Assembly: GCA_004431415.1 (NCBI GenBank)
Contig: QPMI01000040.1
Location: 248,001-312,000 of the forward strand
Direction: 5' to 3'
DNA length: 64,000 bases
Source: Cyanophora paradoxa CCMP329
Taxonomy: Eukaryota; Plantae; Glaucophyta
Part shown: piece after piece, positions 1-64,000 of the stretch
Numbering within the stretch: position 1 is the first letter of the stretch
Layout: every line of letters starts with the position of its first letter
Made by a program: the position numbers and the translations under genes
Notes under the pieces: model-generated
Told to the model about the DNA's origin: nothing
The model's input: the letters and a program-made list of their open reading frames with translations, nothing else
Database searches by the model: none

Positions 1-182
1 CGCTCAGAAGCACTACCGGACGCTAGAAGAGGAGAGGGAGGTCGGAGGGGCGGGGGGGGGGGGGGGGGGGGGTGTGCCTCGGGCCACTCCATGCCTCGTG
101 CCTCAGGCCATGATGCATGGAGCTGAGCGAGGATGGCTCAGGCCACTCTTACAAGAGAGGGGCGGGAGTCCAAGGGGCTCGC

Positions 183-3100
183 TCAGGCGACGGTGCAGGC
201 CTTGGAGCGGCCGCCGCCGCCGCCGCCGCCGCCGCCCGCCGCGGCGGCCACGCGCAGCTCCTCGATCCTCCGCTGCGCCCGCGCGATCCGCTCGCGCCGC
301 TCCGCCAGCGCCCGCTCGAGGTACGGCACGTCGGTAGTGACGGTGACGGCGACGGCCGGGCCCGCCGCCGCGGCGGCCTCGGCCCTCTTCTGCCCGGCGG
401 ACGCGGGGCGCAAGCCGAGCGCCGCCGCGTTCGGGAGGGACTCCAGGAGCGCGTCCAGGTTCTGCGTGCGTACCCCCGTTGGCGCTCGAACGAAAGCTAC
501 GCGAAAGGGAGGGGGTACACGTACCGCGAGGAGGGCGACGTTTCCTTTCGTCATGTACGCGCGTGACTGCGAGTCGGGGTACAGTCCCTCCACCGCCTGC
601 AGGGGGGCTTCAGGGGGTACGGTAACAACGCCGCCGTGGGGGGCGCAGGGGGGTACCTGGCGGTCGGAGACAACCACCGGCCTCAGCGGCCGCTTGTTCA
701 GCTCCGCCAGCTGCGGAGGGGGAGGCGTTGATCGACGTGCGCAGCGAAAAAAGGCGGGGGTACGGGAATGCAGACCTGGAGGCGGTCGCGGAGGAGGGGG
801 TCGGCGATTGCGGCCTTGGAGAGGAGGGGTACGAAGGCCGAGCACTGCGCGGGCGTCGGGCGAAGACGGAACGGGGCGAGGGGGGGTACGGGGGCGAGCG
901 GGCCTTGACGACGGCCTGGGCGCCATCGTCGCCGCCGCCGCGGACGGCGCCGGCGGAGGGCGGGCGCTGCGTGCCGCCGCCGGAGCAGTCGAGCCAGCAG
1001 CGGGCGCCACGGTGGGCCAGGCCCCGCACGAACTGCTCCGCGAAGGACGCGTCCGCGGCGTGGCACCAGACGAAGAGGAAGGGCGATGGCTCCTCCACGT
1101 CGCAGCGGGCGCCGGGCGTCGCGAGCAGCGCCGCCGCCGCCTGCGCCAGGGCCTCCTGTCCCGCGGGCCCCGCCCCGGCGGCCCCGCCCGTCGCCAGCCG
1201 CTGGGTCAGCGTGAGGGCAAAGGGCGGCAGTCCCGCAGCGAAGAGGGCGTCCCTGCAGCCGGGCGGGCGCGTGAGCGCGTGAGCGGCGGGCGCGCCAAAT
1301 CGGACGGCGCGCAAAGCAGCGCACGTCGAGAGATCCCTGCGCAAGCCGCGAATCAGAGGTGGGTAGAAGATCGATCGAAGAGGTTTAAAAATGGCTTCGC
1401 GCACGCGAACTGCTGCTTCATAAGGGCTCCTTGGAGCTGGTCGTCCAGTGCGCACTTCTCGCGCCAGACAGGGTACACCGCGCGCCCGAGCCGCCGCGCC
1501 GCCGCCAGCTGCGCCCGGCACCGCGCCGACCGCCTCGCGGCGTCGCTGCGGGGCGGGTCTGAGGGGGGGTACGGAACGGAATCTGAGCGGAGTCTCGGCT
1601 CACCTGACCACGAAGATGAGGGCCTGCGCTTTCTTGAGCCCCGCCGACTCCTGCGAACGAAGCGAAAGCCGTCAAGGCGGGGCGGGCGGAGGAAAAAGAG
1701 AAGGGGGGGGAATGCTTCGTTCGCGCACGTCCGCCTCGGAAGGGTCGTCCAGGGCGCACTGCGCAGGGGCGGAGCTTGAACTTAGCTTAAGCTTGAGCAA
1801 TCTTAGCTTCACGAAGTTCAGAGGTTAGCTTAGGGCTCAGCGGGGCCGGCTCTGCTCGGGGCGGGCGGCGCGAAGGGGCGGGGCGGGGCGGGGCGGGGCG
1901 GGGCCCACGGTCAGGTGGGCCGCCTCCAGGCCGGCGTGCAGTCGCCGCGCAAAGGCCGCGTCCTCGGGGGCGTGTCTGCGGCACGCGGTCCCGAATGAGA
2001 CGTGGAAGTTTAATATGAGAGGGAGGGGTATATTTCTGTGCGCACGAAATGAACGCGTCTCGGAGTCCGCTCGCGCGCTTGAGGGCCGCCTGCGGGGGGT
2101 ACGGTGAGTCCGCGGAGCGGGGTACGGGTGCCGGAAGAAAGAGACGGGGGTACGGCCACCTGGAACGAAACGTCGGGGTGGGCCTGCACCACCATCCTCC
2201 GGCTCGGGCCCTGCCCGACGGAGCGGGCGGGGTCGGCCCCTGCGCCGCGCTCACTTAAAGATAGTAGAAAGGCAGAGAGAAGAAGGAAGGAAGGACCGCG
2301 CTGGATGAGGAGGGTGCAGACGTCGAGCATGGCGGGCCCGCAGGCGACTGCGTTGTACAGCGGCGTCTCGCCCCTCGCGTCCGCCGCGCTGCCCCGGAAG
2401 GAAAGCTCGTACTAAGAAAGAAAGCGAGGAAGGCATAAATGTAGGAAGGGGGGTAGCGCACTCGACGGCGGCGTCGGACGCCTCGCGGGCGAGGCGGAGG
2501 GCCGTGTGGCGGAAGCCGTGCCTGGCGGCGGCGACGCCGTCGGCCTCGCAGGGGCTCCGGGCGGGCGGGCGGGCGGGCGGGCGGGCGGGCGGCGCACCGG
2601 CACGCGAGGAGGAGGGCCGACTCGCCGGCGTCCCCGCCGCCGCCTTCGCCGCCGCCCGCCGCCGGCTTCTCGTACCCCCCGTCCTCCTCGCCCCCGTCGT
2701 CGAACTTGCCCTGGCTTTGGAACCACCCCCCGCGGAACCGGCGCCGCTGCGGCCGTGTCAGAGATAGAAATCGGGGGGGTGGGGAGGGGCTCACGAGGAG
2801 GCGATCGGGGCCCTCGAGGGCCAGGAGGCGCATGGCGCCATGCGCCAGCGCCCGAATCGGCCCGCCTGAGAGTGTAAATACGTTCGGTCGGATCAGATGA
2901 AGAAGAGATGTATGCGAACAGATCGATAAAGGCACCCCGCGAGCCGGCCGCAGCCTTGAGCGTCGCCGCGAAGTCGCCCGTCCAGAAAGCCCCCTTGCAG
3001 AGCAGCGCCATGTCCAGGCACGCCCTGCCGGGGGCGTTCGTTCCCTATAAAAAAGGGTACAGTAAAATTCGAATTCGGACCTGACTTCGTCGACGAGCCC

Positions 3101-6100
3101 GTCGGCCGCGACGGCGGCCGCCGTCGCCAGAAACCTGCGGTGCCGGCCGCGGTTCGAGCGCGCGAATCCGAAAGCACATCTAGAATACCGCATATGTACC
3201 CCCCCGCCCTTCCGTAGAGCCGCGGCTCGCGGCTATCGAGCGCCAGCCTCCCGTTGAGTTCGTAGTAGCGCTTCGCGACGCCGCGCAGGATGGGCGGGCG
3301 GGGCGGTCCCGCCCGCCCGCACGCCTCGTCCTCGAGCTTGATGAGATGGGAGCGGACGTGGGCGGCGCCGCCGCGGGCGGCCCCGAGGGGCGTCATGCCC
3401 TCCTCGTCCTGAGCCTCCAGCGAAGCCCCAGAGGCCAGCAGGAGGTCCACCAGCCGCACGCTCTTCCCGTCCCTGCACGCACTGCGCGCGCGCGAGAGTG
3501 GGAGCCGCCCGTGAGCGATCGATCGATCCTGCGCCAGCAACGACAGCACGTGCGCGCACTCGTGGATCGGCTCGCCGCCGACGTACTGGATCGCGTCCTG
3601 GCTCTGGCGCTTGTACGCAACGTCGACCCTCGCGCCGCGCGAGAGGAGCAGCTTCACGATCGCCAGGCCCTCCTCCGTCTCCGCGCGCTGCGCAGCCCCC
3701 AACGCGCTGCGGAAGGTCGTATCCTTGACTTCCGCTCCCTTCGAGAGGGGAAGGGGGGGGGAGGTTCAGGCGGGGTGCGGTGGCAGGAGGGAGGAAGTCA
3801 GCGGGGTACGCCTCACCCTGTCGAGGAGCATCTGGACGATCTCAAGGCGGCGGCTGCCGTCCGGGCGGTGGCCGCAGGCGTAACCGAGCGGGCTCCCGTA
3901 GGGGGATTCCTCGTTGACGTCCGCGCCCGCCTCTACAATCATTCGGATGGTCTCGTCGTCGTGGCTCGCTTGGAACGCCTGCGGTGAAAAATCAAGAGGG
4001 GGGTACGGCGTCTAGAAGGACGGAGAGGACCGCGACGAGGAGGCCGGCGGGGGGCGCCCCGGCCGCGAGGAGCTCCCTCAGGGCGACCAGATTCTTCCTG
4101 CTCAGCGCGTTCACGGGCCGCGCGTCGGCCATGTTCGGTTTGCGCTCCAGGATCGTCCTGCGGCCGGAGGAGGAGGCTCGACGGCCGAACGGCGCGTCCA
4201 CCGCCGCAGCGCGTGCACGCGCACCGCAGGACGGCAGTAGAGCTGTTGCGCGCCGCCAGGTTCATCGGCTGCGGGCCGGGGCCGCATCAGATCAGAGGCG
4301 CGGCGCTCCTCGGCGCGGGAGGGAGGGAGGGAGGGCTCACATGAAGCTGGACGTCGCCGGTGCTGTTCTCCACGCTCGCCCCGCGGCTGAGCAGATCGAC
4401 GACGACGGCCTCCGGGGGGGACGCCGCCAGCGCCACCTGCAGCGGCGTCTTGCCCTCCTTGGTCTTGGCCTCCAGCTCCGCCCCGGCCTCCAGCAGGACG
4501 CGGGCCGTCTCTACGACGTCGCCCTCGAGGAGCTGAGAGGCCTTGGCGTGCATCGGCCTGCTCTCGTCGTCGAACGGGCTTCTCCTCGTGAAGTTTATGC
4601 CGAAGCTCGCTCTGCGCGGCGTGTCGGCCGCTGCTGAAGAGCGACAGCGCCAAAGAAGGGAGAGGGCCCGCACATTCCGCAAGAGACGGCGAGGTGGAGC
4701 GGGGTCAGGCCGCCGCCGGCGCCGGCGACCGGCTCGGTGGGGAGGGAGACGGGTACACCCATGTCGAGGAGCGCCTTGACGCAGGCGGGCCGCGCGCTGG
4801 CGGCCGCCGCGTGAAGGGCGCTGTACCCTTCCTTCGGCCCGTACTGCCGGGCAGTTAGCTAACATGAAAAAAGAACTCGCGGGGGGGTACAACGAAACCG
4901 GCGGCGCACCTTGGAGTCTCCTTTGGGGGGTACGAAGGGCGCCGCGAGGTTCACGCCCAGCTCCTTGAGGGCCCTGTGGTCCCATAAGAGTCGTACGGAC
5001 TCGAGAAGGGGGGGTACGACGCGCCGGAGGACCTCGGTCTCCCCGGCGGCGGCGGCGAGGAGGGCGGCGGACTGGCCGCAGGCGGCCACGTCCGCGCCGC
5101 GCTGCGCGAGGAGCCTCACACACTCGACGTGGCCACGCTCCGCCGCGATCTCCAGCGCCGACGCCTGCGCCGCGTCAGCGCGGGAGCAATTCGCGGGATG
5201 CCGGGGCCGGGTGGGGGTACGGGCGCGCCGTGCCCTTGAATCTGCGCTCGCGGGAGAGAATGCCTTTAGCGTTGGAGTCTGCCCCCCGATCCAGGAGGAT
5301 CTTCAGGACGTCCAGGTGCCCCCCCGCCGCCGCCTCCAGCAGGCTCGGCCAGGGCTCCTCGTAGTCGTACCCCCGCTTCTTCCCTTCGTCGCCCGCGGTC
5401 GGCGGCTGCGGCTCTCCGTCCTTCGCCCCCGCCCCGTGCTCCAAGAGGTACCTGCGCGTGAATCGGATCGCGCACCCCTGCAGAAACCGCGTACCCCCGG
5501 GCGCACTGGACGGCGGCGGCGTGGCCGAATCGCGCGGCGAGGTTGAGGGGCGTGCCGAGGCGCCTCCTGTGCACCCGCGGGTTCTCCTTGCGCTCTTCGA
5601 CGAGGTACTTCAGCGCTTCCAGGCGGCCGGCGCCCGCCGCGCCGTGCAGGGGGTACACCCGCTCCGAGATCAGCAGGCCGCCCGGGCCCTCCTCGGGCTT
5701 GGCGTCCCCCCCTGATGCCTCATCTTCTTCGCCCCCGTCCTTCTTCGGAGGCTTCTTGGGACCGCGCTCCAGCAGATACCTGAGCGGGTGTCTCACGCTC
5801 CAGAGAGTTCCGAGTCGATCAAAATTTCGAACGGCACCTCGTCAGCTCGACGCTGCCGCTCTCAGCCGCGCAGAAACAGAGCACGTAGTAGATCTGCTCG
5901 TGGAGCCAGCCGTAGCGGACCTTCTCCAGCTCGTTCTCGGGGCACCTGCTTTGCCTCCACCGCCATTCCGCGTCGTAGTTGCTGCCCGGCGGCGGCCCCC
6001 GCGGCGCCGGCCACGAGTCGAGCAGCAGGCGAGTGAGGGCGAGGCCGCCGGCCCGCGCGGCGGCGATGCACACGCCGGCGTAAGATCGCACTGCCTGCGC

Positions 6101-6805
6101 GGCGTGCGCCTCTCTATTCAGCTCCTCGTCGAAGCCCTGCCGCGCTGCAAGGAGCCGCCTGCGTCGAAGCGTCAGCGGCGCGGCGGAAGGGCCGCTCCTC
6201 GGCACTCAACGCGGCGCACTTGAGCGTCTCTGCTTCTCCTGAGCTGGCGGCCTTGTAGAGCGCGCACGGCTCGACGCTGTAGCTCGCATCTGCTTGGAGG
6301 CCGGTCGCGGAGAATGCAAGGCTGGCGGTGCGCTCGAAGAGGAGCCTGCCGGCCGCAGCGTACGGTCGGCCCACCAACGAGCAGCTGACAGCGGGGCAGG
6401 GTGCGAACCTCAGGGCCTCGCGGTGCCCGCCGCTGACCGCGTGCCAAATTGGAGTGCGGCCATCAGAGTCGGGGGCAGCGATGAGGGAGTTGGAATGGGC
6501 GCCGCGGTCGAGTAGCAACCTGTACAGCGGAGATCATCGCGTGCGCGTGGTCGGCGGCGCCATCGGCGGCGCTTCGAATTCGCGCACCGGCAGGCGTCCA
6601 CGTTTCCGACCGACGCAGCGTACGCAAGTGGCTGTCGTAAGCTCGATCAAGCTTTGCCGACGGTTTGCGCGGTAGTGGCCAAACCCGCACGCACCGTTAG
6701 GCCATCTCCGCCGCGCGCGACGTGCGGGTCTTGTGGAAGGTCAGCACCCCTAGCGTACTCGCTCCAGAAAGAGGCAAGTCCGTTCGTGCTCTGTGATCCG
6801 CCCAT
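183..6805 (-). CDS. Multi-exon ankyrin-repeat + TIR + TIR + coiled-coil protein with N-terminal MGxxxS and C-terminal CaaX (paralog A; both TIRs lack the catalytic Glu)
   Basis: Manual splicing gives ATG 6805 MGGSQSTNG...DGLT|PLAYAASVGNVDACR|LLLDRGA...DGRTPIWHAVSGGH. Many further ankyrin repeats follow (YPLHGAAGAGRLEALKYLVE, EGKTPLQVAL, EGMTPLGAA, GETPLYNAV). TIR1 reads DAFIS|HAPEDAAFARRLHAGLEAAHLT|CALDD...|AQALIFVVS|DAARRSARCRAQLAAARRLGRAVYPVW. TIR2 reads FLFVWCHAADASFAEQFVRGLAHRGARCWLDC...CSAFVPLLS. Then a coiled coil (ERRERIARAQRRIEEL) and the end RSKACTVA* (stop 183-185). Confidence 0.85.
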
Positions 6806-6954
6806 GCCGCGGCCGCTGTGGTTGTAACCACGCTATCTAACCACTAGTAACCAGCTGCAGGGGGGTACTAGCTCATAATTGGAAAGAGGATAGACCGGAC
6901 GGAGTTCATCCGGCGCTGCTCAGCAGCTCGCCGAGTCGTGCGAGGAGCGGCGAG
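6806..6954. promoter_or_regulatory. 149-bp putative bidirectional promoter between the two ankyrin-TIR paralogs
   Basis: Divergent ATGs at 6805 (-) and 6955 (+). The spacer is lower in GC and carries TAACCA at 6825, 6838 and 6848 plus the palindrome TGGTT-GT-AACCA at 6819-6830. Confidence 0.6.
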
Positions 6955-9900
6955 ATGGAGCTAGAGCCCAGCGAGGCACTGCTTATGGCCGCCGGGGCTG
7001 GAGACGTGCGCGAAGTTCGGTGCGCGCCCTGCAGATGATGAGCCGCTGCTTGCACAATCAACGCTCCTTGCAGAGACCTCCTCGCGCGTGGAGCCTTCGC
7101 GGATACGCCCTCGCGGCGACCGCTGACGACGAAGGACGGCAAGGAGATCCCCGTCGGCCGCACGGCGCTCCACGAAGCGGCTCGAGCCGGTCACATCGAC
7201 GTTTTGAGGTGCTGCGCGCAGCATAGCCCACTGCTGCCGTACGCGCCGCAGTTGCTGATCGACTGATGCGCCAGGATTCTCTGCGCCGAGCCATACGTGG
7301 ATGTGAACGTGCGCGCCTTGATCCCGGATGGGGATACAGAGCGCTACGGCCCTTCTCCGCTCGACGTTTCCGCCGCCTCCAACCGCGTGGATGCCATCCG
7401 CTTCCTCCTCGAGCGAGGCGCGAAGCAGCCCGAGAAGGCCCTCATCGCCGCCCTGGGAGCGAAAGTAGACACCAGCGACGCCGTCCGGTGCGTCGTATTC
7501 GCACGGCTCGCCCGCCCGCGGTCGCCTTGCGCGTGCTGACGTCTCGGCGGTTTCGCAGTGTCCTTCTGGAGACGGACGCGACCGCCAGCTGCAGGCACGT
7601 CATTTCCAGTCTAGCCGCTGTGCTCGTGGCGCATGTGGGCAGCTTGGGGACGCTCCAGTGCGCGAGCCCTCTGGCGGGCCGTTCTTTCCCTCATTCCGAC
7701 CCCCACGCAGGGCCATCCTGGCTGCAACCCCGGCGGGCGAGAGGCGAAAGGAGGCGGCCGGCTGCGCCTTCGGGGCCGCCCTCTCCGAAAGCGGAGCGGT
7801 CGTGCGGTTCGTTCGGACTTCCCATCGCTCGGCCAGCCGGCCCCTGACCGGTCCCAAGGGTCCTGGCCGCAGAGGGTATGCCAGTGGACGGGGAGACCCA
7901 CAAAGCGGGGTACACGGCCCTCGGCCTCGCGGCGCTCTCCGGCAAGCTCGAGGCCGTCACGTGCGCGCCGCCTCCAGATTTCTCGTACCCCGGACCTCAA
8001 AGGCTCGGCAGCGCGTTCGTTGAGCTGGGGGCGAGGCTCTCGGGTATCGAGAAGGCGGGGGGGAAGGACGGCCCGGCCCCCGACGTCATCTGTTGGGCAG
8101 CCGAAGGGGGGCACGTGCCCGTCATTCGGTACGCCCGTACCCCGGGGTGGGCCTGCCGGATCTGACCGGGGGTACAGGTACTTGCTGTCGCGCGGGGCGT
8201 CGCTGGAAGCGCGGGACGCGGAGGGGTACACTCCCATCCTCAAGGCGGCGGCCTGCGGCCACGGACCGGCGGTTGTGGCACTGGCTGAGGCGGGAGCGGA
8301 TCCCACCGCCCGATCCACGGGGCCGATGGGCGCCCCCCTCGAGGGAGGCGAGCCCTCGAAGGGTCTGGCCGACTTTGCGGCGGCGCTGTCGTACCCCCCC
8401 GTCCTGCGTCTCCTCCGGGCGCGAGGCATCCCGTACGACCTGTCGACGAAGTCGGGGGCCTTCGATAGATCCGCCCCGCCGAGGGACACCGAGTTCTGGA
8501 TGTTCTTTCAGGGCTGGAGAGAGGTGCCCCGGCCCCTTGCCCCGCCCTTTCTCCCGCCCGCGGTCCCGAGCGGCGCGCGCGCGCGCAGAGGAGGCGCACG
8601 CCGCTGGGCTGGACGGCGCATCGCGGGGACGCGGAGGCGGTGCGGGAGCTGCTGGCGGCCGGCGCGGACCCGAGCGAGCCGGCGCTCGTGCTCCGGTTCG
8701 GCGACGAAGGGAAGGTGGTATCCCAGGAGGGCGCGCGGCCGCTCTACGAGGCGGCCGCCGGCGGCTTCCCCGAGGTCGTGCGGCTGCTGGTGCAGGCGGG
8801 GGCGGACCCTGAGGCGCGCCAGCAGGACAGCGGCGGCGGCCCGAGCGCCAGCGCCAGCGGCGCCCTGAGCTTCCGCCCGCTCGAGAAGGCCATCGCCTCG
8901 GGCAAGGTCGAGGCCGCGCGGGCCCTACTGGAGCTCGGCTGCGGTGTCACGGACGACGCGTACGCGCCGGCGGCGGAGGGGGCGGAGCCGCGCGCCGCGG
9001 CGCTGCCCCTCGCCTGCGAGATCGGGAACCTCGACCTCGTCCGGTGCGAACGAAGGGCCGGCCCCCTCCTTCTTCGTCTTAACTTGAGGGACGCAGGGCT
9101 CTGCTGGCGCGGGGCGCCTCGCCGGCGTCGAAGCACGGGCACAGCGCGACGCCCTACGCGATCGCGGCCCGGGGCGGCCGCGCCGACATCCTCCGGTGCG
9201 TCTGTAGGGGTACGGTGGGCGTTATCAGAGATTGAGGGGCGGCGTGTGTGCAGGGCGCTGGTGGAGCGGGAGGCGCCGTCGCGCGACGTGGTGGAGAGCG
9301 TCGCGGCGGGCGCGGCCCGGGCGGGCGCCGTCGACTGCCTCCGCGTCGCTCTGGACCTCGGGGCGGATCTCCGCAGGCGATTCGTGGAGGAAGACGCGGC
9401 GCAGTCGGCCCACGGCCGCGGCCCGAAGCCCTTCGTGACGCTGCTGCTGCGGGCCGCGGCTGGCGGGCACCTGGAGTGCGTGCGGGAGCTCCTCGGCAGG
9501 GGCGCCGACCCGAGGGAGGTGGAGGGCGTGCCGCCGCCTCCGCCGAAGGACGAGGGCGGCGGGCCGAAGCCGCAGCAGCCGCCCGAGTTCGTCCTGAGCG
9601 GCCGCTCGGCGCTGGAGTGCGCGGCGGCGGGCGGGCACGCCGGCGTCGTGCGCCTGCTCGCCTCCCGCGGCGCGCCCGTCGACCGCCCGGGCTCGGGCCG
9701 CGACTCGGCGCTGGGGCTGGCGGCCGCGGGTCGGCACAAGGAGACCGTGCGGGCCCTGCTGGAGTGCGGGGCGGACCCCGCGCGCCCTGAGGCGAAGTAC
9801 ACCTTTCGCGGGGACGAGTGGTGCCCCGCGCTGCACGTCGCCGCGCAGAAGTCGGACCTCCACACCCTCCGGTGCGCTCCGCTTCGAATTCGATCTGTCT

Positions 9901-12900
9901 TGGTCGAGCCGAGCTCGCGGGCCGCAGCGTGCTGCTCGACGCCGGCGCACCGGTCGACCAGAGCGACTCGAAGAACCGGACGCCCCTCATGCGGCCCCTC
10001 GTCTCCTCCGACGGCTCCGACCCGACCGGCCTCCTCCCCACCGTACAGGAGCTGCTGCGGCGCGGGGCGGACCCCTTCCACGGCTCCAAGCCGACGGACG
10101 GCTCGGGAGACTTCATGGATCTGTGCATCCTTCACCAGGTTCGATCCTCCGCGGCCCCTCTAAATCTTCCGGCTTGCAACTGGATCTGATTTCGGGGGAG
10201 GGTGCAGGTGTCCTGTGGAATGACGCGCCTCGAAGTCCTCGTGTACCCCCCTCCCCGCCCCACGCCCCTTTTGAACACTGCACAGCCCCCCTGAAGCCTC
10301 CCCCCCCTTCTTCCCCCCCCCCTTCCCTTCGCGAAGCGCGATGGAGGAGGCGGGCTTTCGGGTACCCCGGCAGTCGGCGGCGATGGCGAGTGCCATCCTG
10401 TTTGCCTTCAGCAAAGGGGCTTTCGCTACCGCCAGGTAGCTAAAAATAGCCCCCCTTCGAATAGTGATTACTCGTACCCCGGCCAACAATCTTCGTTCGC
10501 AGGTGGTACCTGGAGCGCGGAGTCGACACGAGCCTCGCTTACCTGTCCGGCGAGGAGCGCGCGGACCTGCTGAAGGTCGGTGGTACCCCTCCCTTGGCGC
10601 CCGCCCCCCTCGAGCTCGGCCGGCCGTGGCGGCCGCGGTCGCTCCGATCGCGAACTGGGGGCGCGGCAGGAGCGCCCCTTGCTGCACGCGCTGCTCGTGC
10701 ACGCCACCGGCAAGCAGGCCGACGACTTCCTCGCCTGCCTGCGGTTCGACTCCCGGCGGGAACCTTTCTGTTCCCTTCCCTTACGGCCTTCGGCGTTCCA
10801 GGCTGGTCCTGGACAACGGAGCGGGCGTGAACGCGTCCTTCCGCGGGTCCACGCGTGCGTACCCCGCCCCAGTTCCGCACGTACCCCCCTGAGCGCCCCT
10901 CTGCAGCGCTGCACCTCGCCGCCGGGAACGCCGCGGCCGGCCTCGAGGCCCTTCGGGTGCTGCTCGAGCGCGGGGCGGACGTGCAGGCGCGTGGCAAGGG
11001 CGGGCGCACGCCGCTGCTCGTCGCTGTGAGCGGCGCCGGCAAGGACGAGGAGAGGCTCCCTTTCGTTCGGGCGCTCCTGGACGCGGGGGCGGACGTTGGG
11101 GCGCGCGACGAGGCCGGCCGCAGCGCCGCGGCCGAGGCGGCAGAGGCGCACAGCCTGCCGCTGTTCCGGCTCCTGATGGAGCGCGGCGCCGCTCGCCACG
11201 TCCAGGAGGGAGAGATCCTCGCGGCGGCGAGCCGCCCCCGCGAGAGCAACCGGAGCCGCGATGAGAAGGCCATCGCTGACGCGCGCAACTTCCTCGCGTA
11301 AGCGCCCCTCGCGCTTTCGGAAGCTCGGATCAGTCGGGCTGACGGGGGGTAGGGCGGTGCTGGAGGACGAGCTGCGGGAGGTGGAGGCGGAGGGGTACGC
11401 GTGGCCGGAAGTGGCGCGCGACGCGGAGGGCGGGCTGGCGGGCCGCGCCCGCGGCTACTCGATGGCGCTGCGGGCGGCGCTGGACGACGACTCGGGGTCC
11501 GCCGCGGCCGCCGACGACGCGCGCCAGTGGGCCGACCTGCTGCTCTGCCTGCGGGGGCCCCTCCGCCCGAGCGAGCTGCACCTGAAGCTGGTCGCCGATG
11601 AGGACGGCCCGCGCGCGGCGGCGCTCGCGGCGGCGGCGCGCGTGCTGCGCCTCGAGGGCCGCGCCGCGCCCGAGGCGGCCGCGGAGGAGGAGAAGCCCTC
11701 CAGGGCCGCCGGGCGCTCGGACAGGAAGGCGGAGGGGGAGGCGCAGAAGGACGAGGACCCCGCGGAGGAGGCAGCGGACGCGGCGGACGGGGAGACGGCG
11801 CTCCACGCCGCCTGCCGCGCCGGCCTGCGCCTCACGGCCCTCCGCCTCGCCCGCGCCGTACCCCCCGACGCCGTCGAGTGCGCGCGCTCGCGCGCCTCGC
11901 TTCGGCTGTGCGGCCCTCTCTCACTCGCGGCCGGCTGCAGCGCGGCGGACGCGGCAGAGGAGACGGCGCTCTCGCGGGCCGTCGCCTTCGGCCCGCCCCT
12001 CTTCGACGTCTGCGCCCTCCTCATCCAGAAGGGCGCGCCCCGCGCCCCTCCCGAGCTGAGCTGCCTTGGCTGAGTTGCGGTGCAGGGGCGGACCTGGGGC
12101 GGCAGATCGGCAGCGGGGAGGGCGGCCGGCAGAGGCGCGCGCTCCTTTTTGAAGCGCTCTCAAGCCCCTCCCCGGTGACACTCGCCGCAGGGTGGTGCTG
12201 GACGCGACGCGCGACGCCGCGTACCGCGCGCGGCTGAAGCGCGCCGCCACCAGCCGCGACGCGTTCATCTCGTGCGCTCGCGTACCCCCCTTTTCGACCG
12301 GTGCCCCGCTCGGGTCCGACGCGGCCGACTCGGCCGGGCGGCAGGTACGGGCACCACCCGCCGGAGGTGGCGCGCTTCACGGCGCGGCTGAGGGACCGCT
12401 TCCAGGCCGAGCAGGTCTCGGTGCGCGGGGAACGCCGGCGCTCCTTGGGACCCAGCGAGGGGGAAGCTTCGAGGGGCCCCGAGGGACGTCCCCCTAGGAC
12501 CTAGCTCCCCCGCCTCCATCCTGTCTGCCCCTGACCGCGCCTCAGTGCTGGATGGACGAGATGAAAGCCACGGGTAAACTCCGCTTCGCGCGCCGCATAC
12601 GCGCCGGGCCGCTGCCGCTCGGTGTGAGCCTGACCGGGGTCCCCTGCAGGCATCGAGGCGGGGACCGAGGTTCGCCACGTCGTCCGCTGCGGCCGCCCGC
12701 GGCCGCCCCGCCCCTGACCGCCCCGCCCCGGCTGCAGTGGCGGGAGCAGATCGGCGTCGGAATCAGGGCCGCGCGGGTCGTCGTCTTCATCGCTAGCAAG
12801 GCGCGCTCAGCGTAAGATCCGAGAATCCTGCGGCCTGACTGACGGCCCACCCGCCCTCGCCCGCCCTCCTCCGCAGCACTCGTGCGCGTCGGACTGGTGC

Positions 12901-14723
12901 ATGCTCGAGCTCTCCCGGGCCCGCGGTGCGCCCCCGCGCCCCCCGCCCTGCCCCGGCCCGCCTCCTCGCCCCCCTGACTCCCGGGTCCTCAGACCTCGGG
13001 CGCCCCGTCTTCCCCGTGTGGGCCGAGGCGCCCTTCCCCCTCGACGAGCGCGCCTCCGGCCTCCTCCGCGGCTGCCGCTTCCTCGACCTCTCCTCGTCCG
13101 CCCCGCCCCGCGCTTGGCTCAGCTTAGTTTAGTTAAGCTTTGCATGCGCAAAGATTTAAGCTTAGTTAAGATCTTAGCTTATCCAAGATCTAAGATCTAA
13201 GTCCGCCCCTTCCCACGCTTGGCTCGGCTTGCTCTCTTAGCTTGCGCCCCTCGGCCAGGCCGGCGCTCCTGGAGGCCGGGTTCCCCCCCCTCCTCGCCGA
13301 CGTGCGCCGCGCGGTGGAGGGCGCCGCCGCCGCCGACCCCGCAGCCTCTGAGGATCCCGCCCGCGTCCGCCCCGCCCCGCCCCTCCCCGCTCGGCTTGCA
13401 GGCTCTAAGCCCAAGTTCACCTGCTGGCAGGCGCTGCTCGCGATGCCGGGGGCGCGCTGCGCGGTGCGCCCGGGGTCCTTCCTCGCCCTCTGGTGCGCGC
13501 CGGAGGCCGCCCCCCACGCCGCCGCCGTCCTCGCCGCCCTCGCCTTCCGCGGCGTACCCTGCTGGCTCGACTGCCCCGTACCCCCTTTCCCTCTGCCCCT
13601 TCTCGTCCTCGTCCCTCGTGAGCCGCCCCGCCGCAGCTCCCGGGCGACTCGGCGGAGACGCGGGCGGCGGCGGACGCGGCGCTCGCCGCCTGCGCGGCGT
13701 TTGTACCCCTCCTCTCCCCCGCCCCCTCCGCCCACGACGATCGCCTCCTCGCCGAGCGCATCCGGGCGCGTACCCCCTCCCAGCGTACCCCCTTCCTCCC
13801 CTTCCGTTCTGTACCCCCTGAACCGTCGCGCGCGCAGCGCGCCCGCGCCGCCCACCGCCCCGTCCGCTCCGTTCTCCTCTCGGGCCTTCACGTGCGTCAT
13901 ACCCCTGGGGCTCTCCCCTTTTTTCGATTGATTTGAACGCATCTACCCAGGTCCCCCCGGCGCTGGAGTACTCGCTGGCGCGTACCCCCAAGTTCCCGTT
14001 CTTCCCCGAGGACCCCGACAGCTTCTTCCCCGTACCCCTCCCTTCCCCGCGCGCACCCCTCGCAATCAGCTTCCGGCTGACCCGCAGCCCCGGCCCGCAG
14101 TGCCTGAACGTGCTCCTAGCCGAGGCCGGCGGCCCCGCCCCCGCCGCCCCGGTACGGTACCCCGACCCCGAGCCTTCCCTCCCGCGCGCCCCTCGCCTGA
14201 ACGCGAACGACGCCGCGGGGCAGCCGAAGCTGGAGGGCCCGCCGGCGCTGCACGCGCCCGCGACCGCAGCCTCCCCCGAGGAATCGGTGCGCGCGCACGC
14301 GGCGGCGGCGGCGCCCGCTCCTTGGTTGAGCGGCGCTGACCGGTTCGGTGTGGCCCGCCAGGCCCGCGCGGCGGCGCTGCAGGCGGAGATCGCGGCGCGA
14401 GACCGCGAGCTAGAGCAGGTGACCCCTCATATCAGATCAGATCAGATCAGATCAGATCAGATCTTGACCCCTACCCCACTTACTCCGGGCGGGGAACGCA
14501 GCTCGAGGGGCGGGTCGCGGAGCTGGAGGCAGCAGCGGCCCGGGGCTCGAAGAAGGGGAAGAAGAAGGGCGGGACGCGGCCGAAGGGGACGCCGCCGCCC
14601 GACCCACCCCTCCTCCTCGCCCCGGGGCCGGGGCCCGCCGGGGCTTCCGGATCCCACGGGGCGGCGCCCCCGGGCAGCCATCGCGATCGGGAAGACAGGA
14701 GCAAGTCGTGCGCGCTGATGTGA
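6955..14723 (+). CDS. Multi-exon ankyrin-repeat + TIR + TIR + coiled-coil protein with C-terminal CaaX (paralog B; TIR1 retains the catalytic Glu)
   Basis: ATG 6955 MELEPSEALLMAAGAGDVREVR|DLLARGA...GRTALHEAARAGH. Many ankyrin repeats (EGYTPILKAAACGH, RPLYEAAAGGFPEVVRLLVQAGAD, GRSALECAAAGGHAGVVRLLASRGA, GRTPLLVAV, GETALHAAC). TIR1 reads RDAFIS|YGHHPPEVARFTARLRDRFQAEQVS|...MDEMKAT...WREQIGVGIRAARVVVFIASK|HSCASDWCMLELSRAR|DLGRPVFPVW. TIR2 reads FLALWCAPEAAPHAAAVLAALAFRGVPCWLDC...AFVPLLS. A coiled coil follows. The last exon (14502-14723) contains KKGKKK and ends RSKSCALM*. Confidence 0.88.
14430..14463 (+). repeat. (ATCAG)n microsatellite in the last intron of ankyrin-TIR paralog B
   Basis: atcagatcagatcagatcagatcagatcagatc read directly; related (GATCT/GACCT) tracts occur at about 34403-34437 and 35182-35210. 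Confidence 0.9.
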
Positions 14724-14787
14724 GGCGTACTAGGCTATGAAGGCTGCATGTATTTTAAGGATGATTTGAGGTTAGATTAAGGCTCAT

Positions 14788-14890
14788 AATCAGCTGGAAA
14801 TCAGCTGGAATCAGCTGGAATCAGGCGCGGCTTGGAATAATCAGATGAATTGTTTTTAATCAGCTGGAATCGGGCGCGGCTTGGATCAGA
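14788..14890 (+). repeat. Short tandem repeats (AATCAGCTGG units; ggcgcggcttgga x2) just 3' of paralog B
   Basis: aatcagctggaaatcagctggaatcagctggaatcagg ... taatcagctggaatcgggcgcggcttgga. Confidence 0.75.
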
Positions 14891-15467
14891 TTGAGTCATG
14901 CTTAGCTATAGCTACCCCCGCCCAGCTAGCAGGCTGATCGAATCAGGCGCCCCGGCACACATCATGGCATAGCTATAGATCTAGAAGCACAGGATCCAGA
15001 ACTCGCATTGTACATCTAACATGTTCTACATCTAAACATGAGAGGCACTGTTCTCTATCTGAACATGACACGTGCACGTTGAAAAACTGCAGCTGCACCG
15101 TTACTCTACCAGACACTCAGTGACTACAACTACTTTCAAATATTAGGCTCGGTGGCAATCGCCGCCGCCGCCGGCCGTCGCGGGGCCGCACGTCTCGAGG
15201 AAATTAAAGTCATGAAGCAAATTAAAGTAGCCGCGCGCGGCGGCGGCGGCGGAGAATATCGATGCAGTCATCATGGAAGGGGACATTGCTCCGAGGTCGC
15301 TGAGCGCCCTAACTTGCCTAACCTCAGGGCCTCACAAAGAAAACGTGATACACGCTTGCTTGCTTAAAGGAACGGAAGGTGACAGAAAGCTTAAGTATGT
15401 ATCGAGAGCCTTCCCGCAACAAATGACCATCTACAGCCAGCTAGCTAGTCTAGATCTAACATCATGA

Positions 15468-18400
15468 TCATGAACTGTGGGCGTGCCCGCCATGCATATG
15501 GCCATGGCCAGCGCGGCGGCCGTAGCCGCCCTCGCGATCGCGACTGCCGCCGGCGCCCTCCTCCTCGCCGCCGCCGTCGTCGTCGTCGTCGCTGTCCTCG
15601 TCGGCGCCCGCCCAGAGGTGCCTCATCGCCCGCGTCGAAGCAATACTCGCCGGGATCATGTGCACGAACTGGGGCGGAGGGGTCACGAAACTAAAGAAGC
15701 TTGAGACGAGCTAAGGAGACATGATCTAGCTAGATTGTTGTTAGTTCGTTAATCCGGGGCGGAGGGATCACGGAAGATAGAAGACGAGCCAAGCTTAAGA
15801 AGTTTGATGGCCACGGGATCATGTGCACGAACTGGGGCGGAGGGATTGGATCACGGAGGGAGACGAGCCCAGGAGACAAGATCTAGATCGCTGTTTGTTT
15901 GTTTGTTTGTTTGATTGGTTGTTTGTTGAAAATTATATTCGATCTAGATCCAGGTCCAGATCGCTGTCTGTTTGGTGGGCATGGGCACCTGCGACGTGCG
16001 GGAGCACTCCTCGCTGAGGCGGCGGAGCATGGGGCGGAAGATGAACTCTGCCAAAGGGGGCGGCGGAGTTCAACAACGCGCAATAAACAACGGTACAGGT
16101 CTCACGGTACAGGGCGGCCAGGAAGATGAGGATGCTCGCGAGCACGCAGGCTTCAGCTGCGCGGTCAAGCAACGTTCGCTCAAACAGAAACGAACAAGCG
16201 GAGCAAACGAAGCAAACCGGGGGCCGCGGACGGGAGCGGACCGAGGAGGACGGTGGCGCAAATTAGGAAATGGTGAAGTCTAATTTGTAAGACAAGTAGC
16301 TAAATCTAATTCATTCCGTTCTCTTTACTGGACTCCATATCGCGTTTGTAGTAAATGCATGCAAATTTTAAACGAAACAAGCTAATTGTATAAGGGCCGT
16401 GGACGGGAGCGGACGGACCGACGAGGATGGTGGCGATCTTCTCGGAGGCCTCCTGCACGTAGAGGTTCATCGCCTTGAGGCATCCTGGGCCTTGGTTACG
16501 CATACGCGAGGAACGCGAGTCGTGGCCGCAAGCTTAAGCTTAAGGCCTCTTGGTTCATGATCATGGCCACGAATGAACCAGATTAAATATTGGGTGGCTT
16601 AAGCTTAATGTAGCAGCTCAGCATTAAGTATTCAGATTCAAGATTGGGCCTAATCGAACCTTAAGCGGGGCCTCGAGTAAGCTCAAGCTTAAGGTTCATG
16701 GGAGCGAAGGGCTACGTTTGTTTGTTTGTTTGTTTGCTCGCTTTGTTTGATCTAGATCTAGATCGAGACCGGGATCGGCCTCCTGCACGCGGAGGTTCAC
16801 GGCCCTGAGGCAGTCGCTACGAACCCTGGTCCGTGTGGAACGGCGTGTCCACCACCTTCTCCAGGCCCTTGTACTCCCTGCGCGATCGCGAATTCGAATC
16901 CGATTTCGAATCCGAAGCCCAAGCGTAATCAAGCGCCCGAAGCTTAAGCGTAAGCGTAAGCGTCGGAGCTTGTTTAGGTGGCGCGAGGACGCGCGCTTAA
17001 GCTTCTGCCGGCACGTGCACGCGCGCGCGTCTTCTAATCTTTAGCTTAAGCTATATATATAACCATAAGCTTAAGCGGGCGCGAGCGCACTGCTGCAGCT
17101 TCGTGATGCTCCACTCGGGGCGGGCCGCGGCGGCTTCGCCCTCCTCCTCATGCGCAGGGATGTGGCGGTAGGCCCCCGACTCGTCCAGCATCCCCGCCGT
17201 CTGCGCCACCGACGTCCCCGCGTCCAGGTAGAAGTGCATCTGAACGGAAGCATTTCAGCATATATATGCATCCATTCGGATTGGACGAAGCATGATCATG
17301 ATGATGTCCTAAACCTGTTTTTAAAAGAACATCTTACCAATGAAGCTTAAGTTTTATCAAGATCTAGATCTAGATCTAGAGCTTATGTTATAATTAGCGT
17401 ATGTCTAGAGGCTTAGGTTTTCTTAAGATCTAGATCTTGGAGCTTGCGCACGGCTTGGTTGAGCCCTGCGCTGACTTCCGCGCGGTACTTTATCTTGTCT
17501 GTCCTGCACTCCTCCTCCTTGATAAGCAGGCAGCCCGGCTTGTACATGAGCGCTGGATCCGCAGCCCGGCTTGGGTCAGAGACGGAAGGAAGTCGATGGA
17601 AATCAGCGGCGCGCTGGGGCGCCGGCTCGCGCGCGCGCACCGTCGAGGGCGGCTATCCGGCCGTCGCCGCGCCCGGTTCCAAGCTCCGGGTCCCCGAACT
17701 GGAGCGCGCGGTGCTGCCGCGTGGCCTCTGCAATCGCCTCCTCGAGCCGCCGGGCCGCCTCCCGCCTCGGGAGGGGGAAGCCGGTGTTCGCGGCCACCTC
17801 CAGCGCCCAGAAGTTGACCTCGCGCAGCGTCGTCCGGCGCTCGGCCGCCACGCGAGCCTGTGTGCGTGTGTGCGCGCGCGCGGCACGAGTCGGAAGACAG
17901 ACGCCTCTTAAGGCACCGAGCGGCGCGCGCGCACCTCGGCGGGGATGCTGCTCGTCGTGTCCAGCACAAAGATGCAAACGGCGAAATTGATGGCGCACAC
18001 GGCCGCGAGGATAGCGAAGGCCTGCGGGCATGCATACACGTGAGTCGGGTCGGTCGGTGGGGTCGGGCATCAGCCTCATTCGAAAAACGTCAGAAATTCA
18101 GCGCACGATTGCGTAGTGCATGGTCATGCGACGGAAAATGGCATCTTCTGCCAATGGCGCGTTGCGCTTGCGGCCTCCCGCACGGGCATCGGCCTTGGCG
18201 AACGGGTTCCGCGCGCGGAACGCGGCGAGGAAGCGGGAGAGTACGGAGGATGATGCCGGCGGCGGCGGGGCGGCCGGCTCCGTGGCGGCCATGGCCGCTG
18301 GGGGGTTGAGGGTGGAGGGGTGGACCGCGGCGTTACGAAGGATTGAGGCTCGGCGTTGAGAGCGGTCGGGAAGGGTCGGCGCGAATGCAGATCCGGAGCC

Positions 18401-21400
18401 CTGCGGAGCGGCGGTTTATGTCGACAGAGATTATACGGGACGCGTTTGTTGGAGTCACGCACGATCGCGAGCAGCGGCAGGGGGGAGCTCGAGTGGGAGC
18501 GCGGGGGGTGGCCCTGGGAGCCCGCGAGGACGCGCGTCCGCCGGCCCACAGTTGGCAGCCCGCGGCCGACGTCGACGGACCCGGAGCCCGTGAAGCTGAC
18601 GATGGGCGAGCGCTGTCCGAGCTCGAGCGACGCTGGCGGCGGTGCGGCGTACTTCTTTGCAGCGGCGGCCAACTCCGACAGGCCCGCTGCGGTGTCCACC
18701 TCCGACTGCGCCGAACACCGCCTTCAGTACCGGCGCACGCGATCGGTTTAGCATCAAGGCAAGAAAGGCCCCACCAAACTGCCGAGAGGCTCGAAAGTAG
18801 CGAACGCGAACTGGCTGGAGTCTGCTCTGCCTCGAGTTGGCTGATCATGACCGGTACCGACAGGCGCGTCGAGCTCGCGATCGGGCGTCAATGTTCCGGT
18901 GCTCGCTCCTAGGTACAGGTCCATAGTAGGAATGGCTGATCCGTCGTCTTCCCTCGGGATTGAGGTACCTGCCGCCGATTTCGGCTGCCGCGAGCGCCTC
19001 GCAGGCGGCTCCGGATCATGAGAAAACGACGCGGATCTTGACGACGACGACGCCGGGATGGAAGGGGACTTCGGCCCCTCGTTGACGGCACCGCTGGCGT
19101 TGTCGGGTGCCGTGGATGTGGCGTCGACGTGGCTGGAAGCGCTGGGCGGGTCGTAAATGAAATCGCGGGCGAAGGTCAATGGAGCGACGCCACCCGCAGC
19201 CGATGGGTCGATTAGTGCTGGCGTCTTGATCAGCTTCTGCACGGGGCTGAACTCCGAGACGACGTCTTCGTGATCATGCATATGATCATGATCAGGCATC
19301 TCGAGGCTCGCGGGGCTGAGATTGACCACGACCGGGTCGGACGTGTCGCGCTCACACCCCGGACGCCCGGCATCGGTTGGGTGCTCGAGGCTGCCGAAAC
19401 GCGATGAGGCACGTCACAGCGGAGGGCATGAAAAGCAGCTATAACGTACGCGCGTCGACGTGCGTTAATGCTGACGCGCTTTGGATTCGGAAACAGTGCT
19501 GCATCCTGCTGGACGTTTAGATCGGAGCTGACTGTGCGCTCCGCGAGCCCCGAACTGGAACGCTCGCGCCGCGCCTTGCCCTTCGAGTCTTTCGACATCG
19601 GCGCTTGCTGCTCGTTGGCGCTTTGTCGGCCTGCTTGTGACTCGGCCGACCTCCGCCGGCTGCGTCCGTTGCGTGCTGGCTGCCGCCTTCCTCGAGCTCG
19701 GGCGCCGGCGCCGGCGCCCGAGCTGTCGCCCTTCATGGCAAGGGTGACATCGGGCCTGTCCAGAGATTCCGGATCCTGGTCCAAGTCTTGAACGACCACC
19801 ACGCGGTCCATCGCCTCATCGTCAGGACCATCTTCGCCTTGCTGTCGATCTGGAGACTCGAGATCCACGTCCGACCCGTCGGCGTTGTCGTCGTCGCTCT
19901 GACCGCCTTCGCCGCTGCCGTCGCTGCCGCTGTCGCCGTCCGAATCGGAGCTTCCCTGCGAGGCGATCTCCTCGTCCACGAACTGCCGCGCGCGAGCGAA
20001 TCTCCATCTTTCAGCGAACGGAACATGTACAGACAAATCGAAGGCAGGCCCGGCCCGCGCACGAGTGCTTCGCGGTACCACTTGGCGATTTGACGGATAA
20101 CTGCGTTGCTTGAGACGTCAGCGACGGCCGGGCGTTTGCCCAAGCACTTCTAGATCTCCGATGCGCACGCACCTGACGGAGGCGTCGCGTGTACGAGGTC
20201 CCCCAGGCCGTGCTTGGTCGAGCTACATGGACGGCACAGTCAAACGCGAAAACCAAACCAGGGGCGCGGAACTTTGGAAACACTATGGCCGCATTACGGG
20301 TCGAGCTACATGATCATAGACAGCACGGTCAAACGCGAAAACCAAATTAAACCAGGAGCGCGGAACTTCGTCAACCGAGCTGAAGCGCACCTGACGCGGC
20401 GGATGGCGGGGCGGATGACGAAGATGGCTGTGAAGGCGATGATGGCGACCTCGGCCGCGAAGAGGCCCCCCAGCGTCGTCTTGGCCGCCGCGATCGTGTC
20501 CACCATCTTCGATTTGCCGATGTCTTCTCTCAGTAAACGACAATTCGAATTTGAAGGCGGAGAGGTTCGCGCGCACCTCGCCGGCGTAGGCGAGGCTGAG
20601 CTGCTTGAGGGCCCAGTTGATGCCGCGGTCCGAGTCGCCGAGGCGCACGTTCTCAAACAGGTCGTTGAAGTTCTCCTAATTATAAGTAAACAAGTGAGCA
20701 ACTGGCAGCTTGCGCAAGGCAAAGTGCCTCTTAAAGCTTTGGATTTTGCGCGCCTGCTGAAAGATGCCGGGCGGGTGGAAGTCGGTCATCTTGAGGGCGA
20801 GCAGGCCGCGGCCCTGCGAGACCCACCGCTGCACCGCCTCCTGCGCATCGTCGACGTCTCTCGTGAGCGTGCGGGCGGGCGGCGGGGCGGGGCGGACAGC
20901 CCGGGGTTATAATCACCCAGAGGCTAAGGTCGACAACCTTCTTCGCGACAGATCCCAGGTCGGTTGTGCTCTGCACGAACATCACTGCGCACGCACGCGC
21001 ATGCCGTCGCTCAACTTTGCCGTTGCGAAATCGAGGAAATCGAGCGAACGAACGAACCCGTCTTGACTGGCATCTTAGTCCACGTGTGGATGACCCGCGG
21101 GTGGCTCGACGGGGGTGCCCCGGGGAGGCCAGTGAGGTACAGCCCTGCGAGGGCGGTGGCCCTCAGCGAACGAAGTTCTTATTATTAATGTTACAATCAC
21201 GGATCGCCACTTCGAACCCTGGCTCGTCGTCTCAAGGATCTTGTTGCGCGCGTCGAAGTAGTTGTGAATCGTGGCGAACTCTTTCGTGTTGTTCTCGTAC
21301 GCGTACATCTGCATCATCCGCATCCAGTACTGCACACGGGCGACGTGGAGCATCAGTCGAAGCGGGGGATCGCCTATATAATTAGTACTTCTTGCAATTT

Positions 21401-24400
21401 TATACTTAACAGATTAAGCAGACAATAGGACTTCCTAGATAAGATTTTTTTGAAATTATAACATAGATTGGCGACGCACGACGTTGGCGGTGAGGGCGCG
21501 GCGGAGGGCCGCGTCGTTGTCGAGGCGGCCGACGATCTGGAAGAGGCTGTCGAAGAGCATCCGGACCTGGCCGGGCGGCGAGTTCGAAGCATCAGCCGAC
21601 GCCAACCGGCCCCGAACCCGATTTCACCGAGTCAAGATCGCGCACCATGCCGTACATTGCCGCCGCGATGCCGCCGATGGCGACGAGGCCGACGGCGATG
21701 CCGACGCCGAGCTGCTTGACCGCGCGCAGCTCGAGCACCTGGCGTGCGCCAGCCGCCCGGGACGGTTAGAGTTGATAAAGAACACCCAGTGCAAGCAAGT
21801 AGCCCGACAGAGTCTTAACTCTACCGCCACACCTTAACTCTAGCAGGGGTGGCGGAGGCGCTATGCGAGCTTCCGTTCTGGAAGCGGTGGCGTTCCCCGG
21901 GATTTAAGCGGGATTTAAAAAGCGGGATTTAAAAAGCGGGATTCAAAAACTCTAGATTCGACGGCGCGCAGCTCGAGCACCTGGCGCCGCTGCTCCTTCT
22001 CCTTCTTCGCCCGCTGGACGCCCGTGCTCGATCGGGACGATCCGGACGCGATGCTCCCTTCGTCGTGCTGCCGGCCCTGGCCGGCCGCGCTCGCGCCGTC
22101 GCCGATCGGTCGGCCGTTCGCGTCTGTTGCAACGTTGCCGTCCATTCGGGCGCGGCTGATCGCCTCGTGCTCTTCGATCTCGTCGGCCTGCCGCGCACAG
22201 TGCGCGCGCGCGTAGCCCGTCGGCAAGGTCGCTATGGCTACTTACGGAACGACTGCGAGTAATTCGAGCGGGTTACCTTGGTGAGCAGCTCCTGGGCCCG
22301 CTCGGTGTCGTTCTCGATGATCTGAAGGAAGCTGCCGTACGTGCGGAGGAGGATCTTGGAGGTCGGGTACTTGCCGAGGAGCGTCTCGTACAGCTCCGCC
22401 GCCTGCTTCCTTATTAGATTACTTAGATGTACTTAGATGAAACGGAGAATAGGACTTCCTAGATAAGAGTATACTTTTATTTGACTTCCTAGATAAGAAC
22501 ACAGAGACTCGCCTGCTTCCGCGGGAGCTCGATCCCGCGCAGCTGCTTGGAGAGGTCCCCCAGCGGGTGCCGCTTCTTCACCCGCTTCGCCAGCCCGCTC
22601 CAGAACACCTTGAGAACAGGAGAACTTCGGCATTAATAATGTTCACGATGTCCTAAACCGGCTCTCAACTTGAACATCTCAACTCTAAACCGGCTAGCAA
22701 TGAAGTTTTATTATGAACATTATGAAGATCTAGAGCTTATGTTAACACCTTGATCTGCCGCAGCGCCGCGTTGTGGTTCTCCTTCGCCCGGTCGTACAGC
22801 TGCCGAAACTGCGACCGGCGTCGGCGTCGGCGGACAAAGAGCTAGGCGATGCGTTTCAAATTGCAGACCTCGAGCACGTTGACTGCAGAAAGAGCGGAGA
22901 GGAAAACCAAAAGGATCAGAGGACGGCGATCGCTTCCAACGACACTGAGGCCATGTTACACGCGCGCACTGAAGTTGGAGCGGCCGCCGGTCTCGCCGTT
23001 GATGTTGTCCGCGTAGCTCCGGTGCTCCCACTCGAGCCGCTTCGAGGACAGGCGGTACCGCTCGTCGAGCGGGGGCCGCTTCGCCGCTGCCTGCTTGAGC
23101 TCGGCTGCAGGCGAGACCCGCGTCAGCTTTTAACGGTTGAGTGCAGACAAAAAGCTATAGAGCGTATGTACTGATGGCGCCGAGCGGGTTCTGCTGGTAG
23201 TACTGCACGAAGGTCGCGAAGTTGATGTGGACGTAGGAAGAGGCCGGGAATCGGATGATTCTGCAAACGAAGAAGCTGAGCTCAAGCTCAAGGGGCTTAA
23301 GAAGCTTGATTAAAGGAGGATTTAATTGAAGAAGCGTAAGCTTAATATAAGCTTAAGATGCGCAATCTAAGAACACGTGCACTGCAGCTGTATGTGCATC
23401 CTACTAGTTACATGAGAAGGGGCCGTATTACACGTACCCGCGGCGGTAGATGGTTTCGGCGCGGAACGACCGCCTCGCGAGCCCCGCATCCATGTCCTGC
23501 TCGCTCAGGGACGGCACGCGGCCGCCGGGTAGGCCCTCGTAGATGAAGCGCGTCTCCACCTCAACCTTGATATATATAAAAGGCCCCAAATCAGATCCTT
23601 CGATTACGAAATACATACAGATCTGGATCTGGTCCGAATGAAACAGCGCGCGCACCAGCGCCTCGATGAAGAAGCCGGAGGTGATCCCGAAGTAGCGCTG
23701 CAGGGCCGAGTTGCGGTGTATCTCGAACGCCTCGGCGTCGAGCAGCTCCGCGTGGCGGACGGCGCGCCGGATGAGCAGCCGGTACCGAAAGTCTGCGCCG
23801 GAAATCAAATATCGATTTCGTAGCTTACATATGATCGTAGCCTACAGCTACTCGACGCACGGCAGAGAGCCCACGATGCCCCGGCAAACACGATGGCTGC
23901 AGGGGCAGTAAATCCATGGGAATCAATATCGCCGAGTCGCAACCGAAAACGGCACGGCAAACGAACCGGCGATGAGGAGCGCGGTGCTCAGTACAACGCC
24001 AGCCCGCTCGTCGAGCAAGCTGAGCCACAGCGAAACGGCGGCGTAGAAAGACACGCAGGAAAAGAGAGCCGTTCGGTAGCAGTTCATGCGAGATGAGTAA
24101 TATGCTGGGCGAAGCTTTTCAGTTCAAAGACTAGAGAGCAATAGCAAGTTTTTTAATTCAACAACAAGTTTGCACTCACGCTGGAACCAGGTGACCAGGA
24201 CGCCATTGAGGGCAGCGATGGCGAGCACGAGGCCGTTTAGGGTCTTCGGATAGTAGTACAGGAAGCGGCCGGCAAACACGAGGCCGGTCTAGGGAAGGGA
24301 CCGGTCATGTCTCGACAGATGAGTGGGGGGAAGGGCGTCACCTGGCAGGCCACATAGAAGAAATTCAGTCGCCCGTGCGCGGATGCCTCTGCATGCGCAA

Positions 24401-25932
24401 ATGTTGGCCAGCGTGAGATTATATATATGTGACCGTGAGCTCGAGAAACGCAGCTCACCGATGTTGTTCGAAAGCGGATGGAAGTCGACGAAAACCAGCG
24501 ACACGAGAGACTGCGCCGAATGAATAGATTCACATGCAGCAAAACGTCTGGCGCAGCATGGGAGCTTCGCATTTGAATCGCACCCCGTACAGGATGAGAC
24601 TAACGATTTCGAGCGCAGCGATGCTGCCGTGCACAGCCCAAACCACGCTTTTAATCTGGAATGCCAATCGCGACCGCGAGCGAGAGAGCTTGTCAGACAG
24701 GGAAGGTGCCGTGCCTGCGCATTTAAGCGCCAACTGCAAAGATCTGTCGCACCTCGGAAGGCGCCGGGTCAAACCCCTCGTCTCCGGGCTCGAGGCCCAG
24801 CGTAAATGTCGATGTGAAGATCTGCGAGAAGATCGTGAGCCTTCATGGGTCTTCGCTCTGAAACGATTGACTCACTTGGAGGATAGAGATGTAGAGCGCA
24901 GATACGGCGACCTGCGCGCGCATGCGGCGGCAGATTGAGTCAGGAGAATATGTCCCGACTGCAGCTGATCATGACTGAATCGCGATCGTCTGGAATCGGT
25001 GGCCCATGGCCAGTGGAAAGCGGACCTTGGTAAGAAACCGCACCGCCCGAACGGCCGACGCAGCCACGCGCTGCTGGCGGATAGTGAACCACACCCAGCC
25101 GATTAGCACTGCGCGTCGAAAGCATGCGTCAAAGCCAAGCAGTGACGGCCCAGGGAAAGCAAGTGCACCGAAGATGAGCAAGACTAGCGCTGATGCCGCC
25201 CAAAACATTGCGAAGAACGAGTTGCGGAACAGGGCATCCTTGACCGCCTGGTACACTGCGGCGGGCCCAGGACGTCGGCACTTGTTGACGGGGCGGGGGC
25301 GGCGCGGGCCGGTCGACGTTCAGCACCGTTCGGCCCTCTCCGCATCGCATCGGTGAATTCTTGCGGCCAGCCCGTCGAGTTCACGAGGCCTGCCAGCTAT
25401 AGGCGGGATAAGATATATGCATCGACGCGGCCGAGACCGCAAAACGAATTCTTCTATCTGAATCTAGATCTGCGCAGGTGTTCCCTGCAGCTGTACCTGC
25501 AGCGCGTCGATGAAGATGAAGATCACGGGCAGAGCCCTGGTCTGAAAAAGCCCCGTCGACGCGTTGGAGCGATCCGCCTGTCAAGGATCGCGCGCGTCAG
25601 CGTTCCACGTTGCGGCGAGCACAAAAGAATGATCATGATCATGAGAGACGGGCCATGGCGAACAAGATGGAGAAGAGAACCTCCTCGTACTTGTTGGAGC
25701 GGAGCCCGTCGCTCTCCGCCCGCAGCATGGCCGAGGGCGCGGCGTTCAGCTGCTGGCGCGACGGGCCGCCACCCGCCTCGCTGTAGCCCGCGGCCGAGCT
25801 GTGCCTCGTCATCGACCTTTGCTGCAGCATCGAAGAAGCGCCAGCCGCGGCCCGGTCTGCCCCCACGTTCCCTGACTGCGAGATACGCTGACCTAGGCCT
25901 CCTGCCGCACGCGGCGCTGACTTGCTGGCCAT
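15468..25932 (-). CDS. Large multi-exon multipass membrane protein, TmcB/TmcC-like (N-terminal TM block, TPR-like helical region, further TM/extracellular modules); no PAS domain seen
   Basis: Probable start MASKSAPR (25932). Exons include NKYEEVLFSILFAMA and FFAMFWAASALVLLIFG. The TPR-like part reads FPASSYVHINFATFVQYY and AAELYETLLGKYPTSKILLRTYGSFLQIIENDTERAQELLTK|ADEIEE. Later TM segments are VKQLGVGIAVGLVAI and EVAIIAFTAIFVIRPAIRRV. The end reads FIFRPMLRRLSEECSRTSQ|FVHMIP...HGGHAHSS*. Family assignment is from recalled motif pattern, not a search. Confidence 0.7.
21899..21949 (+). repeat. Intronic tandem repeat of about 14 bp (gcgggatttaaaaa)
   Basis: gggatttaagcgggatttaaaaagcgggatttaaaaagcgggattcaaaaa. 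Confidence 0.85.
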
Positions 25933-27260
25933 GGGCGATCCGGCGGGGGCGCCTGCAGTGCCGGCCGCGGCGCGCGCGGCTGATAGCACTAGTACTGGTA
26001 CTGCAGCTGCTTCGCTCGGCGCTCGCACAGGCCTATAGCTAGGCACGCATGTGCAGAGGCTGCAAGCTTCAGTCTGGTAAGCTTAAGGCCGGGGCCGGGC
26101 CCGGGGAGCGCCGCGCCTGCAGCTGCCGGCGCCACGCGCACGTCACGCACGCGACCGCGGCCTGCCCCACGTACGTATACGGCAAGGCTAACTGCCTTCC
26201 TGCCAGGCTGCTGCGTGTAGCTGGAGGCAGTCACTGAGAGAACCTTCAGGAAGGGACTCTTGCCAAAGATGACCTGCTCAGCTCGGGAGTCAGCTGTTGG
26301 AGGAATCGCGTACGTTGCTGCTGCTGGGGCAGTTCTGCCGCGCCGCGCGCGGGGGGAGCTGCGCTGCTGAGCCTGCGCAGCCTGCACTGCTGGCCGCGCA
26401 CGGCGCAGCTGGCGATCCGCTTGCAGTTGGGCTTGTACCCGGTTCGAGGACCCGCGCCGCCCAAAGGGCCCCGCGCGCGCAGATCGGAGATCTAGATTCG
26501 GAGTTGGCGACTCGGAGCTCGAGTCGGCGAACTCGGCGCCGACCAGCTTGCAAATGCAATTGCTTTATACCCCCCGCCGCGCATGATTGATGCGGCATAT
26601 AGTTGCCAACTTGCCTCAACGCATTCGAGAAAAATACGAACATTCTCAAGTTCGACGATCCGGTGATCATACGCGTACCCAGTACCCAGCGCCGGGCCAT
26701 CGGGCCAGATCCGGATCCGGATCGGAGCGCTAGCGGCGCGCCGCGCCCGCGCGCCGGCGCCGGCGCGCAGGCGCCGTCGGAGGCCCGGAGGCCCGGCCCG
26801 GAGGCCTAGGCCCAGTAGATCCGATGATCTGCTGCGCATCATGCGGCATGCGCGCCGGGCTCCGGGAGCGCGCGCGCCGCTGCGCTGCATAATATTAATC
26901 CTGCACCATTGTGCTGCGATCATGTGCCGCAGCCGCAATAGTATACGATGAGACGAGCCCGACTGCCCACGCGCGCGGGTACTGTGCAGCAAGTCGACGC
27001 GTACGTCCTAGGCTGCAAACACGCTCGCACTCAGCTGTACCGTAGTACTCAGCTGCGCAGCAAGTCAAGCTATCGCGTCGGTCCTCCGTCTCTAGATCTT
27101 CTTCTTCTTCTACTACTGTACGATGCATATTCGCGCAGAGCAGCGAATAGGTAGATGAGAAGGGACCGTCGGACAGCGGAGGGCGGATGCAGAAGCAAAC
27201 TCTAGATCTGCACCAACAAACGAACGGGGACAAGAGGGGAGGGTCGGCAGCGGGCGCCGG

Positions 27261-27661
27261 TCATGGAGGAGTGGCGAGGGACCGTGGCCGGAGCGGCAGC
27301 GGCTCGGGAGAGGCAATCCCGGAGGGCGCCTCAGTCCCGCTGCCGCTGCGGCGGCGCGAGCGCGCGCGGAACGGCTTCCGGGCGCTCCCGTGCTGCTCGC
27401 GATCTGGGTCGTCCGGCGCCGGGGACGGGAGCGTGTTCAGGGCGGGGAGGACCCGGGGCCGGGTGCCGGCGGCGCCTGCTGCAGGGGGCGGGTGCGGGTG
27501 CGGCCGGACCGCCTGCGCGGGAGTGATCGGCTCCACGGTTCGTTCGGGGGGCTGGGGCGTACAGCGCGAACCGGCTCGTGGGGCAGGGAGAGGGCGCGGG
27601 CGACGGATGAGAGGAGGCGGGCGGCCTCGGCGCCCTCGGCGCGCAGCTGCGCGACCTGTTT

Positions 27662-27699
<38 letters not shown>

Positions 27700-30600
27700 C
27701 TTCGTCAGGGGCGACGCGGTATTTTACAAAAGAGACCTTTAACATAAGAGTGTTTATTAGAAACAATAACATCATTTGAAGCGATTCTATCACCCGGATA
27801 AAGTAAAGTAACATATAAAAGGGCGTCTATAAAGGCGCCCGCTCCGTCGGCTCAGACCGCACGGACCTGTTCGGACAGGGCCGCCTGCCGCGCAGCCACC
27901 TGCACCGAGGACCGGTCAGCGTTTCGGGCGGGGCGGGGCGGGGCGGGGCGGGGCGGGGCGCAGGACAGAGAGGGGGTACAGACCTCCGCGATCTCGTCGC
28001 GCGTCGCCTTGACCTGGGTCAGGTGAGCGGGCGGATGAAGCGCGCGGGTTCGGATTCGAACCTGCGCGGCGAGCGCCGCGGCGCGAATGCCGGCGGCCAT
28101 GGCGTTGTCTTCCGCCTCCTGCGTGAGAGGCTGAGAGGAGAGGCGGCGCCCTTTCAGATCAAATCCCATCGGACCTTGCGTGCGCGGTCCGTCGCCTGCT
28201 CCGCTTGCCCCTGGGCCACCTGCGGGGCCGGGGCCGGTCAGGAGAACGGGGGGGGGAAGCCGTGCGGGGGTACAGCACCTTCAAAGCCTTGTCGTGGGAC
28301 GCGACGAGCGCGTTCAGCTTCTCCTCGACTGAACGGATCGCGCCGTCCTGCGGGGGTACCGGGTTCAGTCCCGGTGGGGGTACAGGCGACCCGGAGGGGG
28401 TACGGTTCCACCTTCATGTTTTCCTGCGCGCCGCATCAGAGGCAGGGGGGGAAGATGGGTGGGGGGTACGCGCCTGCGCCTGGATGGAATCGCAGAACTC
28501 GTCCCAGCGCTGCTTCCGCTTCCGCGCGTTCTGCCACTGCGCCAGCGCCCGGAGCTCCAGCGCATCGAATCTGGACGGTAGAATTAAAATAAAAAATTAA
28601 TTTTCCGGGGGAAGCCCCTGAAAGGCACGGGCACAAACGCACCCGACGCGCTTCTTGGGACCCGTGTGGCCCTCCTGCCCCCGGCCCGGGCGTCAAGGGG
28701 GTACGGCATAGCGGAGGGGTACGCACGGCCGTGAGCTTGCGGTCGCGGTCCACTTTGCGGTCGTGCCACCGGAAGATGGCCTGAGGGGGGTACGCGCTCG
28801 AGACGAGGGGGTACAACCGCGACACAGGAGGGTTCGGGGGCCGGCGAGGGGTACCTGGATGCAGCGCGCGGCCGCGACGCGATACTCCGTCCTGCGGGTA
28901 CACAGATTAAACGTCGAAACCGTGGAAGGGGAACGAAAGTGGGGGGTACGTGCATGATCATGGCGCCCTTCATCGTGCGGACGATGCGCTCCTCTCCTGG
29001 GTGCAGGCGGGCCTGTTCGGGCGGGGGGGGGGGTACGCGACCGCCGCTCAGAGGGGCGCGGCGGGGGGGCTCGAGGGGCTCTAGAAGCGCCTCTAGGTCC
29101 CGGGCTCCAGGCAAAGCCAAGCCTAGCCCAGCCTGGCCTGGCCTAGCGTGGCCTTGCCTTGCCTAGCTGAGCGGGGCGGGGCGGGGCGGGCGCGCCTTGT
29201 CGATCATGACGGTAGTGGCGGTGGCCGTCAGGACGAGCCCGCACAGGATCGCCGTCGCGATCACCACGCGCCCCTGCCGGGGAGAGGGTGAGGATGGGGG
29301 TGGGTGGGGGGGGGGGGGGGGGGGATGGAGGGTGGCGGATGGAGGAGGCGGGGGGAAGAAAGAGGGAGGAGCGTAGAGAGGGGTTGTGGGGGCTAGCTCG
29401 CACCGGGTACGTGTTCGGGTAGATGTCTTGCCGGCGGGGAAGGAAGGAGGGGGGGGGGGGGGCGAAGTCAGGGGCGCGGGGCTCGTGAGTCCGGGGTACG
29501 CGATAGAGCACCTCCGAACCCGACGGTCGTCATCCCTATGAACAGGTTCCACAGTGCCTTCGAGAGGCCATCTGGGCGGGGTACGGTGATTTCAGGCGTG
29601 GAGGGGGTGGATGGGGGGTGGATGGGGGTGCGCGGCTCCGCGGGCCACAGGAAAGCGGCGCACAGTGGGGGTCGTAGGCCCGCTCGAAGATGAGGAGGGC
29701 GTCTGCGGGTGTATAGTCGAGTGGGGTCAGGAGGTACGGTTGAGGGGTGGGGGTACGGGTCGGGGCGCACAGGAGGAGACGCAGAGGACGGCGAGGAAGG
29801 ATACGACGAGGGTGCGCAGGGGGTACAGCGCGATGTACGCCCGCATCGCCAGGCTGGTGGGGGCGGGGGAGAGGGCGCGGTCAGGCCGGGCTGGGGCGCG
29901 GTTGCGGGCGCGGGCGGGGTAAGCTTTAGGCTGCTTTGGAGAGAAAGGGGACGGGAAGAAAGGGGCCCCGGCAGGATTCGATGGTAAAGAAAGGGCGGAA
30001 AAGTGCCCCGGGCGGACCTGAAGTCGGGCGAGATGCCGTTGGCGCGCGAGAGGGCCCGCCCGTGGCCGCGGAAGATCACGCTGGGCCCCGAAGGGAGGCG
30101 ACGTCAGCCACGCAGGGGCACGGGACGCCGCTTCTAGAGTCCACTTCTCTCCGCCCCACCCCTCTCCAGCCAGGCCAGCCTGGAGTAGAAGGTCTTCCTT
30201 CCGCCCCGGCAAGCCCGGGCGAGCGGACCTGTGGTCGCGGGCGCTCTTGAGGAGGACGTAAAGGCGCAGGAAGGTCAGCAGCGCCAGCGCCCCCTCCGAG
30301 TGCCGGTACTCCCTCTCCTCGACTTTTCGGGGGGGGGGGGGGGGGGGGGAGAAGGTGGTGAGGGGGTACGGGATTTCTCGGGCGCGGGGAGCGGGGCGGG
30401 GCGAGGGGGGTACTGCGCACAGGCTTCGTCGACGGGGAAGGAGAACTCGACCTTGGGGGGAAGGTGCAGGCAGACCTGCGGGGCGGCCGGTCAGCCCAAA
30501 GCGCAGCCGGGCGCGGGCGTGGACGCGGGCGTTGTTTCTGTTCAGCTACCGCGCGCCCGACGGGCTTCGTCTTTAGCTTCGGATTCGGCTACGCGGGGGG

Positions 30601-32038
30601 GCTTTGCGAGCCGGGGCGGGGGACGGGGGGTTCTCGTGCACCACGAGGCACTCGAAGAGGAGGGGGGGGATGAGACCCGCCGTGAAGAGGTTCTCTGGGG
30701 GGGGAGTAAGAGACGGGGAGGGGAGGGGAGGGGAAGGGGTACAGGGGCGCGCCGTGGACGAGGAATCGGTTCACGAGCTTCATTTGAGCGAGGCGGGTGC
30801 GGTACAGGCGGGCGAGAAGAAGACCTGCGGTGGTACTTGAATTCAAAGGCCAAGGGGGGGTGGGGATTTCGGGCGGGGCGTACACATGAGGCCGCATATG
30901 CCAGTGACGCACGAGCGTATGACGATGCTACCCACCGCCTGCGCCTGCTGGGGGTACAACTCGACCTGCCGGGGTACGAGATGTCCCGGTGGCAGATGGG
31001 GCCACCGAGCGGGGGGTACGCACGTCGAGGATGGCCAGCGCCACGCTCGCGATCGCGAGGAACGACATCAAATCGTTGAGCTGAGGGATACGCCGTTTAG
31101 AGGAAAGGTGAATACGCCATCCGTTTTCGCCGCACGAACCTGGATCTTCTGCTCGTTGAGGGATACCTCCTTCTCCAGCTGTGGAAGGGGGACCCGGCCC
31201 GTCAGGAGCTCGGATCGAACCCGGATTTGATCCGGATCGAATCTCACCTGGAAGCTGGCGCCTGGGGCCAGGGACTCGACCAGGCGGAAGAGGCGACTCT
31301 TGGCAGCGGTCCTGGGTACAGAAAACGGCGTGAGTCACGGCAGGGGGGCGAAGCACTCCGGCGGGGCGTACCCCGCGTGCTCCAGGATCTCCACGCTGGA
31401 GGAAGACGTGATCCGCCGCTTCTTGCGCGCGCCCTTCCATCTGCGAGGATCGAATTCGGCGCGGACCGGGCCACGCCACATCCGATCGGATCAGATCGAT
31501 CGCACCCGTCCGATTGGCCCACATCGCCGTGCTCCTGCTTTGCCTTGGGGTCCTTTTCGCGCCTGAAGCCGTTCTTGACCGCGAGGGCCGTGGCCACGGC
31601 CGCACCGAAGAAAGCGCCACCGCTGCGCAAGCCGGTCAGGTCAAACCCGCGCCGGCGTCGGCGGGAGCGGAGGCGCAGACGCACGTGGTGCTGCGCGGGA
31701 GATTGGGCCGCGCCTCTGCGTTCATCTCCTGCAGCGTGGAGCTGCCGCGCGTTGGCGCGCGGGCGGGTCTCAGCGCGCTCCGACTCCAGGCGAGAAGAGA
31801 GCGGGGAGGCGGCGGACCTCTTTCCCATGTTCCGCAGCTTCTCGCGGATCGCGAGGAGCGAGCCGCGTCGCTCCTGGTTCGGCCGGGGCGCATTGGAGCC
31901 CTCGGACGCCACCGCCGTCAAGTTCGGCGACAGCCGCCCGCTGCTCTCCTCGCTCTCGCCGTCCGTGTCCTGGTCCGACATCGTCGCGCCCTTCCTAGCT
32001 ACGACATGCTGCTCGTCGTGGTGGACCCTGCTCCCCAT
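27261..32038 (-). CDS. KCNN: Small-conductance Ca2+/calmodulin-activated (SK/KCNN-like) potassium channel, multi-exon
   Basis: S1 LNDLMSFLAIASVALAILD; S4 LALLTFLRLYVLLK; S5 YPLRTLVVSFLAVLCVSS. Pore ALWNLFIGMTTVGFG|DIYPNTYP|GRVVIATAILCGLVLTATATTVMI matches the SK-type TxGYGDxxPxTxxGR pattern. Followed by LHPGEERIV, an IQ-like RVAAARCIQ|AIFRWH and a C-terminal coiled coil. Confidence 0.85.
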
Positions 32039-32210
32039 CTAACGCCCGGAGTTCACAGCCGGGGCAGGGCCGGGGCTCGTAGGCAGCCCACTCTCAGATA
32101 CAGCTACTACAAATGCCGGATCGCGGCTCGCTGGGCGCGCCTCTCCGCCTAACCGTCGGGCGCGCGGCGGCTCCCCCGTTGCGACACAGCGACGGTGGGG
32201 CGACAGCGCA

Positions 32211-35200
32211 ATGACGTCCGCCTGCTATCTGTCCGGGGTCTGTCCGCTGGGGAGCCCTGCGGGCGCTGGACGTGCTGTGACGCCTTCGATGGCTCCCTGC
32301 GGAGCCGAGCCCGTGTTGTGAAAAGAAATTGTGTACCCTGACCTAACGAAGCCCCTCTCGATCAAATTCGAAGATCTCGAAATCCAGCGATGTCCAGAAG
32401 ACCCAAAGCTGCAGAAATGAAGCTAAGAAAAGCAGCGACCGGAAAGTGGATGATTTCAACCCATCGGCTATCTCGGACTCTCCAGTCGGCCAAGGTTTTT
32501 TCGCGACGTAAACCTTATACCCGTGTCGCGGCCGCATACCGCCCGGCTCCGCGCAGTTCTGGGAGCATCAACATCCGCGCGAGCTTGAGCATCGAGGTCG
32601 AGAGACATCTCACGATCACCCGCAAGGGCCGCACCTGTAGCTGTAGCGATCGTGCGGCGATTCGCGCCTCATCGGCGATATCAGCTGCATCGACCCTTGG
32701 GCCAAGCAGGAGCTGCTGAGCGATAAGCCTGAAGCTAGCGCTTTCAAAGTTAACAGTCTGCAGACTAGATCGAGGGACGAGTAAGCTGTTGAGCGGCTGC
32801 AGCTCAGCGGCTGCGGAGTTCGAGCTGCAGAGCGCGGTTCCAGGCGACGCTCCGAGCCAGCGCCCAAATCGAGTCAAGGGAACGACTCCAGCGCTCCAGC
32901 GGCGAGTCCAGCCTGGCAGCAGCGGTGTTCGGTTGACGAAGGCGACGTGGAGCTCGTGCCCGCGTTAAAGCTAGCTATCGCCGCTCAAGCGCCGCTCAAG
33001 TTCGTTGCAGGCGCAGCCAGAGCCGCGGCCGAACGTGCGCTTCCGAAGGGGGACGGGCAGATGCATATGGTGTCGCCGCGACGCCCGAGCGATCTGAGAG
33101 TTTGCTCCTGTTAGGGAAGGCGTCGGCGGCAACTGCGGAGCCGGCGCCTTTAGCTCCGTTCAGGGACGGCGGCGGCCGCGGCGGCCGTGCACGTGGCGCG
33201 CGTGCGGCTGCAATGCATGTGCATACGGCGATGGCAATGGCTCCCTATCCGCCGGCTCCATCGCCGCCGCTCCAGGGGCGAGTCACCTTCGGCTTGATGC
33301 AGCGGGGCGGCGTGAGCCGCTTCGCAGGTCAGCGCGCCGCGCCTGCGCAGCCCCTCGCAGCCCCCTCGAAGCAGACTTAAGCTTCGCTCGCAGACTTCGT
33401 CGAGGCGACCCCCGCTGAAGTCGGCGGCACGGCCGGCCACTCCTTCGCCCGGTACTCGCTCCTGACGTGCAGGTGCCCCGGCCCACGCCCCGCCTGCCTC
33501 GGCCGGCCGGCCGGCCCCTGCAGCCCCGCGCGCGGTGGCTTAGCCTGAGCACCGCCCCCGCGCGCAGGCAGTACAAGCTCTGCCTGACCGACAGGCGCCC
33601 CGAGGCCTTCGACGAGTGGCTCGGCGCCTCCGTTCGCCTCGCGCTGTGCTACGCGGGTACGCCCCGCCCGCCCCTGCTCAGCCAGAGGCCGCCCCTGCTC
33701 AGCCGAGGCCAGACGACGGCGCCCCTATCCCGGAGAAGCTGCCGCCGGGGCCGGCCGGCACTGCATCCGCCAACGCAAAGCGCAAGAGGCGCAACGACGG
33801 TTCGCGCGCGCGAGGGGGCGCAGCTCGGCATGCTTCCAGACCTTGGTCGGTCCCATAGCTGAGGCACCCGTCCCCCCGCCCCCGCCCGCCCGCAGGCGCC
33901 CTCATATACTACGCCCCGGGGGGGAAAGGCTGCTGCAACTCTCTACCCCAGATGCACAGCGCGACGGAGGTGCGCGCACGTACCCCCCTGGGCTGCCCTC
34001 TCCTTGGGCGGCGCCGGCCCTCGCTGAGTCACGCCCCGGGGGGTACCGCAGGTGGTGCTGACGATGGGGCCCGACGGCATCTCTGAGGACGCGTTTGGGG
34101 TACAGGCGGCGACGGTGCGCGGTCCCCCGCGGCCGGGGAATGAGCTCGGGTACCCTCAAAGCCGCATGCGCATCTCTAGCTATAGGTCTAGCTGGGTTCA
34201 GTGGGCAGTGGCAAGGGGCTCAAATATCATTGCCGCTTGTACTAGTATAAGCTTTCGCTCCAACGCATGGGGTTAGCTTTAGCTTTGATTTCGAGGGAGC
34301 TTGCGATGGCGTGGCTTGCGGCAAGCTGACTCCGATGCGTCGGATTCGGCAGTACTGCCACAAGTACCGCGTCTTCGCGCTGCGCCTGGAGGTACCCCCG
34401 CTCAGATCTGACCTGACCTGATCTGACCTGATCTGACCCTCGTGAAGGCGACGGGGCGCGACGGGGCCTGGATCCCCCTCACGGGTACCATCCAGCTCAC
34501 CACCCGAGCGCACAAGGGTGAGTCACGCGAGCCGCCCGCGAGCCGCCCGCGAGCAGCGCCGGGCCGGTCGGGCGGGTCCGCGCCGCACCGCGCCGCGCCG
34601 CGCCGCGCCCGCTCTCCTCTATCGAACTGGATTCGATTTGACGCGGGGTGCGCGCAGGGCGGCGGTCGAAGGCGGGTCGCGAGGCGGCCGAGGAACCGAT
34701 GCCCCCTGGGTACGCCCTCAGCTTCCCTTTCCCCCTTCCCCCTTCCCCCCCCCCCCCCGCGCCTCGGGCGCGAGCCCCAACCCGCGCCCCCCCCCCCCCC
34801 CCACCTCCGGCCCGCCGGTTGATTCCTGTACCCCGCAGCCCCTTGCAGGATTCCGATGCGGACGCTGAACCCGAACCCGGCGCCGAAGCTGACGCCGGTG
34901 CGGGCGCGGCCGCCCCGCTCCGCTCAGATCAAATCTGACCTGATCGTATCTGAGCGCAGAGTCGGACGTCAACATGGGCGCCCCGGGGACCGGGGCGGGG
35001 TCCGGCTCGGCCCCGGCCGAACCGTCCCCGGGGGGTACAGAAGCCGACGTCGACCTCCTCGCCCTGATCGACCGGCTTCCACTGTGCGCGTACCCCCTGC
35101 CCCTCCCAGAGTTCCCGAACTGCCCCCCCCCCCCTACCGGTCGCTTTTTTTCTGGGTCGATCTGCTCTCCGCCGGCCGCTCAGATCAGAGCTGATCTGAT

Positions 35201-38200
35201 CTGATCTGAACTTTCCGCTGGGCGGCAGGGTGGACCTCCAGGGGCTCCCGCCGCTCGCCGAGTCCGACGAGGAGGCCGACAGGAGATCCGAAAAGGTCAG
35301 ATCAGATCTGAGCGATCCGCGGCCGAGCGGCCGCGGCCCGGGGGCCGATCTCGCGCTCTGCGCCCCTGTCAGGCCCCCTGCGAAAGGACAGCGCCGCGCC
35401 GGCAGCTTAAGATTTAGATATTCAAATCGCGCTCAGGGGCCGCTCGAAATGAGAATCGCGCGGCGCTTGCTCGCTTGGAGAAGAAAGCGATCGATCGATC
35501 TGACCCACCGGCCCGGCCCGCGCAGGACTCACCCGAGGCTGAGGTTTTCGGCGACGCGGTACGAGCCCTCGAGCGCGCCTCCGCTGCCGCCCTCTCGTGC
35601 GCTGTACCCCCATCCTCCCCGCTCTCCCCGCCCCGTCGATATGTTATTCCACGGTATGTGTACCCACGCGGGATCAATCGCAGGCCCCCCATCTCGCCCC
35701 CCGACTCGAACTCCGGCTCCGGTTCCTCCCCCGACGCCCCCGTACCCTCCTCCGCATCCACCCCGTACCCTGGACTCGACGCCTTCGGTGAGACGCGCAC
35801 CCCTCTCTCCCACCCTCGCCCGCGTGGCCCGACGGGGGCTCCGGGGGGTACAGGCGAGGATGGCACCCGGCGCTGGTCCTCGATCCTCGACGGGGACCCA
35901 CTCATGCCCGCCGAGGCGAGCGCAGCCGTACCCCCCCCCCGGGGGGTAGGCAACGACTCACCTGAGCTCCGAGCTCTGAGCTTAAGCTTCGTGCGCACGC
36001 GCAGGACGCCTCTCCCGACGGCCCATCCGTCTCCCCGTCTCCTTCCTCTTCCTCCGCCTCCGGATCCGCTTCGGGGGCGGCGCCCTTCTTTTCCCTCCAG
36101 CCAGTCCCGGAGGACGGCGCGTTCAGGTGACCCTTCCCCTTCCGAGCGTATCTATCTCGCCGTTCTCCCTCCTGTTTCGCCGCCTCTGACGAACGCTCGC
36201 TCTAAAATTAGCTTCATGGATCCGGCGACGCTGCGGAGGCCTGCGCCGGTTCGCCCTACGAACGGGCGCGCGCTTCTCCGCTGACGGCGCTGCTCTAACG
36301 GACCGACTCCGAACCGCGCAGCAGCCCCCGCCCCCCTCTCCGCCCCTGCCCGCCCTGTGGCCCCCCGAAATCATGTACTCCCTCCACGCCCAGGTGCGCG
36401 CCGTACCCTGCCGGTCCGAGCCCGGCGGCCCCGCCGTTTTCCGAACGGGGTACGCAGAATCTGGACCAGGCGGTGGGCTCGGGGGTCCTTCTCATCCCCC
36501 CCGACCAGGCGAAGGTCCTCGCGGCCCGGCAAGTCCTCCTCTACCCCCCCCCCATGCCCCCCACCCACCCCCCTCCTTCTCGCTCACCTGAGTCTGGGTC
36601 CGGCCCCGGCTCAGGTGCGAGGCGCTGGCAGCTGCGTGCATGCGGACTCTCGGGCAGGAGGCACTAGTACTCCGAGAGCTCACGGAGGTACCCCGCCCAA
36701 TCTAATTATAGCCCGCCTCTGATATTATCTACCTAGCGGTCCCCCCTCGTATCTACCTATCTCTAATCTTATCTATCATCATACATCTTCCTTCTCGAAC
36801 CCTCTGGCGGTCCCGCGGCTCCCCTCGACCAAGAAAAATCCCCCCCCCCCCCCCTTCCCCCCTCCCTCTCCTCGTGTGGATGTCACACCTCTCGCCGCCC
36901 TCAACGCCCCCGCCCCCCCCCCCTCCCCCCCCCCACCTCCCGCTCGGATCCGGGCCCGAGCGCGGTCTGATTTTTCGGCGCAGGTGCTTCTGGACTTTAG
37001 GCTTTTAGCGACCGAGCTATACACGACGCTGTACGGGCAGTTCCGTGCGCGCGCGCCCCCCGCTCGCCTCGGGTCTATCTATCTAGAGCTCTAGTCACTT
37101 GCTGCTTGGTCTGGCATCTAGAAGCTCGTGATCGAATCAAAAGACAGTCTGCTCGCTCGCTCTGCTCTCTCTTCTGGAGCTCTGCCGCGCTAAGCCAGCT
37201 AACGTCTGTAGAGTCTTTCTGGGGATCTTCAGGGCTAGCTAACGGCGGGCGCCGCGCCGCACCGCGCCGCTCCAGGCTTATACTGCATTCTGTGCGGTCT
37301 CTACGAGGCGGGGTGCCAGGACCTGGTGCGCCCGCCCGCCCGCCCGCCCGCCCGCCCGGCCCGGCCCGGCCCCCATCCAAGGAGGAAGAGCTCGAAGGCA
37401 GTTAGTTCGAGCAAGCTCGGGCCCGAATCAAATCTGATCCGATCTGATCTGAGCGATCTGAGCGATCTGACGCCGCCGGCGCTCAGGTGGTCTCGTACGT
37501 CTCCTCCGTGCACCGGGCCCTCCTGGCCCACTTCCCCCGACCCACCCCGTGCGCTTCCTTCAGCTCATCCTTAAGCTTCGAACCGAGACTTTTAGACGTA
37601 CACTTTTTAGACGTCAAGGGCGGGGGTCAAGCCCCCCCCACCCCGTCCGCCCGGCCCGGGCCCCCTCCTTATCCACCCTCGAACTTGGGCTAATAGAATC
37701 GGCTTATAGATCGCCTTGGGCTCTATAGTAGGGAGGCGGATCTAGAATCTGCGCCCGAACTTGGCCTTCTGAATTCGCCTGCCTCTCTTCGACTTCGACT
37801 AGACTTCGACTTTTTAGAGGTCAAGGGCGGGGGGTCACCCACCGCCCCCCCCACCCCTTGCGCCCGGGCCGGGCCCCCTCCTCCTCCTCCTCCTCCTTCG
37901 AACTTAAACTTAAAGATTCGCCTCTCTCTTCTTCTTGGGCTCTGAACTCTTCTTAGGGCGGACACGGAGAACACCGTACGATCGATCCTGAACTTCCTCA
38001 GGGTGCGGGATCTATATATAAATCTGCCTCGTTGATTAGATGCTGCCCGCGGCCGCCCCGCGCTGTGCGCGCGTGCGTGCATCGCAGCTTATCGGCGTTG
38101 CCAGGTCGTCATGGGCCCCGTCAACTCGCTCCCGACCGACTTCTGCATCATACCCGAGGAGAGCATCCGCCAGGCGCGCCGTTTTCCGTTTGCGGGGTCG

Positions 38201-41200
38201 ATATCGATATTGCGGCACGCGCGAGTGCTTATTCGCGTTCCCTCCTTCCGTCCGCCTTCGCGCCCCGCAGCTGCTGAACAAGGCCCACGCGCTGATCCAG
38301 TCCACCGCCTCCGGGGACGAGGTACCCCCCCCCCTCCCCCCCCCTTAAGCCTTAAGCTTAAGCGCCACGATAACGATTTCTGTCTGACTCACATCCGCAC
38401 CGCGCAGCTGCCCTCCATCTACATCGAGTGGCTCATAAGGAAAGGGATCTTCGATTTCATGGTGACTTCTTTCCTTTTCAGTCGAAGCTGCAGCTGTCGC
38501 TCCTTTATCGAAGCATAAGCTAGAATAGAATTCCGGTTTGCGTCGTTGCGGGGACGTCTGCTGACGCTCGTCGGCAGTACGGGCGGCACGACGCGGCCAT
38601 CGAGAGCCTCTGGAACGCGTGGAGCGAGCTCATAAGGCGGTGCGCGCGCGAATAGATAATCCCAAGCTCAAGCGCGCCCAGCCTAAGATAGCGTAGCCTA
38701 AAATAGCCTGGAATGCGTGGAGCGAGCTCATAAGGCGGTCCGCGCACGAATTAATATCCCAACCTCAACCGCGCCCAGCCTAAGATAGCCTAGCCTAAGA
38801 TCTGCCGGAGAGTAAATAGCCCAAGCGGCATGGCTGTAGTTGGGTGGCCCGCTGGTCTTGGCTCTAAACCTTGCGTACCTGTTCGCTGTGCGCGCGCTCG
38901 CAGGCAGCTGAGCCCGTGCCGGATGGAAGTTCGGTGCGCGCGCGTGACCGCCTCGTTCTATGGATGGCCTCCTTTTACGTATACCGTATATATATATATT
39001 TCAAGCTTCGAATTCGAATTCCATATCTTAGAAACAGCTCGAGCTTCAAAAAGCTTTTTCAATCCTAAAAACGCCATCGATCGAGCGCTCCTTTAAGCGT
39101 CCGCGGCTTACGCATTCCCCTCGCGATCGACCCGCGCAGCGTCATCGCGAACCTGCTCTTCTTCGTCGGTCCGCGCCCTCTCCCCTCGATGCCCTTATAA
39201 TTAAGCCTGCAATCCCCCTTCCCCTTTCGAGCCCGGCCCCCGCCCCGCCCTGCCCCGCCTCCCCCGATCGCCCGCCGGCTCCCTCGCGCAGTGCTCGTCC
39301 CGAGCAACATCACGATGCTGCACGACATGAAGAGCAAGGTCTACTGGTGCGCGCGAACTCGAGGCGAAGCGAAGCGGCGTGGGCAGGGCGGGCCGGGGGC
39401 GCGGGGCCACTCAACTGATTACAATGCGCGGGGCGGGGCGCGGGAAACGCGCCGCCCGCTTCTCCCCGAACCCCCCCCCCCCCCCCCCCACCCCAGGCCC
39501 CCCAAGCCCCCCCCCCCCCTCCCCCCCTCGCCGCCTGTCGCTATCTATCTCGCGCCGTTATCTGCCGCGATTTGATCCGTGGCCAGGTACGAGGACCCGG
39601 AGAACTACGACGATTACATGGACGAGGCCGTCTGCTACCAGTGCTTCTGTGCGCCCGCTCGCTCGCCCCGGTCCCGGCCCGACCCCCAAACCCCAACCCC
39701 CCCCCCCCCCCCCGCCCCAAAACCGCGCTAGCACTCAAGGATACCATTTAACTCGCCGCGCATCGCGGGCGGGTCGAGCGGCGACTCATGCCGCGCGCCT
39801 TAGATCTCGCGCCTCAGTACTCCGTTTTAAGTTTGCCTTCCCCGCCGCCGGCCTTAGAGAGAGAGCGCGGCGATAGGCCCCGCCAGCGCTCGCTAGCGCT
39901 GGCGGCTGTCGACCGGTATTATGTATCCATGGTCCCGCCGCGTCGGGCCCGCGCTGACGGCTCCGCTTTCGTCTCCGCTCTTTGCGTCCGCGCGCAGGCG
40001 CCCTGGAGCTCCTGCGGCACCGCTTCGCGGCGGCGGCTCAGTACGCAACGCGATCCATCGAGGCCTGGCAGGTGCGCGAGCGCTGCACAGCTTAGGCCTT
40101 ATCGCAAGTTAGATGGATAATTATATATATGCGTTTAAAGCTTTCCAACCGAGGCCTACTATGTGTTTTAATGTGTGCGCGACCCGATCCATAGAGGCCT
40201 CAGAGAGGGCACCTTCACCTCAAGTTAGATCGATAAACAGATATACGTCTTAAAGCTTTCCAATACCTGATTCGCTTCGCGCCGCTGATCACGAGCATCC
40301 CCCGCCCCCGCCCGCGCCCCCGGGGTCGCAGCGGGCGTCGACGGGGGGGCGGCCGGCCTACCGCCAGCTCATGGTCCGCTCCCTCCAGTACCGGGTCCGC
40401 CCCGCCCCGCCCCGCCCCGCCCCGCTCCGCCTTAGAGAGGGGCGCCTTGGGAAGGCGCTCTTTAAGAGCAACCCGAGGACCCGCCCCGCCCCGCCCCGCC
40501 CCGCTCCGCCCCTAAGGCTTCTAAGCCTCCTCGAATCTAAGGCCTTGACGGCTTCTAAGCTTCCAAGCTTCCAAGTGAAGGGCCCGCCCCGCCCCGCCCC
40601 GCCCTGCCCCGCCCCGCCCCGCCCCGCCCCGGCCCAGCCTGCTCGAAGCCCTACCCTCCGGAGCCGGGCCTGACCGCCCCCGCCCCCGCCCCCGCCCCGC
40701 CCCCGCCCCCGCCCCGCCCCCTTGGCTCGCAGATGTACGCGAACATGCGGATGAACCGGCTCGCTTCCGCCGCACGCGACTGGAAGGAGATCTTCAAGCT
40801 CCTCAAGGTCCCCCCCGCCCCACCCGCGCGCTCTGAAAGCTACAAGATCCGCGGCTTACATGTATTTTGCCGGCCGCAGGAGACCTGCAGCGTCAACTCG
40901 CACTTCTGGTCCGCACCCCCCCCCCCTCCCCCCCTCCCCCCCCCCCCCCCCCCCCTCCTCCTCCTCTGGCTGGCTGGGGGCGTGCCTGAACGCCGCCGCC
41001 CCGCCCCGCCCCGCCCCCGCTCCGCGCCGCGCCGCGCCGCGCAGGGACGTGCTCTTCATCGCGAGGTGCCCCCGGGCCGGACCCTATCGCTAGATATAAA
41101 CTAGCTTTATATAGGGACCCTATAGCTAGATATAACCTAGCTTCATAACCTAGCTTTATATAGTCGCAACCATTTCATATAGAGGTGCCCCGGGCCGGAC

Positions 41201-42377
41201 CCTAGCTATGTATCGCCTTCCGCCGAACGCGAGCCACCTCTACGCGCCCTTGTATTGTGCTCTTGGACACGTGCCTCGCGTGCTGATCGCGGCGACGACG
41301 CTCGGCCGCGACGCCCGTACCCGTCTTACGCGTCCCCCCCCCCCTCCCCGCGCAGCCGGTTCATGCGGGAGAGCATGCCGCAGTACCCGGGGCCCTCCCG
41401 CCGTGACGTCATCCGCCTGTTCCGGGCCGTGTTCGTCCTCATCAAGGTGCATGAGAGCAGAATGCAAGAAGATGATGGGATTTCTTGAGCTTCCGATGGG
41501 ATCTCTCACGAGATCTAGAACATGGCTTACAATATGATCCATACACGGGCGCTACAAGGACACATACGAGACCATGATATTCAGAAGATGATAAGATCCC
41601 TCCTAATAGGATCGCCGCCGCAGCTGACCCCAGAAGATAATTAGATCTCTCCTAATAGGATCTCGCAGTGCATACACGCAGCACTAGCGCTCCGCGGCCT
41701 CCCGCCCGCCCGCCCGCCGGCCGCGGCGCTTTCATCTGACGGGGGTGGCCATGGGGTTGCAGATCACGGACGGGAACGACGAGACGCCGCTGCGCGGGCA
41801 CGCCCTCATGCGCCTCGGCGAGTTCTACCTCTCCGGCGGTGCGAGCGAGCGCCACTGTACCCCTTCTCCCCGCCTTCTTCTCCCCGAACGCGCCGGCCCC
41901 TCTCGCCCCTAGCTACATACGTATTTCTAGGTTGTCGCGGTTGGATCCCTTAATTTTCCTGACGCGATCTCGCGATCTGGGGCGCGCGCAGGCGACCGGG
42001 AGAGGGCGGCGCAGTGCTTCGAGGCCTCCATCTCGCTGCTGCAGGTAGCCCAAGCCCCGGACGTCTCCAGACTTCGAGAACACGGCTCGAAATAACCTGT
42101 CAGGATCCTAGTACTCGATGCCGTTTACTACCGAGCTCCTTCTTAAAATTTCTCGCCAGTATCCTAAATTTCTCGCCAGTATCCTAGGCCAGGATCCCGC
42201 CCAAAAGCCCTCCTCGGCCCGCCGCGCTAGATCTGACGCCCCGCCCCGCCCCCCGCGCAGGGCCGGTTCCCCCTGTGCTTCTCGGAGGCGCACCCGCGGG
42301 TCGCCTCGACGCGGGCCCTGCTCGGGGTCGCCCGGGGCGTCCTGCACCCCTCCCGCCTGCCCTTCGCAGCGCATTAG
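32211..42377 (+). CDS. Highly fragmented (micro-exon) gene, possibly two genes: uncharacterised Cys/basic N-terminal domain, acidic linker, C-terminal TPR-like helical domain
   Basis: Spliceable exons include CGKLTPMRRIRQYCHKYRVFALRLE, VLLDFRLLATELYTTLYGQF, LPSIYIEWLIRKGIFDFM, YGRHDAAIESLWNAWSELIR, MYANMRMNRLASAARDWKEIFKLLK and TPR-like GHALMRLGEFYLSG|GDRERAAQCFEASISLLQ|...HPRVASTRALL...LPFAAH* (TAG 42375-42377). The 5' boundary is very uncertain. Confidence 0.5.
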
Positions 42378-43009
42378 TCCCAGCCTGTGTGCTTTCCCGA
42401 ACCTTGAATCGAATCGCGCAAGTAACGTGGTCTGCTTTCAAATTCTATCGATACTCCAGGATCAGCTCTAGTTCTTCATATGTCTAGCCTAGTTCTTCGT
42501 ATGACTAGCCTATAGCTAGAAGCTGTAAGCTAGCGGTTGCAAATTGTCGGCCTGTTGAACAGGACTTTTCTCTCGATCGCTTAGCCCCGTACATGCATTG
42601 ATTGTATTAGAGCGTACATGTCTTGATTGTTGGACGATGTTCTCTCTTGAAACAAATCACAAGCGTCTCGAGGTCAGCTCAAATATTCGATCATGATCAG
42701 GCTCACTTACAAAAACCAACTCACACTAATATTGCATACGCGGTTTCGGCGCGATGCGCAACAAACGTTAAAATTGATTAAATTTTTAAAATCACTGATT
42801 TGATTAAGTGGGAGAAATTGGGGTGCAGCTCGATTTACTCATCTGCCTGCTCACCCCGGCCCGCCTCGTTACTCACTCTCGGGCTGCTTTGAATTCGAAC
42901 ACTAGTATTCACTAGTACTGCAATTGCAAGAGCGCAAAAACATCCAGGGCGGAGATGAAGGCAGAGGAGGAAGAGGGGGGGGGGGGAAGGAAGAAGGGGG
43001 GTAGGGGCG

Positions 43010-46000
43010 CTACGCGGTGCCCGCGGATCGCCGCGCGGGGTGCCCCGGCACGCCCCGGGCGGAGAAGGAGCCACCCCCAAGGTCCGCCGGGTCGTACGCC
43101 GTGAAGTTGGATGGCACGTCCCGCGCGGTCAGCGGCACGCCGTTCGGGTCGCGCGGGGGGCCCTTGGGGGGCGCGGGGCGGCCCCTGTGGGCCTTGCCTC
43201 CCGTGGGGGGCGTCGGCCCGCCGCTCACGAGGGGCGGCGTGGGAGTTCCGAAGGCCGGAGCGGGGGGCGGCCGGCCCAGGTTCGGCAGGGCGCTCTGCGG
43301 GGGACGTGCGTGAGCGGCGCGGTCAAAGATCTGGAACGCACTTTAAGAACTTCGGAAGGCTGTCTAATCTCAATGATGAATAAATCATTCTCTCCTAGCT
43401 TCCCTATCGTTGTAATAAGCAGATCTATTCTCTCCTGGCTTCCCTTGACTTCTCTGTCTTTCTAAATCAATTAAAAGCGCACGGCGGCCATGGTGAGGAC
43501 GTGGAGCTCGGGGACACTCGCCACGACGGGCGCCGACGAGGCCGGCCTGCGCCGGCGGGGGTGAGGGCGCTGCGCTCGGGCGGAGCGGAGCAGCTAGCCT
43601 TGGGGCTAGGGGGCGGGCGCAAGCTCTTAGCGTTGGAACGTGGAGGAGATTGAGGAGTTTGAGGAGGGGGCCTGAGCGCCCGAGCAGAGGAGAGCGCGAG
43701 CCCCGGGCGCGAGCGCGCTCGTCGTGCAAGCTAGCGATCAGGCCACCAGCTAGCCCTAAAATCCCACGACCTTTTAAAGCTCTAGATCCCTCACCAGATT
43801 CGAAGCTGGAGCGCGAATAGAGCAGGGCGCGGCGAAGGAAGGAGCGGACCTGAAGATCTCGGCGGGGGTGCCCCGCTCGCCCTCCGAGCCGCGGGATCCG
43901 GCGGCGGCGGCGCGGCGCCGGCGGCCGCTGCGCCCGCCGTCCATGGAGCCCCGCACCGACGCCGAGAGCTCCCCCGTCGACGCCTGCGGGTCCTTGCTTA
44001 GCTTCGCTTAGCTTAGCTTAGCTTAGCTTAGCTTAGCTTAGCTTAGCTTAGCTGAGCTTAGCTTAGCTTAGCTTAGCTGAGCTTAGCTTAGCTTAGCTTA
44101 GCTTAGCTTGGCTTGGCTTAGCTTGGCTTAGCTTGGCTTAGAGGGGGCTGGGGGGGAAGGCGGTGCCGGGGCCGGGGCGGGCGCACGGCGGTGGGGGCGC
44201 CGTACTCGCGGTAGGAGTGCCAGCCCTGGCTGAACCCATTGCGTCTTTTTCCGTCGTCATCTGAGAGGGGGGGGGGTTGGGTGTGTGTGTGGGGGGGGGG
44301 GGGGGGGGCGGGGGGCAGGAGGGGGAAGGAGGGGGGGAGGGTGAGGGAAGTCGGGAGGGCGGGAGTCTAGATGCGGGCGGGGCGGGCGGGGCGGGCGGAC
44401 GGGCGGGGCGGGTGACGAGGGAGGGGGGAGGGGGGGGGGGTAGGGGCGGTGGCTCGAGAGCGGCGGGCGGTCGGGCTCTTCCATAATTAATCTCTATAGA
44501 AACGGGGCTCTTCTACAATGAATTTCTTGCGTACTGAGTCGGGCGGAGCGTGGGGGCGGGGTGGGCGAGACGGGGGCGGGGCGGGGAGGGGCGGGCACCT
44601 GGAAGGCGCTGGGCGGGGTGGGGAGGGTGCCGGGCCCCCCGGGGGCCTCCTCGCGCCAGGGCGCCGGGGAGGAGAGCGTCGCGATGCGCTTCTCCAGCGT
44701 CGCGATGACCTCCTGCGGGGAGGACGATGAGATCGGGGGCGAAAGGGTTGGGGGTGGCAGGCGCGGGGCGGGAGGGAGGGGGGGGAGGGAGGAGACTAGG
44801 GTTTGGACTAGTTTGGACTAGTCGGCGGCGGGGGAGGGAGGGGCGATGAGATTAGATGAGATTGATCCAAAGGTCCAGGCGGGAGTTTCGGGAGTTCCAA
44901 GATCGAGATCGGCGTCGGGAGTTCGGATTGGGGGTGGGGAAAGGGGCGAGGGGCGCCCGCTCGCCTGCAGGGCAACGTTCTCCTGCGCGAGCTTCTGCAT
45001 CGCCGCCGCCTGCGGGGAACGCCCGCCTCAGCGAGAGTCCGGCGCGGGGGCAGTGGAGGGGAGAAAGGGGAAGGGAGGGAAAGGGGACCTGGCGGGAGTT
45101 GAGGATGTTCTGCAGCGCGCTCTCCCGCGCCGCCTCCGCCGCCTGCCGCTCGTACCTGCGCATGCACGCGCTCAGCCGAGGCTCAGCTGAGAGCGCCTTT
45201 CAGCGCCGCTTTCAGATCTTAGCATATGGATTCTTAGCAAATCCCAGCCGCGCAGTTCGCTCAGGTGAGCCCTTGGCGGCGCCCGCACCGCTCGCGCTCG
45301 GCGGCCCACGCGCGCTCCGCAGCCTCCATCTGCTGCCGCCCCTCCGCCTGCGTCTTGGCCACCTAAGGGAGGGAGGGCGTGGACGGGGTCAGCGGCGCGG
45401 GGGCGGGGAAGTCTTCGTTTCGGGAGGGGGGGTACGCGGCCCGCACCGCCTCGCCGTGCTTCGCCTCCGCGAGGGTCCCTTTCATCTGCGCGGCGGGCCT
45501 CGGCGACGGACGAGGGGGAAAAAGAAAGAGGGCCCGGTCGGATTCGAACCCGGAGATCGGTGACCATCCCGTCGTACCGCTGCGCCTGCTCCGCAAGGTT
45601 GCGGGCGGCCCGGACCCGCTCCTCCGCAGCCGAGCGCGTCGCCGCCTGCGTCCAATGATTCAGATCAGACCGGAGCCGCGCTCAGATCGGATCTGAGCCG
45701 ACGGGCGCGCCTCGAGCTTCGCCTGGAGCTCGGCTATGAGCCGCTCCTGAGCTTTCCTCGCCTGCGAGTGCTCCCCCGCCTGCGCGGGGGTACGGCGCCG
45801 GCGCGTCAGCAGCGGGGGGCTACGGCGCAGCGTCGTCCGGGGAGGGTACGCCGATTTGCTCGCCTCGATCTCGGATTTGAGAGAGTGGATCAGCGTTGCC
45901 TGCGCCGCGACCTTCTCCCGCAGCTGCTCGTCGATCGATTCCGTCTTCCGGAGCTGCGAGGGTACGGCGTTAGAAAACGGTCGGGGGGCAACGCCGTACC

Positions 46001-47216
46001 CCCCCCCCCCGCTCGAGAGTCTCGCCTGGAAGGTAAGCTCGTCGACCTTGGCCGTAAGCTCTCGCCTGTCCTCCGCGGCCTTCGCCTCCATGTCCTTCTG
46101 CAGCCGCTCCTGCGGGGGGGGGGTACAGGGAATCTCAGGGGTACGGCACCACGGAGCGGAGCCCGGGGGGGTACGCCGCGCGCCTGGAAGACGCGCTGCT
46201 CGTACTTCATTCGCGCGATGACGTTCGCCATGTGCTGGCGGTACGCCTGCCGAACCTGCGGGGAGTACGAAAGCGGATCGGTTCGGGGCGGGGGGGGGCG
46301 GGGCGGGAGGGGGGTACGCGCCTGCTCGAGCTGGCGGAACTGGCGCCCCTCGAGGAACTGAATCCTATCGAGGGCCGTCATGTGCGCCTGCCGGGGTCCG
46401 GTGAGCAGCGGAAGCTCAAGATCGAGCGGCGAGCCTTCTGTTTTAGTTATGTTTCGGTTTTAGTTGGTTTAGGCACCTTGTCCAGCTCGTCGTCGAGCTT
46501 CTTAACGAGGTCAACCTTGACTCGGAGCTCGATGTCCTCGACGTCGTTCTGCAGCTTGGAGAGTTCCTGCTCCGGAGAAGTAAGCCCGGTTCCGAATTTG
46601 ATCCAAGGCGCGCGGGCCGGCACCGCTTGCGTAAAGTCAAGCGTGCCCATCAGAGCCCGCAGGTCGTAGAACTCGGACGAGTCGGTCTGAACTTCGACGT
46701 GGTTCCGTACCCTCCGCCGCCCTGCGTGCAGCGTGGCGCGGCGGGCGCGCGTCAGACGCGGGGCTAGCTTTCGATGCGGGGATCGGGCAGAGGCACCGCC
46801 GCCGGGCGTTTCCATGCCCGTCGCCGTGGGTCGCGGCGTCGTCGCGGCTGCTTGCGGGGCGGGCGGCTCGGCGGCCCGCACGCTCTTCTGGCTCGCCCGC
46901 GTGGGCGAGCGCGGCGACTTCCCGTCCGCTGCGGGGGCCGCCGTAGCGAATCCCTCCGGATAGAGCTGGTCCATGTAGTTCTCGAACTTGTAGGTGGCGA
47001 GGATCGCCAGCATGTGCGCCTGCGGGGCGCGCGGGGGTCGGGGAAGGGCGAAGGCGAAGGCAGCAGCGCGGCGCGAGCTGGGCGCGGGAGCGCATGCGGA
47101 TGCACCTTGTCTGGATCCTCCTTGTAGGGCGAGACCGGCTGCCTCCGCGGGCTCGGCGCAGGCTGTCCTCCGGCCCGCGGGGTCCTCGGCATCTTCACGG
47201 GCTCGGCTGCCTCCAT
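43010..47216 (-). CDS. Coiled-coil protein with DUF4709 (C10orf67-like) domain, multi-exon
   Basis: Start MEAAEPVKMPRTP. Spliced core NHVEVQTDSSEFYDLRALMGTLDFTQ|ELSKLQNDVEDIELRVKVDLVKKLDDELDK|AHMTALDRIQFLEGRQFRQLEQ|VRQAYRQHMANVIARMK resembles my recollection of C10orf67 (HATQTDSSE...LHDRILEIEKHY...QQLADAIA). Long coiled coil and Pro-rich tail ending RRSAGTA*. Confidence 0.7.
43996..44140 (+). repeat. (GCTTA)n pentanucleotide microsatellite with GCTGA/GCTTG variants, inside an intron of the DUF4709-like gene
   Basis: About 145 bp of gctta units read directly. Confidence 0.95.
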
Positions 47217-47672
47217 CGCTGGTGGGCTACAGATGATCACTAGCTTGGTGCGCCGGCGCCTGCGTGTGCCGCGCCGCCTCCTTGGCTAGGACATCGGCCC
47301 GCGGCCGGCTGTGCCGCGCAGGCGCTGGGCTCACGATGGCGCCACGCAGGTGCGGTGCTGATGCCGCGGGCGGTGAGCGTGTCGGCCTTCCTGGGCTGGA
47401 TCGGGCGGCCGAGAAAATGACCTGGCCGGGATTCGATTCGATTTCCAAAAAAAGACAGCCAAGCAGGCGAGCCACGCAGCTGCAGGCGAGAGCACGCCAG
47501 ACGACCAGCGCAGCCAGCGCAGCTTAGGAGCGAGCCGTACAGCTGCCAACTACAGCTAACCAGCGCCAGGGGACGCTTTCGGCTGCCAGCTTGTCACTTG
47601 GGCAACCTTTCGACGTAGTCGCACGCCTGTCAGACGCGTTGGACGCGCACAGCGGCACCGAAGCATCGCACA

Positions 47673-49985
47673 ATGGGCTGTGGCGCCTCGAAGAACGCGT
47701 CGGCCGCGGTGGCGGAGCCGGAGCCGAGCCAGTCCAAGACGGAGCGCAGCCTGAAGGCGGAGTCCAAGGAGGCCTCCAAGGAGACCTCGCGCCCCGCAGA
47801 AGACGCGCGGAAGGCGTCGGTCGTCATCGAGCGCTCGGCGCCCGTCGCCGAACCGGAGGCAGACCCGTCTCGGCCGGAGGGCGAGGACGGGGGCGAGGGA
47901 GGCGAGCCGCGCGCCGAAGGCGAGCAGGCGATCCCCGACATCGATGAGCACAAAGGTGCAGAGCCGCGCCGCTTGCGCTCTGCGCTCTGCGCCCCGCTCG
48001 CCGCCCGCCCACGTCCCGTTCCGCCCAGAGCGCGCCCCGCTGGAGCCCCGCAAGGAGCTCAAGCTGGAGCTGGAGGAGGAGAAGGCGCGTGTACCCCTTG
48101 CGCGCTTCCGGCGCAGCGGTTCCGCGGCTCGGACTCAGACGGGGCGCATGCAGGAGGCGCTGGTCGACCTGGAGGGCCGCGCCCTGGCCCGCCCCGAGGG
48201 GCCCGGGGTCGAGTTCACGCAGGAGCAGAAGTCCAAGCTCGCCCAGCTCTTCTGTGCGTCGTACCCTTGCGTCCCGTGTACCCCCCGACGCTCATTCCCC
48301 CCCGCCCCTCCCAAAACAGCTCTCTACGACACGGACGGATCCAACGAGATCGACATCGCCGAGCTCGAGGCCGCCGTGACGAAGCAGCACGGTACCCCCC
48401 GTCCGCGTCGCCCCCGCCCCCCTCCCTCGCTGAACCGGGGGGTGCAGACATGGTCCTGACCAGCGGCAAGGCGCCGAAGTCAATGCACTTCTCCTTCGTG
48501 CGTACCCCTCCTCATACCCCCCTGTACCCCCGCCCCCGCCGACCCGCGCCGCACTCAGAACGTGAAGAGCCGCGTGGATGCGCTCCGGAAAGCCCGCGCC
48601 CTGCTCCGCGCCATGTGCGTCCCCGCGCGGCGGGGAAGAGTCGCGGCCCGGATTCGAACCCGCGGCTCTGCGCAGGGACTCCGACCACAACTCGCGTGTC
48701 TCGATGGACGAGTTCCTGGGTTCGTTCCCCGCCGCGCCCATTTTCGGACGAGCCGCCCCGACTCGAACCCGCGCAGCGTACTTCCAGAGCCTCTGCTCCA
48801 GCTTCCAGTACGGCCCCGAGGAGGTGCCGTACCCTCCTTCCCCTCCGAGTCCGTACCCCCGAGTGACCGATTGCGGTACCCCCAGGTGGACGGCTTCCTC
48901 GCGGACCTCATATCCAAGTTCGAGAAGAAGCCGGAGGAGGAGCCGGTACCCCCGGCGGCCCCGGTACCCCCCGAGGAGGAGATGCGCGTCGAGGTGAGCG
49001 CGGGGTACCCCACTACCGCGCCGTCCCGCCCGCGCGCTGAGCCGCGGGTCGCCCCGCAGGAGTCGAAGGGGGAGGAGGGGGCGCCGCCGCCGCCGCCGCC
49101 GCCAGCCGAGGGCGAGGGCGAGGGCGACGCGCAGTCGCAGTCGCAGGCGCAGCCGACGCAGGTCGAGGATGTGAAGGCCGAGACGCCGGCCCCGGGGGAG
49201 GACCAGGCTCCCCAGGAGGCGGCGCCGGCGCCGGCCGAGGGCGCGGAGGCGCAGCCAGCGGCGGCCATCGAGGACAAGGAGAACGGCGCGGACGCGCAGC
49301 AGCAGCAGGCGGCGGCGGAGGCGGAGCCGTCCGCGCCGTCCGAGGAGCCCGCGGCTGCGCGCGCGGCGGTGCAGGAGCCGGAGGCCGAGGCGGTGGCGGG
49401 GGCGAGGCCGCACCGGCTCCGCCGGCCGCACCGGCGCCCGTGGAGGAGGAGGCGCGCGCGCCGGAGCCAGAGGCGCCGGCCCCGGCCCCGGAGGCGGCGG
49501 TGGCGGAGGCCGCTCCAGAGGAGGCGGCCCCGGCGGCGGCGGAGGCGGCGCCGGCCCCGGCGGCGGTGGAGGAGGAGGCCCCTGCCGCGTCCGCCGCCGC
49601 TGCTGCTGCGCCGCCGCCACCACCAGCGGCGGAGGATGCGTCGCCGGAGGCCGCGGCACCGGCCGCCGCGCCAGAGGCACCGCCGCCGCCGGCCCGGCGG
49701 AGGCGCCCGCCCCGGAGCCGGCGGCCCGGAGGAGCCCGCCCCGGCCCCGCCGCGCCGACGGCGGAGCCGGCGGCAGCCGCAGAGTCGGCACCGGCCGCCG
49801 CCGCCACGACAGAGGAGACGAGCTGGAAGCGGTGCGCGGCGCGCGCTGCGCCCTCCAGCCGCGCCCGCGCCGCTGACGCTGACGCCCGGCCGCCCGCCCG
49901 CCCGCAGATCCGGCGGGCCGAGCGGGAGGAGGAGGAGGCGACCGCTGCCGCGCTGGCCGCCGAGGGCGAGTCCGGCAAGTGGTGA
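47673..49985 (+). CDS. Dually acylated (MGCGAS) EF-hand Ca2+-binding protein with long Ala/Glu/Pro-rich tail
   Basis: N-terminus MGCGASK fits Gly2 myristoylation and Cys3 palmitoylation. EF-hand loops LYDTDGSNEIDIAELEAAV and DSDHNSRVSMDEFL. The tail EEEARAPEPEAPAPAPE...AEGESGKW* has apparent single-base indels near 49400 and 49695-49745. Confidence 0.8.
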
Positions 49986-50722
49986 CCGGCAAGAGGGCGA
50001 GAAAGCGGGGCGGAGCAGCAGCATAGCCCGGCAGGGCAAGCGTGCCGTTGTCGGAGCGGGCAGTGAGTATTATCGATTATGAAACGAACAATATGCCGCG
50101 CAGAAGAGTCACTGAGTAGAGCAGATGTGCGCAAATTAAAATAGAACAGAATTCGAATTCTACGCGTGTACAGAATTACGTACACACTCGCTCACAGACT
50201 CTCGAAGGCCCTGAGGGAAAGCCGCTGAACCCCCGCCTCGTGCGTGTGACCGAGGATGCGCCACGCTGCTGCGCAGCCCTCACTCTAGATCTGATGCCCA
50301 AGCGATAAACCGGCTCTCTAGAAGTGCACCCCTTGCTCGTTCGAGCTCATGATCATGAATTACTTGCAAAAATAAGATTATTTCCAATTGATTCACGTGC
50401 ACGATACACTATCATGACTAGCATGATCACAAAACGTTCGCGTGATTACAATCAACGCATGCAAGCATCGATGTCGACCTAGCAAAAGTCCACGTCGACA
50501 TCGATACAAGTAAAAAAATTAAGGATCCCCCCAGAGGAGATCGAAAGCATTACGGATCGAGTGTGACTAAGAAATCGAGCGAGGGGCGAAGTATAGTACA
50601 TGTACAACGAGAGGCTTGATCGCTACGTTGGCGCCGCGGCCGTCGTCGCTGAACGACCGCGGCTCACTGGCTCGCCGATCGCGAGCCGCGCCGCCGAGTC
50701 AATTCCGCCGATCGCGAGGTAA

Positions 50723-57701
<6,979 letters not shown>

Positions 57702-57853
57702 GGCGCTAGCTAAGACTTGCTGCACGCGTCTGCAGCTAGCTGGTGGCCGCTGAGGCGGGAGCTGCCTTGACTGCGGAATGCGGCGCTCAAGGCCCTCGGG
57801 AGTCTGGGGCTGTATGAATGTATTGCCTGATGATCGCAGCAGTGCAGTAGTGG

Positions 57854-57966
57854 TCGAAAGTATGAGCTTATTCCGTGGTCGTGCTATCATTGAAGGACAT
57901 CGTGGGTCGAAAGTATGGAACCATAGTAGGAGTCGATACTGGCTCGAAAGTATGGGTCGATACTGG
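57854..57966. promoter_or_regulatory. Repeated motifs upstream of the ABCC gene (TCGAAAGTATG x3, GTCGATACTGG x2)
   Basis: Exact TCGAAAGTATG copies at 57854, 57907 and 57944; GTCGATACTGG at 57932 and 57956. These lie about 150-265 bp 5' of the ABCC ATG. The regulatory role is inferred. Confidence 0.4.
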
Positions 57967-58873
57967 TTCGTCGCATGATAAGAAAATAAAGGTTGTCGCT
58001 GCGACTATCTGCCGCTACTTGATTTTTGCTTCAAATTCTTAAATCGAAAACTTGATAGATATTTATGGTTAATTGCAATAATTAGCCCGTTGCGCCAATC
58101 AGATGCGGAGCAAAACAGAGTGAATTCTCGATTTTACGTATAATTATCAATTTAAAAATCAGTTTCCATGGTCATTTACTGAATTATTCAATTTTGACTC
58201 ATCAGTGGCCCATCACTGCTCGGAGCGTGGTCGAACCGGCGTCCACCAACCATTGAACATTAATGACCATGGGATGCCCGACGGATGGCGATTCGAATGA
58301 CGATCGGTCGCTATGGCGGCGCTAGCCTTCCCATGATTCTGCGTTGATTGAGTTCATTGACCTGCCTGGCATGTGCCAGGCGCCGCCGGCGCGGGCGGCG
58401 GGCGCCAGCCTGGCGCCGGCAGGTATGTGAAATTTTAAATTGTGAATCGTGTCACTATTACTACGTTAGTGTGTGTGCAGCACTCAGTCAGCACGTATTC
58501 GTTACAATACTTCTCCGGGATCCCACCATGGGTTTTTGAGAGACCACCACATATAGTTGAGCGTACGTGTGTATTTGCTGGCGAATATTTGCCAATATTC
58601 GCACGCCGTGACGATGCTGCCGCATGCAGCGCCGCATGGTGCTTCGCCCGCACAACGATGAGCGTGCACGTATACGTATTCGTATGATGCGTGATAATGT
58701 TAAATCCATCTATATAGCGGCATGTACATGCACGTTGCCGCTTCTCCGGTAGCTATAGGAGACCTAGAGCATTCGGAGGCGCGGCGCGGCGGCGAGCGGG
58801 AGCAGCGCTAGCGAAAGCGTTAACGTTAGCAGCTGCTGCAGCTGCAGCCTGCAGCTGCCCGGCCCGGCTGCAC

Positions 58874-61641
58874 ATGGCGGACGGTGATGAACCCCCTGAG
58901 CTTCTGGATCTGCCGGTGCGCGTAGAGCGCCCGCGCGCGTCCGCAAACGCTGTTCGAGCCTTTAGCTCAAGAGCCTTTCGACTTCGCAGTACGACCTCCT
59001 GCTCGCAATATTGGGGAAGCTGTCGCCTTCCGACCTGCGCGCGACCGGGGCCGCGTGCAGCCAACTCCGCAGCCTCAGCCGCTCCGCGCCGCTCTGGACA
59101 TCCCTACTGCAACGGGAGTTCGGGCTCGATGTCGAGTCTGCCCTTTCCGCCGTAGGCCTGGGCCTCGCCCCGGGCGGATCCAGGTCCGAGCGCGGCTCAA
59201 GCTCCTGGCGCGCGCGCATGCCGAGACTCCGCCACATTCATCTCTACGAATCGATTGCCTCTGCGATGGAAGAGGCAAGGGCGAGCGACCTTGCGGCTTT
59301 GAATTCCAGCCACGAGGTGCAATCTTTTTGTTATTCAACATTTCTCCCGCGTAAATTAAACTGGTTCGTCTCAAATGTTTACTCGTAGACGGCTGGTTCG
59401 ACGACGGCTGATCGCAACGAGATTCTCGGCTGCCGATCCCCTTACCTTCGCATCGCCGGCCTCTGGTCCGACGGGTGCTTTTTAAATATTCCCATTCGGC
59501 TCTGCAAGTTTGCCATCGACGTCGACGGCGCGTGCTGATGCGGAGCAAGCGCAGAGGCTGCGACGGGGGAGACGTGCGCAAGTACAGCCCCTTCCACGTC
59601 TTTTCTGACGATCCGTCGCTCGTCTACTGCTCCGAGTCGACCCGCGGAGTGCACATCCTGGGGTCTTTCGATGGCAGCCCCGACGGTGCTATTCTTATTC
59701 TGTATCTGCTCCCGCAAATATAAGCCAATATCTGCTCCCGCGAATAAAACCTGAAACGCATTCAACCGTGCCCGGCGCCAGATCGCCTGGACGATGACAT
59801 TCCGAATCGCGTGGGCACATTTGTTCCGCGATTGCAATTGCAAGGATCGCCTGCGAGATTAATTGGTCCCCTGCCCCTTTACGCAGGCCATTCGCTCGTT
59901 CATCCTGGAGCGCATCTCTGGACTGGCCCCTGCGCTCCGCGCCCCTCTTTCCCCTTATTCTCCATCGACGGAGCAACTGTTGGAGGTGAGAAACGCGGAC
60001 CGCATGTACCAGACCCTTGTGATTTGCGTGAATTTGCTGCGAAAATTGATTTCGAGATTCTTTCGAAGGTTTGGCAAAGCGCGTGGACAGGGCCCCACCA
60101 CGCTGCATTACTCCGAGGACCGGAGCGCGTAGTGAGCTCCCCATCTCACATCGGTGCGTACACGCGCATTCTTCTTCGTCATTGCCGTTTTAAAAGCGAA
60201 TCTGATGCGCAACCGGTCATGCTCAGCTCTCGTAAATCGGGTGGACATCATGATTTGGGGCTACCGAAAATGGCGAGCTGCCCGACAAAGGTGCGGGGTG
60301 CGGGGATGGGACCTCCCATATATACGCATGCGCACGCGTCATTTCAGACGACTGAAGATCGCGCACGCGCTCGCGGTTCGTTCGCAGCCGCCTGGAATGC
60401 CAGCCGGCCGACCCGAGCAACGCGCTCGTCGTAGCGGGGGCCCGCCTCTACGAAGACCTTGATCCCATCGGTGCACGCAGTGGATATTCCTCGCGGGTAG
60501 CAAACAAAGTGCGTCCGATCGTCGAGATTAAAAATTGCAGCTGTGTAGACGAGAATGCGATATTAATTGATATTCTTTCCGCCTGCGCAGGAAAACGCGG
60601 TCGCAATTGCGGGTCCGCGTGTGCATGCACTCGTACAGTCGCGGTCCGCGGTCCCGGCAGTCGAAAGCCCGCAATCAAAGTCAATCCTTGGAATTCGCTG
60701 CCGCTCGCGTATTAGATCTCGGCGAGTCGCTCCGATGGGCTCGAACGATGGCGAGCCTGCTGCTGCCCCTCGAGCTCGAGCTCGGGATCTCCCGCCGGCG
60801 TCGACGTCGGCGTGCGCGCCCCGACCCGCGCCCGCGCCCGCGCCCGCCGGGTCCCCCATCGCCCTCCTCCGCTCCGTCACCTTTCGGCGGCCTCCGGGCT
60901 ACACGTGCCCCCTGCGGACGGCCGCCGTCTTCGCCTCCATGCAGCCCCTCTTCCGCTCGGAGCGCGACGTCCGCCGGCGCACGTGCTGGCCCGCGTGCCG
61001 CGCCTTTGACGGCCTGGCCTCCATAGACGACGTGACGTCGGGCCGCGGCGCCGGCGGCTGCGCCCTGCCCTCCGTCCGGAAGCTCTCGGACTGCGCCTCC
61101 CATTTCTCCGTCGAGTTCAAGCGGCCGGATCCGGCGAGCTGGTCTGGCGGCCTCTCTCCCGTGCTCTGGTTCCAGGTCCGCGCGCGTTCGATCGGAACTA
61201 GGAAATGCCGATTTGTTTCTGACGTTCCTTCGAATTCTTCGCCCGCACGCGCAGTTTCGAGAGTCAGAGTGCAACTCCGCGACAGTGGAACTCGATCAGG
61301 TGAGCGCGTATCTAGCGCTAGCTTGAAAAAGCTTGCATATGCTATGATATCGCCTATATATCTATAGCTAAGCATTGATATTGGACTCTGTCCGAGCCCA
61401 GGTCTGGAGCGCCCGATACATTCTCGTCAAGTTCATCGACTCCCTGGACCGTATGGCCGAATTGAAGTGCGCGCCTGTGTGTGCTTATAATAATTCTTCG
61501 CCATAAACGCGCGCTTCAATGCACTAATCATGAGCTCCGCGCAGCGATGCGCACTCCCGGCCCAACGTCGACGCTGAGGCCGTCCTGTTCCGAGGGGCCG
61601 CGCTCCTGTTCCGCCCCGACGGATCCTTCTCCTGCGCCTAG
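58874..61641 (+). CDS. F-box protein with uncharacterised C-terminal domain, multi-exon
   Basis: MADGDEPPELLDLP|YDLLLAILGKLSPSDLRATGAACSQLRSLSRSAPLWTSLLQREF is a typical F-box. Later exons read YSPFHVFSDDPSLVYCSESTRGVHILG, GYTCPLRTAAVF, ARYILVKFIDSLDRM and PNVDAEAVLFRG...FSCA*. Confidence 0.8.
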
Positions 61642-61966
61642 TGGGTGTACTTTAAATAGGCTGCGCACATCTAGCTGTTTGTATATAGATCTAGATAAGA
61701 TGGTGAAGCTCGCCCCGCCGTAGTCTCTCAAAAACAATACTTGAAATGTACAGATGCCGCTCCGGATCCTTCTACAGATATTCTATATAGATTTAGATAC
61801 AAAGTGAAGCTTAATGACTTGAGACTCTGCTGAGATGTACAGAGTCCGATCCTTTAAAGGTTACGCGTTCTTCGCGAATCGATGTTCAGCTGCAGCGCGG
61901 CGCTAGCATCCGACTCGTATAACTTCATGAATAAGCGGAAGTCTGCAACAGGATCTGGTCCCGGTC

Positions 61967-62000
<34 letters not shown>

Positions 62001-62107
62001 CGTCCCGGTGGGCTGGGTTGGAGCTCCCGGAGGCGGCTCCCCCCCCCCCCCCCCCCCCCCCCCCCCGACCGCATCCCGCGGGACCGGGAGCCCCCCCTCC
62101 CCGGCAG

Positions 62108-63710
62108 GCCTCGAGGAGGAGGGATGCGAAGCGGGCGATTAATATTGCCGCCTGCGCCCTCTTCGAATTCTCCTCCCTCGAGCTCCTCCTCGAGGCCGCC
62201 GGGCGCCCCGAGGCCGCCGCCGCCGCCCGCCCGGGACCCCCGCCACGCCGCCCTCCTCGAGGCCGGCCTCGCCGCCGCCGCCGAGGCGCGGGCGCGGGCG
62301 CGCTCGCTAGAGGCGGCGGGGCGCGTCGACGTCCCCGGCCCGAGGCGGAGGCTGACGCCATCGCGTGCCCGCCGGGGGGGGCGGGGCTGACCTTGCGGCA
62401 GCTAGCTCGAGGCGGTGGACCTCGCGCGCCTCGAGCCCGACGAGCTCGAGCCGGCCGGCACCCCCGCCGCCTCCGCAAGTACGAGGAGGCGGCGGGGCGT
62501 TTCCAGGACGCCGTCGTCGGGGGGCGCCCCACCCCGCCCCGCCCGGCCCTGAGGAGAGGGGGAGGGGAGGGGGGGGGGGGGGGCGAGGGGGGAGGGAGTG
62601 GGGGCCTGCGGGTGGCGATCTCGGGGGCACAGGCGGCGCCGGACGTGCTGGCCATGGCGGCGCTGGGGCCCGGCGAGTACCTCGACGTCGCCCACTGGGG
62701 CCTCGCCAAGGCCGGGGCGCCCCGCCCCCGCCCACGCCCCGGCCCGGCCGCGCGCCCCTCACCGCCCCGCCCCCAGACGAGCAGCGCGGCGCGGCGCGCG
62801 GGGCCGGCGAGACGGGGCGACTGCTGGCGGCGCAGCGGGGGCGGAGGCGGCGGAGGGGGCGCTGGTGGCGCTGCGGGAGGCGTGCGCCGGGGGCGGCCCG
62901 CGCCCCCCCCCTCCCCCCCCCCCCCCCCCCCCCCCCCCGCGGAGCTCGAGGAGTCCCTGCGCGCCGCCGGCGCCGCCGTGCGCCCCGCCGGCCCCGCCGC
63001 ACGCCGCCGGCCCCGATGCGGCGGCGCAGGTCGCGGCGCCGCCCGCCCGCATGCGCAGCGGAGGCCCCCGCCAAGCCCGCCAGAGGCCCCAGCCGCTGCC
63101 CCCCGGCGAGGCCGGTGGGCGCGAGGAGACGGCGGCCGCCGCCGCCCGCATCGCGATCGTCGCCACGGCAATCGTGCGCGGGTGGGGGCCCCCGGGGCGC
63201 GGGGGCGTGACGGGGCGGCAGCTGGCGGAAGAGCCCGAGGTGCTGGGCGGCGTCGTGTGGAGGCGCCCCGCGCCGCCCCCGCCGCCCCGGGGCCCGGGCG
63301 CCCCGGCGCGCGCCGCTCGCCACCGGCGCCGCCCGTCGCGCCGCCTTCCTCGAGCCGCTCCTTCCGGGCCGCCCGCCCGCCCCGCCGCCGGCCGGCCGGC
63401 CGGCCGGGGCGGAGCGCGACGCGGGCGCGCAGCCCTTCATGCGCCTCTGGAGGGAGCCGTGGCGGCGGGTGCGGCCCGCGGCGCAGGCGGCGGCCCCGCC
63501 CTTCGCGCCCCTCGTCTGGCTCCCGACGCCCGCCCTCGATCTCGAGCTCCTGCATCCGCCCCTGGCGAGGCGCGCCGCAGCGTTAGAGGCGGAAGCGGAG
63601 CCGCCGGGTCCCGAGGGGCGCCGGCGTGCCCTGCAGCTGCGCGAGGCCCGCCCGCCTCGCCGCCGCCCGCCTCGCCCGTCCCCGAGCCGGCGACGGCAGG
63701 CGGAGCGGCT

Positions 63711-63748
<38 letters not shown>

Positions 63749-64000
63749 CTGCGGGGCGGGGCAGCGCTGCTGCGCGGGGGCGGCGGGGAGGGGCAGCCAG
63801 CAGCATGACGAGGGGGCAGCATCTTCCTGCGGAGCAGGAACAAGCTTTTCTCGGGCCGGCATCGTGTCCGGCATTTAATTTCAATATAGAGTTAGGGCAC
63901 ACTCGGCAATCCGGGAGGCGCTGCTGGGCGTCCTCTCCCTCGACCGCGGCCCCGCCCCTCTCGCGCAGGCTCTCGAGCTCGCCAGCACCGTCGCTTCAAG
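62108..64000 (+). CDS. Probable Ala-rich helical protein gene (partial, many apparent frameshifts; runs off window)
   Basis: Protein-like segments alternate between + frames: AINIAACALFEFSSLELLLEAAG, HAALLEAGLAAAAEA, RKYEEAAGRFQDAV, EYLDVAHWGLAK, QPFMRLWREPW, AIREALLGVLSLD. They are interrupted at long G/C homopolymers. Confidence 0.35.

Follow-up and report, generated by a model that had tools for sequence, protein, structure and literature searches.

Two divergently transcribed genes, named here A (reverse strand) and B (forward strand), occupy positions 183 to 14723 of the window, i.e., the whole analysed stretch of 64,000 nucleotides from Cyanophora paradoxa CCMP329 (Table 1). Their start codons lie at 6805 (-) and 6955 (+) and open the proteins MGGSQST... 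and MELEPSEALL..., respectively; the 149 bp between these divergent starts, reported in an earlier note on this DNA, were confirmed by sequence reading, and the public protein P0001 begins at the B ATG. Both genes encode ankyrin repeats followed by two TIR domains (TIR1 and TIR2), a putative short heptad helix and a C-terminal CaaX box. The common order of ankyrin, TIR, TIR and CaaX, proposed in the same note, was borne out by Pfam, HMMs, hhalign and sequence reading, with the correction that the ankyrin arrays are unequal in length (A ~1,420 aa vs. B 1,758 aa in total); Pfam ankyrin matches were obtained on single exons of both genes. RNA contigs of gene B extend 55-69 nt upstream of its ATG and, since they stop ~81-95 bp short of the gene A ATG, a bidirectional promoter common to both genes is very likely. 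Plant NLR pairs lie head-to-head with a short shared promoter, and A and B are oriented in the same way (149 bp from ATG to ATG).

Table 1. Features of genes A and B, with positions in the window, their parts, and the evidence for each.
Feature	Position	Strand	Parts	Evidence
Gene A coding region	183..6805	-		Gene model by dynamic programming, with gene B as training set; curation against paralogues
Gene A final exon, with putative heptad helix, Gly run, CaaX and stop	183..461	-	CaaX box CTVA 186-197; stop codon 183-185	Three-frame reading
Gene A inter-TIR linker and TIR2	525..1252	-	Exons 1252-904, 844-776, 710-657, 596-525	Family TIR2 HMM, i-E 1e-28
Gene A TIR1, degenerate	1325..2089	-	Exons 2089-2046, 1975-1909, 1758-1729, 1650-1604, 1545-1405, 1336-1325	Three-frame reading; family TIR1 HMM
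Gene A Gln codon (SARCRAQL) in place of TIR catalytic Glu	1509..1511	-		Alignment with B and family HMM
Gene A ankyrin-repeat region	2297..6695	-		Pfam Ank, Ank_2 and Ank_4 on seven stop-free frames
Gene A start, MGGSQST	6785..6805	-		Sequence reading; start codon inferred
Interval separating A and B starts	6806..6954	.	149 bp; B 5' UTR and presumed bidirectional promoter	
Gene B coding region	6955..14723	+	RNA-confirmed introns 12272-12344, 12801-12876, 12926-12992, 13096-13258	P0001 mapped exactly to the window; spliced RNA contigs
Gene B ankyrin-repeat region	6955..12032	+		Pfam Ank_2, E 4e-82, 10 stretches on P0001
Gene B TIR1	12191..13095	+	Exons 12191-12271, 12345-12420, 12546-12573, 12650-12669, 12738-12800, 12877-12925, 12993-13095	Pfam TIR_2; fold match
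GC-AG intron of gene B	12801..12876	+	Donor GCGCGC	RNA joint in three runs; splice-site reading; public model
Glu codon of gene B (SDWCMLEL), putative catalytic Glu	12907..12909	+		Aligns with AbTir Glu (kdwtnyEl), PDB sequence search
66-nt in-frame intron, gene B inter-TIR linker	13365..13430	+		GT..AG joint in all four runs
Gene B TIR2, diverged	13431..14151	+	Exons 13431-13577, 13637-13765, 13838-13891, 13951-14031, 14101-14151	hhalign; predicted model; RNA contig
Gene B putative heptad helix, tail, CaaX, stop	14362..14723	+	Helix 14362-14418 plus 14502 to ~14560, then basic, Pro-rich tail; CaaX box CALM 14709-14720; stop codon 14721-14723	Three-frame reading; P0001; RNA contigs across 14498-14790

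Gene B corresponds to P0001, the public Cyanophora paradoxa model with the EukProt name tig00000158_g10181.t1. The public model has 36 exons and encodes 1,780 aa, against 37 exons and 1,758 aa in the form supported by RNA; the 66-nt intron of the inter-TIR linker is removed in the RNA contigs and retained by the public model, where it adds 22 residues to P0001. RNA contigs from two studies showed the TIR exons to be spliced as predicted, with four introns in and next to TIR1 confirmed directly, and a contig of 4,657 nt covers the TIR2 exons with the expected total length. Gene B is expressed and correctly spliced. The motif SDWCMLEL stays in frame by virtue of a GC-AG intron; no GT-AG alternative achieves this, so gene modelling in Cyanophora must allow GC-AG introns; with GT-AG introns alone the catalytic motif of B seems frameshifted.

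The exon structure of gene A (~36 exons, ~1,422 aa, approximate in the N-terminal third) is a prediction by our own model. Sequence reading found no in-frame ATG upstream of its start, and MGGSQST matches the N-myristoylation pattern G-x-x-x-S. Judged by how the genes are numbered and by a best hit of ankyrin type, gene A is probably the public model tig00000158_g10180. The Trinity transcript DN6163 was assigned to model g10180, the neighbour of B (supplement, PMC6704402), and the share of the stretch's words present in RNA runs (0.50-0.53) exceeds the 0.43 expected from B alone; for these two reasons gene A is probably expressed. Of the two exon structures set out earlier, that of B was thus confirmed by spliced contigs, TIR exons included, and that of A is a model for which a transcript is probably on record.

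TIR1 of gene B is recognized by Pfam TIR_2 (PF13676; 65.3 bits, E 9e-18, cut-off 28) over residues 1341-1455 of P0001, and its fold matches solved TIR domains with Z about 16. The motifs taken as diagnostic of NADase activity, an alpha-C Glu in WxxxE context and a BB-loop, are both present in this domain (SDWCMLEL, GIEAGTEWR). In gene A, TIR1 was recovered only when the family HMM was run against a locally joined model (i-E 1e-17), and Pfam on single exons gave no TIR1 match. Compared with B, the A domain carries Gln in place of Glu and Arg in place of Trp, and the YGH motif and a 10-residue stretch of the BB-loop are deleted, so that with SARCRAQL and a deleted BB-loop the NADase motif is lacking. 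The A-like paralogue P0015 reads SPRCRAAL at the catalytic-Glu position. By alignment, a catalytic asymmetry exists within the pair, Glu being kept in B and Gln being found in A. Eleven of the 14 family members show SDWC(M/R)xEL and the BB-loop GIEAGTEWR with hardly any variation.

The second domain is more diverged. Comparison of the TIR2 and TIR1 profiles by hhalign gave a probability of 94.9% (E 4.8e-8), and the predicted TIR2 model resembles TIR folds with Z 8-9.7, these being low-confidence models (pLDDT 64-66) from 8-sequence alignments. Pfam TIR_2 stays below threshold on TIR2 of B; it matches TIR2 of P0015 (37.8 bits), to which TIR2 of A is 57% identical, and it finds two stretches each in P0012 and P0013. 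The column of the catalytic Glu holds Arg in TIR2 of both genes, where the NADase motif is likewise lacking. Judged from sequence, TIR2 is a true TIR homologue that is predicted to be non-catalytic.

Behind the TIR domains, Leu/Ile/Val in a/d spacing, assigned by eye, extends over ~30 aa in A and ~33 aa in B, and matches to Pfam coiled-coil families are weak. Not only A and B end in a CaaX box, as it was also read in the paralogues P0005 and P0006 (both CSLM), P0012 (CSVS), P0013 (CIVM), P0014 (CALM) and P0015 (CCVF). The CaaX motif alone would predict membrane anchoring of A and B.

Over the C-terminal 450 residues A and B are 42% identical (blastp E 1.7e-42), and seven of their introns coincide exactly in position and phase, with one more if an alignment gap is allowed. 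The four common intron positions and phases listed in the earlier note are all present, and those of B after DAFIS and DLS are RNA-confirmed. Both genes are part of a family that numbers at least 14 members, spread over at least 12 contigs; the CaaX box is conserved in most members. Since the pair spans the deepest split of the family tree (support 100/100), the divergence of A and B must have been long. The old inverted duplication postulated for the pair is supported by the architecture, the identity, the 7-8 common introns and the tree position. The recurrence of head-to-head pairs among homologues, which had been raised as well, did not emerge: the contig names of 13 public paralogues, a survey by which unannotated partners would be missed, gave no second contig with both clades. 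From this and from the spread of the family over so many contigs, the relatives look like unlinked singletons. The earlier note held that such singletons lacking catalytic asymmetry would speak against a paired system; the relatives do look like singletons, and the asymmetry is present in A and B.

So far, the family has been seen in the Cyanophora paradoxa genome only. The sole match outside it is P0011, a hypothetical ankyrin-TIR protein of Pythium brassicae, that is 36-38% identical over TIR1; however, it covers ~28% of the TIR-TIR query, a second TIR and a CaaX box are not evident, and its C-terminus reads ...PAMK. In the literature searched, no description of this glaucophyte ankyrin-TIR-TIR-CaaX family was found.

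In bacteria, plants and animals, TIR domains drive immune signalling as well as cell death; for early-branching algae, knowledge of their wiring is scant. In plant paired NLRs (RRS1/RPS4, RGA4/RGA5) both partners contain NB-ARC, a STAND NTPase. No NTPase domain had been noticed in A or B at the outset, and Pfam on P0001 and on the A reading frames agrees with this; neither NB-ARC nor any other family was obtained beyond ankyrin and TIR on P0001 and ankyrin on the A frames. The pair resembles RRS1/RPS4 in its head-to-head orientation and in the catalytic TIR motif that is present in one partner and absent from the other, and the RRS1 and RPS4 TIRs are among the fold matches; yet A and B are devoid of NB-ARC, LRR and integrated decoy, and the pairing is not recurrent among the paralogues found. 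With SARM1/TIR-1, B has in common that helical repeats precede a putative oligomerising element and a TIR carrying the catalytic Glu, and the SARM1 TIR ranks with the best structural matches (Z 15-16). Here, however, ankyrin takes the place of ARM repeats, a further, non-catalytic TIR, a putative short heptad helix and a CaaX box are added, and the families of the tandem SAM domains and ARM repeats that precede the TIR in SARM1 are absent from the Pfam scan of P0001. A similar build is that of Dictyostelium TirE, in which RCC1 repeats are followed by two diverged tandem TIRs, and Pfam misses the diverged one (PMC13142454). The likeness lies in a repeat array followed by two tandem TIRs, of which the diverged one escapes standard Pfam models; repeat type and lineage differ, CaaX and ankyrin are unmentioned in that report, and the two are likened by description. 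By sequence, TIR1 is best matched by bacterial TIR_2 NADases (AbTir, E 0.03, with Trp-x3-Glu aligned), its PADLOC matches are Thoeris ThsB and PDC-S66, and the SPARTA TIR (TIR-APAZ) is the top fold match (Z 16.4). What sets the Cyanophora genes apart from the bacterial enzymes is the eukaryotic host, the many introns, a TIR1 joined to an ankyrin array and to another TIR, and the lipid-anchor signal.

The reading that we favour, with moderate confidence, is that A and B are intact, intron-rich family members, which arose by an old inverted duplication and are lipid-tethered, B being a NADase and A a scaffold or regulator. The family build is a long ankyrin solenoid, a TIR_2-type TIR, a diverged non-catalytic TIR, a putative short heptad helix, a low-complexity tail and CaaX. 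Prenylation would tether each protein to a membrane, A possibly being N-myristoylated as well, and the ankyrin array would bind a ligand or partner and restrain the C-terminal module. Activation would lead to self-association of TIR, pseudo-TIR and helix. Since Trp-x3-Glu and the BB-loop are retained in TIR1 of B, this domain would thereupon cleave NAD+ or produce an ADP-ribose-derived signal, in the manner of SARM1, plant TIRs and bacterial TIR NADases. A would most likely be a non-enzymatic scaffold or regulator, having lost its catalytic residues, likewise lost in its closest paralogue P0015. By analogy, A and B may have an immune role. The glaucophyte family couples a TIR with an intact NADase motif to a huge ankyrin array (replacing NB-ARC/LRR), a conserved pseudo-TIR and a prenylation signal, and the tandem of catalytic and dead TIR, together with the pair of catalytic and dead gene, offers a simple test of TIR-by-TIR regulation outside plants.

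It is unlikely, though worth weighing, that the proteins are instead membrane-associated ankyrin scaffolds, whose TIRs serve as adaptors like those of MyD88 and MAL or have a housekeeping NAD+/nucleotide role, with no immune or NADase receptor involved. Pure-adaptor TIRs do exist, the structural matches include the TIRs of MyD88 and MAL, and the catalytic Glu is absent from one TIR in every member and from both in the A-like clade. However, the catalytic motif and BB-loop hardly vary in 11 of 14 members, which suggests that a catalytic site is under selection, and by sequence the nearest matches are TIRs of bacterial NADases (AbTir, ThsB).

Quite improbable is an obligate, co-regulated membrane hetero-complex of sensor and executor, in which dead A would sense or restrain and B would execute, in the manner of RRS1/RPS4 without NB-ARC. 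It would fit the head-to-head starts, the end of the B transcript <100 bp from the A ATG, the catalytic asymmetry, and the fact that A and B have been neighbours ever since the deepest family split, an adjacency that is very unlikely by chance for a ~15-member family among roughly 25,000 genes (our own estimate). A local inverted duplication by itself leaves such adjacency, however, and the 12 other members lie on 11 other contigs, none of them mixed-clade, with no partner detected for A-like P0015; singleton paralogues weaken the case for such a pair. Its stronger form, to which we give an even lower probability, sees A and B as the surviving founder pair of a membrane-anchored TIR signalling system without STAND NTPase, in which dead, doubly lipidated A would hetero-oligomerise with B via TIR, pseudo-TIR and helix and gate the NADase of B; if true, a unicellular alga would possess a counterpart of the sensor/executor TIR pairs of plants.

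To return to gene A as an intact member of the family, the idea that it is a non-functional copy in decay, about to become a pseudogene beside an active paralogue, suggested by a TIR1 without catalytic Glu, Trp, YGH motif and part of the BB-loop, by a branch longer than that of any other member in a comparison of the first ten and by the lack of a retrieved public protein of A, is the least probable of all, since ~1,420 codons are open across ~36 exons with usable splice sites, TIR2, helix and CaaX box are retained, the degenerate form of TIR1 is old and conserved as P0015 bears the same losses, and a transcript of A is probably on record.

Both genes at the start of the window, gene A and gene B, are real, paralogous and divergently transcribed, and both carry the domains ascribed to them in the earlier note, i.e., ankyrin repeats, a first TIR domain (TIR1), a second, diverged one (TIR2), a helix and a C-terminal CaaX box. 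Their head-to-head arrangement also held, with an ATG-to-ATG gap of exactly 149 bp, and the gene A ATG lies about 81–95 bp from the end of the gene B RNA contigs, so that a bidirectional promoter is probably common to both genes. In the first 15 kb G+C content is 67–78% and short introns are abundant; the C. paradoxa genome has 67.6% G+C, a mean of 9.2 introns per gene, a mean intron length of 86 bp, a mean intergenic distance of 770 bp and numerous overlapping UTRs (PMC6704402). A tblastn search with family proteins found no further member elsewhere in the window.

Coordinates of the two genes and of their mapped features in the window
Feature	Positions	Strand	Basis or remark
Gene A	ATG at 6805, stop 183–185	minus	
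Gene A, Gln codon at catalytic Glu position	1509–1511	minus	alignment with gene B motif
Gene B	ATG at 6955, stop 14721–14723	plus	
Gene B intron	9044–9096	plus	RNA joint
Gene B intron	9872–9927	plus	RNA joint
Gene B intron	11298–11352	plus	RNA joint
Gene B intron	12033–12085	plus	GC-AG, donor GCGCGC or GCGCGT
Gene B intron	12135–12190	plus	GC-AG, donor GCGCGC or GCGCGT
Gene B intron	12272–12344	plus	RNA joint; after DAFIS, phase 2
Gene B intron	12801–12876	plus	RNA joint; GC-AG, donor GCGCGC
Gene B intron	12926–12992	plus	RNA joint
Gene B intron	13096–13258	plus	RNA joint; after DLS, phase 2
Gene B intron	13365–13430	plus	RNA joint; in frame, 66 nt
Gene B intron	13766–13837	plus	GC-AG, donor GCGCGC or GCGCGT

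Searched against 1.8 billion representative proteins, a 226-residue exon of gene B retrieved a single near-identical one, P0001 (1,780 aa), whose EukProt name is tig00000158_g10181.t1; tig000 contig and _gNNNNN gene names belong to the long-read assembly of C. paradoxa (bioRxiv 10.1101/674762; PMC6704402). P0001 was placed exactly on 36 exons (6955–14723), and the exons of 10139–10906 were taken from it, exon chaining over this region having returned 518 solutions. Transcription of gene B, with correct splicing, is shown by RNA. The words of 4800–14790 were present to about one half in four RNA runs (two studies), and the RNA contigs placed on 8800–14790 were spliced. One contig of 3.9 kb reached with zero mismatches from 55–69 nt upstream of the gene B ATG to 11877, and another of 4.7 kb ran from the exons of TIR2 into the last one at the exonic length expected from the public model (435 nt). 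When GT-AG introns alone were allowed at 12800–12877, the exon encoding SDWCMLEL, the TIR1 motif with the putative catalytic Glu, fell out of frame, and this break suggested a pseudogene; both were overturned by the RNA contigs, in which a GC-AG intron holds SDWCMLEL in frame. In total four of the 36 RNA-supported introns of gene B are of the GC-AG type, three of them confirmed by RNA contigs, and gene finders restricted to GT-AG would break such genes. The in-frame intron in the inter-TIR linker is spliced out in all four runs and kept in P0001; the real protein is therefore 22 residues shorter in this linker. Three of the four runs each contain one RNA contig that differs at 12375 (C>G) and 12386 (G>A). 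The latter would change FTARLRD to FTAQLRD, which is the sequence of the P0005 group of paralogues, and therefore close paralogues of gene B are probably expressed too and partly align at these positions. The last intron of gene B contains a (GATCA)n microsatellite of about 6 units (14432–14462).

Pfam scans of single exons detected ankyrin repeats in both genes; the TIR exons gave no TIR match, because they are too short. On P0001 Pfam matched TIR_2 at residues 1341–1455 (65.3 bits, E 9e-18) and, apart from this domain and ankyrin, nothing else, so that the lack of an NTPase domain noted before was borne out. No TIR call was made by Pfam on TIR2 of gene B. The family profiles of TIR1 and TIR2 align with a probability of 94.9% (E 4.8e-8, 81 columns), TIR2 carrying an Arg at the catalytic Glu column, and TIR_2 was matched by Pfam on TIR2 of the A-like paralogue P0015 (residues 222–334, 37.8 bits) and on two stretches each of paralogues P0012 and P0013. 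AlphaFold models, built on 8-sequence alignments and of moderate confidence (pLDDT 66 and 64), have the beta-alpha pattern in both halves. The TIR1 model matches the TIRs of SPARTA, SARM1 and RUN1 at Z of about 16, and the model of TIR2 alone matches those of RRS1, SARM1, ThsB and AbTir at Z 8–9.7, intermixed with the related deoxyribosyltransferase fold. Together, the profile alignment, the Pfam matches on paralogues, the models and the fold matches show that TIR2 is a real but non-catalytic TIR. A PDB sequence search placed the Glu of gene B opposite the catalytic Glu of AbTir; the catalytic motif is kept in gene B and lost in gene A. The gene B protein is thus a putative NADase, and both proteins may self-associate via helix and TIRs. 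A look-alike search of the Protein Atlas returned generic TIR_2 clusters only.

No public protein of gene A was present among the protein-search matches, the exon-based search returning the paralogue P0015 only, and a local gene model was therefore made by splice-aware dynamic programming, for which the exons and introns of gene B served as training set, three junctions being corrected against paralogues. The model comprises about 36 exons that encode about 1,422 aa, with an approximate N-terminal third; database searches were run exon by exon and the joined model was compared in local analyses. It needs at least one GC-AG intron (donor GCCCGC after 904). The two proteins are 42% identical (blastp E 1.7e-42) in their C-terminal 450 residues, a stretch that begins with the last ankyrin repeats and includes TIR1, linker, TIR2, helix and CaaX box. 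Seven introns have the same position and phase in both genes, or eight if an alignment gap is allowed, and all four positions named in the earlier note are among them. HMMs built from paralogues detected TIR1 (i-E 1e-17) and TIR2 (i-E 1e-28) in gene A. Its TIR1 lacks the YGH motif after DAFIS, has a BB-loop short by ten residues and reads SARCRAQL where gene B has SDWCMLEL (Trp to Arg, Glu to Gln). The N-terminus, MGGSQST, fits an N-myristoylation pattern. Ankyrin-repeat proteins abound in the genome of Candidatus Amoebophilus asiaticus. A hypothetical protein of this organism is the best match of Trinity transcript DN6163 (at least 1,567 nt, 521-aa ORF), assigned to tig00000158_g10180.t1, the numerical neighbour of gene B (supplement of PMC6704402). 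This listing, and the share of words of 4800–14790 found in the RNA runs (0.50–0.53, with 0.43 expected for gene B alone and 0.53 for both genes), suggest that gene A is transcribed.

Protein searches returned 13 further proteins, all tig000-named, and the sole match outside this set, an ankyrin-TIR protein of Pythium brassicae, aligned over TIR1 only. The CaaX box is a conserved feature of the family and ends every member with a complete C-terminus (CALM in gene B and P0014, CTVA in gene A, CSLM in P0005 and P0006, CSVS in P0012, CIVM in P0013 and CCVF in P0015), by which the proteins may be prenyl-anchored to a membrane. The clade II members P0002, P0005, P0006 and P0007 have long identical stretches in common, and P0006 and P0007 (tig00021116_g18416 and g18418) lie on one contig, two gene numbers from each other; the four may be recent tandem or segmental duplicates or assembly redundancy, so that 14 members may be a slight overcount of the family. 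The public model of P0008 (tig00021571_g22378) ends with pyrroline-5-carboxylate reductase domains (PF03807, PF14748) and is probably a fused gene model.

The tree of TIR1–TIR2 has a single deep split with 100/100 support. Clade I comprises P0010, P0012, P0013 and the pair of gene A with P0015, and clade II comprises P0009, P0008 with P0014, and gene B with P0003 and the P0005 group; genes A and B thus both have closer relatives than each other, and their adjacency dates from the first duplication of the family. The grouping of gene A with P0015 has 100/100 support, and both have lost Trp and Glu (SARCRAQL, SPRCRAAL), therefore the dead TIR1 is old and conserved rather than a product of recent decay. 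Genome compactness, and paralogues that are many, dispersed and single, speak for the proximity of the two genes being a relic of local inverted duplication. On the other side, the two have remained neighbours ever since the deepest split of the family and differ in catalytic residues, which speaks for a regulator/enzyme relationship between them; we regard such a relationship as improbable. Of the sensor/executor pair proposed earlier, the paralogy, the architecture, the catalytic asymmetry and the lack of an NTPase stood, but the paralogues look like dispersed singletons, and the expected recurrence of pairing failed, since no other contig among the public models carries members of both clades.

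Among known systems the proteins resemble most SARM1-type or "TIR plus repeat" receptors, and in Dictyostelium TirE, too, two diverged tandem TIRs come after repeats (PMC13142454). Unlike paired NLRs, neither gene has an NB-ARC domain, which places them outside that class. The literature searched contained no paper that connects TIR or ankyrin-TIR proteins to Cyanophora or glaucophytes, and the genome paper mentions neither kind of protein (PMC6704402).

RNA contigs over the last exon of gene B (14498–14790) extend 3.6–4.3 kb past 14790, therefore a neighbouring transcript is contiguous with its 3′ end or overlaps it. Ten candidate frames at 14.8–30 kb, downstream of gene B, matched no Pfam family, and G+C falls to 54% at 15–17 kb. 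The longest introns of gene B (163 nt) and gene A (150 nt) each contain an AT-rich patch (13120–13200 and 1770–1830, respectively) made of AAGCTTA/TTAAGCT-like words, which recur widely in the window, e.g., at 15.3–17.3, 38.3 and 52.4 kb, and could be a small repeat or merely a low-complexity motif.

Follow-up and report, generated by a model that had tools for sequence, protein, structure and literature searches.

Two head-to-head genes of Cyanophora paradoxa encode related TIR proteins of similar architecture, which raises the question of whether the two form one enzyme and one pseudo-enzyme, and what a catalytically incomplete partner might contribute. Here, we describe these genes, A and B, from a 64,000-nucleotide window of the C. 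paradoxa CCMP329 assembly (contig QPMI01000040.1, positions 248,001 to 312,000); both are genes for ankyrin-TIR-TIR-coiled coil-CaaX proteins. An earlier note on this DNA proposed that the first TIR domain of B (B-TIR1) is the only enzyme-like domain, that the first TIR domain of A (A-TIR1) is a pseudo-enzyme and that both second domains (TIR2s) are non-catalytic, an assignment supported by the sequence, predicted models and phylogeny presented below.

Gene organization

Gene A (183..6805, minus strand; public model tig00000158_g10180, 1485 aa, about 33 exons) encodes, in order, an N-terminal MGGSQS, ankyrin repeats, pseudo-TIR1, pseudo-TIR2, a coiled coil and a CaaX box (CTVA; 183..197 with the stop codon, minus strand). 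Gene B (6955..14723, plus strand; public model tig00000158_g10181, 1780 aa, about 36 exons) encodes ankyrin repeats, TIR1, pseudo-TIR2, a coiled coil, a polybasic stretch and a CaaX box (CALM; 14709..14723 with the stop codon, plus strand). The divergent start codons, at 6805 (minus) for A and 6955 (plus) for B, are separated by a spacer of 149 nt (6806..6954), a putative shared promoter. Public EukProt models (P0003 for g10180 and P0001 for g10181) were used and map to the window over 1478 of 1485 residues for A and 1778 of 1780 for B, and hand-built exon models match them in the catalytic regions. Gene A is transcribed and spliced, with ankyrin exons joined in contigs of runs X17-X19. Pfam searches of both proteins found ankyrin and TIR families only, with NB-ARC and LRR absent from each.

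TIR domains

Both TIR1 domains pass the Pfam TIR_2 cut-off. A-TIR1 (aa about 1108-1232, six exons; 1192..2062, minus strand) matches with an E-value of 3e-15 and its model aligns to the SARM1 TIR with a Z-score of 15.3; B-TIR1 (aa about 1338-1472; 12255..13307, plus strand) matches with an E-value of 9e-18 and its model aligns to SPARTA and the SARM1 TIR with Z-scores of 17.3 and 16.8, respectively. A glutamate in αC preceded by a tryptophan four residues earlier is found in B-TIR1 only (Trp1412, 12895-12897, and Glu1416, GAG, 12907-12909; 12895..12909, plus strand), and HMMER aligns the family glutamate with E208 in the DWTNYEL motif of AbTir. A-TIR1 has Arg1169 (CGG; 1521..1523, minus strand) at the position of the αC Trp of B and the complete-type paralogs, and Gln1173 (CAG; 1509..1511, minus strand) at the catalytic position, and both TIR2s have Leu and Arg at these two positions. 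The Gln and Glu codons are thus as the earlier note had claimed, and the motifs that it quoted (SARCRAQL, SDWCMLEL, LLRDRLQLAE and LLAERIRRAR) read correctly. A base error as the source of the A Gln was ruled out by a DNA contig that shows zero differences over 1440-1862 (from a run that is possibly of the source strain) and by paralog g19209, which shares both the Gln and the short loop.

The loop of A-TIR1, which had also been called shortened, has 15 residues, counted from the BB-loop Asp up to where βC begins, compared with 25 in B. This BB-loop/αB segment of A (two exons; 1606..1758, minus strand) is therefore 10 residues shorter than that of B and lacks the conserved Gly and the αB Trp; in B the BB-loop and αB are intact (three small exons, the last with a GC donor; 12546..12800, plus strand), with BB-loop Asp and Gly both present. 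A hidden exon behind the short A loop was ruled out, as the intron there is 78 nt and the public model concurs, and other A-clade members likewise have short or scrambled loops. B-TIR1 retains the βA Ser, BB-loop Asp and Gly, αC Trp and Glu, and βD Trp, and B and the complete-type paralogs match AbTir at Ser, Asp, Gly, Trp and Glu. On the opposite, partner side of the site, A keeps Trp1188 at the end of βD (1464..1466, minus strand), which aligns with W227 of AbTir, through which the partner subunit stacks on the adenine, along with DE-loop Gln1206 (1410..1412, minus strand). B keeps the βD Trp (Trp1431) and carries Arg1450 at the position of the DE-loop Gln (13019..13078, plus strand). We infer from secondary-structure register only that the DE-loop Gln is equivalent to SARM1 N679.

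The TIR2 domains of A (aa about 1269-1401; 438..1083, minus strand) and B (aa about 1528-1659; 13473..14127, plus strand) are degenerate TIR folds with variable BB-loops and with Arg1349 (CGC; 782..784, minus strand) and Arg1603 (CGC, 13757-13759) at the catalytic position. TIR2s of all 13 aligned members match Pfam TIR_2 weakly (best E-value 3e-6), and the TIR secondary-structure order is seen for TIR2 in the predicted models of both proteins. The earlier placement of Arg at the catalytic position agrees with AlphaFold2 models, which place all of Q1173, E1416, R1349 and R1603 six residues ahead of the αC C-terminus, and with hhalign of TIR2 to TIR1 (probability 96.4, E-value 1e-9), in which the TIR2 Arg falls on the TIR1 Glu. 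An Asp or Glu precedes this Arg by one residue in both TIR2s and occupies, by register, the outward -1 position (Tyr207 in AbTir), outside the pocket; a shifted register placing it in the pocket was rejected on the basis of helix register and hhalign. Foldseek matches to sugar isomerases, with an rmsd of about 17 Å, reflect only the presence of two tandem alpha/beta domains.

Phylogeny and residue losses

A and B fall in separate clades, each with support of 100/99, and a tree of TIR2 only also separates the two (96/98 and 96/93), which rules out the clades being an artefact of their defining motifs. A and B are therefore not recent tandem copies. The A clade is well supported and comprises seven paralogs. 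None of the seven retains an intact BB-loop/αB or the αC Trp, yet four, g22379 and g587 among them, keep the Glu. Gln does not, then, define the A type, and the weight that the earlier note had placed on the Glu-to-Gln change is not supported; in this clade, loss of BB-loop/αB and αC Trp came first and loss of Glu later. Because even the four Glu-bearing paralogs share these losses, the Q-to-E reversion of A suggested in that note is predicted not to restore activity by itself, and would not be a clean test.

With the complete-type paralogs, to which g9371 and g21388 belong, as reference, A-specific losses of conserved residues are 32:3 for the catalytic half and B-specific losses are 5:5; the difference in distribution gives Fisher p values of 0.008, or 0.08 without the BB-loop/αB segment, both of which are rough, as alignment columns are non-independent. 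The DE-loop Gln is present in all 6 A members, in 5 of 6 complete-type members and in none of the 11 B members, and identity to the complete-type paralogs from αD to αE is 29/36/22% for B versus 42/56/37% for A, although loss on the B partner face is modest. It is very unlikely that all four TIRs lack NADase activity and that the family signals by protein binding only, with a structural role for the B Glu. The Glu persists in four A-clade members without the rest of the site, so it can outlast catalysis, and Glu-bearing TIRs can be inactive, as reported for amoeba TirB and TirD in vitro (10.64898/2026.04.30.722052); against this, the whole catalytic half is conserved in B and the complete-type paralogs, matching AbTir, with 83% identity in BB-loop/αB and 91% in αC within the B clade.

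A second A and B neighbour pair, g21701/g21702, is identified by consecutive gene numbers and its members are equally distant; head-to-head orientation is confirmed for the g10180/g10181 pair only, and recurrence is seen as this one further gene-number pair. Complementary residue losses, the 149 nt spacer and this second neighbourhood together suggest, with nearly even probability, that A and B function as a co-transcribed enzyme/pseudo-enzyme pair resembling RRS1/RPS4 or CHS3/CSA1 on an ankyrin chassis without NB-ARC, in which B would give the catalytic half and A the regulating partner face. The same three observations speak against A and B being old, independently working paralogs, with the A TIR a non-enzymatic scaffold like the TIRs of TLRs or MyD88 and the layout left from an inverted duplication. 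We regard this as quite unlikely, even though A and B share just 28% identity in their ankyrin arrays, tandem paralogs are common and several B-type genes have no visible partner.

Proposed mechanism and comparison with known systems

The NADase sites of TIRs are composite, as described for AbTir (bioRxiv 10.1101/2022.05.07.491051) and for M and SARM1 (10.64898/2026.02.03.703613). For an A/B pair, both proteins would be prenylated onto the same membrane and would meet through their TIRs and coiled coils, with the ankyrin arrays holding the pair off until ligand binding. The βA loop, BB-loop and αB of B-TIR1, together with its αC Trp and Glu, would make up the catalytic half of a composite NAD site. 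A-TIR1, unable to provide that half, would offer the partner face (βD Trp and DE loop). The site would form when the B BB-loop docks onto A, from which chain extension would be impossible; the Arg-bearing TIR2s, with neither half of a site, may serve as spacers or scaffolds. In defence or stress signalling, the pair would probably act by cleaving NAD or by producing an ADPR-type signal. The BB-loop of CSA1 has been proposed to dock head-to-tail onto CHS3 (PMC11298796), and in plant sensors the Glu or the BB-loop Asp is missing, with a short BB-loop in RRS1 (PMC13732033).

A role for A as sensor or inhibitor, as proposed in the earlier note, is possible; a co-catalytic partner role would fit at least as well, because A selectively keeps the adenine-side partner surface. 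In its pure form, the sensor or inhibitor role would have A cap or hold B, with active sites formed by B-B contacts after A is released. Retention of the adenine-stacking βD Trp by B would allow such B-B sites, which is also a point against a composite A/B site; RPS4 is repressed by RRS1 through the AE interface (PMC13732033), and a head-to-tail strand would stop at any subunit that lacks a BB-loop (as follows from PMC8635717). We nevertheless consider it unlikely, since loss of the DE-loop Gln by the whole B clade and its drift over αD to αE would be unexpected if B-B contacts alone were used. The strongest form of the A/B pairing, an obligate two-gene split-active-site TIR NADase that evolved independently in a glaucophyte alga, in which a membrane-tethered ankyrin-TIR protein would provide the catalytic face and its head-to-head partner the adenine-binding face with no NB-ARC switch, is rather doubtful.

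Like A and B, Arabidopsis RRS1/RPS4 and CHS3/CSA1 are divergently transcribed paralogs: the Glu and BB-loop are retained by one partner, whereas in its counterpart the Glu is missing and the BB-loop is short or altered (PMC13732033, PMC11298796). Unlike these TIR-NLR pairs, A and B have no NB-ARC or LRR, ankyrin repeats replace the sensor region, and the TIRs are C-terminal, with an Arg-bearing pseudo-TIR, coiled coil and CaaX box downstream of each. The family TIRs are of TIR_2 type and their sequences resemble bacterial AbTir/PdTIR more than plant TIRs, so the A/B pairing would have arisen separately from the plant pairs. SARM1, AbTir and SPARTA TIR-APAZ share their fold with the A and B TIR1s (Z-scores 15-17) and their catalytic-site residues with B-TIR1, but form composite sites from identical subunits, unlike the proposed A/B site. 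Oomycete ankyrin-TIR proteins also combine a repeat array with a C-terminal TIR in a microbial eukaryote (PMC9153377), and Dictyostelium TirE, with RCC1 repeats and two diverged TIRs, has a similar repeat-to-C-terminal-TIR design (10.64898/2026.04.30.722052); the accessible portions of these sources do not describe either as enzyme/pseudo-enzyme gene pairs, and neither was among the matches of our family sequence searches. Those matches included no family members outside Cyanophora, within searches limited by query length and word sharing. A metagenome scan turned up two TIR matches, both short and distant (30-32% identity), Atlas searches gave generic TIR clusters only, and single TIR exons as queries gave zero Pfam matches. 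Literature searches found no paper on Cyanophora or glaucophyte TIR pairs.

Enzyme/pseudo-enzyme TIR receptor pairs are known from land-plant NLRs, and the building of an active site by two TIRs is still debated. If true, a separate origin on another chassis would make this layout a general way to control a toxic NAD-cutting enzyme, and A and B would offer a simpler system for testing whether a dead partner completes or only blocks the site. The four A-type paralogs in which the Glu survives while the remainder of the catalytic half is missing suggest that a retained glutamate is a poor predictor of activity. Should the split-active-site reading be true, A and B would together form a heteromeric TIR enzyme that is not a plant NLR, and the steps towards it would be preserved in the family, from a complete ancestor through loss of the BB-loop and Trp to the later loss of Glu.

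Description

Genes A (183-6805, minus strand; 1485 aa; EukProt P0003 = tig00000158_g10180) and B (6955-14723, plus strand; 1780 aa; EukProt P0001 = g10181) lie head to head with 149 nt between their start codons, in eukaryotic, high-GC DNA with many introns. Searches were run exon by exon and with an alignment of three exons, and later with public protein models; full-length proteins were retrieved by exon-level profile search, named by exact look-up as Cyanophora paradoxa EukProt models, and mapped to the window over 1478/1485 (A) and 1778/1780 (B) residues. Both proteins carry, in the same order, ankyrin repeats, a TIR_2 domain (TIR1), a degenerate second TIR (TIR2), a probable coiled coil (judged from sequence) and a CaaX box, and a domain search of both yielded no NB-ARC or LRR match. 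A is transcribed, with ankyrin exons (TIR exons were not among the pieces listed) joined across introns in contigs of three runs from two samples that we take to be RNA. The N-terminus of A (MGGSQS, 6788-6805, minus) is myristoylation-like, as is that of its closest paralog g19209 (MGASFGS); A ends in CTVA (183-197, minus) and B in a polybasic stretch and CALM (14502-14723, plus). CaaX-like C-termini occur in 11/23 family models, spread over all three family groups, so a membrane anchor of this type looks ancestral.

An earlier note, made from the sequence alone, held that B-TIR1 keeps the NADase Glu, that a Gln makes A-TIR1 a pseudo-enzyme, and that both TIR2s have Arg. The codons read as it gave them, CAG at 1509-1511 (A) and GAG at 12907-12909 (B), and exon models built by hand before the public ones were known gave identical TIR sequences. 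A DNA contig over 1440-1862, from a run that may be the source strain itself, showed zero differences, and g19209 independently has Gln and an identical 15-residue loop; we therefore reject a base error at the Gln codon. The reading frame of the B catalytic exon hinges on a GC-start intron (12801-12876). In both genes, several introns begin with GC rather than GT, mostly after exonic AG or AAG (12801; the 11941-12190 region; 903, minus), and a possible 81-nt GC-AG intron lies in the TIR1-TIR2 linker of B (13321-13401), where the public model reads through and AlphaFold2 confidence is low. AT-rich low-complexity inserts of AGCT/AGAT type sit in two longer introns of the TIR regions, 150 and 163 nt in length (1775-1835, 13115-13245), and AATCAGCTGG repeats resembling them are present at 14788-14824.

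Modelled with AlphaFold2 (mean pLDDT: A 84, B 78.5), the TIR-TIR part of each protein has two TIR-type domains, with Z scores of 15.3 for A-TIR1 against SARM1, and of 16.8 and 17.3 for B-TIR1 against SARM1 and SPARTA TIR. Gln1173, Glu1416, Arg1349 and Arg1603 share one αC position in the models, each six residues short of the end of the helix, and hhalign likewise matched the TIR1 Glu column to the TIR2 Arg, bearing out the claimed placement of all four; pocket geometry is inferred from this register. By HMMER, the family Trp aligns to AbTir W204, the Glu to E208 and the βD Trp to W227 (roles from bioRxiv 10.1101/2022.05.07.491051). The TIR2 Arg (782-784, minus, A; 13757-13759, plus, B) is invariant in 13 aligned A-, B- and complete-type TIR2s (13/13 with a weak Pfam TIR_2 match) and differs in some complete-type and fragmentary models; given this invariance, it seems selected rather than decayed. 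The Asp or Glu adjoining it occupies the -1 position, equivalent to AbTir Tyr207, an inter-strand residue (bioRxiv 10.1101/2022.05.07.491051). The TIR2s have no βA Ser, αC Trp or βD Trp, and thus lack both halves of the site.

The Cyanophora family comprises about 25 models, some fragmentary, which fall into an A clade (support 100/99) and a B clade (100/99), alongside a grade of complete-type members in which BB-loop, Trp and Glu are retained and, in 5/6, a DE-loop Gln as well; a TIR2-only tree recovers both clades (96/98 and 96/93). The BB-loop/αB motif and the αC Trp (now Arg or Leu) are gone from every one of the seven A-clade members, while the catalytic position is Glu in four, Gln in two and His in one. 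The pseudo-enzyme reading of A is thus upheld at the sequence level, on wider grounds than the Gln. The three members that have no Glu group together on a single sub-branch, not firmly supported (79/96), and the simplest order would be loss of loop and Trp first and of Glu afterwards. With loop motif and Trp also gone, a Gln-to-Glu reversion should not revive A. Outside the window, P0010 (g11412) branches as sister of the B clade; the DE-loop Gln is lost there as well, and this paralog may represent an early step toward the B type.

A composite TIR NADase site takes its BB-loop, αB and αC Trp/Glu from one subunit and its βD aromatic and DE surface from the next (PMC8635717; bioRxiv 10.1101/2022.05.07.491051; 10.64898/2026.02.03.703613). 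Counted over positions that the complete-type group conserves, losses specific to A number 32 in βA-αC versus 3 in βD-αE, and those specific to B 5 versus 5 (Fisher p 0.008, or 0.08 without BB-loop/αB; alignment columns are not independent). From αD to αE, A is nearer to the complete type than B, and the DE-loop Gln, which by register would lie close to SARM1 N679, is present in 6/6 A and 0/11 B members. A keeps only the partner-side set; B keeps the catalytic-side set and also the βD Trp, so its partner-side loss is only partial. The split between surfaces is therefore strong for A and modest for B, and favours a site built jointly from B and A. Within an enzyme/pseudo-enzyme pair, we tentatively assign A the partner face, a role it quite possibly has; that A is purely an inhibitor of B is less probable. 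A TIR that bears Glu can still be inactive (10.64898/2026.04.30.722052), and BB-loop variation by itself can switch TIR activity; that none of these TIRs is catalytic nevertheless seems unlikely to us, B retaining loop, Trp and Glu.

Consecutive gene numbers mark a second A-plus-B neighbourhood, made up of A-type g21701 (with His) and B-type g21702. We consider it improbable that A and B are neighbours working independently. Elsewhere in the window, an intron-rich ABC transporter gene at about 51000-57000 (minus), with two ABC_membrane Pfam matches, looks ABCC/MRP-like by eye, and a gene at about 27800-32200 (minus), in which an exon near 29470-29560 resembles a potassium-channel pore (..MTTVGFG), probably encodes an ion channel.

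We found no paper on such TIR pairs in glaucophytes; PMC9153377 refers to uncharacterised ankyrin-TIR proteins of oomycetes. In plant paired TIR-NLRs, an executor has Glu and BB-loop and a sensor lacks Glu or the BB-loop Asp (PMC13732033); RRS1 has a short BB-loop (PMC13732033), and in CHS3/CSA1 the executor BB-loop is proposed to dock on the sensor (PMC11298796). A and B are likewise divergent genes, one partner with Glu and BB-loop and the other without; unlike those pairs, they lack NB-ARC and LRR, which places them outside that family. On sequence and models, the asymmetry between A and B is real and goes beyond a single residue, and the two most likely form a membrane-tethered enzyme/pseudo-enzyme TIR pair, for which, by analogy with the plant pairs, an immune role may be envisaged.
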